A stretch of DNA of 59,274 nucleotides, counting the filler, from Dugesia japonica (taxonomy: Eukaryota): assembly GCA_001938525.1 (NCBI GenBank). It is 5 parts of 5 records of this genome, joined end to end, with 100 filler letters (N's around TTAATTAATTAA, not from the genome) between each part and the next. Parts side by side here need not be neighbours in the genome. Positions count along the whole stretch, not along the records: positions 33,778 to 50,846 come from MQRL01607261.1; 4 more parts are not named here. One strand, written 5' to 3'. Below the pieces are notes generated by a model that saw only the letters and a list, made by a program, of their open reading frames with translations, made no database searches and had not been told where the DNA came from. The first letter of the stretch is position 1, and the number at the start of each line of letters is the position of its first letter. Made by a program: the position numbers and the translations under genes. Shown piece after piece: positions 1 to 59,274 of the stretch.

Positions 1-1268
1 CACAAATGTGTGCTGCCGCCTATTTACATTAGAAAAATTTAAAAACAGTCATGTAATGATCCGATTACGTCGGGAGGGGGTTCTAGTGAATGTGTGCTGT
101 TCTTATCCGCTACTATCTATCTACTGATATTATATTGTCCACCAGAATTGATTTGGTTCAAAATAAAGATGTTGACAGGAATTGACATAGAAAATGTTAT
201 AAAAATCTATGAAGAATATATTAAAGATAATAATTGCGAAAATTGCTCGGAAAATAAGAAAATTTGGAAAAGAAATTTTTTGAATCAATTTATCATGACA
301 ATCATAAAAGAAAATGTTAAGTGTATTAGTTAAATGTTATAATATAAATAAATTTAATCAGTCATTTTGGTTTTCCTTTATTTTGTTTTAAAGAAGAAAA
401 TTTAAAAAAAGAATTTTGAAAACAAAAAAAAGAAATTTAAAAAAAAACAAAAATTTAAAAAAAAATCGATGAGTCATGATCTAGAAAAGTGATAGTCATG
501 ATCTATAAATTTTTTTTATCTAATATTTATCTAACTTTATCTAATAATACCAAATCTGCAATTTCCAAAATATTCAATCTAGTCCAGTCATTAAATAGAT
601 TTTGTGCTATTGTGAAATTTTTCAAATTTTCAAAAGTTCGTAATGACATTTCGCAACGAAAAATTTCCATTGAACCTGGTCACGAACTCCATCTAAATGT
701 TTATGCTAAACATATATGTAATTCAATCAATCTTGAAATAAAATAAACCCATACGTACTAAAAGACGTATGAAATGCTTAAAATTTAATTCGAGGAATCA
801 ATTCTAAAGTGAGTAAATAGTTATACGCTATTATGAAACAATTTTTACTTATTGCTATTGCGTTGGGTAGAAAATATCCAAATTTAATAATTGTCAAAGG
901 AGCAATTAATGTTTTATTGGAGAAATAAGATAATATTGTAGAAACAAATGATTCCAAAATTGATAAAACTAAAATTTTAGGTCCTTAAAAAATGGCCTTA
1001 ACATTTATAAGCACTGCCTCATATGATTTTTTTAACATTAATATTCAATGTTTCCTGGGCAATATTAACATTAATTGCTCAGATTTCATACTATTAAATG
1101 TTCCATGGCTCATACTAGGGGATTCTCCTTGGCTGATACTTTTAAATGCTTCGACATTTGATGATCTCTAATCAAACTATTTAATGCTCTCGTGATTGAA
1201 TGTTCACAGTTCCATTCAAATTAGCTACTCATCCAAAGAATCGATTACTATTCCAAGGAAAATCATTC

Positions 1269-1420
1269 TTAATATTTATATTTAAGTAAAATTACTCTTC
1301 GTTTTCGGATAATTAATGAAATCAGTATATTATTTGCATTTAAAGTAAAATTATTATCAATAGTATCTTTAAAAGTTATTTTTATAACAGTTTTGTTTGG
1401 GTTCCATACCATTATATTAC
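1269..1420 (-). pseudogene. Possible C-terminal relic of a Maverick/Polinton minor capsid (penton) gene
   Basis: IKITFKDTIDNNFTLNANNILISLIIRKRR resembles the penton C-terminal pattern I.I.I.D....F......V.L.(F/I)RR. Short, weak match; same contig block as the major capsid relic at 8.2 kb. Confidence 0.25.
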
Positions 1421-2699
1421 CTCCTTCGATATGTACAGTACAACTGAGCGAATCCATCAAGGTCCATTAGCATCCAATTAGGTCCGTTCATGATTGAACT
1501 TATCGATCAGCTTGTGTAGTTTTAACTAGACTTAGCTCGATTACAGTATGTGCATATCTGGTATCAATGCTTCAGTCCGTTCAAATCCGGTCTCAAATAT
1601 ACATTGCTACAACTGAATAATCTTTATATGATTAAACCAGTTAATCGTCAACGCCATTATTTGGTTAAACACAGATCGGCAAAATAGTAAAGAATTCAAA
1701 GTCAATTGTTATAAATTCAATTCATGATATTAATTAAATCTTTAAATTAAATCACTACTTATTATCATTAAAAAAACATTACTAAAGTTTCATTAAATTA
1801 AATCATTAAAGAAAAACATTATCGTTAAAATAAAATTATTAATATTTAATTTAAATAAAATAAATCCTTANNNNTTGTCAAATAACAATGATCATAATTC
1901 GTAATAATTTACCATATTTCCAATAACTTTAATCATAACATTAAGAATTCACAACAACTAATATCTGAAAATCAATTTATTAACTGAAAAGAATAATAAT
2001 TTTGAAACATTAAACACTAAACCTTTTACTTTAAATAAAATCATTACGAAAATTATTACCGTTTAATTTTAAAAAAAATCCTTACTTATTTTCATAATTG
2101 ATCAAATTTTATAATAACATTAATGACAATAAATTTTCATATTAAATATCTCAAATAATAATAGATTTTCCTAAATAATCTAGAATAAAATTAATATTAT
2201 AGCAAATTAAATAAAACATCTTGCTTAATATTGTTAAATGGCAAAATAATATGAAATTATTTCAATCATGGCATACTTAATTAATATTTTTAAACAAAAT
2301 TATTTAATAATAAATAATTGTTAAAAATATTTAAATAAATAAATTAAATTTAATTTAACAAAATCAATTTTAAAAAACATTAATTCTAAATGATCAATTT
2401 TAATTTATTAATTATATTAATTTTAAACTGTTTAAATTGATTTGTATTAATTTTAAGCTGATAAAATTTGTTAAATTTAAATTGATCAATTTTAATAAAT
2501 ATTAATTATAAGTTGCTTAATTTTGATTCATTTTAATTTCAAACTGTTAAATTTGTTTCATATTAGTTTCAAACTGATAAACTTTAATTTGTATTAATTT
2601 AAACTTTATAATTTTGATTCTTATGAATTTTGATTTTTATGCTGGTAAAAGTTGATTCTTATTAAATTGAAACAGATAAATTATTTTCTCAAAATCTTA

Positions 2700-5030
2700 T
2701 AAATTTTAAGGTTTATGATGAAAGTTGTATTTTAAATGACGAATTATATACTTTCTTTGTAGTTGTCTTTAATTTTCAATGATGACTCGTGTATTTATCA
2801 TGATGAAACATATATATTCTATGATTAAGTGTCTATGTTTTGTGATGACATTATAATTTTCCATGACAAAGAGATTATTTCCACGTGGAAATGTTTATTG
2901 TCAATAATGAATCTTATATTTTACATGTTTACTAAAAAATCTTTTGTGTTATTTTAGAAATTTATGTGATGAAATGTACTTTTAAAACGTTGACTTAGAA
3001 ATTTGATTATTTTCTATGTAATCCTTGAATGTTATTGAATACGTCTGTATAATTTGTAAAACTTTTTAATAGAAATATACAATGTTTGAAATGTTTTATT
3101 GACTTGTGTGTATTTATACATAATTTTAATGACTTGTATTTAACTTTAAACATGATGAATTATAATTTTTATGTATTGGTTTAGACGTTTTATGTGACTA
3201 CGTAGAATTTTACTGTGATTGAATGAAACTTTCTGAGATAGAATATAATTTTAGTGTAATGTGTTAAAATTCTGTATGATAAATTGTAATTTAAATTGTG
3301 ATTATAATTTTTATGTGTTGACTTAGAAATTGTATGTGTTAACTTAGAAATTTACTTGTCCAGTCTTAATTTTTGTGGATCAAATTAGACTTTGTGAAAT
3401 TGAGTATAAGTTTAATTTGTTGGTTTTAATTTTTAACTGCTGACTTAGAAATTGTATTATCTTCGATGTAATCTTTGATTGTGATAGAATACTTCTGTGT
3501 AATTTATAAACTTTTTAATATAAATATACAATGTTTGAAATAAATTATTGACTTTTAAGTATTTTTAAATAATTTCAATGACTTCTATATAACCTTAGCA
3601 ATTAAAATTATTATTATAATTATNNNNNNNNNNNNNNNNNNNNNATTATTATAATTATAATTTTTATGTACTGGTTTAAACATTTTGTGACTACTTAGAA
3701 TTTTACTGTGATTGAATGATATTTTGTGAGATAGATTATAGATGGATTATAATTTTAAAGCGTTAACTTAGAAATTTCAATGTGATGAACTATATTTTTA
3801 AAGTAACAGATTATAAGTTTAACTTGTTGGTTAGAATTTTTATCTGTTGACTAAAAAAATCTTTGTAACAAACTAGAAACCATGTGTTGACTTAGACATT
3901 TTATGCATTGGCTAAGAAGTTTTATGAGATATCTAACAATTTTGTGTGATTAAAATAATTTAAGTGCATGGACTATAATTTTAATGTGTTAACTTACAAT
4001 TAGTGTAATGAAATATAGTTTTTTGTGTTCAATTACAATTTTAGTGTTATGAAATGTAATTTTAATGTGATAGATCATAACTTTTATGTGCTGACCTATA
4101 AAATTTATGCGTTAAAACTTAGAGTCTTACTTGTTGAGTGGTTATTTTTATGAGTTAGATTAGACTTCTGTTAGATGGATTGAAATTTTAAAGGGTTGAC
4201 TTAGAAATTTCAATGTAATGAACTATATTTTTAGTGTGACAGATTATAATTTTAATTTTTTGGTTAAGGGTTTTATGTGTTGAATAAGAAAGTTTTTGTG
4301 ACAAAATTAATTTTAGTGTCTGGAGTTTAAAGTAATAACTTAAAATTTTCAATATGGTAAACTATAGTTTTTGTGTGATTGATTATAAATATATCTGATT
4401 GGTTAGAATTTTTTGTGTTGACTTAGAAATTTCACTAACTTCTTTGTGATTTATGAAACTTTTTAATAACTTGTATGTAATTTTCGAAAGGTTTTCTTGA
4501 CTTCCATGTAATTTATGATAATTTCTCATGACTTCTATTTAATTTTAATTGAATGGATTGTAATTTTATGTGATGAAATGTAATTTTTGTGTGTTGACTT
4601 AAAGTTATACCATGTTGAGTGTTAGTTTTTGTTTGATGGAATGTAATTTTGATATGATGAATGATAATTTTACTACTTCTATGTAATTTTTAATGACTTC
4701 AATTGACTTCTAGTAAATATTTGCAACCTTTTATTGAATTAAGTAACGTTTTGATAATTTTGAAAGGTATTGATTACTTCGATGTAATTTATGAAACTTT
4801 TTAATGACTTCAATGTGATCTTCAGGTGTTGAGTTTTAACTTTCATGAATTGAGTAAAGATTTTGTGTGATAGATTGTAATTTTTTGAAATAAATTATAT
4901 CTTTATGTAATGATTTAGACATTTGCATGAGTTGACTTAGACATTTTGTGTGATTAAATGCAAATTTAATGTGATGGATTCTAGATTTTTATGTATTGGC
5001 TTCGACACTTATATGATTGAATATCGATTT
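2700..5030. repeat. Degenerate ~21-bp-period tandem array with higher-order duplications
   Basis: Recurrent tgacttagaaattt / gattataattttta.tgtg units spaced ~21 nt (e.g. acttagaaa at 3321 and 3342). Block ~2990-3260 recurs at ~3440-3740 (atacaatgtttgaaa at ~3077 and ~3526). Confidence 0.65.
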
Positions 5031-5139
5031 TACATTAATCCTAGAGATTCTGTATAATGTTTTAAAATGTAGACAATTCTAACCTTAAAACACATATCAA
5101 ACCATATAAAACCCTTAAAACCATATACACATAGACTTA

Positions 5140-5370
5140 TGTTTCCTGTGATATTAGATGTTCCCCCCCAGGAAAATATTATTATTAATGTTCCCCAGAT
5201 AATATTAACATTAGATGTCACACAGGCAATATTAATGTTAACGTTAATATCCTCAGGGCAATACTTTTTTTAATTTTAATATTATTCGGGCAATATTAAT
5301 ATTAATGGTAATGTTAACATCCAGCGCTTAATACTTATATTTTTATCGTCTGAACAATATTAACATCCTG
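5140..5370. repeat. Short AATATTAAC/GGGCAATATTAA repeat cluster
   Basis: Multiple aatattaac(a/g)tt and gggcaata units; a related stretch lies at ~1030-1080. Confidence 0.45.
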
Positions 5371-5389
5371 CAGTCTCTTAACAAAATAA

Positions 5390-6060
5390 CCAATTACTTC
5401 TTTTCTCTCGCTCTTCACAGGTCTTCAAACTTTCTTATTTGCATTCTTTTAATCTTCACATGTCTCTTACCTTTACATTTCTCCCATTTATATCGATTCT
5501 TTATATTTTCTATCTGGTTTCATCTCATTCTTCATTGTCCTTCTTTCTCAGTTATTGATTTATTCTCCTCCTTCATTATTCTTTCCCCACTTTTTACTGG
5601 TCTTCTGTATTTCTGCCTAGTTTTCTCTCTTTTACTGACATTCTTTCACTATTCACTGATCTCACGCACTGTTTTTTTCTATCGCTCTTCACAGGTCTTG
5701 TCTTTTTCTCACTGACCTTTGCTACTGTTTACTTGTATTTAACCCTGTTTTACTAGTATTCTTGCACTCCTCACTGATTTGCTGTCACTCTTTACTAGTG
5801 TTTTCCCACTCTGTAATGAACTTTCCTTACACTTACTAATTTAATCTAACTTTTCACTCTTCGCAATCACTTACTAGTTTTATTCCACTGCACACTAACA
5901 TTCTTTCAATATCCACTATTCTTCTCTTGCTATCTACTAGTCGTCTCCAACTACCCATTGGTTTTATCCAACTCCCTATTTATGTTATCTCACTATCCAC
6001 TGCTATTCTTTGATCATTCACTGATACTGTCTCACTATACACTGGTACTCTTCAACTCAT
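5390..6060. repeat. Pyrimidine-rich degenerate tandem repeat (~21-nt period)
   Basis: Recurrent tcactg/ttactag/ccact words on a C/T-rich + strand; tcgctcttcacaggtctt occurs at ~5408 and ~5682. Confidence 0.45.
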
Positions 6061-6129
6061 CGTAGTCTCTATATTTAGTATGGTATGGGCAGACTGTAAA
6101 TTTTGCAAATGATAGGGCAGTCTAAAATT

Positions 6130-7960
6130 CATAGTCACTTGATTTTCAGTGTATTTTAGTTGCATATGAGTTACATTTATTCAAAAAAATCAATAAAACT
6201 TTCCAGGCATGTGATTTTTAATGTATTGTTGTTGAATATGGGTTGCATACATATTGTATTTATTAAAAATCAAAAAAATTCAAAATGGCGGCTGTGTTGA
6301 TTTTTAAAAATTCTCAGGCGCATGATTTTCAGTGTATGTGTGTTGCATTCTTGTGGCATCTAAGTTGCATACCTATTGTATTTATTGATAAAAATTCTCA
6401 AGCACATGATTTTCAGTTAATTAAAAATAACCATAGAGGGGAATCTTTGTTATATTTTCATAATAAAATAAATCTATCAAAAACCTTCAAAGACGGAAAT
6501 AATAGTGGCATAGTAGCGCACGGGCACAATTTCCAGGGGCTCGGAAACACATTACGCTTGAGCTGTGTTTTTTTGACATGATTTTTGCGCTTGGTTTTTT
6601 TTTAGATTTTTGGGATCAAAATCTTTTGATCGGATTAGTTTTTTTGATGTTGGTTGTGTGTGTGTATTTTTAAATTTTAAATTTTGTGTGTTTAGGTGGT
6701 TTTTAAAAATTAGGTCAAGTTGAGTTTGTGTGTGTGATTGTGTGTGTGTAAGAGAGGAAAAAACGAGGAGTAGGAGCTGGAGATCTTGGAAATAGTTTTT
6801 TTATAGTTTTAAAGATTTGGTTGTGGTTGGACAAAAAATTGAGGGAGATGGTGGTTGTCAAATGTACTTTCATTCTTTTATTTTAAGATCTTGAATTTGA
6901 TTAGTTTATTTTGTAAGTAGTATTAGTGTGTTAAAAAACTTTTCGTGAGGTATAGGTTGGTATGTAAGGAAAGAGAATTAATTATCAGATTTTATAAGAT
7001 TTATTTGAAATTTTTCTGTCTGGGGGTTATGACGTCATAATTTTTTGAAATATCTATTTTGGTTAAAAATGCTGTAAATTGATAAATTTAATGAAAGTAA
7101 TGGTATTTTTGGTTATTTTCGAACAGATAGAGGGGAGTCTTGATATTTTTTAAAAAAAATTTTNNNNNNNNNNNNNNAAAAAAAATTTTTGCCGGGAAAT
7201 TCAAAAAAAAATATTTTGGTTGGAAATAAAAATTAATCATTTCAATGGGAGAACATCTTTTTAAATTAATTTAATTAAATTTAATAAAATTTAATTTATT
7301 TATTCATGTAAGAGATTGGGCAATCTTGATATTTTGCATGTGGAGTCTCTATATGTTGCATAAGATGGGCAGTCTTCATATTTTTTAGGATATTATTACA
7401 AGAAATCGGGCATGTATATATCACAAAAACTCCTCTCTTTGGTTATTTTTAATAGTTATATTTTATCATGAAAATATATCAAAGAATCCACTCTGCGAGG
7501 TTTTTTGATAGATATATTTTTATCGTGTAAATATCACAAAGAGTTTCCTTTTTGAGGTTTTTAGATAGATATATTTTTATCGTATAAATATAACAAAGAC
7601 TTTCCTCTTTAAAATTTTTGATAGATATATTTTAGACTGTCCAATATCTTGCAATAATATCAAAAAATATCAAGACCACCTCCAAGTTTTAATGATGAAT
7701 GCAATATAGATGCAATATGAATGCAATACAGCAGCGCGCGCCCGGGCATTTTTATTGATTTTTTTATAATGCAACAGGTATACAAGTCAAATCCCACGAG
7801 AATGCAACACACATACACTGAAAATCAGGTGCCTGCGAATATTTTATTAACAAATGCCATAAGTATGCAACTCAGATGCAACACACTTACACTGAAAATC
7901 ACAAGTCTTGGAATTTTTCAAACTCAACATAGCCGCCATTTCGAATTTTTTAAATAAATA
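6130..7960. repeat. Large imperfect inverted-repeat block built of tandem modules
   Basis: 6257-6417 (aaaaaattcaaaatggcggctgtgttga...gattttcagtgtatgtgtgttgcattct) matches the reverse complement of ~7800-7960. 6421-6490 matches the reverse complement of the ~62-bp tandem units at 7420-7630. Confidence 0.75.
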
Positions 7961-8173
7961 TTTCATATGTAATGTATTTTCTTTTGTACACCGTAATCTA
8001 GTGTTCTTCACGTATATTTGAGTATTGACGATTAAGAAATTGTTTACCGAAATAAAATGATTTAAGTAACATTGATGTACTTCGTTCAATCTGAATGGAA
8101 TCAATTAATTAAACAATAAATTAAACAATAATTGTTACTTTATTACAATTATTTCAATAATACATAGCATTGT

Positions 8174-8560
8174 TTACAACAATACTGTTTCATTTTCTTT
8201 AATCTGAATTTCTTTTTCAAATACTCCATAAATGAGAACATATGATACTGTTGTTAAAGCTTTAGCAAACTTGAAATCCAATCTCAAATTCCACTGTTGA
8301 GGTAATTGACTCTGATTTATATCAAACTCTGGAGAAAGAACAAATGTGAAGAAAGGTTAATTATCCTTAAAATCTTGAAGTGATATTCCACAATTCATAT
8401 TCTTATCCAAATATCCCATATTTTGTACAATAGATTGCATATATGATGCTGCAAAAATCATCGTTTGTAAAGTCTTGAGTATATATTTCTCGATAATCAG
8501 TGTTTTTCGACAAGGAAGCGGAAACAGTATCTAGATTTTGAAAAGTGAGCACTCGAGCTT
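8174..8560 (-). pseudogene. Maverick/Polinton major capsid protein, C-terminal fragment (one frameshift, one stop)
   Basis: Manual translation: ...TFQNLD...YREIYTQDFTNDD/FAASYMQSIVQNMGYLDKNMNCGISLQDFKDN*PFFTFVLSPEFDINQSQLPQQWNLRLDFKFAKALTTVSYVLIYGVFEKEIQIKENETVLL*. Matches the Maverick MCP C-terminal pattern GIS..D(F/Y)...Y.LF.F.L(T/S)P...GNLRL...F...L......YA.F...I.I. Confidence 0.75.
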
Positions 8561-8587
8561 TTATAACTACCATTATATTGTTCACTA

Positions 8588-8900
8588 GTTGCTATGTAAA
8601 TAATATACTTATAAACCCTATAATACACTTATAATCTTTATATTACATGGTTGCTATGTAAATAAAACATAGAAACTATGTAAATAATGTACTCATAAAC
8701 TCTATAATGCATTTATAATCTCTATATTACATGGTTGCTATGTAAATAATACATAGAACTATGCAAATAATGTACTCATAAACCCTATAAGACATGGTTA
8801 CTTTGTAATAATACATTCATAATCCTTAAAATACATGGTTGCTATGTAAATAATACAAGGTAACTAAGCAAATAATATACTCATAAACCCTATACACTCA
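8588..8900. repeat. Minisatellite (catggttgctatgtaaataatac... / actcataaaccctata units)
   Basis: About five copies of ggttgctatgtaaataa-like words interleaved with tactcataaaccctataa. Confidence 0.75.
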
Positions 8901-9907
8901 TAAAAATATTTTCTTATAAGTTTTTTATAAAGACTTAATAGTTATATATGAAAAGATTTCATAAAATTATGATTTTTATGAAAAAAGGTCTATGTTTTTA
9001 TCATTTCGTACTAAGAAATGTTCTCATTTTAATATATTTATTATAGAAAGAATTGCGTGACTAACATGTTTTTATTAAAAATTGCATCGGAAATGATATT
9101 TTCATTAAACACTGCATCACTAATGATAATTTTTTATAGAAAATGGTCACTAGTAATATGTTTTTAAAAGAAAATTAACTAGCTAATATGTTTTTACAAT
9201 ATTTTTTTACAATGTTTTTTACTATACAAAGACATATACGACTAAGTTTCTTAATCATTACTATCTGGAATTGACTTGAAAAATCTTTCAAGTGTTTGCA
9301 GGTTCTTTTAGGTATTTTAGGTACATATCCCGGTAGCGACTAACCTGCGACAAAACATACTGTGTAAATTTAGAATTTTCATCCGATTACATCAAAAATG
9401 ACACTACATTTACATTTAAGCTAAATTATGAGTGAGTTCAAAAAACCATTTTTTTCGCTAATATTGAGAAATTTATGAGTCAAATCGTTCAATAAATTGA
9501 TTTGTTCTCCTATACTGTTTATTAATTTATGCCAAAATGTCGTATAAGTATTACTATATGAACAAATTATTTTGTTGATTTTTTTTTATAATAAAATATT
9601 CATTCAAAGCGGAAAAACCTATAACGGGACTCACGCAAACCGAAATATTGGTGTATTTAATTTATAAAATAAATTTTGTCATACTAACATAGAAAATTAC
9701 CAGATTTTATTAAGCACAAAATATACATAATGACATTCTAAAAAAGTAAACAAAATTATTATTATTCATATTTAAATATTTTCAAATGGGTTTTATTTTT
9801 TGCCTTGGCAATAGGTATTTTGTCTGAAAAACAGTTTACTTTTAACCTTAATAAAATAATATAAAATCCAGAAACATTTATAACAAACAGAATTATTCTA
9901 CTATAAA

Positions 9908-10206
9908 ATGAAGTTAATGGATTTCTATTTAAGAACAGCGATATTTTATATGTTCACAATTTATAAAATATATTCGCAGGGTAAAAAAATTAGGTATATA
10001 AATATAACAATAAATTTATTTTTAGTTTTCCCAATATCTAGTTCTGCTATTTATGCCATAAATGAATCAGTAAATTACGCTTCTGCAATAAATATCTGTA
10101 AATCTATGAATATGACTTTAGTAAAAATTTTGGATGATGATTCGAATGTATTCTTCTCCTTCTTCTTCTTATTATTATTATTATGAATATTATTATTATT
10201 ATTATA

Positions 10207-10242
<36 letters not shown>

Positions 10243-10376
10243 NNNNNNNNNNNNNNNNNNNNNNNNNNNNNNNNNNNNNNNNNNNNNNNNNNNNNNNNNN
10301 NNNNNNNNNNNNNNNNNNNNNNNNNNNNNNNNNNNNNNNNNNNNNNNNNNNNNNNNNNNNNNNNNNNNNNNNNNNN

Positions 10377-10441
<65 letters not shown>

Positions 10442-11487
10442 AATATTAAACAATTCAAATATTTAAATAATTATTATAATTTCAGGAAGTAGTTTTTACG
10501 TATAGTATAGCTTCAGATATGGGAATGTACTGGATTGATGCTAATGATATTGAAAAAGAAGGTGAATGGAAATCTTCCGACAAAGAAAATAATACATACA
10601 CGTTAAAATCAATAAATTTAATTAATAAAATTAATTAATTAATTTCAATCCTTCAGTCAATGGTTTTCTGGTACACCACATTTTGATGTAAAAAAAAATT
10701 GTGCATCAGGTGGTAAAGAACCTTTCGGTTATTGGACAAATGTAGCCTGTGACTTAAATTTAGGCGTTCTATGTGTTATGAATGATAATTCTACAGATAA
10801 TTACACAGAAAGTAAACAATATTCGAAAAGCATAAAATATATATCATCATTAATGATTAAGCGATTATTGAACGTAGTAGAATTGTTATATTACCCGATC
10901 GAGCTCCATTTGATACAGCTGTTGAAATATGTAAAGCATATGGTCTGATTTTACTGAGAATAGACAATGACGAAAGTCATGTTGGTTTACTTATTATAAA
11001 GCATTTACAAATTTAATAATCAATTATAGTTTATAGTGAACAGTGCTTTACCAAATAACGTTCCTCTCCCATTTTGGATTGATGCCAATGATATCGAAGT
11101 ACGTAATCAATTTGTTCATAGTGATGGAACACGAATTCGATTTGAGTACAGAATTTTAAATTTTTAGTTATCAATGAGTTTGTTTTGTTTAGATATTTTG
11201 GACCTTTGAGTGATATCAGATCGTATAGTGACAGATGTGCGAGTGGAGCAAAACACCTTGCATCTTTTTGGACTGTTTCAAATTGCGATTTTGAAAAACA
11301 AGTGATTTGTTATCAAGACCCCAATAACAATAGTACTAATACAAATAGTACTACAACATATAACCCTATAACAACAACAGTTCTTGAACAAACTTCTACA
11401 AAATCCTCCAATACTAAACAAACCGAATCGGTTACTAAAACAAAAACAACTGCATCAACAATTATTCAAAAGTCAACAACTAAATAA
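9908..11487 (+). CDS. Secreted protein with two tandem C-type lectin-like domains and a Ser/Thr-rich tail (7 exons)
   Basis: GT-AG exons ~9908-9980, 10026-10147, 10486-10601, 10657-10811, 10862-10980, 11030-11145, 11193-11487 splice into one frame. CTLD motifs: A...C.....LV.I, YWIDANDIEKEGEW, C...W....C......C; second copy FWIDANDIEVRNQFVHSDG, CASG...FWTVSNC......IC. Signal-peptide-like first exon. Confidence 0.85.
10170..10440. repeat. (ATT)n microsatellite in lectin intron 2, spanning an N gap
   Basis: Direct observation; explains the poly-I/Y/L/N ORFs in the track. Confidence 0.95.
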
Positions 11488-13599
11488 AAACTGAGAAATA
11501 CGTGAAATTTGCTTCAAAACATTAACAAATAAATTTTAAAAAATTGAATTATTATTATTATTATTATTTTAAGTGTTTGAGAAAAATAATTAAAACTGAA
11601 AAATGTAATTCATGTGTATAAACAGTAATAATATAAGAATATAAATACTTCTAGAATATATATTTTCAGATGAGTTTGAAGTACTCATAGGATAATTAAG
11701 GTCAAAACTCGTTTCCATAAAAGATTTATTCACAAAACAAAATCTATATCCAACACTACTTATTTATTCAAACAAATTAAAACTCTGTTTTAATTGGAGA
11801 TCATTTTTCAAATATTAAAATTTTAGAAAAAATTTTTACTTTATTAAATCTTCGTTTAAAATATTTTCAAAATTTAAAATAAAATAATAATTTGTTAATA
11901 AACTTTAATTTAAAATTTTCTTCAAATTAAAACAAAATAATAATTTACTATTAAATCTCTTGAAATTTAAATCTTTAAAATTTAAAATTCTTTTAATTTT
12001 ATGCAAATATTATAGAAAGTTAATCAGTTATATATTCTCATCTGTTATGCACTACTATTTCTCACATTTTGACAAGACTTTCGATTGCATTGTGAGATAA
12101 ATCAACTGATTTTGTAGTGAAGAATTCATCAAGTTAATTTTGAATATATGTAACTATTGGAGGAAATACATAGAAGAGAGTGCTGAATGTTCTGAAATAG
12201 ATGATAGTTCGATGGATCAAGATCGAGGAAAAACGGATGAAGGAGAATCTCTCAATGCAGTTACAGAATTTCCATTATCGTTCGGTATTGTTAAATTTCT
12301 CGGAAACCACTCTTCTTCTACAGGTCTTCTACGGGTGAATACCTGGCTTTGTTCGAAGTTTTGCTTGTTAAACCATTGCTTCCTTGGTTTTAAATTGACA
12401 TAAGCTCTAATTTTAAACACCGGTAATTATATGAGATAAAAAGGAATGATGTTAATGTTGAACAATGTGTTGTCGGTTAAGTAAAGAAGTGCAAATGTTA
12501 ACATGTTAAAATTTGATGACTGTGGACAAAATTTGTGGCGCACATACTCTCAGTTTCTGCACTCTCTCCATGGATTTTAGATTTTAGAAAATTGTTGAAT
12601 AATTGAATTCTATTATGCTGCAGTCTTTTGCAAAAATTAAATCATTCATCAGGTTTTCATCTATAGCGTAAAACAGTCCGGCGCGTGAAGTATTGAATAG
12701 ATCAACGTTCTTGTTCTTAAAAACGCGCAATATCAGTTATTATTCAATCTTGGTTGAACTGATAAAGAAGGAAATACCAGAAATGTACTGTTTTATCAAT
12801 CTGGCATTCAATCAGATGTTTCATAAAACTTTGTAGTATTTCTATTTCTTAGATTAAAAAAAAAAGAAACATAATGAAGATTATAACATTTGGTACTTTT
12901 AGATAATTTCAGACTGTAAATTCGAAAACAACTATATTGTTTTACAAAACTGCATGAACTTATGCACTAACCCAATATATTGGGCTGGAAATAAAGTCCT
13001 ACTACTTATATTTATGAAATTATACAGTGAAATATAATAGAATAATGCTGTTAGATGAATCTTTTGACAATCAAAGTAGAATTAAAAAGACCAACGGTTT
13101 CTATTTCAAAAGATTTCAAAAAGACAAACACAAAAAACAGTAGATTTAATTTGATTATTGTAAACATATTAACTCATGCAAATAATTCAAGATATCACTT
13201 GAAATTAAATTTTAAAATAAATTTAACACAACCTTATTTTACACATTTCTATTTTTATTGAAAATGTCAGTTCATTTATAAGAGATTTATTTAAACCTTT
13301 ATAAGATTTATTAAAATTTATTTTTTTTAACTTTTAACTATATTTATTTTTATCAAAATATGATTTATTTAAAGTTATTTCTTACGAAATATTGCTTATT
13401 TAAATTCCTTTTAATGTATTTAAAGATGTTTATTAAAAAATGATTAATTAATTTAATTAATTATTTATTTTTTTTGTTTTTTTGAAAAATTTCTTTGTAT
13501 AAAAATATTTGTTTTGGACAAAAGTATACCCATCGTCATTTACCATTGTAAAATATGAAAGAAATTGTTTATATACTGGCAAAAAAAACTGTTACGTAA

Positions 13600-14140
13600 T
13601 CAATCTAATAAAATATGATTAAAATAAATTTTAAAGTGAATTTGAGTATTAAGAATCGGATTATGCAACACAATTCTAAAAGCATTGCATATAAATCTTT
13701 GAAAATAATTATCAAAACTGTTGTTCAAAACTGTAAACTCATCGATACTTATTTTGACGTTTCTTTTTTTGCAGCAACATGAATGATCTAAAACCAAACT
13801 TTCTCTACACAATTGCATATGCTCACAAACAAGTGTGCAAAGATGACATTTTGTCTCTTCAATGTACGTTGCATCACACTTGTTACAATTAAATAGATAA
13901 ACCTGATTAGCAAGCAAAGCTTTTGGTGTACTAGATTTGTTGCTTAAATACTGGTAGTTTTTTTGAAATGAAAATGAATCTAAATTATCATTAAAATATT
14001 TCATTAAATAACATTTTAATGATTTAGCTCATTCCAAGAATGGTTGTTTTAAAATTATTTTTTCTCGATTATTGTTAATGTTTCCCTCTTGGTTATGTTT
14101 AGATATTAAGCACAGTTTTTTTTTACAATACTATGTATAT
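13600..14140 (-). mobile_element. Penelope-like retroelement fragment (GIY-YIG endonuclease)
   Basis: QVYLFNCNKCDATYIEETKCHLCTLVCEH...SLVLDH matches the PLE pattern VY.F.C..C.A.YIG.T.R.L..R..EH; degenerate. Confidence 0.75.
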
Positions 14141-14285
14141 TATTATAAATCGTGTTTTGGTTATATAAGTTAGCTCAAAAACTACTTATTTATCTGATAA
14201 GACTATCATCAGTAATCTTAAACCTTGAAGATACACCACATTCTATGAACTAAACCTTTTATTAATACATTTTGACATTATTCAG

Positions 14286-15862
14286 TAGGTAGATAGGTCA
14301 GCACTGGGCCACCTCCCCTCACGATAAGACATTTCACTAGCCTAGAATTTTGGTATGGGTTATCGTTAATTTATTGATTGGTGATTTTTGATCGAATAAA
14401 TTTTTAAAATTTTTTTTAATTAATGGAAGAATTTGGTTAAACTTTTGTGTTTATTTTTCTAGAAATTTTTAAATATTTTTTTAAAAGTTATTATGGGTAT
14501 TGTGGGTATTAGGGTTGGGTTGTTTTGTGTGTGGTTTGGTCAAAGTTGGTTAATTATTTGCTCACAAGGGTATTTTACATGTGAATTTAGTCAATTCTTT
14601 CCTATGTATTGGTTAGTTTGTGTAATTTTTCGGCGATTCGGTCAATTATTTACTCGTGAATGGTTAATTCGGTTCATTTTTGAGCGATTTGGCTCAAAGT
14701 TTTTTCAGGATTGGTAGGTTTGGGTAATTTTTTGAAAATTTAGTCAATTATTTTTTCGGGAAAAAATAGAATTTGTTTAAATTTTCAAGATTATAAAATT
14801 ATTTAAAACCTTTGTGATAAATTGGTGAAATTAGGTCATTTTTGTTTTAATTTTTATATTTTTTAAATATTTTTAATCAAAATTTTATGAGAATCCAAAA
14901 GAACATCTGAAATTTCGAAAATTTTTGAAAAATTTTTTTTGTCGAGATTTTTACATCAATCGATATAGAATTCGATGGATAAAAATTTTTCGAAAAAATT
15001 ATTTCTCATCTTTAAATTAAATAATCATGTCTATTAGACGGAGAAATTTTCGATGATCCCAAATATATAAATCTAAAATCGCATAAGTATATCCGGAATG
15101 AAATATTCAAGGTTTGAATTTTGGTGCTTAATTTTCTTTGCGTACTTAACTCGTATGGTTTTAAATTTGGTATTATTTTACTTTGGAGAAAAAAGTGACT
15201 GTACAAAGTTAAAATATCATCTCGGTCAAAATGCTTCATAACGAAGATATACAGCTATCATTCTGGATTTCATAACTTTTTCAAAAAAAATATAATCAGT
15301 TGAAATTTTTCAAATTTAATTACTTTGAAAAAAGTTAAAATTGTTATTTCGCAATAATTAATTAAAAATAAAAGTATTTCAAATTTAATTAAAACCAGTC
15401 TATTCGATAGAAAATTTTACACTGCATACAAATATATTAACCTAAAATCACCAAAACGTATAAATAAAAAGTTATATTGAAAAACAAGTACTTAAATTTT
15501 CAAAAAATGTCTTAAAGGTTTGTGTAATTTTTCAACGATAATTAAAATATTCATGTAAATTTCAGAAAAAATATTTTGTCTTTTTGTAAATTTGATAATA
15601 CTATCTCACTCTTTCTTGTCATCANNNNNNNNNNNNNNNNNNNNNNNNNNNNNNNNNNNNNNNNNNNNTTAATTAATTAANNNNNNNNNNNNNNNNNNNN
15701 NNNNNNNNNNNNNNNNNNNNNNNNGGTTTTTATAACAGTTACGTAATCACGCCTAAAATTTTCCACCAGGAAACATATGTGTGACCAATCAAATTCTATA
15801 CCAAAAAAAATTTCTAACGGGGGGAGGGGATGATATAGTACAGTACGGACCTATCTGCCTAA
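14286..15862. mobile_element. Putative non-autonomous DNA transposon ends (TAGG(T/C)AGATAGGTC termini)
   Basis: taggtagataggtcagcactg at 14286 resembles the reverse complement of cagtacggacctatctgccta at 15841-15861. The two ends are diverged and lie on either side of an artificial spacer, so they may belong to different copies. Confidence 0.4.
15625..15724. other. Artificial assembly spacer (44N-TTAATTAATTAA-44N)
   Basis: Identical 100-nt structure with stops in all six frames, repeated four times in the window. Confidence 0.95.
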
Positions 15863-16706
15863 TAGTTAATGATTTTTTTAGATAAGTTGATCTTAATGCT
15901 GCTTATACCATTGTTAGTAATGCTACTATAAAACCGCCTTCATTCATTCCTAACTTTTCTCATCAATTTCCTACTTTTTGTAATTACAAGGGTTAATAAC
16001 AATATTTATAATAATTTCAAGTAAATCATCAATAACAAAGGTTGGAATAAATTTTGAGTAATGAATTAATGAGATGAGATTAATTAAATTAATTATAATT
16101 AAATATTTTATGTTATGTAATTGTATGTTTGTGTGTGTACATAAAAAACTGATGTATTGGACTGTTTGATGATATATTTCGAAGTAACTGGTGGTTTCAA
16201 GATAACGGATATTTGAATGATAAAAGAGATTTTTGGAATCGACAAGACAGATTAAAGAAAATGAATGCCATAAATTCAGATCCAGATCCTATGGCAGATC
16301 CTATGAATATTCAGTATATTTTTCGACTTAATTCAAAGACATTCAAGTTTGCCATATTTTCGGATTTCTTGATAGAAATTTATTTTATTTTTTATANNNN
16401 NNNNNNNNNNNNNATTTTTTCAAGACAAGAATTGTTAGTAGCACATTTTATTACTCAACATTCAATTCATTGCATTACTGTAATTTATGAAAAACAGAAA
16501 ATCTAGAAATTTTAGTATTTAACATAATTTGTGTTAAAAAATCAAAAATTTTATTTTAATTCTGTATAAGTAAAGGTAATTGTCAAATAGAAATTTGAAT
16601 AAAATTCATTGTTTAAAGATAAAAGAAAAACGATAATTATAATTATTAAATGTTATTCTTAATTTTCAAATTTAAATTTGAATTGTTAATATTATTAGTA
16701 AATATA

Positions 16707-17279
16707 ATGCTGCAAGCAATCAAAGTTTTTAAAAGATTCAACGTAAAAGAAATCAGGAAATTTTCAAAATTTCAAGCTAAAATTGTCAGTAATTTTTATC
16801 CTGAAGTACAGAAACATTTCAATGAAATTAAGAAATCTCCAGCACCTTACAAAATAATAGGAGGATTATCAGTAATACCATTTATTCTACCAGTATTCCA
16901 AAATTTCATTTCTTTAACATCGAATCCTTTAATATTATCAAGTCAAACTTTATATGCAGCTTGTGTTTTAGCCTACTTTGGAGGATATAAAGGTGGGTTT
17001 GATAACCAAAGTAATAAAATTACAAATATGACAGTAGTATCCTCAGTTATACCCGTTTTATTTGCTTGGTTCTGTATTTCACAGGGACCAACAATTAGTT
17101 CAATTTTAATAATGTGTGGTCTCGCAGGATTACATTATTCAGATGTAAACATGAATTATCAAGATTGGTACATTTCATTACGTTTTGGAATAATTTATAT
17201 TGGAATTTTATCAATGATTTTGAGTTTACTTTTTAGTTTAATTTTCCCAATACCAAAAAAAACAAGTTGTAATATGTAA
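16707..17279 (+). CDS. TMEM69: Transmembrane protein 69 (DUF3429 family), intronless
   Basis: SPAP...GGLSVIPF, Q..YAACVLAYFGG, SVIP.LFAW, WY..LRF motifs; basic mitochondrial-targeting-like N-terminus from the Met at 16707. Confidence 0.75.
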   Translation: MLQAIKVFKRFNVKEIRKFSKFQAKIVSNFYPEVQKHFNEIKKSPAPYKIIGGLSVIPFILPVFQNFISLTSNPLILSSQTLYAACVLAYFGGYKGGFDNQSNKITNMTVVSSVIPVLFAWFCISQGPTISSILIMCGLAGLHYSDVNMNYQDWYISLRFGIIYIGILSMILSLLFSLIFPIPKKTSCNM

Positions 17280-17371
17280 AACAAACATTTATTTCAAAGT
17301 ATAAAAATCATTTAAGTTAACAGATAAATAATTTTAATATTAATAAATTTAATATTATTTATTCCATATTT

Positions 17372-17967
17372 ATTTATTCAGAAGTTTAACTCTCCCTAAA
17401 TAACCATATAGAGCGAATCGAATCAAGTCCACAGAATCATTTGAACATTTAAAATTAGAAATTTTCTGAAGAATTTTAATTTTTTTAAAAATTGTTATCA
17501 ATTTACTTGTATCAAATTTTGTCGATTAAAATAAGATAAAAAAGTCATTTGAAGAAATTGGTAGTTCTTGACAAAATTAATATAACAATATTAATATAAA
17601 TTAAACTAAACTTTAATAGCGCCTTTTTGAAATTGGATGTCATCATTAAGTTTTAATTCCTTTTTTGCCTGTAAAATATTCCTGAAACAAATAAAATAAT
17701 TTATCAATTTTAAATTTTTTACAATTTGTCAAATTTTATTTTTAGTGCTTCGCATTCTTCTGCTTTTGATTCATATTTTTCCTGTAATAATTTATTCTTC
17801 GAACTTAATTTAAATAAATTTTAAAATATGCCATTTACATTTCTTACTTTATATTTTCAAATTTAATTTGATTTTCATTTTTTTCATGACGTAATTCCAT
17901 AATTTGGGACTTCAAGCGATTTATTTCCGCAACAGATTCTTCAGAACTTTCAAAGGCTTTCTTATCT
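17372..17967 (-). CDS. 3' exons of a coiled-coil protein with degenerate C-terminal IQ-like motifs
   Basis: Five short exons with GT donors read manually: DKKAFESSEESVAEINRLKSQIMELRHEKNENQIKFENIK / SKNKLLQEKYESKAEECEALKIKFDKL / NILQAKKELKLNDDIQFQKGAIK / NYQFLQMTFLSYFNRQNLIQ / KISNFKCSNDSVDLIRFALYGYLGRVKLLNK*. Convergent with TMEM69. Upstream exons may lie at ~23630-23965. Confidence 0.5.
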
Positions 17968-20055
17968 TAAAAATTAAAGATAGGTAGGTAAACACGAGAA
18001 TACGATACTCAACATATAAATATAAAATTTATTCCAAAAATTTTGTAATTTTGACTTAGATTAAGTTATTAACAATTATAAAATTTAATATGAATTCAAT
18101 GATTGACTTGTGAGGTGTATGCAGTAGATAGATACATGTTGTCTAAATAAACTGAGGGTTTTCAGCCCTGAAATTTGAGAACTTTGGCACATATATCTGC
18201 TCAGAAAATAGTGAGAAGTTAACTACAGATCAATTTTGTGACCTTCAAATATTATTATTGGTGCTCCCGATCCTCAGTCAGACTAATGCAAGAAAATACA
18301 ATTATCAAACAATACTTAATCAAAAATACAGTATTTCGAATATAAGTTAATATACAGGATGAAAATGAAATATTATCTCAAAATCCCGTAAAACCGGAAG
18401 TTCTGGGAAAGTACAGTGTTTCCGATGTAATCAATACTAGTCAGTAAATTTGTATAAACAGTTCTTAAACAATCGATAAAGAAATTACTCCAAAAGAAAG
18501 AAATATAAAATTACCCAATAACACATCTCAATTATACAACTTTTTTATGTAAGTTCATTGAAAAATGAAATGAAAATTATGCATTTTATGTGTATTTCAA
18601 TTTAAATATAAAAATCAAGAAGGAATGCCGTGTGTAAATTATTTTGAATGTGGGTTTATGGATTGAATTAATTAATTTTTATAAAACAGACATAGATTAG
18701 ACATAGTGTCCTATATGGTCGATGAGGAAACGGAAGTGTAATTGCATGTGCGACTTACCGATATTGTCCGTGAAACTAAAATCGATGTGTATATCAGCGT
18801 ATCTTAATAAATATAATTGTCGTGTTAAATTTAATTTGATTGAAATTTGATAAATATTCAACAATCACCACAGCGAATTAAGTTTCTTTTAACAATTAAA
18901 TGATAATTAAACTGATCTAATACGAAATTACAGCTAGTTGTGTATGAGAGCAAGATGGTTAATTTGAAGTTCCTTTATCATAAAAATCTATTTTACTATA
19001 TTAAATGAACTAAATAGATGATTAGAATTTGTTTCACGTTTAGAATCACATCAAATATAGTGAAGTTAAACCGTCCATCCAGAGAGGAACTTCTAACAGA
19101 ACAGATGACCAGTCGAGCATAAATAAAAAAGTTAAGTAGGGAGTGTAAGGAGCAAAGGGACGAAAACGTCGCATGGAGAAAAATGAAATCGGGTTTACAA
19201 GAAAGAGTGAGTGTGAGTCGAAAGAGATAACTCACTCATCAGCAACAACCGCATGATGGCGGAAATTATAAAGACCTACACTGATCGAGAAGCCGCCGTA
19301 TTGGAAAATGTGCGCATTATCAAGAAGGAATACAATGGAATTAAAAATGGAAATCAGGAATGCGTGAACACAGAGGAGACAATATTCAGAATACCCTAAT
19401 ACTTGGGTGTTAATAAATGTGATCGTTGTAATTGAATTTAATTCTTACGTGAGAGAACAGGCTATTTAGTTTCGGTCATCAGTCAAAAATTTGGTTCTTA
19501 TGTTAGTAACTTTTAAAAATCATATGTAATGAGATATAATTAACAAATCAGTAATTTTACGAAATATTACCGCCCACACAGCTGTTTAGTTGGTCATATT
19601 GTCATAGTAAATGTAATAAATATTTAAATAGTTATTTCTAACCTTCCTTTAGAAAAGCAGCTATCATACAGACGTATAATTTTTATCATTTTAATAGTTT
19701 AGGAAAATGAATAAATTTTCCATTATGTAGCTGTTATTAATTTAGATAGATTATTAAATTTAAAATTCAAAGAGACGGGAATATTTTCCAATTGTATAAA
19801 AGCACATTCTACAAGAATTGTGGAATCAAAGTCCAAATTCGAAAAGGAATTCTACAAATTAATAAATAATGTGCTTCATAGCAAGACCGTTAAGAATTTG
19901 AAGAAGCGAAAAAATCTCTGAGTCGAAATTTGTTACTTACATCAGCAAAATTATATTCAAATTATATTATAGTTGAATACCATAATTGATTTAGTATTTT
20001 AACGTTTAAATTCTGAAATGTTAATGAGCGTCATCGATAACTTCTGCACATACAT

Positions 20056-20086
<31 letters not shown>

Positions 20087-20494
20087 ACTTGGCACGTTTG
20101 TATGTATGTGAATTTGTCTGTAATGTTCAAGTTATAAAGATAAATATAAATAATTTTAAAAGTAAAAACAAAATTATTTCAATGGTAATAATAGAAACTT
20201 TAGTGAAACTATTTCAAATTCGCAATTTTTGAAAATAAATTTAAAAACCAACCAAAATTTAGAAAATAATTTAAAACAATTATAAAAGTGAAAATCAAAT
20301 TTTGATTTTTAAGTTCAATAATAATGAAAAAATATTTCATTTCTGTATTAGTAAAAATCGAGAAAAATTTCGAAATTAAAAAAAAATATGTTGGAACCAA
20401 TTTAAATTACATAAAAAGTTAAACAACCAACCAAATTGCAAAAAACTAAGAAATAATCAAGAAATCAAATAAATATAATTTCTTACATATATAT

Positions 20495-22580
20495 CAGAGA
20501 TGGCGAACCTATATGTCAGAGGTGATACGCGAACTCATTTTGGGTGACCAACATCAACAGAGACAAAAAATTGCAGAATTTAAATATCTGTCTCTCGCAA
20601 CAGCCAGAGTTGGACATGACTCGAGTAATATTATTACTCACGTGACTCATGATCAAAAATGCAATTCTAAAACCAGATGCAAGTATGTATATCGGCGTTG
20701 CGTAGAAAAGATACATTGTGAAAAAATACAAGATACATTGTTCCATTATTGACAATAATATTGAAAGGTTAAGAATTGTGTAAAGAGATTAATCTGTACT
20801 CATGGGACTTTATAAAAGTCAATCAAATTCTATCATTAAATTTGTAAGATGCTATACAAATGTAACATCAGTAAGTTACTGTATTGCTCACTAAATAGCT
20901 CATCATGGAAAAGCTTTCACTGAAGGAGTATTTATTAAAGAAACATCTCGTAGACGTGTACTAGCTCTATTTCACAATACGAAAAATAAAGATTATATTA
21001 TTAAATGAATTTGAGTTACTGAGTTACCACTCAGTAGAAATACTATCAAAAATAGAATAATAGATCTTAACAAAAACTTACAACACCAATGAAAAAAAGA
21101 CTTTAATAGTTGTAGATATTTTTTGATTTCTCTTGATGAAACTTCTGGTGTAACACCAAATGCTCGATTGACCATTATTGCTAGATATTATGATGATATC
21201 ACAATGAGAGACGAATTGAAAAATTTAGAATCAGTGCAAATAAGTACATCATGAAATGAATTATGTAAGGTTGTTATAAAAACATTCAGTGACCTAAACA
21301 TTGATATCTCTAAAATTGTGCCAGTCACAACAGATAGGGCAACAAATATGATGAGGAAAATGTTGATTCCTGAAATTATTTATGGAGGCTAATAGACATC
21401 CACTTGTACTTTATCATTGCATTATCCATCAGAGAATTTTGTGTGCAAATCAAGATTCTCAGAATTGAAAATTTTAATGCCAATTTTAACAAATTGTGAA
21501 TTTTTTAGCTGCTCGACCCCATTACAAGCGAAAGTTTTCTGCCCTTTTACATTAAGGTGATTTAACCTACAGTGGACTATTGATTATCAATAATGTAAAA
21601 TGGTTGAGTCAAGGTGAAGTACTTGTGCGAATTGTGGAGTAATTTGAAGTAATTTCGATATTTATTGAGAATAAGGATCTGGTAAACTTTCTTCAGATCA
21701 ATGATCATATTTTGAGCAATTTGATATTTCTTACAACCTCTCTGTTTATATGAATGAACTGAACATAAAATTATTAAGCGAGATATTGAAACTAAAACTG
21801 GTAAAAATATATTTCGAGAAGACCATTGCAGTGTAAATGAGTTCATACTTTGTACCAGATGAGTTTAGTTATAGTAAACTCATTATTTGATCAGTTCAGC
21901 AAAATATTCAACCAATTTAGGAGCTTAGAACAGACCATTAAAATAATTAAGTATCTGGATGTAGTTGTTTGCAGTACTTTGTAATTAAAGGATTTCCAAT
22001 AGATGCAAAGTGATGATTTATATTTTTAAGACAGCATTTGGACTCATATTTTTGTTGATTTAAAGTTAAAACTTAAAAACTGGAACGAAATCGTTTGAAT
22101 AATGCAACTACGAACAAGAAATCTTGAGTTCTTTGAATAGATTACCGGGTACTTTTGGTGACATAAATCTTGCTTTACAAACAATTTTGTATTACCATAT
22201 TTTTGTGAAACTTCGTTCTCAGTATTAAATGATATTAAAACGAAAAGAAACCGATTAACATATGAAGTTAGTAGCGCTTGCTTTACATTGAAGTGGAGCA
22301 AGTATGAACCTGCAATCGAAGAATTAGCGGGCAAATTTCATCAATTTTAAATAGTTTTCGTACCATTTTGATTACCATTACTATTTTTGTTCATTTTATA
22401 CATATTTTTTGGTTGATTTTCTTTTGTTAAATAAATAAATATAAAAAATATAAATCTTTTTCTTACTATGGTTGCAAATATCAAAAATTGTGAATAATTC
22501 TATATGTGATACGGTACCAAAGTTACGTTAGAATTTTTCAAAATTTTGGCACACCGAGCTCAATAAGTTCGCCATCACTG
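20495..22580 (+). mobile_element. Decayed hAT (Charlie/Buster group, GTF2IRD2-like transposase) DNA transposon with both TIRs
   Basis: Left TIR CAGAGATGGCGAACCT (20495); right end AAGTTCGCCATCACTG (22565-22580). Transposase remnants: HGKAFTEGVFIKE, LPLSRNTIKNRI, ISLDETS, VTTDRATNM, HCIIHQ, KWLSQGEVLVR, YFCETSFSVL..IK..RNRLT. Many stops and frameshifts; 8-bp flanks atatatat/gtctatgt match only partly. Confidence 0.9.
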
Positions 22581-23965
22581 GTCTATGTGAACGCTCGAGT
22601 CCAGTAACGCTCGAGTTATAACGATTAAAATAAATTATTAGATTGCATACAAGATGTAAAAGTATAAAATTAAAGTTTAAATGACAGTTAATTTCCATGC
22701 AAATTGTAATTTGTGTAAAAAATTAATGTAATTAAATTTTTGAAGATATAACAGAGTAAAAATGCTTTCGTGACAAAAAAAACTAATTTAATTTAAAAGT
22801 TGGCATTTATTTTTATAAAAATAAGTATTTAAGTTTTGAATCGAATTATGAAAAAATATGAAAGTGTAACTGTAAAAATTATTTTAAATTAAACATATCT
22901 TTGAGGAAAAAAGAAACTGCAACTTATAAAAATTGAAAACCAAAGAATTAAGCAACTTAATTAAATATCAAAGTGCATTTCTCAAGCATCTGCATTGGTA
23001 GTGATTAATGCAGAAAATTAACTCTTCTGTCGAATAGTATGAATAACGTGAATATTCAAAGAATAGTTTGATATATATAAAATTCCACCCCATGAAGATA
23101 ATTATGAAAACCAATTTTCAAATATAAGCAATGAAAAAATACTACGGAATATACGTGAAAAGAATGATAGGCTACAAGAAAAAATTGATATTACAAATAA
23201 AATAGATAATCGATATTTATGTTAATTTATTATAGAAATTACATGAAAGAAGTTACAAACTAAAAATGAAATCTTTAATGGCTAAAGAATTATAAGGAGG
23301 GGTATGTGAGATGAGATTATTTAAATTAATTACAATTAAATATTTAATGTTATGTATTTGATATGTTTGCGTGCATGTAATTGATATACTTGATTCTATA
23401 TAAATACATGTCATTTTTGTATAATACACATTTTCATTATCAGCTATTATTCTGTTCGCATTTATATGTAACATACTGCATTTATCTTGCAATATTAAAA
23501 TGAAATATAAAAATGAACTTTTGATATCATTCGTTATCCAAACTGTATCAAATTTGCTATCATTAGATTGACAATGAGATGACACATATACATAGCATGC
23601 CATCAAATCAATTTGACAAATAACTGACAGGATATACAACTTCAAATGAAACAAGATGTCCTTGGACAGACTTTAAGGAAACTTTACTACTTTTAGTAAC
23701 AAATGTTATGTGATTATCACGGCATTTGTTACGTTTATCAAGTGTTTTTGATTCCCTAGCCCCTTTTGTAAAATTACTTCCAATATTAATAAAGGAGTAA
23801 AACTTGATTTATAATAACTTATAAACTGTATAAAATAAAAATCTAAAATAAATAAATGTAACCCGCATAATTAGATTCCATTTTCTTCAATTCACTTTGC
23901 AATAATTTATTTTTCTCTTTTGTTAAAATTTTATTCTCAAATAAAAGCTGTTTATTTTTTTTCAG

Positions 23966-24065
23966 NNNNNNNNNNNNNNNNNNNNNNNNNNNNNNNNNNN
24001 NNNNNNNNNTTAATTAATTAANNNNNNNNNNNNNNNNNNNNNNNNNNNNNNNNNNNNNNNNNNNN
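23966..24065. other. Artificial assembly spacer (44N-TTAATTAATTAA-44N)
   Basis: Same 100-nt structure. Confidence 0.95.
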
Positions 24066-25299
24066 TTATAACAAACATTTTCCATCCGACTAACATTAAT
24101 ATTTAACATACAAATTAAAACTAAAATCATTACTTTTCACGGTGCGTTTATTGATTCAAGCAGCAATTAAGGTAATCGATGGAGGAGGTTTCTGCAACNA
24201 GTCTGAAGATTTTTCCGGAGAGTAGGATCTGCTGACACGGGTTTAGTTCGATAATGGTGGAAATTTCGTTTTTCTTCTTTATTCTTTATTTCTAAAAAAT
24301 GAAGTTGATACCCACAGTTAATATTTGTTTTGGACCTTACCAATGGAGTTTATTGCTTCGCACACGATTCTTCTGTAATAAATCTCGTCGTACCAATTTC
24401 GTTAAAATAATTTTATGCGTGGTTTCACGATTTTATAAAGTAAAAATTTGATGATGATTTATTGTAAAACTGGAGGTCCTTTTATAGGATTTTCCGGACA
24501 CCCCAGCTCGTTGTGGATTTGCCGATATTTTTAGAACGGCTCTGTTTCGATTTTATTGGTGCTAGCACCAATTTTTAGAAAATTTCTNNNNNNNNNNNNN
24601 NNNNNNNNNNNNNNNNNNNNNNNNNNNNNNNNNNNNNNNNNNNNNNNNNNNNNNNTTTTATTTTCTGGCCGCTGATTGGTCAGATCTTGTAATCCCTATC
24701 ATACCCCTCTGGAAGGTGGTACGTTTTTTTCTTTTTAAGGTCCTAGTTGCACTGGACTAATTTCTTCGCGATTTTTCTTGCTAGAATATTTTCCGACGTT
24801 CGGAGCCTGAGTTATCTGTAAAAAACAGATTTTCGTCTAATTTTCGTTTATTTTTTGTTTAAAATTAATTAATTTTTCTNNNNNNNNNNNNNNNNNNNNN
24901 NNNNNNNNNNNNNNNNNNNNNNNNNNNNNNNNNNNNNNNNNNNNNNNNNNNNNNNNNNNNNNNNNNNNNNNNNNNNNNNNNNNNNNNNNNNNNNNNNNNN
25001 NNNNNNNNNNNNNNNNNNNNNNNNNNNNNNNNNNNNNNNNNNNNNNNNNNNNNNNNNNNNNNNNGATCTATTTTCTACTTTAGTGGGTGTTCCACCCCAA
25101 CAATATATAAAATTTCAATTTAGTATTCTTGCTTGCCGTGTATAGTTACAAGTTGCAACACGCATAAAATAAACATTGAATATTTTTTTGTAAAACATTG
25201 TGACGAATATACATATTTCACATTATTCTTGCACCCATTGTGAGTGGTTTGTGATTGAATATTTTTTTTCATTATTATAAAGGCAAAAAAAATTTTAAT

Positions 25300-26087
25300 A
25301 TTTTTTAGTTATAAGTTTTTACCCTGAAAACATAATACCAAAATTTCTTGGAGATATAACAAATATATGCAAAGATATATCCGATATCAGTGAAGTTGAC
25401 TGTAAATCAATCAAGATATTTCAGAGGTTCAGTTTGAGAAAGAGAAAGTCTATGTATCCTTAGACAGCGATAGTGAAGAAGATAACATACTCAAGGTATA
25501 TATATATATTCCAATGAGAGTGAAGATCAGCAAATTGAAATTGCTTATGATGAAATTATTTGGAATAAAATCAAATCTGGATCATCTCTTTATGGAGGAG
25601 ACCAAAATATACCATTTTCAAAGGAAAAATGCAAAACGAAGCATTATAAAGGGTGTTATAAGTAGTGCTTTCTCATTAGTAATTAATCGTCAAATTATAA
25701 AACATATCATAACCTACACAAAACAAGAAGCTTTCCGAGTTACTGGTGAAAAATGGGATTTATCAGAAGAAAGATTCAATGCTTTTCTGACAATTTTATT
25801 TGCGCGTGGCGCATCTGAAGCCAAGAACTTGAAATTATCTTATTTATGTAAAAATTGTCGTAAATAAAATGAAACCTTAATACAAAATGAATGATACTAC
25901 TCTTTATGTTATGTAATTACAATATTTGAATGAAATATATTTTATTTTCTTTAAAATTAAATTATCTTATGAATTTATAGTTTTATTTCTTGAATTCTAC
26001 TATTTTGTTTAATTAAACAAACAAACCGGTCGTTGTGACCGGTTGTTAGAAATGGCATATGATCAATCTTCGTGGTTTTAGTGTTAA
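25300..26087 (+). mobile_element. Internally deleted piggyBac transposon
   Basis: Acidic N-terminal remnant, then AFSLVINRQIIKHIITYTKQEAFRVTGEKWDLSEERFNAFLTILFARGA (PGBD/DDE_Tnp_1_7 N-terminal region) joined directly to LCKNCRK* (end of the Cys-rich domain). Right end ...tttagtg followed by TTAA at 26084-26087. Confidence 0.7.
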
Positions 26088-27799
26088 AAAGTAAAATTTA
26101 ATTTCAAATTCAAAAAAACTAACAAACAACATCACTAAATAATAAGAAAGAAGAAAGAAATGGGGAAAAGAACAAGTATGGTTTTGATTTGATTAGAAAC
26201 ACATTGGAAGCTTTATTCGCAAAACTTAGCAGAGATATTGAAAAAAATGAACCAGTTTTTATTGATTTCAAAGAACACGATGAAAACACATATGATGATG
26301 AATCGAAATTCATTATCCAAATGGAGATCAAATTATATAAGAAGTCTATAAATACTACTGGGATCATCGGGAAAATCAAAAACATAGAAAAAAGACCTAA
26401 TTTGAATGTTATAGAACTTTAATTCTTGTTTTTATGTCTTTTAAATAAAACTTTTATATATAAATGTCTTATTTATTGTAGTAATTTTTTTTAAATGTTT
26501 CTGAAGTAAATGTTTTTTTTTAATTTTAAACAATGAACATTTTTATAATTATATACAATTTGTTTTAATTAATCAACAACTTTTAAATAAATAAATCATA
26601 ATTGTAAAACTTTAAACAAAGAAAACATTAAATGAAGTTTAAAAAAAAATTTATAAAAAACTCATTTTAAAATAACATAAATAAAAACACAAAATGAAAT
26701 TTTTAAAATTTATAAAAAAAATACAAAATTTAAAAATTTTATTTATAATATAATATAATAATTGGGGGAAATAATTCAAAATTTCTTATACATCAAAATT
26801 GCAATTAAATTATTAAAAAAAACTTTAAAAAACACTAATATATGAAAATTATATGAAAACACAACTAAAAAATTAAACATTCAAAAAAATTTTTCAATTT
26901 AATTTAAAAAAATTTCTGTAAAATTTTGAAGAGCTAATTTAAAAATAAGATTAAAATTCATAACAAAAATAAACCAATAAAAATCTAAAGAATTGAGTAA
27001 CAAAGGTNNNNNNNNNNNNNNNNNNNNNNNNNNNNNNNNNNNNNNNNNNNNNNNNNNNNNNNNNNNNNNNNNNNNNNNNNNNNNNNNNNNNNNNNNNNNN
27101 NNNNNNNNNNNNNNNNNNNNNNNNNNNNNNNNNNNNNNNNAATCTTAGGTAATTTATTTTAGTTATTTTTTATTTTAGCTGGTTAAATATTTTTTTAGTA
27201 ATATAATTTTTTTTAATTGATTTTGATTTCACTATTTGTTATTTATTAAAAAGTAAAATTTAAATTCAAATTCAAAAAAAAATAACAAACAACTTCACTA
27301 AATAATACATTTATTTAGAAAAAAGTCAATAATCACCAATAACAATAATAACTGTCATATTTTTGCATTTCCTCATTGTGGTTGTCCATTGGTAAAACCA
27401 AATTGAAATGAACACATCCTAAACAATAAGGTCTACAAACATCTGATTCATGAATTGCTCAATTACAGATTGAGGCAACATAGTTGTTATTATAGTTGTT
27501 AAAGATAATTATAAATTAAAAAATACAAACCCCTTTTTTTNNNNNNNNNNNNNNNNNCTCTGTTTTTCATTTCTAAAATTAAAATTTGATTCTTCTTCGA
27601 TTATTCTAATATCTATTTCTTTTTCTTCCTTTTTGAAAAGTCATATATTGTGGAGAAAATTCTGGTAAATCCTTTTTCATTTCATTGGAATTGTTGATTT
27701 ATTATTCAAATTATTTCAAAGAAATATAATAATGAAATACAATATATTATATGCATAATATAGAACCACAACGTAATATATTTAATTATTAAAATTTAA

Positions 27800-28790
27800 A
27801 GCATTCTTTTTAAATATTGTGGAGTCATTGGAATTAATCTCACAATGGCAAGATAGAGATTCTTCTAATAAAGTTGTCATAGTTACGTTATGCTCTTTGT
27901 CCGATATTTTTAGCAATACGGTAACTTTAAGTAGGGTATTACAAAAAAATCAATGGACTAATCTTACGCTAATAACTTGGTAAATAATACTATTGACATT
28001 TTATCAGACAAAAGGGAAAATGCTGTAAGATCGTTTAAAACAATTTCTAATGATGCCATAAGTATTTTAAACGAATTACCAATTGAGATTACGAAACCTT
28101 GAATTGCAAAATACCAGAGAAATAAACCAAAACCAACTAACAAAAATCAACCTAAAATAGGATTTTTACCGAATCAACATATATTTACCTATCGTGGATA
28201 ATATTATTACTGATCTGCAATACAGATTCAATAAAGATACAATGAATTTGTTCAATTTTAACACAATAATACCTAATATTTTATTAACAACTGCCGAAGA
28301 TTTGAATGTCACTTTAAAATCTAAATAAAATTTTGCCTGAAAATACAACATGTGCAATAGCAATTAAGTCTGAAATGGAATTTTGGAAATTACAGTGACA
28401 AAAGAAAAATCAACTTGAAGAACATTTATCAAAAAATGCTTTAGATGCATACTAAGAATGTGACGCCAATATTTACCCCACATAAAAAGTTAGCGTTGCT
28501 TCTTCAGACAGAAGTTTTTCTGCATTGAAAAGGTTAGACTAACAGCAAGACTAACAGGCTTAGTTATATTCCATATTCATAGATATTTGCATATTAATAT
28601 TGACAATAGGTTTGCTGGTAAAGACAGAAAAGTTGATTTTATTATTTAAAAAATATTTTAAATCGTTTTTTTTTGTTATGAAATATCTTAGTTCCAAAGT
28701 TTACAGAATACTTTATTTTTATTTCTTATGTACTATATTCATATTCTTCTTAATTAGCCCCCCTAAACTAGTTGGCTGAAAACGCCCCTA
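27800..28790 (+). mobile_element. Decayed hAT transposon 3' half (P52rIPK/ZMYM1-like transposase)
   Basis: Remnants such as DRDSSNK, LCSLSD, TIDI, SFSALKRL, RLTGL..FHIHR (hAT dimerisation domain). GC-rich terminus ...aaaacgccccta at ~28790. Confidence 0.65.
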
Positions 28791-29505
28791 CTATTTACGC
28801 GTGTTATCGTAAACTAAAGTTACTACTTTTAAAAAGAAAAGTTTATAATCAATCAACTATAAACAATCAATTTCAATTTACCTAGGTACAAGACACCTAT
28901 GCTTATTTCACGCTGGTGGGATATGGCCAACTGCTAAGTAATTTGTTTGTATTGCATTATGTTTTTAATGTTAATTAATTTAGTAGTAATATAATTTAAT
29001 AATCTTTGTTTTGTGGATTCATATTATTTTAGCTTTTGGTTTTGATGTCTAACTCATTAACAATATAGTTTAATTAGAATAATCTAATTAATACATTTTA
29101 GTCGCATTAGTTATGTTTATTGATTTTTATTTTAGTTTATCCCAGTAGATTTAAGTAGAAAATAATAATTGATAATATTTAACCTAATACTCAAATAAAG
29201 GTAACTAGTTAATTCATCCGGTTGAGCGTTGAAATTTTAAATTTAGTGTTGTTTTGAAAATTCTTTATCATGACATTTTGTTATTTAACCATGGACATAA
29301 GCTTAAAAAATAATTCCTATTTCATGTTTTATTTACACTTTTATATTTTACAATTTTGAGGGTTTATGGTTGGTCAAATTATTCCNNNNNNNNNNNNNNN
29401 NNNNNNNNNNNNNNNNNNNNNNNNNNNNNNNNNNNNNNNNNNNNNNNNNNNNNNNNNNNNNNNNNNNNNNNNNNNNNNNNNNNNNNNNNNNNNNNNNNNN
29501 NNNNN

Positions 29506-29980
29506 GTTGTGATGCTAAATGCGAGATATTTTTCCTCTGGCGTTGAAGAGGAAGACTATTAACTGTGCTGCAAAATAAAGCGACAGACTTTAAAAATAAG
29601 TTCTCGTGATTTGCATCATAAGAATAAAGAGATTGATAAAGCAATAGACAGGACCAAGTGAACACACGAAGCTATGGATCAGTTAATAGCGATCCTCTAG
29701 TTGACGATTGTGTGACATGAAACCAAGATAGAAGCCTATGAAGGATCGACCCCTTCTGAAACCCATAACACGGTAATTGATAACATTCAAGTGATCTTTT
29801 CTCAGACACCGGCTATTCACCAATTAACTTTCAAGGATTGTGCCAATATAGACGTGGATTCTTTGATTGTCGAGTCTTGTATAAAGACCAATATATAATC
29901 GTAGTCTAATTTTGAATATCAATAAATGTTAAACGATAAGAGTGTTTTATTAGTTTTCATTTCAGTAAAACTAAGCAACA
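29506..29980 (+). mobile_element. Possible solo LTR
   Basis: Begins (N)GTTGTG and ends GCAACA (TGTTG...CAACA inverted ends); AATAAA at 29921; higher GC than flanks; ~475 bp. The 5' base and TSD are hidden by an N gap. Confidence 0.4.
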
Positions 29981-31598
29981 ATTTATAGTTACAAATTAAA
30001 TAATAGAATAATCAAAGATTAATGTTGATAAATAATTTTATTAAGTAATAAGTATTATCTAATGAGTCAAATTAGATCATAAACAACATGATAAGGGTTT
30101 TCTAGTCGAAAACAGTTGCTTCAATAAAAAAAGTTAAGCCGTGACTTGCCACTTAAATGAAAGAGTTCGTTAACATAAAAAGGAGGGTGTCTGTCGTCGC
30201 GTATTATTGTATTTTACGCCTCCTGCACACCAATATCCTACCGTGATAAGAGCCCAAAATTCGGCAGTCATCGATTTTCTTACGAAGAGTAGTCTGGTAA
30301 AGTGTAAAAGGCCACAGTCAAAAAATAATATTTCGAGGCTCATCATTACATGTGAAAATAGCAAGGAAAAGTAGAATTTAGAGTGTCAAACTTCGCGCCT
30401 ATTGTTGTTTACATAAGTTAGTTTTTCAAGGTTAAAAAATATTAATTTGAGATTAACTTTGAAGCGAGAAAATTCCCATTGTTTAAAAATAAATAATATA
30501 TCAAATTTTAAATTCATGCATGAAATGTGAATATTCACTGCGAAAGTTACGAAGTTTTTTTTTTACTTAAAGGCGTGCAAATTCTCACGTTTAAAAAATA
30601 ATAATTTGAAGTGTGAAAATTCAAGCCTANTCTCATAATTTTTTACATTAAGTTGTTAAGTTTATGTAGTTTTCGTCAATAATTTCAAATCAAAACTTTA
30701 TCAATGACAACAATTTGATTCTTTCAAATTCTTCTGACTTTATCTGAACGTTTACTTTCAAAATTGCCTTTTGCAATTTTTTTCTCCCTTTTAATAATTA
30801 ATTTAATTTATTATATTTATTTAAAAAATATAATTCCAAACTATTTTCAAAAGCTCTAATTAATTTTTTTAAAAATAAAATTAATTTCTTATAATATAAA
30901 TTTGTATTAAAATGTTTATATTAAATATTTACATTCATAAACTTTTAAAAATAAAAAATATTAAAATTAAAAAAATTTTTACAATTAAAATTTTAAAATA
31001 TTTGAAATATTAAAAATTTACGTTTTGGAAAAATATCTAATATTTACTTTTTCAAAAATTTGTCAACTTTTCGTTTATTTCTTTCTTTTCAATATTTCTT
31101 TCAAGTCTTCCAGTTTTCTAATAGATACTGAGTTTATGGTCATGTATAGAGCTATTTTGTTTATGACAGCACTGTGACAAAACAATATAAATTCTACTCG
31201 TTTATAGTATATTTAAAGTATGATTCCGAATTAACAAAATTTTATTTTTTCATAGTGCCTTTGAATTAATTTTGATAAACATTATTTACGGAATAAGCAA
31301 ATATTTTATTATACAATCTCGAGATGCTATGCTAATGCAAGAAATTTTGTCCGGATTAAAAGAATATCCGAATAAAGTGTATTCGGAGTAACCGAAGTTT
31401 ACAGTATTTTTTGAATTTCAATGAATATTATATTTATTTGAAGAATAATTTCCACTTTGAATAAGTTTTTTCGGAAACAAAAAGATTTGAATAAAACTAA
31501 ATGCATATGCAAACTACTTTTTAAAATTAACAAACTTGATGTTTCCTTTAACATTTTGCTAGTTTAATCTCGAATTAAGTATGTGAATAGAAATATTT

Positions 31599-31765
31599 AT
31601 GAATAAATAATATATTTTTTGAATAAATATTATATTTTTTGAATAAATAATATATTTTATGAATAAATAATATATTTCATTAATAAATAATATATTTTAT
31701 GAATAAATAATATATTTCATTAATAAATAAATATGAATAAATAATATAATATAAATAATATATTA
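31599..31765. repeat. 20-bp minisatellite (gaataaataatatatttt(a/t)t), about 8 copies
   Basis: Direct observation. Confidence 0.9.
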
Positions 31766-32086
31766 TAACGGTTTGAATGAATTCTATATAATTAATAAAA
31801 CTAACTGGAATACAATGATCTTAGATTTTTGGATAATTCCAGCTTAAAATTAATCAACATTCTTTGTTGGAGATAATATTCATTAATACGTTCTGTAATA
31901 GAATTATTTATCTCGTCTATTATTCTCGGTCCTATATCAGAATTTTGTCGATTTATGAGCAGTTTCTAAAAAAATTATGATGTTATAAGATTAATCAATT
32001 AAAGTTAGTGTTATATGGCAATTTTTAAATATTCATGTTTGCTTGTGTTGAGATCACTAGTACCTCACTAAATATATACATAACCA

Positions 32087-32123
<37 letters not shown>

Positions 32124-33030
32124 ATAACTAAATATAATATTTGAATCGATTCCCAATCCAATCCAGATCAATCTCAAATGATGCAATAGAAATCTATAAT
32201 TTTGATGCACAAAGTTGTCAGAAACAAGAAACAGATTTAATTGATAATTCATGTGTGAAACTTATGATTAAATTTCTGTGTGAAAAACAAACTTTATTGA
32301 TTTTGTTTTATTTCATTTTAATACTTGTCAGTTTTATACTTAGAGATTTTATTGATTTTGTTTTTTGGAATAATTGATTTTCATTTTATATTAATTAATT
32401 GATAACATCTAGATTGTTTCGGCAAAACACTAATGTAAGTGCCAATTATTTTTATGGATACTTTTATATTCTTTAATTATTTAGTAAATATTTTTATTTT
32501 TAATAAATATTTTTATGTAAATTTTACATAGCATAATTTTATTCTATGTAGGTGTATGTAATAGGTGCTGAGGCCTACAAACCAAAATTAGTATAAATAC
32601 TAATCTGGTTTAGTAGTTTCTCAGTCAAATTTTGTCATCTGGACTCTGACATATGTGGAAAAGTACTCCGGTTTGATTTAAAATAAGCCTGTAAGGTTCT
32701 AAGTGTTCATATATTATTCTATACATCAAAAATAAAATTTTAAAAGTATTATTTTATTTATTTATATAGGAGAGCATACACCATATAACTATATTTATAT
32801 TTTTGATAAAATATTGCTTATATAATAATTGTATCAACATACGAAAGAAAAATAAACACTCATAAATTCATAGACATATTTCATTCAATAGCTACAAAAG
32901 ACGAACCACAAAATCACTTTGTTGCGAAGAAATACCCACCACTTGAATATTTTGTTTATTTCACTATCACAGATTTTATAAATTGTTACTTTTTTGTTAT
33001 GAAAAATTGAATTTATTAATTATGAAAGGT

Positions 33031-33677
33031 ATTACAATCATTGAAAAAAGATTTCACATATTTAAAGACCTTAGATCTTTTTTACACTGACTTTTTCATA
33101 TAAAATTTCCCATTTTGTTTTCAAAGAATTTTCTGGAGCGGAATACTTACAAAAGGTAAAAAAAATCAAAATTCCAAAAAATATTTTAAATAGAATGTAC
33201 TTATGATAAAAATCATTAAAAATATATTGCAAATATAATAAAACTTTTGAAAAAAGTCTGTGAGAAAATAAAATTGTCAAGTTTAACTTAATCCCAGAAT
33301 AAAATTGTGCTAACAAAGTACTTACTAGTAATAAACCTTTAAAAAAGGACTTTGAATCCAAATATTCAGGCCCATAAAAAACGTCGACAAAAACGTCACA
33401 ACCCTAATCATATACGACAAATAAACGAAAGTCAATCTCAAAAGAATAAAATCATACCACACACCTAAAGAAACGAAACACGTTACATTTGATTTATGAA
33501 TTAACAAAGTTATCACAATCATTGAAAAAAGATTTCACGTATCTACAGCTCTTAAGTCTTCTACACTTTAAAAATTTCGCATTTTATTTAATATTTTCTG
33601 AAAGTTTTCAAAGGATTTTTTGAAGCAGAATACTTACAAAAAGTAAAATAAATCTAAATTTCAATAAATATTTTAAA
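33031..33677. repeat. Diverged direct repeat, ~485-bp period
   Basis: acaatcattgaaaaaagatttcac and gaatacttacaaaa.gtaaaa occur at ~33034/33141 and ~33516/33628. Confidence 0.7.
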
Positions 33678-33777
33678 NNNNNNNNNNNNNNNNNNNNNNN
33701 NNNNNNNNNNNNNNNNNNNNNTTAATTAATTAANNNNNNNNNNNNNNNNNNNNNNNNNNNNNNNNNNNNNNNNNNNN
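33678..33777. other. Artificial assembly spacer truncating the Polinton
   Basis: Same 100-nt structure. Confidence 0.95.
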
Positions 33778-33818
33778 AATGTTAGATGATTTATTTTAAA
33801 TGGGTCCCTTTGGGTAAT

Positions 33819-34814
33819 TTATTTTGATTCAAAGTATATTTTAATTTTACTTAAGTTCTTTTCAATTTTTCTAAATGACCAATCTGATTTTAAAACATCT
33901 AAATATTTTCTTGCAAACTGATGAAATCTAATTATTTTATTTATATAATTAATTTTTATGTTTATACCAATTTTATGTAAATGATTTTCCACATCATTAT
34001 TACACTTTAAATTTTTTTTCAATACTTTAAAATAATAACCTAAATAATAATAACTTATTAAAGTAATTCGTTTTCCAATATTAACATTGTTATACCAATA
34101 TTTAATATTATCGTTTAAAGTTACTAAATTTATCTGTAGGTTATTTTCATTTTCTGGAGCTGTTATTACATTTTCTAAATTAAATGTATTAGGAAGAGTT
34201 ATTTCATTATTAATTGATTTTATAAATTCTTTAATTAATTCATCTTCTTCAATATTTTCTTGGATATTTTTATTTCCCAAAGGCACGCGTGCCTTCGAAA
34301 TTATTTCAGTTTTATTTTCAACATTTTCATCTTCTTCAATATTTTCTTGCCGGATATTTTCTTCAACAATTTCTTCTTCTTAAACATTTTCATTTTCTTC
34401 AATATTTTGTACGTAGTCCAGCTCAGCACCTTCTTGCTGGATATTTTCTTCAACATTTTCTTCTTCNNNNNNNNNTTCTTCTTCTTCTATAAATTTTACA
34501 CCTTTAACTTTTTTAACTTTTTGTACGTAGTCCAGCTTAGCGCCTTTAACTTTTACTTCTTCAATTTCTTCTTCAATATTTTCTTCTTCTTCTATAAATT
34601 TTACACCTCTAGCTTTTACATTTTCTTCTTCTATAAATTTTGCACCTCTAGCTTTTTGTACGTAGATAGATACATCATTCCAATATTCTGGTTTTAAATT
34701 ATTTAATCCATTCCATTTACTTGTTAATGGTGAAGATTGTAAAAATATATTAATTTTATATGCACATTGTTTACAACACAATTCACAAATTTCTTTTCTA
34801 AGTTTTTCGTTCAT
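33819..34814 (-). pseudogene. Polinton protein with acidic EEENIEE repeats and a basic helical C-terminal domain (in-frame stop at 34380-34382)
   Basis: Track ORFs 34380-34814 and 33819-34286 are in frame; reading through TAA gives ...ENENV*EEEIVEENIRQENIEEDENVENKTEIISKARVPLGNK... (~330 aa). Confidence 0.75.
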
Positions 34815-34899
34815 CCTTTCTATTTCTTAAATAAAAATTATAATCTTAAGTTGGTAGCATGCTACCAGGTTTCAGATTCCAAGTTTTGACTTTTTTGTG

Positions 34900-35490
34900 T
34901 CATTGTATTCCTAGCTTCGCGCGCATTTCATTTATAACTTTAGTTTGATTTTCAACCAATAATTTTAAATTATCATCTTTAGTTTTTTTATGACCAGAAA
35001 TTAATTCATGAACATCACTAACCCTTTTCTTAGAAATCATTAATTCTTCATCAGTTAAGATTTCATCATTTACTGCTTTCTGTTGAAATAAGAATAATTT
35101 ATTTTTAACACATTCAAGTTTAATTATTAACTTTTCATACTTTTCTTTTCTAGATTTTATTAATGAAGTATTTAATGTTCCAATTACAGGTAAAACGGAA
35201 ATTGCGCCAGTTATAATTGGTATTCCGATTGTTGTAAGCGCAATTCCAACTGGAGTAATTAATACAATTCCGGTGATTCCAATTCCAGCACTAATAAATA
35301 TTTGTGCATATTTTATTCCTGAATCTATTCTATTCCATCTTCTATGTATTTTCTTATAATGTTTAATTTTATCTTTAATATAATAAAGATCATTCTCAAA
35401 ATCTTTAATTCTTGACATTACAAGTTTATTTTTTAAATCTAGGATCGTATAATCTTCATGTAAGCTAGGATATAATTTTTCCGTGTCCAT
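34900..35490 (-). CDS. Polinton/adintovirus two-TM membrane protein (resembles the family labelled 'gasderminX' in adintoviruses)
   Basis: N-terminal LYPSL, basic helix, Gly-rich hydrophobic hairpin (ISAGIGITGIVLITPVGIALTTIGIPIITGAISVLPVIG), then KEKYEKL...KAVNDEILTDEE matching the KKH..I...KAL.D..IS.EEF pattern as I recall it. Confidence 0.65.
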   Translation of the reverse strand: MDTEKLYPSLHEDYTILDLKNKLVMSRIKDFENDLYYIKDKIKHYKKIHRRWNRIDSGIKYAQIFISAGIGITGIVLITPVGIALTTIGIPIITGAISVLPVIGTLNTSLIKSRKEKYEKLIIKLECVKNKLFLFQQKAVNDEILTDEELMISKKRVSDVHELISGHKKTKDDNLKLLVENQTKVINEMRAKLGIQ

Positions 35491-35506
35491 TTCTTAAGTA
35501 AAAACT

Positions 35507-38279
35507 TTAATCTCCTGAAATTCTAATAGTACCAATGTAAATTCCTTTATGTAAAGTTAATTCTATAAAGTTTTTTAAATTTTCATAATAATACAAGTGA
35601 ATGTTAATCTTTTTTGTTCCCATATAATCCACAATAATCTTCCCATTATGTTCATATATAGTATTATTTAATTTAATGGAATATTTAAAATTTCCAGTTT
35701 TATATTGATTACCATAAACTTCAATTAATAAATGTTTTATAGGTGAAATTAGCTTTATAGAAACAACAAATGATTCTTCAAGATAAAACTGTGTATCATT
35801 TTTTATTACATCTTTTCTTTTAAAATCTATTCTTTCTACTTTTTCATTAATACAATAATAAGGAACACTTTTTTTATTATCATGTACACTTAAAGCAAAT
35901 ATATATCTAGTAACATGCTCACAATTAAGTGGAAGGAAATTGTCAAATATTTCTTTTATACTTTTTATTGTTAACTCTTCTCCATTTTCAATATATTCTT
36001 TCATCAATAGATCAATTCTTTTAATTTGAACATTATGAAGTTCTGGTTTTATTCTTTTATATTCTTTAATTATTTTATATGAAATTTTNTATGTAATAAT
36101 TTTAATATTTAAATNCATTAAATAAATTCCTTTTGGTAAAATTATTTGTATAAAATTTATATTATTATCTTTTAAAATTTCAGTGTTTTCTCTATAAATG
36201 CTAACAAGATTATCATTAGGTTTAAAATAAAAATATGTTGATGTAATATTATTAATTTTATTGATATAAGTAAATTTTGTAACTTCACAAAAACCATCTA
36301 TACTTATACCAACTTTACTATTTAATTTNNNNNNNNNNNNNNNNNNNNNNNNNNNNNNNNNNNNNNNNNNNNNNNNNNNNNNNNNNNNNNNNNNNNNNNN
36401 NNNNNNNNNNNNNNNNNNNNNNNNNNNNNNNNNNNNNNNNNNNNNNNNNNNNNNNNNNNNNNNNNNNNNNNNNNNNNNNNNNNNNNNNNNNNNNNNNNNN
36501 NNNNNTAGGTGTATTTGAATATGGTAAGTAATTATCAATTAAATGTTTTATATTTTTAGTGTCATATGTTTTAGATAAATTATTAAATTTATTAACAAAC
36601 ATTTTATGGAGGTATGGTTTTATTATTTCAAATTCTTTAGTTAAATCTTCATAAATTTTAAAAGTACTCAATTTAATAACTACGCTCTTTAATTTAAATT
36701 CATTTACAAAAATTATTTCAATGTAATTTATTTTTGTTTCTTTATTAATTTCAGTGCTTTCACGATAAATTTTAACATTTCTATCTTCAGGTGTAACATG
36801 ATCCATTACTAATGCCATATTATTAATTTTAATGGTGTAAAGAAATTTTACAATATCACATTTATCCTCAATATATATACAAACTTTTTCTTTAATATCT
36901 GTATGTAAAACAATAGAATTTTTTGTAAATTTAAAATTAGTTACATGATCACTAATATGAGATTGATTGTTGTTAAATGTTAATATTGTATTGTTATTTG
37001 GTAAAAAAACATAAGGTTTGTAATTATCAAAAATTTCTCTTAAAGCTTTGAAATTATAAGTTTTAAATAAAACATTAATTTTATCAATATCTATTTTATG
37101 AAATTTTTTCATTTCATATTCTTTAGTTAATTTCTTTAACATTTCTAATTTATAAAAATTAATAGATAATTCAAGTAAATAAACATCTGGTAAAGTTATT
37201 GAAATATAATTAATAATGGTTTCACTGCTTTCATAATAAATTTCAAAATCATTATCATCATCTTTAAGTACATGATAAAAAAATGATTGTGAAATATTAT
37301 TAATTTTAATGTTATAAGTAAATGATACATGTGTATGTTTACCTTCCATATTTATAATAATTTTTTCATTAATGTTTTTTGTGTATAAAATAATAGATTT
37401 TATGAAATCTTTAGTTCTTTTAAAATCAAAATTATAAAAATATTTTTGGTTTAAACCATATTTAAGAATTGTATGACCATAAAGGAAAAATATAACGTTT
37501 TCAACACGACTAGCATAAGAAAAGTAATTATCAATCATTTCTCTTAATTTTGTAAGTGTTGAATTTGAAAGTGTTTCTTTATATTTTTTAAATAAAACAT
37601 AAATTCTATCACTATATATTTTATGTTGTTTTTCATTTACTATTTTAATTTTTTTAGTTAATTTTAAAATTATAGGTTTAAATTTTCCTATATAGATTTT
37701 AAGATTAACAATAGAAGTTATTTGGTTGTCAAATGTTTTCTTATCTAAATCAGCATCTAAAATATTAATTGTTCTTTTTATTATCTCAATTTCTTTTTTA
37801 AATTTTTCACACAAATCTCCATCATTAACTATTATTTTTAATTTAATAATTAAATCACTTCTTTTAAATGGAAAAAGTTCTGCTTTAAATCTTTTGATAT
37901 CATAATCTATTTTATCAAATGTTTCTTTTTTACAATTTTTATTATTTATACTTTTCACATCAACATTTAACATTTTTAATTCATCAGCTTTAGATTGTAA
38001 ATTTAATTTGTTAGATGTAAAATTATCAATCTTTAATAATTTTGAGAATATTAATTCATGTTTCTGTATTTTATCTTCAAGTTGTTTTATATATTTTAAA
38101 TTAACAGCACCTGATAGATCTATGGGATCTTCTGTTATTTTTAAAGATGATATTTTATCACCTGTTTCATTTACAAATTTATTTTCATTTTGTGCATCTG
38201 AAATTTTAAGTTTAGCATCAACAGTTTTTAATATTTGTGTAGTATCTCCAGCATTAACACTTGTTCCAAAATTATTCAT
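35507..38279 (-). CDS. ~920-aa putative fibre/attachment protein with four tandem ~165-190-aa repeats
   Basis: Two track ORFs joined across the N gap 36329-36504. N-terminal FVNETGD...DPIDLSGAVNLKY resembles fibre/trimeric-adhesin neck motifs; repeats begin at ~37625, 37100, 36608 and 36037. Confidence 0.6.
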
Positions 38280-38703
38280 TCTGCGCTATTTCTTTATATA
38301 AATTTTTCATCTCTAAAATTATCTCAGTGAACTCGCTTGGGTCAAGTTTATATAAAAAATAAATACATAAGATTCCACATATTTCAGTACCAAAATGTTG
38401 AACTTGAATTTTATTATATTTCTTTAACCCAGAGGGAACCGTGACTTTTTCAATTTCTTCTAAAGGTTTTAAACCAAAAGATTCAAAATAATAACCTTTG
38501 GTATAACATGTCCAATGTGTTCCTTTTTGATTTGAATTTTGATAATTAAACATATAATTCATGTTTAAGTCTAATATGTTAGGTGTCTCATTTTTCATAT
38601 AAATCTCTAATGGTATTTCTAAAAAGTTTGCAATTGAATATAAATCAAAATTTGTAGTTGTGTTGATTCCAAATGTTTTTAAGAAATCTAATAATGAATA
38701 CAT
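38272..38703 (-). CDS. Adenain-like cysteine maturation protease
   Basis: GTHWTC (catalytic His), YFESFG (acidic residue), QVQ...ICGILC (Gln and catalytic Cys). Overlaps the next gene start by 8 nt. Confidence 0.9.
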   Translation of the reverse strand: MYSLLDFLKTFGINTTTNFDLYSIANFLEIPLEIYMKNETPNILDLNMNYMFNYQNSNQKGTHWTCYTKGYYFESFGLKPLEEIEKVTVPSGLKKYNKIQVQHFGTEICGILCIYFLYKLDPSEFTEIILEMKNLYKEIAQNE

Positions 38704-38716
38704 CTTTATCTCTTTC

Positions 38717-39379
38717 TTAAAGTCGATATTTACGTAAATGAACTAAAATTGTAATTGTTTCTTTATTAAAATCTATTGTGTTAAAATTTTCATCCATAAT
38801 NNNNNNNNNNNNNNNNNNNNNNNNNNNNNNNNNNNNNNNNNNNNNNNNNNNNNNNNNNNNNCTTTCTACTATTTTATATCCAAAAGGAACTGTATTAATT
38901 GGAAATGAATATAAAAGATTAATATTTTTAGTTTCGCCATTAGATTTTACATAATTACCTTTAACAATATTACAAGTTATATTTATCGCATTAATATTTG
39001 AAATATTAACTTTATTATCTAAATAATAATTTCCTGGTTCATAAGTTTTTGGTTTAAAACCTAAAATTGTATGAAAGAAAGATTTATTATCAAAAGTTAA
39101 AACNTTTTTTAATTTAATGTTACATTTTGAAGTTGCTGTATCTGGTATAATTTCTATTCCATGTTTTTCTAAACGAATTGAAATTTATTTTACTTCATAT
39201 GCTCCAGGTTCTAAACTTGTTGTGTTAAATTTATTATTATTATTGGTAACATTAAAAATAATATTGTAACATGAAAAATATAATAATCCAAGTTCATACT
39301 CTGAATCTAATTTTATAGGATAATTTAAATTTATTTTTAAATCTTCTTCTGTTCCAACCACTAAGAATTGATGCGACAT
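38717..39379 (-). pseudogene. Minor capsid protein (penton), in-frame stop at 39185-39187
   Basis: Manual read-through: ...YPIKLDSEYELGLLYFSCYNIIFNVT...EPGAYEVK*ISIRL...ILGF...NISNINAINITCNIVKGNY...LLYSFPINTVPFGYKIVE-[gap]-IMDENFNTIDFNKETITILVHLRKYRL*, the typical Polinton/adintovirus penton pattern. Confidence 0.85.
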
Positions 39380-40400
39380 TTATTTATTATAATATTTAGA
39401 TTTATATTTTTTATAAATCTTGTTAGATATTAAACCATGAGTTTTTAATTTTTTACAAACGCTCTTAATTTCTTCATTAAGATTATTATGTCCAGATTTT
39501 GCTGCAGAAATTAATAATGTTTACTTTTCAAATAATCCTATCGGCCCAGAGGGACCCATTTTCACTCCTTTACCTACCAATTTTTCCAAACTTTTTTGTC
39601 TACCTCTTTGTTTTTGGTTTTTTATTTTTCTTAAAAAATTACAATATTCATCATCTTCAGTTGCTTTTACCAATTTTAAATACATTTCAATATAATTTTT
39701 TGTTTGTTGATCTGGCTTTATACTTTCTTTATTTCCTAAAATTATATTTGTTAAAATATCACTAAATGCATGAGTTTCACCACCAATATTAAAATAAGCA
39801 AAATTTCCCCTTTTATATAAAAATATCTCATTATCATTTTCAGGAAATTTTAATGTTAAGAATTTTTTATCAGCTTCTCCTTTTAAACCAACATTTGTAT
39901 AAAACATTTGTGGTGTTGTTAAATATGTTAATGCATTTTCTTTAATTTTAAAATCTTCATTAAAAACAATTGGTTTTATATCATCTTTCCTTAATATTTC
40001 AAATTTTTTATCTGTGCTTTCTTCTTCTTCTTTTATTATTAGTTCTTCTTTATCTTTTATTATTGCTTTATCTTTTATTATTGGTTCTTTTATCATTAAT
40101 TGTTTTGGTATTTGTGCGGTGATTTTTGGTTCTAATACAAGTTTTTCTAATGCATTTATTGTTGGTTGTTGTAAAACTGATAAGTTACTTTGTAAATTTT
40201 TATAATCAAGANNNNNNNNNNNNNNNNNNNNNNNNNNNNNNNNNNNNNNNNNNNNNNNNNNTTATTGTTGGTTGTTGTAAAACTGATAAGTTACTTTGTA
40301 AATTTTTATAATCAAGAACTTTACTACAAAAAAAAATATTATATTTTTCTTGAGCTTTAATTAAATCTTTTAATACTTTAATTCTTTCATTAACTTCCAT
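39380..40400 (-). pseudogene. Conserved uncharacterised Polinton protein (DP..L..RL.LL.AS..AGN...NEI family), in-frame stop at 39521-39523
   Basis: Read-through gives GKGVKMGPSGPIGLFEK*TLLISAAKSGHNNLNEEIKSVCKKLKTHGLISNKIYKKYKSKYYNK*; the stop abuts the penton ATG. The 5' part spans an overlap-type assembly gap at 40212-40261. Confidence 0.75.
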
Positions 40401-40416
40401 TTCTTATAAAAATATT

Positions 40417-40929
40417 TTAGCTTTCATCTTCTGTTTCATATTCTGTTTCTTCATCAACATTTCCTCCTTTATGTGGATTATATGGATTTAAATATAANNN
40501 NNNNNNNNNNNNNNNNNNNNNNNNNNNNNNNNNNNNNNNNNNNNNNNNNNNNNNNNNNNNNNNNNNNNNNNNNNNAAAATATTTATGAATTGCAGAACCT
40601 TGATATGAATTTAAATATAAACCAGATCCTTCAGTTTTTGTTTCAGTTTTAGGTTTATCAAGTAATTCGATCTCTTTTTGAACTTTAATTGCATTTCTAG
40701 AATTAGTAACTGTATTTGCAATTCCACTTGCTATTCCAGCAGTTCCAGCTAACGCACCAATAATTGCTGGGATAGCAGCTAAAAATGCAAAACAACCCTC
40801 TTTAGATTTCTTCTTAACTTCATCTTTTACTTTTTTACTGATATAATAATTTTTACCATTAATTTTTACAGTTTTACATTTTTTAGAATTTAGTATTCTT
40901 TCTAATTCTTCTTCTGTTGGATTACTCAT
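40417..40929 (-). CDS. pX/pVI-like virion core or membrane-lytic precursor
   Basis: Basic N-terminus, KEG(C)FAFLAAIPAIIGALAGTAGIASGIANTV hydrophobic/amphipathic segment after a GG|F-like adenain site, and repeated GSGLYLNSY / LYLNPY motifs. No PLA2 domain visible. Confidence 0.65.
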   Translation of the reverse strand: MSNPTEEELERILNSKKCKTVKINGKNYYISKKVKDEVKKKSKEGCFAFLAAIPAIIGALAGTAGIASGIANTVTNSRNAIKVQKEIELLDKPKTETKTEGSGLYLNSYQGSAIHKYFXXXXXXXXXXXXXXXXXXXXXXXXXXLYLNPYNPHKGGNVDEETEYETEDES

Positions 40930-40953
40930 TTCTTATAATAAAAATATTGAGTG

Positions 40954-43900
40954 TCAACGAATAAAGAGTGAAACGAGTGCTAAACATTTTAATGTTTTAT
41001 TTATTAAATCTAATCTTAAATGCCAATCTTCACATTTTTCATATGTATATTGATTTCCATGTGACCATGTTCTAGTTCCATTATCTTCTATAATTGTTTT
41101 ATCACTATATCCTGTTAAAGCAATCTTTTTTTGTTTGGTTAATTCAATTTCATGTAATTCAGATTTTAATGAATAGTTTGTTCCATAAATTATTTGTTTA
41201 GGATCATTTAAAACAGAATCACATTCTTTCATTCCAATTTTATTAAAAGATTGTACACCTTTATGTTTTTTACTAAATTTAATATTTCCTCTTTCTTCTA
41301 TACCCAGAGGGACCCATTCATAAGCATTAGATTTTGGTTTTATAAAATCACATTTAAGTATTTCAGAATTAGGCATTTCATCTTTCATCTGAAATAAATC
41401 ATTTCCAGTTAATCTATTTAATTTTTCTAAATTATCTTTTCCAATTATCTCAACAAATACGGAATCGGTATCGCTGAAGTGTATTTTATAATTATTTTGA
41501 CCGACTTCTGGTTCTAATTGATTATATACAAAATTGTACATTACCTCTTTTGCATATTCAAGAATTGTAAATCCTAAATATGGAAATTTATTATATTTTA
41601 AATTAGTTTTTATCATATGAACTACAGCTATTGTTTCAATAGTTTCATTATCTAATTTAAAACTTTTAGTACTTAAATAAGTTGGTTTAGATGTATACTT
41701 TTGAAAATCTTTATCAGTTCCTACAATATGTATGTTACATCTATTTCTTATATTTTCAAGTGTTTTACCATAAAATGAATTATTTATATCTTTAAAGAAA
41801 GTTACACCAAATTCATCATTATTTCTTTTTGCTATATTTCTTTCATCAATATTAAAAAGTATGTAATCTCTTAACCATGGAATTGTTGGCATTTTATATT
41901 TAGTATGAATCTTTTTTAATTTCATTCCTAGTTTTAAATAGAGATCTAAAGTTGATCCAAGTATAATATATTTTTCTTAATCAAGTTGATTCATTGTTAA
42001 TTTAATATTTTTATTTGATAATTTTTTATTAAATGATTTTTGATAATTACTTAACATATCATCTGTAATAAGAATTCTATCAGGTGCTAATGGAAAATAT
42101 TTTGTTCTATCATGAATTTCTGGTGGATAATCTAAGTCAACTTCATAAAGATAATTCATTGTATCAGTTGCTGTTTCATATCCCAACTCCTCACACTCAA
42201 TAAATTCACCTGTTAGTAATGGTTTTGTCATACAACTTGCATATAAAGAATTTGTATCTAAATATTTTATGTAGGTGTCATCAAAATAATAATTTGGAAT
42301 ATTTTTTCCTTCACGTAATAATTTTGCTATTTCTTCTGATTGTGCTTTATTTATTTTTCTGTATGGGTCTGAAGAATTATGACTGAAAACTTGACGATCA
42401 CCTTCTTCTCCAGAATATCCACCTCTAACTCCACGTTCAAATTTTAGGAAAGTATCATAAGTTTCTTGTTTNNNNNNNNNNNNNNNNNNNNNNNNNNNNN
42501 NNNNNNNNNNNNNNNNNNNNNNNNNNNNNNNNNNNNNNNNNNAACTTGGATCTATTTTATAAAATTCTAAACAAATCTTTCTAAAATTTTCTACATAATC
42601 TGAAAGAATTAATACATCTAATTTCATATAGTGTAACATGTAATCCCAAAGATTATTAAAATTATTATCATTTAAGAATTCTTGATAATCATTATCAGAT
42701 ATTCCTTTTTGTTTTAATATATTAAAGAATTCTTCTTTTGTTGGTATTTGATCTGATTTTAATAATTGTATAACTTCTTTGACATTATTTGCTTTAACAT
42801 AATCATATGGAAAATGAGCTTTTTTAGGTCTTAAGTTAAATGAATTTAATATTTCATGATTTTTTGATTTAGTTAATGTTTCACCCATTTTCTCAACTGA
42901 TGTTTTACATATTTTAAAAGAATCTAGAAATCTAATATTTTTATATTGAAATGTGATATATTGATCATCAGAATGTGGAATTATTTTCTTTATTTCATTT
43001 GGATGTTTTGTTAAAAGTTGTTTAAAGAATAAATGATTGTCATAACCCATTGCATTATGAAAATAACATGGAATAAATAAGTTTCTTTTACTTTTATCTT
43101 GAAGATTACATTCAGAATGTGTATAACCTCGAAATTCTCCATTAAAATGATTATGATCTAAAACTGGATTTTCTGTTATTTGTTTTTCACAATAATAACA
43201 TTTTTGATTTCGTTTAAATGCTGGACATATTCCTGTATATTCTTTTATTAACTTTTTGAAAATAACATCTTTAAATTTTTTATTAATATCTTCAAGAAAC
43301 TTTATAAAATCATTAACCACATTTTCTCCTAAAAATTCATAATATTTACTTGGTATTAAATCTGGATAATCTGATTTTAAATATATTCCTAAACTTATTG
43401 GTTCTTGAATATTATTTTCTTTTGTGTAACATTCAAAATCAGCATACATTACAAATGGTATTTTATTTTTAAAATAATTATTTTTAAATTCAAAGTATTC
43501 CTCTATAGGAAATATTACTTTTGCTGTTTTATGATGAATACATTCTTCTTGATGTTTTAATAAAACTTCTTTAGATGAATATTGATTCATACAACCAAGA
43601 CACAAATAATTTCCTGGTTTAACATTAAATAAAGTATGTACATTTCTAACTAATACATAATGATTTTTATAAAGTAACAAATCACATTTATTTTCTTCAG
43701 GATTTGGTTTTATTGAATAATGTGAAATACGAATTGGTGTAATGTTATCATTTAATTCAAAAAGATTTATTTTAAAATTATTTAACTTTTCTAATTTCTT
43801 TATATCTTCAATTGCTGATGGAAATGTCATTCCTTCAGTTTTTAATTCTGGTAAATGTAGAATATAATTTCCTACACGTGTTGCTTGTGGTAAAACATGT

Positions 43901-44721
43901 TTATGTGCAAGAACTGAATATAATAAACATTTATTATCTCTGTTTTTTATATTAATAACTCCATATTTTTCAAATGGTAATTTACAATATGTTGCCCCAA
44001 CTAATGATTGATATTTTTCTAATTCTAATTTAAAATCAATTATGTGATCATAGTTCCAATTAGATTCACATCGATCTATATCTTGAATATATCTTTCTAC
44101 TTCTTCAAACATTTGATTTATCTTTTTTAGGTATTGATGCTTTTGTATAAATTTTTCTATTTATAGTGTAAGAATAAAAATTAGCTATTCTTCCTTCTTT
44201 ACTATATTGACAATTAACTCCCATTTTAAATTTATGACCTNATTTAAAAAACTCTAAACAAATATGTTCTACAAATGGTTTAAGTGGTTCAACCGATCTT
44301 AATTTAAATCTTTCAATATTTCTTGTAATACATAATCTGCTATTTAAAAATACATTAATATCATAATCTGGATATGTTTCTTGATTGAATTTTCTCTAAT
44401 ATGTCTTGGTTTATCTTTTCGATTTTTCATCAATCTAGAAATTAATTTTAAATGAAGTTTACTTTTAAAATTTTCTTCTAATGCTTCTTCATTTGGAAAA
44501 TGTTTATCACAAAATTCACAATATAAATCAACACTACCACATTTAGTTTTTCTCTTGTGTATATTTAAACCAGATTGGGTTTTAAATTTTTTTTCACATA
44601 CTTCACAAATTACCCAATCATTTGGATTTAAAACTACACATGTTTTAGATTGAATATGTGAATTTAATCCTCGTTTATTTTTAAATGGTTTATCACAATT
44701 AGGACATCTTAATGTAGACAT
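40954..44721 (-). pseudogene. Protein-primed family B DNA polymerase polyprotein (3x C2H2 ZnF, OTU-like protease, exonuclease with EndoVII insert, polymerase)
   Basis: Exonuclease motifs YADFE, FHNAMGYDNH, FLDS, YMKLDV; polymerase motifs YLDTNSLY, KDINNSFYGK, SDTDS; EndoVII-like CYYC...DHNHFNGEFRGYTHSECNL; DNKCL...HYVLV. In-frame TAA at 41977-41979 (LD*EKYIILGSTLDLYLKLGMKL). Frameshifts in A-runs near 44390 and 44125 link the ZnF ORF via an open linker (KFNQETYPDYDINVFLNSRLCITRNIERFKLRSVEPLKPFVEHIC...). Confidence 0.92.
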
Positions 44722-45539
44722 TTTTATTTTCTTCCTCTTTTTTTATTATAATAAATTTAATCATATCTCTTAAATTTTTCCTCTTAAATTTTACAAACAT
44801 TTACATGAGGCATTTCACATTTCGTGATTAAAATTTTTGGTTAAAATTTTTACATGTCANNNNNNNNNNNNNNNNNNNNNNNNNNNNNNNNNNNNNNNNN
44901 NNNNNNNNNNNNNNNNNNNNNNNNNNNNNNNNNNNNNNNNNNNNNNNNNNNNNNNNNNNNNNNNNNNNNNNNNNNNNNNNNNNNNNNNNNNNNNNNNNNN
45001 NNNNNNNNNNNNNNNNNNNNNNNNNNNNNNNNNNNNNNNNNNNNNNNNNNNNNNNNNNNNNNNNNNNNNNNNNNNNNNNNNNNNNNNNNNNNNNNNNNNN
45101 NNNNNNNNNNNNNNNNNNNNNNNNNNNNNNNNNNNNNNNNNNNNNNNNNNNNNNNNNNNNNNNNNNNNNNNNNNNNNATTTTCTCATTTCACATTTGACA
45201 CTCAAAATTGACACCAAAATATTTGGACAACAATCCAGTCCTAATTATGGGTGTTATTTATATACTTCTATATTATAACAATCATTAAAAGTTGAAATTT
45301 ACTCGAAAAATCATGAATTTAAAATCAAATGTAAAACTTAAAAATTTAATTAAAATAAATTAAAAGTAACAAATGAAATAAAATTATAAGATGGAAACAT
45401 TTTTTGCCAAAAGTTCTTTAGACAATGTATAAGTAGTTTNNNNNNNNNNNNNNNNNNNNNNNNNNNNNNNNNNNNNNNNNNNNNNNNNNNNNNNNNNNNN
45501 NNNNNNNNNNNNNNAAAGGGGTTTAGTACAACACACTCT

Positions 45540-46990
45540 TTTCTCAGAGAAACAAGCATATTTCTATAAAAAACGCTATATACATTTCAATCAGTATATA
45601 ATTCTAAGTTACGGACGCTATTACAGACCGGTTAATCCCAGAGAGTTTTGGAAGAAATATAGAAATAGAAAAGAATTGCTGAGGTTTATTATTTTTGCAT
45701 ACACGTTAAACATTATTTGTAACGCAAAAATTTTGTTTTGAGGACAGATCATTAAGCTATTACATTTGAATACAAAGACCAATCACTGCACAGTTTCAAA
45801 CGTGTATAAACTTTTAAGTAGTTTAGACACAACTTTGGAATATCGTAAAGTTGTCTTGCATAGTAATGCTGATATGTTGATTATGCTAAATTGTTAGTCG
45901 TGTATTTAATGTCAACTGATTCATTCAGATGCAAAGAAGGAAAAATTAAAAACGAAGAGTTTGAATTTATTTGAGAGAGATGATATTAGTAATGAAACAA
46001 GAAAGAGTGAAGTATTGAATGTCAATAGAAAAATTTGGCTTTTGAAAGAGATGATAGAGAAAAAGATTAGAGAAATATACTATCAGCTGTGTCTCGCGGG
46101 AGTAGAGAAAACTTTGTATTATTAAAGAAGGAATTATGTGAGAAATGGCTTGGGGTAGAGAACAAAAAAGGTTGTTCGGAGTTTTTTGTTTTTGCAGAAA
46201 GTAAAGGCTAACACAGTGTCTACGCGTGGATCAACAAAATGGTCAGATAGTTATAGTCGTATGGAAGTTATGTTTATTAATATTTGCGGGCCATTAAAAA
46301 ACCAAAAGTAGGAAGAAATAGATTTTAGAAATTATAGACCAATGTACTAAATATGTTATTTTGGTAGAATTGACTAGACAAAATGAAGGAACCTTTAAAA
46401 AAGCCATTTGGAGAAATTGAATTTTAATATATAGGTGTCCCCGAAAAATTCTCACAATTTGTGGCAAAGGTTTTGAATCTCGGGAGATGATAGATTTTTC
46501 GAGTACATTCAATATTGTGTGGAAGATTGCAAGTTCAAATCCTCACAAAACGAAAGGTCAGATTAAACGGAAATTCAGAGCAGTTCGGGATTTCTCGAAT
46601 GCAGCTATACAGGAAAGAAGAACATCGATCCTACAGATATATTATTAGAAATGAAGTTTGCTCTGAATGCAACAACAACAGATATCAGTCCTATGGAAAT
46701 GGTTTTGGCACGGCAGATCTGTAGGGAAAGTTGGGCAGGAGAAAAAGAGCTGATAGAAACGAGATATAATGTAAGAGAAGAAAGCACTTGTAAAACTAGG
46801 AGACACTTTCAAATAGGATATGAACTTTAGTGGAGGTATAAACATGACAGAAACGGCAGGAGAGATTTGAAGGGCCATATAAGATTACACAAAAAATTCA
46901 CGATAGATGTTATGGTATGTTGAGAGAATATGGTAAAAGATTAATTCGCTGTGGAAAAAATTTAAACATTCTTAAAAAGGGGACGTGAGG
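45540..46990 (+). mobile_element. Decayed Ty3/gypsy LTR retrotransposon pol 3' region (RNase H-integrase) with polypurine tract
   Basis: KELL..Y...HVKHYL...FVLRTDH.AI, QFQTCINFLSSLD..LEYRK...HSNADML, FINICGPL, IIDQCTKY, CPRKILTICGKGFES remnants; aaaaagggga PPT-like tract at ~46974-46983. Confidence 0.8.
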
Positions 46991-47599
46991 ATTCGTAGTT
47001 AATTATATTATTTTAATTTTTAATAAATTGTATTTGTATTTGTATTTGTATTTATAATTAGATTTAAATTGGTATAAGTTAAAAGACTTGATTTTTCCAT
47101 AAGTATTTAATAAAACAAAAACTATTTTTTAATAAGGAATTATTTTAACAAATAATATCATTTAATATTAACAAATTTAAATCTTAATATCATTTTATAA
47201 ATGATATATAACTGCTNNNTCTCTCTCTTTAATTTTGATTTTCAATTTTCTTTAGCCATTCAAGTCTTCTGGGTTCAAGCTGTCTTAATTTATACAAATG
47301 CAAGTGCAATGAAAAATTTGGCAACTGCACTATTAACTAAATATACTCGGTAAAGAATTCCATTCTTCTAGTATGTATTTTCAGTTCAATCTTCTACTGA
47401 TTTATTCTCAGTAGAAATTTTACATATCTTTATTTCTAATTTAGTTCTTCAAAGTTTTTTCTCCATAGAAAACTATGTAAAACGCTATATTCAGTCGACT
47501 AAATAAATGTAGATCTAGTCTAAACTAGACGATCTCATCAAGAATATACCGCCCTTAAACAAGTGCCGCCCCCAACACACCCATAGATACACCACTGAT

Positions 47600-48000
47600 T
47601 CAAAGATAAATGCTTTGATATAATTTGTTTTGGGTACCCGTTATTTAAGAATTTATTTTTTATGAACTTGAGAGAGATCAATTCCATTTCTTCATTTAAA
47701 GATAGTCTCTCAACTCGAATTCTTTCACCTTTAATTATACTAATTTTCTGGCTGATAGTAGTATTACTACTCCATGGCAATATATGTCCACTGTGAAATG
47801 GTTTCATATATAATTGGTTAGTTAATATTTCACCAGGTTTTTTTGGATCAAAGTGTCCAGAAAAGGAATCTGAAAGTCAATCTATTTTTCTAAAGTGAAT
47901 TTAGTATTATCATTTATACTTTTGGCTAATTCTAAAATATTCTCTAATGGAGAATTAGTTACAAAGTAAATATCATTTATATATCCAAACCATTATGGGG
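47600..48000 (-). mobile_element. Penelope-like reverse transcriptase C-terminal fragment
   Basis: WFGYINDIYF (degenerate YVDD), KFTLEK, IPFLDTLI, YMKPFHSGHILPWSS...K...IKGERIR...NNGYPK. Confidence 0.75.
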
Positions 48001-48992
48001 TATCAAGAAATGAATACTGAAATGGAATTGATTAAAGGTTGAAAGAACTATTTATTATTACTTTATCAACTTCCCATTAAAAATCAGTGGACTTTTATTT
48101 TACTAAATGGAAAATACAGCGAAGTAATAATCAAATTAAATATGTTTACGAGAATAATTATTGGACTTAACTATTGATTGCATTTGAGATTTCATTAAAT
48201 TAAAAGTTTCTATCAAAAATGTTTTTAATTTCTTGATAGTATTTAACAAATTAAATTTTTTTGATAAAACAAACATGAGACCAAACAACAATAATTTCTT
48301 ATTAATTTTCATAAATTCAGATATTTTAATTATAAATATTNNNNNNNNNNNNNNNNNNNNNNNNNNNCTTTTTGAGGTTTAATTTTCATTGATTTCAGCA
48401 TAATTAATTATTAATAAAACTCATCGTTGTTTAAGATTCATTATATAAATTCTTTTTACTGAGTTTATCTCATTAATCACGTTTAAATATAACTGAAAAG
48501 AATAGTGCATGAATTAATGTAGAAAAAACATTCCAGCTACGAATAAATTAGGGAATATAACAATTTATGAGGCAACTAAACCCAGCTGTAGTTAAAGATG
48601 GATCACACAGGGGATGCGATCACCTCCAACCATAGTAGAATTTTCACATTTGTGAAAATATTACTCTTTTGCCAAAAACTATATAACATGGAACGGCTAA
48701 CCACATGAATATAAATTAAAATTTCGTGTAATGCATATATTCCAATTTCCTACCAAAATCAAAATATTGTTTCACTTTTTAATTATTTCTCTCTTGAAAA
48801 ATTAATAGATCCATCGCTGCCTGTAGTTAGATTTAAATCAGTTTGTATTTTTTAAAATAAAATCTTTACTAATACCAAATTAGAAAGAAAACAATTTATT
48901 AAAAACAATTATAAATCATACTACAAAAGCTTCAAAATGTCAAAACAATAAAAGCGTTCATATAAAAAATTCGAAAAAACATTTTAGTAAAT

Positions 48993-50513
48993 TTATAGAA
49001 GCTCTGAACTACCTACAGGGGGTGCTGAAGGATCATTTGAAAATTTCAATGCAAATCCTTTATTTTTCAATGGTATTTTCATAAAACTTTCACTATTAGA
49101 TGGACTTTGAATATTTCTATTATTTTTTTGTTTTACTCGATTTCGTAAATCAATTTGATGATAACCTTCAGTTGAATAAATTTCAAACAATCGACAAACA
49201 ATACTACTAGTTGTTAAATCACCGACATTCATTGATAACATTCGAATAATAAAATTTCCATCTTGTCTTAAAAATTCCACAACGAATCTATCTATTTTTC
49301 GTTTGGTAAATGAATCGAATACACCGAAAATATCATTCATTTTTAAACATAATTTTACAATTTGTTTCTGAGATTTTCTACAAATAATACGATATATCCA
49401 TAATGGTAAACTTAATATCGTTAGGAATAGAACAATGCTGAAAAAAAAGTATAAAAATATATATATTTTTTCATTGAGCATATTTATTGGAAGAAGACAT
49501 TGAGCAACTGCGTTATTGATATTTCCCATTTGCTCTAAAGCATTTCGACACATACCAACTCTTGGAAAAACTTGAGTTTCTGTCCATTCTTTACCATCAA
49601 GAATATCTTTTAAAATTCGATGCCCGAATAGTGTATAACCTTCTTTTCTGTCTAATCTCAGAAAATAAAACATGAGATACAGTTGAAGAAATCCAATAAC
49701 GATATACATGATTTTCANGAGAAAATAAAATGTCACCAATAAATTTCCATTTCTTTTTCCTGGAATATGTCTAGAGATTCGATTCTTAATTGTTTCGGTA
49801 ACGGTTTTGATTTTCCTATGTCCAAATAACATTATTTCAATATTTCTTGAAATATGCTCAATAATTTTTTTTCTAGTTTCTTCGTCTTGACTATTGGCAT
49901 CATTAGCATCTTTTATCAATTGTTCAAGGTCCATTCCAACTCTATTGTAAGTTATTATTTGCCAGAACAATCTTGGTAAATAATACAAAATAGCTTGTAA
50001 TCCCAAAACAAACGGAATCCATTGATAATAATCTATAATGAATTGACATGTAAAATACAATAATAAATTGCTAATATAAAAATATATTAAATAATAATCA
50101 ATAAATTTATTAATCAATACATATGATATTAATGATAATTAATTACCAAAAAATAAACAAACACAAAATATTTTATTTTGATTGTGTGAGATGAACTTAC
50201 TCATTGTATCTTTCTGAAGAATTTTCCAGTCTTCTAATTTATGAGGAACTTTAGTCGATAAATTCATTGGAACTGTGCCTTCCACCCAACACATATTAGT
50301 TATATAATCTTCTGCATTGCTACCACCCGGTATTGTCGAAATATAGCATATAATTGGGTTCATAAAATACTGTCTCATAGANACTATTACAACACATATC
50401 ATTAGTACAATAATATTTCCTTGAAAATTAGCACGATCTGAAAAATCTTCCAAACCAGAGTATTGGACAACAGAAAATCCATTGATATAAGAAAGAAATT
50501 CAGTAGCCACCAT
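48993..50513 (-). CDS. inx: Innexin (gap-junction protein), 2 coding exons, ~450 aa
   Basis: Exons 50201-50513 and 48993-50032 (GT-AG intron) give ...DTMNYYQWIPFVL. Motifs EDFSDR, QYF..PI.C, YITNMCW, YYQW.P, FPRVGMC, QCLLPINMLNEKIYIFL, FLRQDG.F. Confidence 0.95.
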
Positions 50514-50846
50514 TTTCTAAAATACAAACAATATTAAATAAATCTGTATTAATTCAATGTTGATTATGTAATTTTAACCTTGAATTTCACAAGAAAAGGT
50601 CAATATCAACGAATTTTATTTAACAATATATCAATGACGTAATAGCATTTTAATTTAATTTTAATCCGTTATAATTTAAATACCAAAATAAAAACGTAAA
50701 TTATTTAAATATAAACATTTACCTTCAAAGTTGAAATCGGAAAACTAAATAAAATGTCAGGATTTGTTCAAATTTTAACCTCTGTCGCCTAATAAATGCA
50801 TGACTCATGTTCTAAATACATAACTAATTTCCAACCAATGATTCAT

Positions 50847-50946
50847 NNNNNNNNNNNNNNNNNNNNNNNNNNNNNNNNNNNNNNNNNNNNTTAATTAATT
50901 AANNNNNNNNNNNNNNNNNNNNNNNNNNNNNNNNNNNNNNNNNNNN
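50847..50946. other. Artificial assembly spacer (44N-TTAATTAATTAA-44N)
   Basis: Same 100-nt structure. Confidence 0.95.
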
Positions 50947-53074
50947 TATTTTCTATCGAATAAACAGCTAATATTAACTATAATACCTAAAATAATGTTA
51001 ATGAGAATTTATTATCAATTGAAAATTTATAATATATATGTTGGGCTGAAACAGGCCAGTTATTGAAAATTATGTTTCAAATAAAAATGAACTAACAAAG
51101 AGAAGAGATAATGTCGCCAAGTAGAAAGGAAGTAAGAGAGAAAATTGGAGTAGTAAAAGAGATGATAATGAATAAAATACCAGAACAATTTCATTAAAAG
51201 GATAAATTAAATGGAAATAGAATTAAATGAATGAGAAACAGAATCAAATCAAAATAATNNNNNNNNNNNNNNNNNNNNNNNNNNNNNNNNNNNNNNNNNN
51301 NNNNNNNNNNNNNNNNNNNNNNNNNNNNNNNNNNNNNNNNNNNNNNNNNNNNNNNNNNNNNNNNNNNNNNNNNNNNNNNNNNNNNNNNNNNNNNNGAATT
51401 AATTATGGATACGTAATAACAGGAATGTTGAAGAAATATAACTCAATACCAATTGCTCAAGAAATGATAATACACGATGTAGTGCTCAAAGATGATAATA
51501 ATCAAAGAATTAAAGCATAAATGCTCAAATGATAAAGGTAAAAATAAAGAATTAATAATTAAATAAACTACGGTTCACGAAATAAAAAGAAAATAGAATT
51601 AAAATATGAATTATGCCAAAAGTGATAAAAAGAGATAAACGACGAAAGGAAATCCAAAAGCATCGGAATATGCGATATATTATTATGTATAATTATATGA
51701 ATGTTATAAAAGTATAAATATATAAAAAAGATAGTTAAAATATAATAAAATAATTATTTCATAAAGTAAGATTAAAACAAAAGCAAGTTATAGTAAAAGA
51801 TTTTATTAAAGTCGAACGAGTTTACGAGAACATGGGTAAGACGTGAATTAATATTATTATTATAGAAAGAATGGTATTAGAATTATTGTAATGTTGATAT
51901 AAACATTTATCTTATTATAATAAAAGTAATTGAATAATTAGAAATAATATTATTATTATTTTAGTAAAATATTATTAATTTGGAAGAAGAAAACGAATTT
52001 AAGAAATCAGACTTATATGTAATAAAAAAAATAGCAAGTTAAATTAATATTTCCTATGCATATTGAATTAATTGTAGTTATTCATGTAGAAATCCCATTC
52101 GTAAAATAATAGCAAAGTACTTAAAATTATTATTATTGTATCATAAATATTATTAAAATTATTATTATTGTATCATAAATATTATTAAAATTATTATTAT
52201 CGCATAAATATTATTATTTATATAGAAAGGATTAGAATTTGGAAATAAGAGTTACAGATTATGAAAGATAATTAAAAGTTAAATAAGAATTTTGAAAGCA
52301 TATTAAATTATTTATATTTAATTATGTTAATATTTATAATTATAGTTTAAAAACACAAAAATGAAAATATTATTTTAAATGAAAAATATTATTATTTTAT
52401 TTCGATTCGTGCCGGTCCGATGGTTATGGATTTCATCGGCACCGTTGCACGTTAAAATAGGAATTTTCTATGAATTATATGTGACGGGTGAGCACCGCAC
52501 ATCGTACGTAAATCAAATTTAGATGCATCGGGTGAGCACCGGGCAATCTGCAACAAAATTAATCTGTGTCGGGTAAGCACCGCACACTGTATACAATATC
52601 TACAAAATATTTTATAGTATATGATGCCGATTGAGCACCGGCCATCATACAGAACGACAGAAAATAATGATGAAAATAAAATCATGTCAAAATTTGGATA
52701 TTGTATAAGAATCGGCGAGTGGTCGCTTGATTCAGTGAATTCTAAAAATTGTCAAGTGGCAGCCTACAGTAGCTGTCAAAATGTGATGTTAAAATTCAGT
52801 ATAAAAGCAAACGTTTTTAGACATAAAACTAACTAACTAATCTCTCTGAGAATATATCTCTAACACGTACTAACTTATTGTTAAAAGTTGTAAGTTGTTT
52901 TATTTAATTACAAGGAAATCGTTAAAAGAAGTAATTTTTATTTAATTGTCATTTGATAATAAAATGAATTCATAATTGGGAAGACTGAAAGGAGGACCAG
53001 CATTGTCTAGCAGTGCTAGCAATGATGGTCGTCCTCATTCAGATTTCCACGAGATTGTTCACCATGCTATATAT

Positions 53075-53345
53075 TATGAACTATGTTAGGAAAGATGGTC
53101 GAGAGGTATTATGAAATATGAAAGATGGTCGAGAGATATTATGAACTATTTTATGAAAGATGGTCGAGAGATATTATGAAATATGAAAGATGGTTGAGAG
53201 ACATTATGAACTATGTTACGAAAGATGGTCGAGAGATATTATGAACTATGTTATGAAAGATGTTGAGAGATGTAATCAGATATGTTGATGAAAGATGCTT
53301 AGTGATATTATGGTAAATGTTGGGAGAGATTATAAGAGATGGTTA
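53075..53345. repeat. Minisatellite with alternating 26/35-bp units (gaaagatggtcgagagatattatgaa...)
   Basis: At least six copies of gaaagatggtcgagag-like words. Confidence 0.85.
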
Positions 53346-54487
53346 TGACAATTAAAAATAAAAATAATTCATGTATATGAAAATGATGAGAGTGATATGC
53401 AAGACCATAATTAATAAATGATAATGAGAGATGAATGTTTACGAAAGGAGTGTTCATGATTATGAGAGCTACGTTCACATGAATACCTGATTATGAAATA
53501 TAAAAGAGTTGAGGGAGCTAATAAATTAGAGTCGGTGGTGGTGTGTTTGAGTCCTTTCACGTTGAGTTAATTAATGTACATTTTTACGAATATTGTGTAG
53601 ATTTAATGAAAATATTAATTCGGTTTATACTAATGACTAGTTATTTTGTTACTATTGATTATAAACTATTATTATTACTTAAATTATTTTAAATTGTTGA
53701 TTAATAAATATAAATATTAGATTCTTTAGATCTTATTANTGTTGATCGNAGGAGGACCCTCTGACAGCTGGAAGGATATGGATCATCCATAAACTATTGT
53801 ACAAAGATTAAGCTTAATGATGAGGATGATGACATGATAATTGTTTGGTAATGCCAAGAGATATGAGATAATAATAAGGTAACAATGAAATGTATATGAA
53901 TGTCTGATAACAATCTGATGATCCACATCCATCCATGCTGACAGGTGATCGATGCCTGTAATGTCAGAAGATAATTGTAAATATATTTCTCCATAATAAT
54001 TAGATTCACCCGTTGTATATTATTATTAACATGGTTCTAGAATATTTTACTCTAGATGATGACAACATTCACAAAACAAGGGGCGATGCAGACTCTGGAA
54101 CCAACTGGTTATTCATTCGAGACAAGCGCATGTAACGATATAAGAGTACACCAAATTATTAGAACAGCTTAATAATAAAGTCGAAACAGTACTCCAGCAG
54201 GTGTTAGCGCCATTGGATAACACAAACATTATTGAAACAGTAGTGTGATTATTTTGTTCACTGTAATATAGTTTTCCTTTGAAAGAGTTAACTTATTTAT
54301 AACTGTTTATAATGATTAATAATATCAAATGATTTTGTCATGAGTAACATTAGTGATCTTAAGAATGTCGAGTTAGTTAATGTGAGCTGGGTAAAAATTT
54401 AAATTTCGATATTAATCTAAAGATATAATGTATAAATTATTCTGAAATGAATTACAAATTATACTATTAAGTTGATTATTATTTATA

Positions 54488-54805
54488 GTGTCTGAAACCA
54501 AAAGATCAACAGGTAATTCAATCGCAGACATACGAGCGAAATGGTGTTTGGCTCAAAAAAGACTAAAGACGGAAATCACCGAGTTACAATGTAAAAATTC
54601 TCAAATCCGTGAGAAAATAAGTAAATTAAAAGAACGAGATCTCGCACTATCTCAAACTTGCCGTGCTATGGCGGATATAAACAAAGCATATGCGGACAGG
54701 GAGAGTGTGCTGATCGCGACGGTCCAAACACTAACTCAATCATCCAATCCAGTACCGGAAGTTGCCAAAACAAGATCAAAAGAAATTATCGAACTAGATG
54801 AGTAG
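54488..54805 (+). CDS. Probable terminal exon encoding a coiled-coil segment, unknown protein
   Basis: Preceded by an atttatag acceptor; higher GC than flanks; heptad-like LKTEITELQCKNSQIREKISKLKE. No family recognised. Confidence 0.35.
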   Translation: MSETKRSTGNSIADIRAKWCLAQKRLKTEITELQCKNSQIREKISKLKERDLALSQTCRAMADINKAYADRESVLIATVQTLTQSSNPVPEVAKTRSKEIIELDE

Positions 54806-56797
54806 TGGACATTGAATTTGTGATCAAACTTGCTTAAAAATAAAATCTTTTTATATATTGCATTTCAAATTTCTGATGTTAACATGAATTAATATTGATG
54901 GATTTTTAAAAGAAAACGAGAGCCGGATAGAAAGAAATTGGACCTAAGACGGGATTCAGCATAGTCCTGCTGAATCCGGGAAAGGGGATCGTGTTACTAG
55001 AGAGAGTAACACAAATTTATGTGGTTGTTAGGTGTCATCCCCCAGACAGAACAGATAATCGGAAGAGAAAGCAGTTATGATTAAGAGAATGAAACTAAAA
55101 GCAATAAAATCAAATATTAAAACAACATCAAAAAGCCTAACAACCCAACATATAAAACAATAATAATCATGAATAATCAAAACAAAATATAAATAATTAT
55201 GATATTAAAATGGCATAATTTAATCATGTATTGAACAACTAATTAACTCAACTTGATATTTTTATTAAAAACCGTAAATATTTCTCATACTATAGTCATA
55301 AAACTTTACATTAGAGGAAAATCAACCATCACTTATCAACTGTTAAACATCTATTTCATATATTCATGCTCAATCTCATATTCATGTTGCTAATTCGTGG
55401 ATATTCTTTACCAATTTATCTCACTCATACTAAATATATTTATCTCATAATATCACGTCTCGTTCTCTGCTCAAGATCTTTCAACACTATTCATCTCTTA
55501 AAACATCGCCAACTTTCACTTCTCCCAACAAGATATATTTCCTTCCTTTTAACTATATTTGAATCCCTCATAATACGCAGTCTAAATTTATCATAATCAT
55601 GTTAACAATATTCTACTTCCACAATAGATAAATTCATGGTGGTTGATCTGGTGCAGTGGATATCTAAGTTATGATACCAATACCAACCAGGCTTGCTATG
55701 ACGACCATCACCTCAGTTTTTCGTTTTATAATTGACATAATAATATTATAAATAAATTAAAAAATTTACTTCTTTGATTTCCGTTATCTTTTAGCTTTTC
55801 CGCTGATAATGTAGACGCTACTTAAAATTTCGGTTTATTCAACTAATAAGAGCTACAGAAAATCGAATTTTCAAGACCGATTTTCCACTGATTTTGATTT
55901 CTTTTATACCTTACTGTATCGTCAAGTTTTGACAGATACAGTTGGCGTCCACTTTAGATTTCTGCTAATGCAAGAAATCGTACGCTGCTCACCCGTAGCT
56001 TCCACATAGATGTCCAAATATGGGCGTGATAATTTTTATTTTTTGTTAATTCTGTAGCAGATTATGTGCTCACAGATGCTCTTTATTTTTTTCCTCAAGT
56101 GGAGAGGCTTAAAAAAGTAATATTTTTCTTAAAAAATAATAATTTTCTGAAACTTGCAAGTGTTTTAGAAATAGCGATAACTCCACAATCACATGCAAAT
56201 ACAAACATATCAATCCTAAATTCTTACATAAAATCATCAGACCTTATAATACAATTCTTGTGCTTAAACCTGTCTCATAATCTATTATTTTATTACTTAT
56301 AATGATCATGATGATTTATTCTGTTTTTCCCTCTATAATTTCTTTCTAAAATATCAAAATATTTTAATATAATTATTTGTTTTAATCTTTCTTTTTCTCT
56401 CATCAATATAATTTTATTTTTAATACATGGATACTTTCAACACATTTATACAAATTATAAATAATAATAGATATCCCTTGTTTTATTGACATTCTTTTTT
56501 TCGATCACTTTGAATTATTTTCTGAGCACATTTTACCTTAGTCATCTAATTATTGATTATCTTCAATTATTGTATATTTTAATATTATATCAATTCTTCG
56601 TTTTCTCGACAGCTTTTTACAACTTTATTTTCTTTTAATAATTTTACCCTAGATTTTGTTTGATATTTCTTACACTTTTTAACTTCAGTTATTATTATTT
56701 AATGATCGTTTCCTTATTATTTCATAGATCAATATTTCTTTTTTTCTCATTATTTATTTATTTATTTATTTTATTCATTTTCTTATTACTCTTTAAT

Positions 56798-57760
56798 TTA
56801 TTTCCTTCTATAATTTTCATATTTTACGAAAGGCTGTTTCAGCCCAACAGAATGTCCCCTTAAAATAAATCGTTCACCCGTCTGTATCTGCATTCTAAAT
56901 TTTGCATCGATGTTGCAAAATAGTTTTTCTCGATGATTATTGATGTCTACCTTGCACTTGTTTTGAAGATGATACTCAAAAATATTCTGAAAATTCCCTC
57001 CACTAATTAGATCTGGTAATAGTTTCTTTACTATTATAAATTTTACTTCCTTGCACATCTCTAAAACCACAGCTTTCACACGTATCTTTCCAATTGTCTC
57101 CAATGAGCTGTTATTCGCGCAATACAATAATTCCTCGCTTTTTTCTAATATAGTCTCTTTGAGTCTACTAAATCCTTTCATACTCGTTGCATTTATTTTC
57201 GATCCTGTATCTAACAAACAATCAAACTGTTCACTGGGTATTCTCTTCTCGGATCTTCATTTTCTATTATGCTTCCAGAAAATATATCTTCATTCTCCTC
57301 ATCATCTTCTTCTCGAATGGTATGAATTTGTTTGGTCCAACTCCAATTTTTTGTTTGTTGTCCGCTTTTAAAATGTATCTTCTCTCATCTAGTCACATTC
57401 TTCCGCTCTGTGACCCAGTCTTTTACATCTACCGCATACAATTTATGTGCACATCCTTCTGATGTGACCAATCTTACCACACCCAAAACATTTTGGTGGC
57501 TTCTTGTCTGGAAATTTTCTACTTAAATGCTTTTTTTTGTGACAAGTCCAACTTCCACATGAAAATTTTTTGGACACTCTATTTTATATGCCCATAACTC
57601 TGGCATGTCCAACACCGTGGTTCTGTTCTTTTCGTAACTTTCTCAAGGCGGTTTGACAGGTCAGCGATGTAAAAATTCGATTTTATGAGTGAAAATTTGT
57701 TTAATATGTTCAGCCTGTTTTTTGACAATGATATCGAGTTTTTTGATTCTGTTTCGCTGC
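56798..57760 (-). mobile_element. Decayed Ty3/gypsy gag-protease region
   Basis: Several CCHC knuckles (CWTCQSYGH, CFGCGKIGHIRRMC, CGRCKRLGHRAEEC) and the aspartic protease motif CLLDTGS. Confidence 0.8.
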
Positions 57761-59076
57761 GTAAGGTGGCGCAAAAGAGCACGTTCATTTTGGCGCTTAA
57801 TGTAACGCTCTAATAAAAGCTTTTGATTCCATAGAAAATATATTCATAAAACAAAAGTATTAACACAAATTTACTTTTTTCAAACAAATTTAAAAATTCA
57901 TACTCAAAAATGGAAAATATAAAATAATAGTATTTTGTAAAATATTTTTATGATACAAATTTAAATATTTGACAAAACTGATTTCAATAAATTTCGTCTT
58001 AAAATACAACTATCTTATATTATATACCACCGAAAATTTATATAAAGTGACCCATAAAGCTAAATACCACATTTTGTTATTAATTTTAATTGAACCAGTT
58101 TTGGCATTTTATTTATACAAATTTACCAGCGATTAGCAATAGTTTTATTGCTTAATCTTTGTAGTAATTAAAATTGCGAAAAAGTATACGTCGAATGAAT
58201 GCTTTAAGAATAAATAAAAATTCTGAAAATATTGAATAACCAAAAATGATCCCCGAGAAATTTTTAAATATAATCATAAAAATCATTTTGGAAAATTTGG
58301 GTTTTTCATCATTTACATATGTATATCAATTATTGAATTTTAACAAAAGATGCAATCGGTACACTAATTGATGAAATGTCTAACTTAAATTCAGGAATTT
58401 TATGTAAACTGCGATAACTATATTTGTTAAAGTATGTCTAATAGAAAAATAGTAATTAAAAATTTTAAACTTCATACTCAAAATTTCCAGAATAAATTAC
58501 AACTTTAAATAGAAATAAAAATTTTGTTTTCAATTTAATTTATCAATTGTTTAAAAATAGATAACACACAATGACAATTACGAAACATGGTTACGTCAAA
58601 CTTTTTTCTCTAAATTCATGCTTTAGAACTTAATTTACAGTTAAAAATCACAATGTTTAATTACATAATTTAATAAAATGCCATCATCTTGTTTAAACAT
58701 AATTATGTAAACATTACTATAAACACTTTAATTAATTAGTTAAATTCAAACGAAAACTACTAACCAAAATATTTATTTATAAAAATACAGTATTGATGAT
58801 CCACCTAAATTTAATTGAAAGTTGAATAGCATCACATCACATTTTTCGATAATCCAATATCGGCTCAAGATATCAATTCATACCAAATTCAACATCTTTA
58901 GAGTTCGATCTTGCTTACCATCATGGGTTTCAAAATAAAAATTTAAATTATGACCAGTGAAATACATTTATAAATTTTAATTATTTAAAACAGGTACATC
59001 GTATTTGTTAATTTCTCGGCAATGCTTCTTAATAAAAATGCATTAGAATGTAATACCGACAAAGCAAATATTAGTA

Positions 59077-59274
59077 TTAATCATAATTGTCTCCATGTCC
59101 TTTATTTCTGTTATCATAACCACCAGAGTAACTTCCTCTGCCACTACTGCGTTGTCCTCCTCTACTTGAACCCATATCTTTTTGGCCGTACGATTGACCA
59201 CCTTTAGAATTACCATACCCACGACTATTATATCCTTGACCCTGTTGTCGTCGTCTATCACCCTCGGTATTTTC
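59077..59274 (-). CDS. C-terminal RG/GY-rich low-complexity tail of a probable RNA-binding protein (gene continues beyond the window)
   Basis: Frame not in the track: ENTEGDRRRQQGQGYNSRGYGNSKGGQSYGQKDMGSSRGGQRSSGRGSYSGGYDNRNKGHGDNYD*. Confidence 0.65.
   Translation of the reverse strand, partial: ENTEGDRRRQQGQGYNSRGYGNSKGGQSYGQKDMGSSRGGQRSSGRGSYSGGYDNRNKGHGDNYD

Follow-up and report, generated by a model that had tools for sequence, protein, structure and literature searches.

On the minus strand of the window (the whole 59,274-nucleotide stretch of DNA analysed), 98.6% of positions 33819-44721 is taken up by eight genes, all intronless and in one orientation (Table 1), in agreement with the first-pass annotation, and the tight packing it had described was read directly in the sequence as a TAAATG stop/start junction at 39382-39377 and an 8-nt overlap between the protease stop and the start of the fibre-like gene (38272-38279). 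Eleven stop-to-stop frames of at least 140 aa were found on this strand of the element, some of them lengthened by N runs (eleven such runs lie within 33778-44859), against a mean of 0.005 frames in 200 base shuffles, the longest shuffled frame being 171 aa. The GC content of the element is host-like (15-25%), and the motif TAAG precedes five of the eight gene starts. The element is bounded on one side by the contig end, 41 nt beyond the acidic-repeat gene, and on the other by a 318-N gap that probably holds its end, and these bounds bear on the search for TIRs and target-site duplications. No inverted repeat surrounding the element was found among the 25 longest in the window, neither the window nor the listed read pieces showed a TIR, a target-site duplication or a read across a junction, and none of the 24 read pieces listed out of 96,773 bridged the gap. 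The "spacer" at 33678-33777 is an assembly join and not biology; the same 100-nt block, N44-TTAATTAATTAA-N44, occurs in four copies in the window (15625, 23966, 33678 and 50847).

Table 1. Features of the element and its surroundings, in window positions
Feature	Position	Strand	Details
Artificial contig join	33678..33777	.	N44, six-frame stop linker, N44; cuts element off
Unnamed-product gene with acidic repeats (last ORF)	33819..34814	-	in-frame stop 34380-34382
Two-helix membrane protein, open frame	34900..35490	-	typical of Polinton-type elements
Fibre-like gene across N177 gap	35507..38279	-	4-5 tandem units, about 160-190 aa each
Adenain-type maturation protease (predicted), open frame	38272..38703	-	His63/Glu74/Gln102/Cys109
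Putative penton (minor capsid protein) gene	38717..39379	-	in-frame stop 39185-39187
Conserved core gene	39380..40400	-	in-frame stop 39521-39523
Small protein, hydrophobic pX-like segment	40417..40929	-	candidate core/membrane-lytic protein
pPolB, C-terminal piece (Pol B, Pol C motifs)	40954..41976	-	profile E 2e-55
pPolB, first large piece	41977..44160	-	vOTU-like Cys/His, Exo I-III, EndoVII insert, Pol A motif; closes at in-frame stop 41977-41979
96-codon piece, other frame, overlapping both neighbours	44105..44395	-	putative broken terminal-protein region
ORF with three C2H2 zinc fingers	44344..44721	-	Pfam zf-C2H2_jaz E 1.7e-14, 3 stretches
Scaffold gap, 318 N	44860..45177	.	between element and flank
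Flank, near single-copy, decayed transposon-like scraps	45515..47020	.	contig depth 9-20, 0-2 differences, X1, X2
Host innexin, introns, single copy, transcribed	48993..50516	-	Pfam Innexin E 1.6e-45, 1.2e-10

[quoted passage not shown] Its first large piece aligns with 18 relatives that are 23-30% identical (best E 1e-62), matches the related-polymerase profile at E 8e-129 and carries invariant C62, H151, D225/E227, D358, D499 and D619, while 369 ORFs from related loci yielded 22 matches to its C-terminal piece (best E 6e-32); identity to the retrieved relatives is 34% at most. C62 and H151, which lie ahead of the exonuclease and are invariant in 12 rows, suggest by motif and position a vOTU domain of the kind reported for these polymerases (PMC11161782), and an Endonuclease_7 insert lies at about 43102-43212 (E 2.7e-4, just below the Pfam cut-off). 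The 5' region is spread over three frames that overlap at 44347-44395 and 44108-44160, and the main ORF begins at position 213 of the 1275-position profile, so that about 210 positions are missing upstream. The 96-codon piece gave no direct match in protein or profile searches. The zinc-finger ORF probably belongs to the polymerase gene as its 5' piece, and is possibly a separate small gene; it did not match the profile built from 38 related polymerases, and its link to the polymerase was therefore drawn from position and frame overlap. Against PDB the polymerase profile returned zinc fingers only, and PHROG matches on the element were confined to EndoVII and zinc fingers. Phage records gave no match to the element, and single-protein pattern scans found close relatives in none of 7 viral-contig and none of 70 metagenome candidate stretches.

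The protease was also firmly identified, from its profile and conserved residues, as a predicted adenain/Ulp1-type enzyme: seven relatives were found among the 369 ORFs, H63, Q102 and C109 are invariant across six rows, and the profile matched the adenovirus protease 1avp at E 1.1e-8 (the single sequence gave nothing meaningful against PDB). The putative penton gene matched the gene found after the A32 ATPase in each of two complete Polinton-type contigs from IMG/VR, L003 and L015 (phmmer E 1.3e-13 and 2.6e-12), and this gene position, together with established Polinton gene content, points to a single-jelly-roll penton; its profile found no match in PDB. The C-terminal piece of the core gene, which we take to be the one named PZ, matched L003:6331-7227 at its end (pairwise E 6.5e-5, phmmer E 0.018), and an N50 gap inside this gene has a 56-bp exact duplication on its two sides, which is probably a contig overlap left unmerged. 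A Pfam search gave no direct support for the small pX-like protein, which weakly resembles L003:5092-5703 (pairwise E 0.008), itself a match to Adeno_PX at E 0.007; no Cupiennin-like ORF was recognised in the element, a GasderminX/Cupiennin check returning only this weak pX-like match at 40417-40929. The membrane protein matched L003:5719-6249 and L015:4916-5614 (phmmer E 3e-8 and 1e-6) and 132 representatives at E <=0.001 (best 41-47%), with SLATT_4 as a lead only (0.83), whilst Pfam and PHROG searches found no match for the acidic-repeat gene.

L003 and L015 thus share a homologous polymerase, penton, protease, membrane gene and core-gene end with the window element, and also carry a fibre-like gene directly after the protease, but they are only 25-34% identical to the window genes and their gene order is shuffled (ATPase-penton-pX-membrane-core-capsid-polymerase-protease-fibre). 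An rve match is present in L003, and both contigs have Pox_A32 and DJR-like matches. With its polymerase, protease, penton and membrane-gene matches, the earlier reading of a Polinton/Maverick (adintovirus-like) element with a virion-morphogenesis module stands.

The fibre-like gene is the sole gene of the element without a known relative: there was no Atlas match, no homologue among 8000 scored candidates and no sequence match to the post-protease genes of L003 and L015. Its units are mutually 28-39% identical (E down to 1e-17), in a frame open for 591 codons, and each is predicted to combine helices with a jelly-roll-like beta sandwich. In the one-unit model 57 beta-part residues had pLDDT >70, and the whole 591-aa piece folded poorly (pLDDT 31). 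The best Z in structure comparison of the unit was 6.6, a score shared by turret, knob and carbohydrate-binding domains, and in Foldseek one repeat drew a single viral match, of poor quality (TM 0.20), and none in PDB at E 0.001. Kinship with toxin or haemagglutinin beta sandwiches was considered and set aside, the rows being weak and read as a common fold only. In read pieces from other copies, joints skip 483-1010 nt of the fibre gene, and the repeat number seems to vary between copies. As for the motif ahead of the genes, TAAG is the late promoter of baculo-type viruses. Judged by title, none of the papers listed in our literature search dealt with a TAAG late promoter in Polintons, and passages of PMC3671162, PMC13215967, PMC11131425, PMC6431247 and PMC11296320 held nothing that decides promoters or group labels.

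In-frame stops interrupt the polymerase, penton, core gene and last ORF (Table 1). These broken genes were absent from the first-pass annotation. It had placed the integrase, ATPase and major capsid beyond the spacer, a placement that was not supported: the spacer is an artificial join, and 11 related-element proteins searched against the window for these three genes found nothing better than E 0.11. They are simply missing from the contig. With polymerase, penton and core broken and integrase, ATPase and capsid off the contig, this copy cannot act alone.

The family's depth exceeds that of the adjacent single-copy innexin by hundreds- to thousand-fold in three DNA data sets. Summed contig depth in X1, which does not equal copy number, was 12,000-34,000 over the polymerase and 40,000-61,000 over penton and protease, against 22-33 over the innexin; X2 showed a similar pattern and X8 (organism B) the same pattern at lower depth, in a comparison covering the element beyond position 36115. 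The polymerase stretch was partly present in 13 of the 24 runs listed, from six studies, with only 0.40 of the sampled words in the best run; the assembled copy may therefore be a mosaic, and assembly may have introduced some of the breaks. RNA-seq mapping, proposed earlier as a check, found the element almost silent in one poly(A)-selected run, of which about a quarter was read: depth was at most 1.3 per direction, against 12-31, in one direction only, over the innexin. The latter matched only C. elegans-type innexin-6 in PDB, a homologue search with another host protein found nothing, and the flank holds an integrase-like trace (E 0.11).

A possible, though unlikely, reading of these data is that several family copies were collapsed into one mosaic contig and misscaffolded beside the innexin, in which case the family would be endogenous but the exact locus and some of the breaks unreal. 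The eleven N runs, the 56-bp duplication at one gap, the 318-N gap before the flank, the low word share of the best run and the very high depth of the family all favour a mosaic. Against it, a 168-nt piece identical to the window was found in X2 at that run's single-copy depth (10.6), near-identical single-copy contigs of the flank and innexin are present in both X1 and X2, and one 12-mer is found on both sides of the 318-N gap.

The class of the polymerase was also considered. PF03175-type polymerases are assigned to Alpha/group 2 and divergent ones to group 1 (PMC8502044). The window polymerase had no match to PF03175 at E up to 1, with the model present in the library, and lacking this Alpha/group 2 mark it better fits Beta/group 1, to which by sequence it looks to belong; 10 of the 11 relatives scanned likewise had no match. 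The claim that a pPolB with an EndoVII/HNH insert is the group-2 type was accordingly not upheld. An Alpha/group-2 polymerase, or the HNH-bearing pPolB2 class, is in our view improbable: the window polymerase does bear an HNH/EndoVII-type insert, the nematode and oomycete pPolB2 Polintons assigned to group 2 (PMC10748475) carry an HNH-type nuclease insert, and one relative matched PF03175 (E 1.7e-16), but pPolB2 counted 0 across 73 flatworm genomes (PMC10748475) and the insert was present in 9 of the 11 relatives, making it a common trait of this polymerase type. In a FastTree tree with unnamed rows, the window polymerase lay on a long unresolved branch, with L003 among the nearest rows.

We regard it as highly unlikely that the element is a virus replicating freely, or a contaminant, that was sequenced along with the animal. 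Its viral gene packing, lack of introns and very high depth, with no junction seen among the listed pieces, would suit such an origin, but its core genes carry four nonsense breaks, RNA is nearly absent, and the depth profile is alike in 2015 and 2025 runs from different studies and under a second organism label. Moreover, the read pieces are mostly 90-95% alike (a figure for the whole stretch that includes an unrelated repeat) and not one clonal sequence. The integrated origin proposed earlier is supported, in that the stops and frame changes, the very deep diverged DNA family and the host-like GC make the element most likely endogenous. Least credible of all is a domesticated cassette in which the open protease, membrane and fibre frames (591 codons in the last) serve the host, as RNA depth over the fibre and protease bins is 0-0.7 in both directions and chance alone is expected to leave open frames in a young decaying copy.

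Taken together, the element is very probably an integrated copy, both decayed and incomplete, from a high-copy Polinton/Maverick family (class Polintoviricetes) with a Beta-adintovirus-type polymerase in an AT-rich animal, most likely a planarian. By analogy with known elements, active ancestors would have copied a linear genome by protein priming, the vOTU domain freeing the terminal protein, and inserted it by an RVE integrase; the A32 ATPase would have packed DNA into a double-jelly-roll capsid with pentons at its vertices, which the adenain protease would have matured. At those vertices the repeat protein may have built a segmented fibre, its tandem knob or lectin-like domains serving attachment. 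Schmidtea Polintons are PIWI-silenced, and PIWI/piRNA silencing may by analogy extend to this family (PMC8532177).

The closest described systems are the Beta adintoviruses or group 1 Polintons (PMC8502044, PMC12451622), of the family Adintoviridae, since renamed Eupolintoviridae (order Amphintovirales). These share a vOTU polymerase missing PF03175, adenain, penton, a pX-like small protein, tight co-oriented packing and degraded endogenous copies, but have the integrase, ATPase, hexon and terminal repeats that are not on our contig; the fibre of tandem helix-plus-jelly-roll units sets the window element apart. The maps listed in the available portions of these sources include no flatworm example. 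In planarians, four Schmidtea mediterranea Polintons (Polinton1_SM, -1_SM, 2_SM and -2_SM; 11.6-15.9 kb, with penton and ATPase, capsid in three and protease in two) were tabulated in 2014 (PMC4028283, Table S1), a DNA/Maverick expansion is described in Dugesia (10.64898/2025.12.11.693146), and 748 integrase-linked pPolB genes, of the pPolB1 class in group 2, are reported in 8 of 73 flatworm genomes (PMC10748475). The Schmidtea and Dugesia elements come from planarians, as the window element most likely does, and it may belong to one of those families. The host lineage can thus hardly be called poorly sampled, as had been suggested, although the published census, with its group-2 queries, may have missed this family.

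The element itself is a dead copy of a known class already catalogued in planarians, and as such matters little. What is unusual is a polymerase whose identity to the retrieved ones does not exceed 34%, a repeat-built fibre and TAAG before most gene starts. We give little credence to a bolder reading, namely a planarian-specific, deep Beta-type Polinton lineage of hundreds to thousands of copies with a segmented vertex fibre of variable domain number and TAAG before most genes. If true, the fibre would be a tunable host-binding organ, which we did not find described for Polintons in the literature, and TAAG would imply that these genes are transcribed by a large flatworm DNA virus acting as helper. 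For animal Polintons, the fibre repeats and the pre-start motif offer testable handles on attachment to cells and on the source of transcription. The abundant repeats of the host seem to include this family, which therefore bears on planarian genome growth.

On the minus strand, 98.6% of the stretch from 44721 to 33819 is covered by eight co-oriented genes without introns, as the first-pass annotation had described, and the sequence does contain the TAAATG junction and 8-nt overlap that it reported. Eleven frames of at least 140 amino acids were found in the element, against a mean of 0.005 in 200 base shuffles. The array is nevertheless broken, a point absent from that annotation: in-frame stops are present in the polymerase, the penton, the core gene and the last ORF, the 5′ region of the polymerase is split across three overlapping frames, and eleven runs of N lie inside the element. 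This copy is real but dead and partial, and belongs to an abundant Polinton family.

Coordinates of features in and around the element
Feature	Position	Strand	Remark
Second polymerase scrap	19715-19918	+	another contig
DUF3429-matching ORF	16650-17279	+	intronless, host-type
Artificial join	33678-33777		100 nt
Fibre-like gene	35507-38279	-
Core gene	39380-40400	-
pX-like gene	40417-40929	-
Polymerase query	41980-44112	-	large polymerase piece
[AT]TAAG site	34823-34837	-	pre-start
[AT]TAAG site	35490-35504	-	pre-start
[AT]TAAG site	38703-38725	-	pre-start
[AT]TAAG site	40400-40412	-	pre-start
[AT]TAAG site	40929-40944	-	pre-start
N gap	44860-45177		318 N
Short repeat	45280-45439		between two gaps
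Broken frames	46000-47000	+	34.5% GC
Deep repeat	47432-48415
112-codon frame	47541-47876
Innexin gene	48993-50516	-	host, with introns

The large polymerase piece retrieved 18 relatives at 23-30% identity among 3,237 candidates. In a 12-row alignment the vOTU-like Cys and His, the Exo I-III and the Pol A residues were all invariant, and a TP-vOTU-exonuclease-palm layout has been described for Polintons (PMC11161782). Because the main frame starts at position 213 of the 1,275-position profile, the zinc-finger ORF and the 96-codon piece that follows would form the polymerase N-terminus; neither matched any related-element protein or polymerase profile. A further scrap of this polymerase type lies on another contig of the window (profile E 4.5e-10).

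The EndoVII-type insert noted earlier was recovered (Endonuclease_7, E 2.7e-4) and occurs in 9 of 11 scanned relatives, but the group-2 assignment that accompanied it is not supported. HNH-bearing pPolB2 has been assigned to group 2, with none in 73 flatworm genomes (PMC10748475). Polymerases of the PF03175 type are termed Alpha and were earlier put in group 2, those that diverge from it being Beta and put in group 1 (PMC8502044). With X placed at its stop, the window polymerase gave no match to PF03175 at E up to 1, and 10 of the 11 relatives likewise went unmatched, the remaining one matching weakly. Because of this, and of the lack of pPolB2 in the flatworms surveyed, Beta/group 1 appears to be the better label. 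In a 39-row FastTree phylogeny the window polymerase sat on a long branch (2.01) with no resolved sister, its best identity being 34%.

Scanning viral contigs with the 12-row alignment yielded 88 candidate stretches, which were reduced to 22 loci with 369 ORFs for comparison. Two of these contigs, L003 and L015, represent Polintons that are nearly complete: each gives Pox_A32 and DJR-like matches, L003 rve as well, and each encodes an ATPase, penton, capsid, polymerase, protease and a pair of fibre-like genes. In L003 an integrase and a PLA2-like gene accompany the EndoVII-type polymerase. The window protease had 7 matches among the 369 ORFs, and a profile built from six proteases hit the adenovirus enzyme at E 1.1e-8. 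The larger penton piece matched the genes located after the ATPase in L003 (E 1e-13) and L015 (E 3e-12), and the membrane gene its counterparts in the same two contigs (E 3e-8 and 1e-6). The core label (pairwise E 6.5e-5) is weak, as is that of the pX-like gene (pairwise E 0.008).

The integrase, ATPase and capsid had been placed beyond the spacer at 33678, which is one of four artificial joins in the window. When the window was searched with eleven proteins of related loci (integrase, ATPase, capsid and PLA2), the best match reached E 0.11; the DNA past this join is therefore not, by sequence comparison, a detectable continuation of the element. The contig may stop short of the missing genes.

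The fibre-like gene, whose start overlaps the protease stop, had no relative among 8000 scored candidates and none in Atlas. L003 and L015 likewise have fibre-like genes after the protease, but these show no sequence match to the window gene. The latter consists of 4-5 units of ~160-190 amino acids, 28-39% identical, including the frame past the N177 gap. One unit was predicted as helices plus a beta sandwich (pLDDT >70 in 57 of 173 residues). Among 48,161 chains its top matches were tied (Z 6.4-6.6, rmsd 2.5-3.1, 76-96 aligned): an archaeal virus turret protein, a carbohydrate-binding module, the Sf6 needle knob and a phage tailspike domain, although a Z below 8 may reflect merely a common arrangement. 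We read the gene, with rather more confidence than doubt, as a putative segmented attachment fibre. Contigs of other copies skip 483 or 1003-1010 nt, or step 492 nt back, within the gene, which equals one or two of the repeat units. In each run a single contig supports a given joint, and its shorter side spans 23-31 letters.

Within 25 nt upstream of the gene starts, [AT]TAAG was found at 5 of 8, against 9 of 244 other ATGs, and TAAGAA directly preceded 3 of 8 starts and none of the 244; the pattern was chosen after being seen. Four of the six window matches to T5-N1-5-TAAGAAA fall at element starts (chance mean 1.65), and before the protease the motif's TAA doubles as the stop codon of the penton gene. 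Related loci carry different pre-start motifs. Because of this and of the post hoc choice, we keep to the plain reading of a family-specific promoter or initiator. The motif resembles the baculovirus late promoter; a literature search returned nothing on such a TAAG for Polintons.

The polymerase stretch was partly present in 13 of 24 listed runs from 6 studies, the best containing 0.40 of its words. Four runs were compared with 36116-50846 at 85% likeness. In DNA run X1, summed contig depth was 12,000-34,000 over the polymerase, 40,000-61,000 over penton and protease, and 22-33 around the innexin gene; X2, from a different study ten years later, was similar, and X8 (organism B) had the same profile at lower depth. 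Summed depth is not a copy number, so only an order of magnitude is taken from it: diverged copies numbering from hundreds to the low thousands. Depth was ~10x lower over the zinc-finger end, part of the core gene and the fibre gene (there about one tenth of that on protease and penton, which fits a gene that changes fast), a pattern that variable regions would be expected to show. In about a quarter of the poly(A)-selected RNA run X15, depth over the element bins did not exceed 1.3 in either direction, both being represented, against 12-31 in one direction for innexin.

The host, an animal with ~23% GC and introns in its innexin gene, is probably a planarian. The flank and innexin gave near-identical single-copy contigs. 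A 168-nt fibre-gene piece matched the window exactly and had single-copy depth. Among the 24 pieces listed, out of 96,773, none bridged the 318-N gap, so integration at the site next to innexin is what we infer. No TIR around the element was among the 25 longest inverted repeats listed in the window. The short repeat beside the element, with a depth >50,000 at one place, could be its terminus or another repeat. The broken frames beyond it, with a faint integrase trace (E 0.11), are probably a decayed LTR element. The deep repeat far exceeds the Polinton (X1 summed depth to 296,000) and appears in RNA in both directions; its 112-codon frame, with no Pfam match, looks like the final part of a Penelope-type reverse transcriptase. 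Elsewhere, the DUF3429-matching ORF (E 2e-17) had no homologues at E 1e-10 among 113 candidates.

Four Schmidtea Polintons are listed (Table S1, PMC4028283), 748 integrase-linked pPolB1 genes are counted in 8 of 73 flatworm genomes (PMC10748475), and DNA/Maverick expansion in a Dugesia genome (10.64898/2025.12.11.693146), such insertions in flatworms (survey preprint 10.1101/2025.04.19.649669) and silencing of Polintons by PIWI in Schmidtea (PMC8532177) are described; the family name Adintoviridae is now Eupolintoviridae (PMC12451622). The element family extends an established kind, one whose presence in this host group had already been described, and its divergent polymerase, repeat-built fibre and TAAG motif are worth a second look.

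Follow-up and report, generated by a model that had tools for sequence, protein, structure and literature searches.

A gene-start motif in a Polinton family of Dugesia japonica resembles poxvirus promoter signals

Introduction

Which RNA polymerase reads the genes of a virus-like element that appears to encode none of its own? The question is raised by a locus of Dugesia japonica (assembly GCA_001938525.1) within the stretch of DNA analyzed here, called the window, which comprises 59,274 nucleotides in five joined parts. A first-pass annotation had recognized the baculovirus late-promoter core (A/G/T)TAAG at the starts of structural genes, and had proposed that the element lacks an RNA polymerase and depends on a helper virus. 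The lack of a polymerase is supported, as no RNA polymerase gene was found among the ORFs of the family copies read. A literature search that covered few subscription journals found no account of a gene-start promoter code, helper dependence or this motif in animal Polintons.

The element and its family

The element in the window is a broken, contig-cut Polinton/Maverick, and a member of a very large family in the Dugesia japonica genome. First-look counts give thousands of candidate copies, and there are 127 scored matches genome-wide to pPolB, the protein-primed DNA polymerase B. The pPolB gene of the window is broken but homologous to that of an intact family member (L046), which matches PF03175 in Pfam with an E-value of 1e-13. 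Sister copies have Pfam matches to the rve integrase (PF00665) and the double-jelly-roll major capsid protein (PF21738), both in L146, to the A32-like ATPase (PF04665, in L141), and to a PLA2-like domain. The same set of genes, and integration in many copies, characterize the animal Polinton/Maverick elements (adintoviruses, Polintoviricetes). The contig of the window copy starts at position 33778, and the arm that holds the ATPase, integrase, and major capsid genes in sister copies is missing; the integrase is absent from this copy, which is cut by the contig edge. Masked bases are located near the other end. Copy-specific cassettes and GC-rich hairpins are repeated at several starts of one copy, which indicates exchange between gene starts.

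A motif at gene starts

The gene starts of the family share a motif of about 22 nt, composed of TAAA, a T-rich spacer, TWW(A/G/T), AAA, and T(G/AG). Scored class by class, the motif is present with fixed spacing in all ten gene classes, including the DNA polymerase, and at 223 of 278 family gene starts, although these counts are not independent since the copies are related. It occurs at 22 of 539 in-frame ATGs inside genes and at 1 of 21 within the integrase, and in 9% of shuffled sequences. Host starts carry it in 3 of 22 cases, in a set from which one broken tubulin gene was dropped beforehand and which includes an H3 gene (in L250, below threshold) later shown to lie inside a Polinton. The motif is therefore not the host start-codon context. 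The A-run is fused to the ATG in 163 of the 278 starts, and in the other 115 the best site is 1–25 nt from the ATG. No TATA-like peak was found near −30 of family starts, which, together with the fusion to the ATG, rules out a TATA box. The motif is an element-specific start-site signal, distinct from the start-codon context of the host.

All genes of the window copy are on the minus strand, and its eight gene starts score 6.7–17.2 bits on the family motif. The pPolB gene (40954..44721), identified by homology, encodes N-terminal C2H2 zinc fingers, is broken into several frames, and contains one TTTTTNT in 3767 nt. Its start motif (44738..44765; 6.7 bits) bears the TATGATTAAA extension, whose G precedes the A-run by about 20 nt, and is a putative early-class promoter. 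A small gene with an amphipathic segment follows (40417..40929; 44 family starts), the product of which we take to be cupiennin/PX-like. The motif fused to its ATG (40927..40948; 16.0 bits) holds TTTTTAT at 40944, 10 nt past the pPolB stop. Next is a broken conserved Polinton gene of unassigned function (39383..40400), whose product, presumably PZ-like, gave a low-confidence fold model (pLDDT 59) with no Foldseek match; its motif is fused to the ATG at 40400 (40398..40419; 17.2 bits). The penton/minor-capsid-like gene (38720..39379), also broken, starts with a fused motif that lacks TAAG (TAAATAAATG, 39377..39398; 11.9 bits). This start and that of pPolB at 44721 were absent from the first-pass annotation.

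The protease and fibre-like genes are each preceded by a motif 10 nt ahead of the ATG. That of the adenain-like cysteine protease (38272..38703) spans 38711..38732 (12.2 bits), with TAAGAAAG starting at 38719, and that of the fibre-like gene (35507..38279), an ORF that masked bases and a change of frame interrupt, spans 38287..38308 (8.4 bits) at the TATAAAGAAAT site. The labels of these two genes come from the first-pass annotation. The protease and penton ORFs are conserved but have no Pfam match, and their names are putative and based in part on position. A coiled-coil membrane protein of 196 aa (34900..35490; 6460 first-look candidates in the genome) has a motif fused to its ATG (35488..35509; 14.8 bits). 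The last gene, a variable acidic accessory ORF split by a stop (33819..34814), is preceded by a motif of the GATT class, with GATT at −20 (34821..34845; 14.8 bits).

The sites reported earlier are present: TAAGAAATG runs into the ATG of three genes (40929, 40400, and 35490), TAAGAAATA begins at 34829, 15 nt upstream of the 34814 ATG, TAAGAAAG and TATAAAGAAAT are in the places given above, and TTTTTA is ahead of four sites. As a bare word, the 9-mer is found five times in the window, where 2.2 occurrences are expected; a count of five is reached by 7 of 100 shuffles and is not clearly above chance, and TTTTWTAAGAAATG occurs 389 times genome-wide against 374 for its reversed control. It is the placement at gene starts, not the word frequency, that exceeds chance.

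A promoter of the baculovirus type is improbable

In the baculovirus or nudivirus reading, the motif would be a DTAAG late promoter transcribed by the LEF-4/8/9/P47 polymerase of a helper. TAAGAAA is indeed more frequent than any other single variant (59 of 223 sites), and adintovirus genomes of Spodoptera have been co-purified with particles from baculovirus-infected cells, according to the Discussion of PMC8502044. However, 164 of the 223 sites lack TAAG, and orthologous starts replace it freely by TAAT, TATA, or TAGA, which largely refutes this reading; the AcMNPV genes inspected in PMC9786725 never deviate from TAAG. The first-pass annotation was right that a start-site signal exists at structural genes, but the signal is not confined to them or to late genes, as it also precedes pPolB (6 of 8 starts) and ATPase genes (15 of 20). 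A search of the assembly for LEF-8, run without a positive control, gave no match. We consider a baculovirus-type promoter very improbable.

The motif is retained in metagenomic relatives with capsid identities of 27–46%, for example at seven of eight ORFs in L288 and five of seven in L281. None of the relatives L281, L282, L288, L289, and L291 has TAAG at the initiator position. One of the relatives that carry the motif has divergent ATGs 15 nt apart.

The fusion to the ATG in more than half of the starts would also agree with a signal that is not a promoter at all, such as a context for translation, an acceptor for splicing or trans-splicing, or a sequence passed from one gene start to another by template switching in replication. 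The cassettes and hairpins shared among starts of one copy point to such exchange, and 101 of the 223 sites have AG in the core. Nevertheless, 122 sites are without AG, which rules out a splice acceptor as the general reading, and no splice joints were seen in the very few reads available. The 115 sites at a distance from the ATG are not tied to the start codon, and both the conservation in distant relatives and a class-specific GATT at a fixed distance argue for a function in its own right. A non-promoter origin is thus unlikely, if less so than the baculovirus type.

Likeness to poxvirus early and late promoters

We hypothesize that a polymerase of the Nucleocytoviricota type, poxvirus-like and not baculovirus-like, reads the motif in trans as a promoter, and give this reading an even chance. 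The signals resemble those with which poxviruses and other Nucleocytoviricota start early and late transcription and end early transcription. AAA is present in all 223 sites, and the A-run fused to the ATG, the T tract upstream, and TTTTTNT as the early stop signal have counterparts in vaccinia. The T-rich tract of the family motif at −13 to −10 matches a position at which the vaccinia late consensus has T (PMC11423596, Table 1). The vaccinia post-replicative initiator TAAAT is not reproduced as such, as AAAT is found in 202 of 223 sites and T precedes AAA in only 21%; the Polinton motif would be similar in its working only. Further differences from vaccinia are the shorter upstream spacing, with TAAA 4 nt closer than in intermediate promoters, and the lack of a clear terminator after pPolB.

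GATT with its G at −20 or −21 before AAA is present at 13 of 16 pPolB starts, 11 of 25 accessory gene starts, and 9 of 270 other starts; two more probable pPolB starts (L057 and L069) are without it. The vaccinia early element has TGA at about −22 to −20, by arithmetic from section 12 of PMC6211774, and the putatively early GATT class has TGA at a similar distance of about 20 nt, counted from AAA as a predicted start. The flanks differ from the vaccinia early AAAANTGAAAA, with TGA followed by TTAAA in this family and not by AAAA.

Depletion of TTTTTNT in the pPolB gene

TTTTTNT, UUUUUNU in RNA, is the early terminator of vaccinia. In pPolB coding DNA it was seen 22 times against 154 expected, the strongest depletion among 2,767 patterns, which holds for all four bases at N and in all three frames. 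TTTTT[ACG]T was seen 13 times against 92 expected (ratio 0.14; column bootstrap 0.06–0.31), and is below expectation in 16 of 18 pPolB columns. The corresponding seen/expected values are 421/437 on the antisense strand, 119/146 in other genes, and 0.62–1.40 for patterns of the same composition. Equally U-rich words in pPolB are not similarly depleted (TTTVTTT 1.40, TTTTVTT 0.62), and neither is TTTTTAG (38/48). Polinton coding DNA is depleted of long runs of A as well as of T, and the controls are likewise depleted of long A runs, yet general T-run avoidance leaves the specificity for TTTTTNT unexplained.

The exclusion of TTTTTNT from the coding strand, as in poxvirus early genes, was found for pPolB only. 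In the major capsid gene the depletion is partial (14 seen, 54 expected), and none was detected in the accessory genes, where the power is low (6 seen, 7.3 expected). Past the pPolB stop, TTTTTNT is not enriched, with 2 of 29 cases having it within 100 nt and another selection giving 5 of 10. It lies between the pPolB stop and the next gene in 14 of 56 cases, similar to other genes, and is present there in the window copy. Four scans of viral contigs found no relatives, and therefore provide no independent pPolB controls, and two metagenomic fragments are too short for the depletion check.

In the proposed mechanism, a co-infecting large DNA virus that acts in the cytoplasm, of poxvirus/Nucleocytoviricota type, would supply the RNA polymerase and factors that read the motif in trans. 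Initiation within AAA would leave the mRNAs with almost no leader and perhaps with slipped 5′ A-heads. Genes of the GATT class would be early and transcribed by a machinery for which UUUUUNU is a stop signal, and we propose that the long pPolB gene avoids TTTTTNT because transcription would end there. The virion genes would form the late class. Integrated copies would stay silent as long as the cell is free of a helper, as with mavirus-like elements. Promoters at each gene, in early and late classes, offer exact positions for 5′-end mapping and point to the kind of helper to expect, while GATT at −20 and TTTTTNT depletion in pPolB are cheap sequence tests that could separate likely helper-read from likely host-read Polinton lineages in any animal.

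Expression, helper genes, and the host polymerase

The family is near-silent in six RNA runs from three studies, with 82–295 reads on elements per 10.5–13.6 million records (6–26% of each run), at least 95% of them partial. No piles of transcription starts were found in the RNA reads mapped, which are few and include a run, X1, that may be DNA. The near-silence fits expression upon co-infection only, and also silencing by piRNAs. No helper genes were found in the assembly, where a non-integrating helper would be absent; RPB2-family and family-B polymerase matches were read as cellular, and VLTF3, like LEF-8, gave no match in a search without a positive control. Dependence on a helper virus is nonetheless the best-supported mechanism, although not on a helper of the baculovirus type, and with no helper virus found.

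It is also possible, with a lower but substantial probability, that nuclear host Pol II reads the motif as a core promoter specific to the element, maybe with an element-encoded DNA-binding protein. GATT would then be a host factor site, the avoidance of TTTTTNT would guard the long AT-rich pPolB mRNA from premature 3′ processing, and the silence would come from piRNAs. Polintons as a class are piRNA targets in Schmidtea and gain H3K4me3 and RNA there without added virus, as reported in PMC8532177, and the Discussion of PMC8502044 mentions adintovirus transcripts in cavefish tissues. Thousands of candidate copies are easier to reach without a helper, genes of which are lacking in the assembly. 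Against host Pol II stand the missing peak near −30, the rarity of the motif at host starts, and the lack of a comparable depletion of TTTTTAG and of equally U-rich words in pPolB. The divergent ATGs 15 nt apart in the metagenomic relative would leave scant room for two Pol II promoters. An element-encoded transcription factor as the reader of the motif was searched for with nothing usable, as Atlas, Pfam, and fold searches assigned no such identity to the unassigned proteins of the family. Depletion of AATAAA is not informative about Pol II (Polintons 943/972, retrotransposons 67/67, host genes 26/29). Even if host polymerase reads it, the motif would be an element-specific, near-leaderless core promoter undescribed in the literature searched.

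Comparison with virophages and related elements

Returning to a poxvirus-type helper, we speculate, at somewhat less than even probability, that this Polinton lineage with its thousands of copies is an endogenous virophage with a full poxvirus-style code, comprising an early element, an A-run initiator, and avoidance of the early terminator. The code would be common to a wider Polinton clade and would be the trace left by an undiscovered virus, pox- or asfarvirus-like, that infects this animal group. The Polinton-like virophage Gezel-14T (PgVV-14T) has the early motif of its helper before the DNA polymerase gene, and EMALEs are silent until helper infection. Gezel-14T and the mavirus/EMALE virophages share with the Dugesia japonica family the lack of an RNA polymerase and a helper-type motif before genes. 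They differ in having protist hosts, identified Mimiviridae-related helpers, and other motifs, whereas here the host is an animal and the dependence is proposed.

Maverick-related PLVs have been found physically in entomopoxvirus occlusion bodies and proposed to be poxvirus hyperparasites; two of them are divergent members of the Maverick-Polinton capsid clade (PMC11296320). They too have animal hosts, but differ in being seen in occlusion bodies, and the main text of that paper, which uses neither “promoter” nor “transcription”, offers no motif for comparison. The yeast pGKL virus-like elements, also compared with vaccinia-type signals, differ in that they encode their own polymerase.

Polinton element and its relatives in the genome

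The element at 33.8–44.8 kb of the window, on the minus strand, is a member of the Polinton/Maverick family. It is composed of a broken gene for a B-family DNA polymerase that is protein-primed (pPolB), together with seven subsequent genes in the same direction. The genes provisionally labelled PX, PZ, penton, protease and fibre, in part after the first-pass annotation, have no Pfam match. One arm is missing, with the contig starting at window position 33778. In sister copies, this arm carries on the opposite strand genes for an ATPase, a PLA2-integrase fusion and the major capsid protein, and small variable genes. The fusion is a single open frame of a zinc-finger-like N-terminus, a PLA2-like domain and an rve integrase (locus L146:2674-3909). 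In the 854 Mb genome, 127 matches to pPolB were scored, and each of two other element genes has about 6,500 first-look candidates.

A host innexin gene (48993-50513, minus strand, PF00876) adjoins the window element. A copy-specific GC-rich word of ~11–14 nt occurs four times in the element, at 41313, 39555 and 38438 (minus) and 33804 (plus), three of them inside coding DNA. In a divergent Polinton copy, a histone H3 sequence broken by a stop lies in frame within the PZ-like gene (L250:1117-1878).

Start motif of the family

The (A/T)TAAG sites that the first-pass annotation had noticed at structural gene starts, and likened to baculovirus late promoters, are all present. The TAAG-containing 9-mer by itself is not clearly above chance, either in the window (5 seen, 2.2 expected) or genome-wide (389 versus 374 for the control), and at least five of its first 30 genome-wide matches are recognisable Polinton gene starts. 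We assembled 278 starts of ten gene classes from 180 loci, chosen by protein anchors rather than by motif, except for two that lie in motif-selected loci; for a few genes, both of two alternative starts are included. Expectation-maximisation yielded a motif of TAAA, a T-rich tract, a short spacer, TWW(A/G/T), AAA and T(G/AG). Each class was scored by a matrix that had been refined using the nine remaining classes, and 223 of the 278 starts reached the threshold of 6 bits. The hold-out is imperfectly clean, as the seed matrix was built on 140 of the starts, and the copies that make up a class are related to one another. The motif was found in 22/539 internal in-frame ATGs, 66/1,500 random ATGs, 1/21 integrase-internal ATGs and 9% of shuffles. 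It differs from the host start-codon context: of 22 host starts (tubulin, dynein light chain, histones, innexin), a small set with one Polinton-borne member, 3 carry it. Since it occupies most family starts and is rare in controls, the motif is a real, element-specific signal.

AAA is present in all 223 sites, AAAT in 202 and TAAG in 59, and A-run and ATG are fused at 163 of the 278 starts. TAATAAA, TATAAAA and TAGAAAA stand in for the TAAG variant at orthologous starts, and the motif also precedes pPolB (6/8) and ATPase (15/20) genes. Therefore, the signal is neither based on TAAG nor limited to structural genes, and we reject the baculovirus reading. A baculovirus-type helper is very improbable; in a review of AcMNPV promoters, the genes inspected show no deviation from TAAG (PMC9786725), which only about a quarter of the family sites contain.

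GC-rich hairpins with stems of at least 6 bp stand directly before the motif at 10 of 278 starts, versus 0.05 in shuffles (L025, L046, L049, L074, L133, L159 and L161); two copies bear them at two genes each. At many family starts (for example in L022, L034, L096 and L163), cassettes that several genes of one copy have in common are inserted between the AAA of the motif and the ATG, often as tandem repeats, a pattern suggestive of template switching from one gene start to another.

Similarity to poxvirus transcription signals

A GATT, usually TATGATTAAA, with its G 20–21 nt before AAA, is present at 13 of 16 pPolB starts; it is absent from two further probable pPolB starts, which lie in motif-selected loci. 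At that spacing, GATT precedes 11/25 accessory genes at the arm end versus 9/270 other starts. The vaccinia early element is 15 nt long, with TGA at positions 6–8 and its end a median of 12 nt before the start (PMC6211774), which by our arithmetic corresponds to a TGA position of about -22 to -20. In the late consensus of vaccinia, a T stands 10 nt ahead of TAAATG (PMC11423596), in the place of the T-tract of the family motif; the match is partial, as a T precedes AAA in only 21% of family sites.

TTTTTNT, the early termination signal of vaccinia (PMC2857044), is avoided in pPolB coding DNA (91 fragments, 122 kb, 42–78% amino-acid identity among the 14 longest), with 22 seen versus 154 expected from synonymous-codon nulls. 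Without N=T, the counts are 13 and 92 (column bootstrap 0.06–0.31), below expectation in 16 of 18 columns. The word is the most depleted of 2,767 wildcard 7-mers in pPolB, followed by GNTTTTT, and ranks 212th of 3,971 in other genes. Each of the four N variants is depleted, as is the word in each of the three frames, TTTTTAG is not depleted, and the antisense and same-composition words have ratios of 0.62–1.40. The low-powered comparison of retrotransposon and host genes gives 20 versus 25. As evidence against the parallel with vaccinia, capsid (14 seen, 54 expected) and membrane-protein genes (11, 26) are partially depleted and accessory genes are not (6 versus 7.3). In the window copy, TTTTTNT occurs once in 3,767 nt of pPolB and 17 times in the next 7,160 nt, first at 10 nt past the stop; three selections revealed no enrichment after pPolB stops (2/29, 5/10, 14/56), which also speaks against the parallel.

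Candidate readers of the motif

The A-run initiator fused to ATG, the TGA-like element at -20 and the UUUUUNU avoidance, the latter two on the replication gene, together resemble poxvirus-type cytoplasmic transcription, which a helper would provide in trans; the whole path from motif to transcription is inferred. Because these three separate features match one known system and no RNA polymerase gene was seen in the element, as noted in the first-pass annotation, we favour a Nucleocytoviricota-type helper, with evenly balanced confidence. The helper dependence suggested earlier is plausible, with a helper of another type than a baculovirus. No transcription factor was recognised among the element's unknown proteins. 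Searches of the genome for RPB2-family and family-B polymerases returned 10 and 19 matches, cellular by inspection, and those for LEF-8 and VLTF3, each run without a positive control, returned none; a cytoplasmic helper need not appear in a host assembly. Two genes for the second subunit of RNA polymerase II are present (L363, G000:C635376, and L183/L185/L186); one is intronless, encodes 1156 aa and is ~71–87% identical to fragments of the other.

It is also possible, with a lower probability, that host Pol II reads the motif. The best evidence for host transcription is that loss of SMEDWI-2 de-represses the polintons of Schmidtea, taken as a class, and that these gain H3K4me3 in differentiation (PMC8532177). 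Across six sequencing runs of three studies (oligo-dT or cDNA), 82–295 mostly partial reads per 10.5–13.6 million records matched the two copies used as reference, which would miss diverged subfamilies. Such a low signal is equally compatible with helper dependence and with piRNA silencing. These few reads formed no start piles on the two copies. A non-promoter origin of the motif is improbable.

Promoter sharing with a helper is known for Gezel-14T (10.1101/2022.07.28.501842) and mavirus-like elements (PMC10945749). Elements related to Mavericks accompany entomopoxviruses, as described in a paper that does not use the word "promoter" in its main text (PMC11296320), and genomes of adintoviruses were co-purified from insect cells infected with baculovirus (PMC8502044). 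Literature searches, limited largely to openly available papers, retrieved no description of the start motif.

Metagenomic relatives

Capsid alignment identified 25 metagenomic loci with 23–46% identity. The AT-rich relatives share the motif design, ending in TAAAA(A)TG without TAAG. In L288 and L281, the motif precedes 7 of 8 and 5 of 7 ORFs, respectively, and in the distant, GC-richer L302 it precedes 0 of 19. Two divergent start codons of L291 are 15 nt apart. Divergent capsid-module genes have 15–51 nt between their start codons (L291:600-616, L281:3158-3207, L282:744-796), and the T-run of one strand is the A-run of the other.
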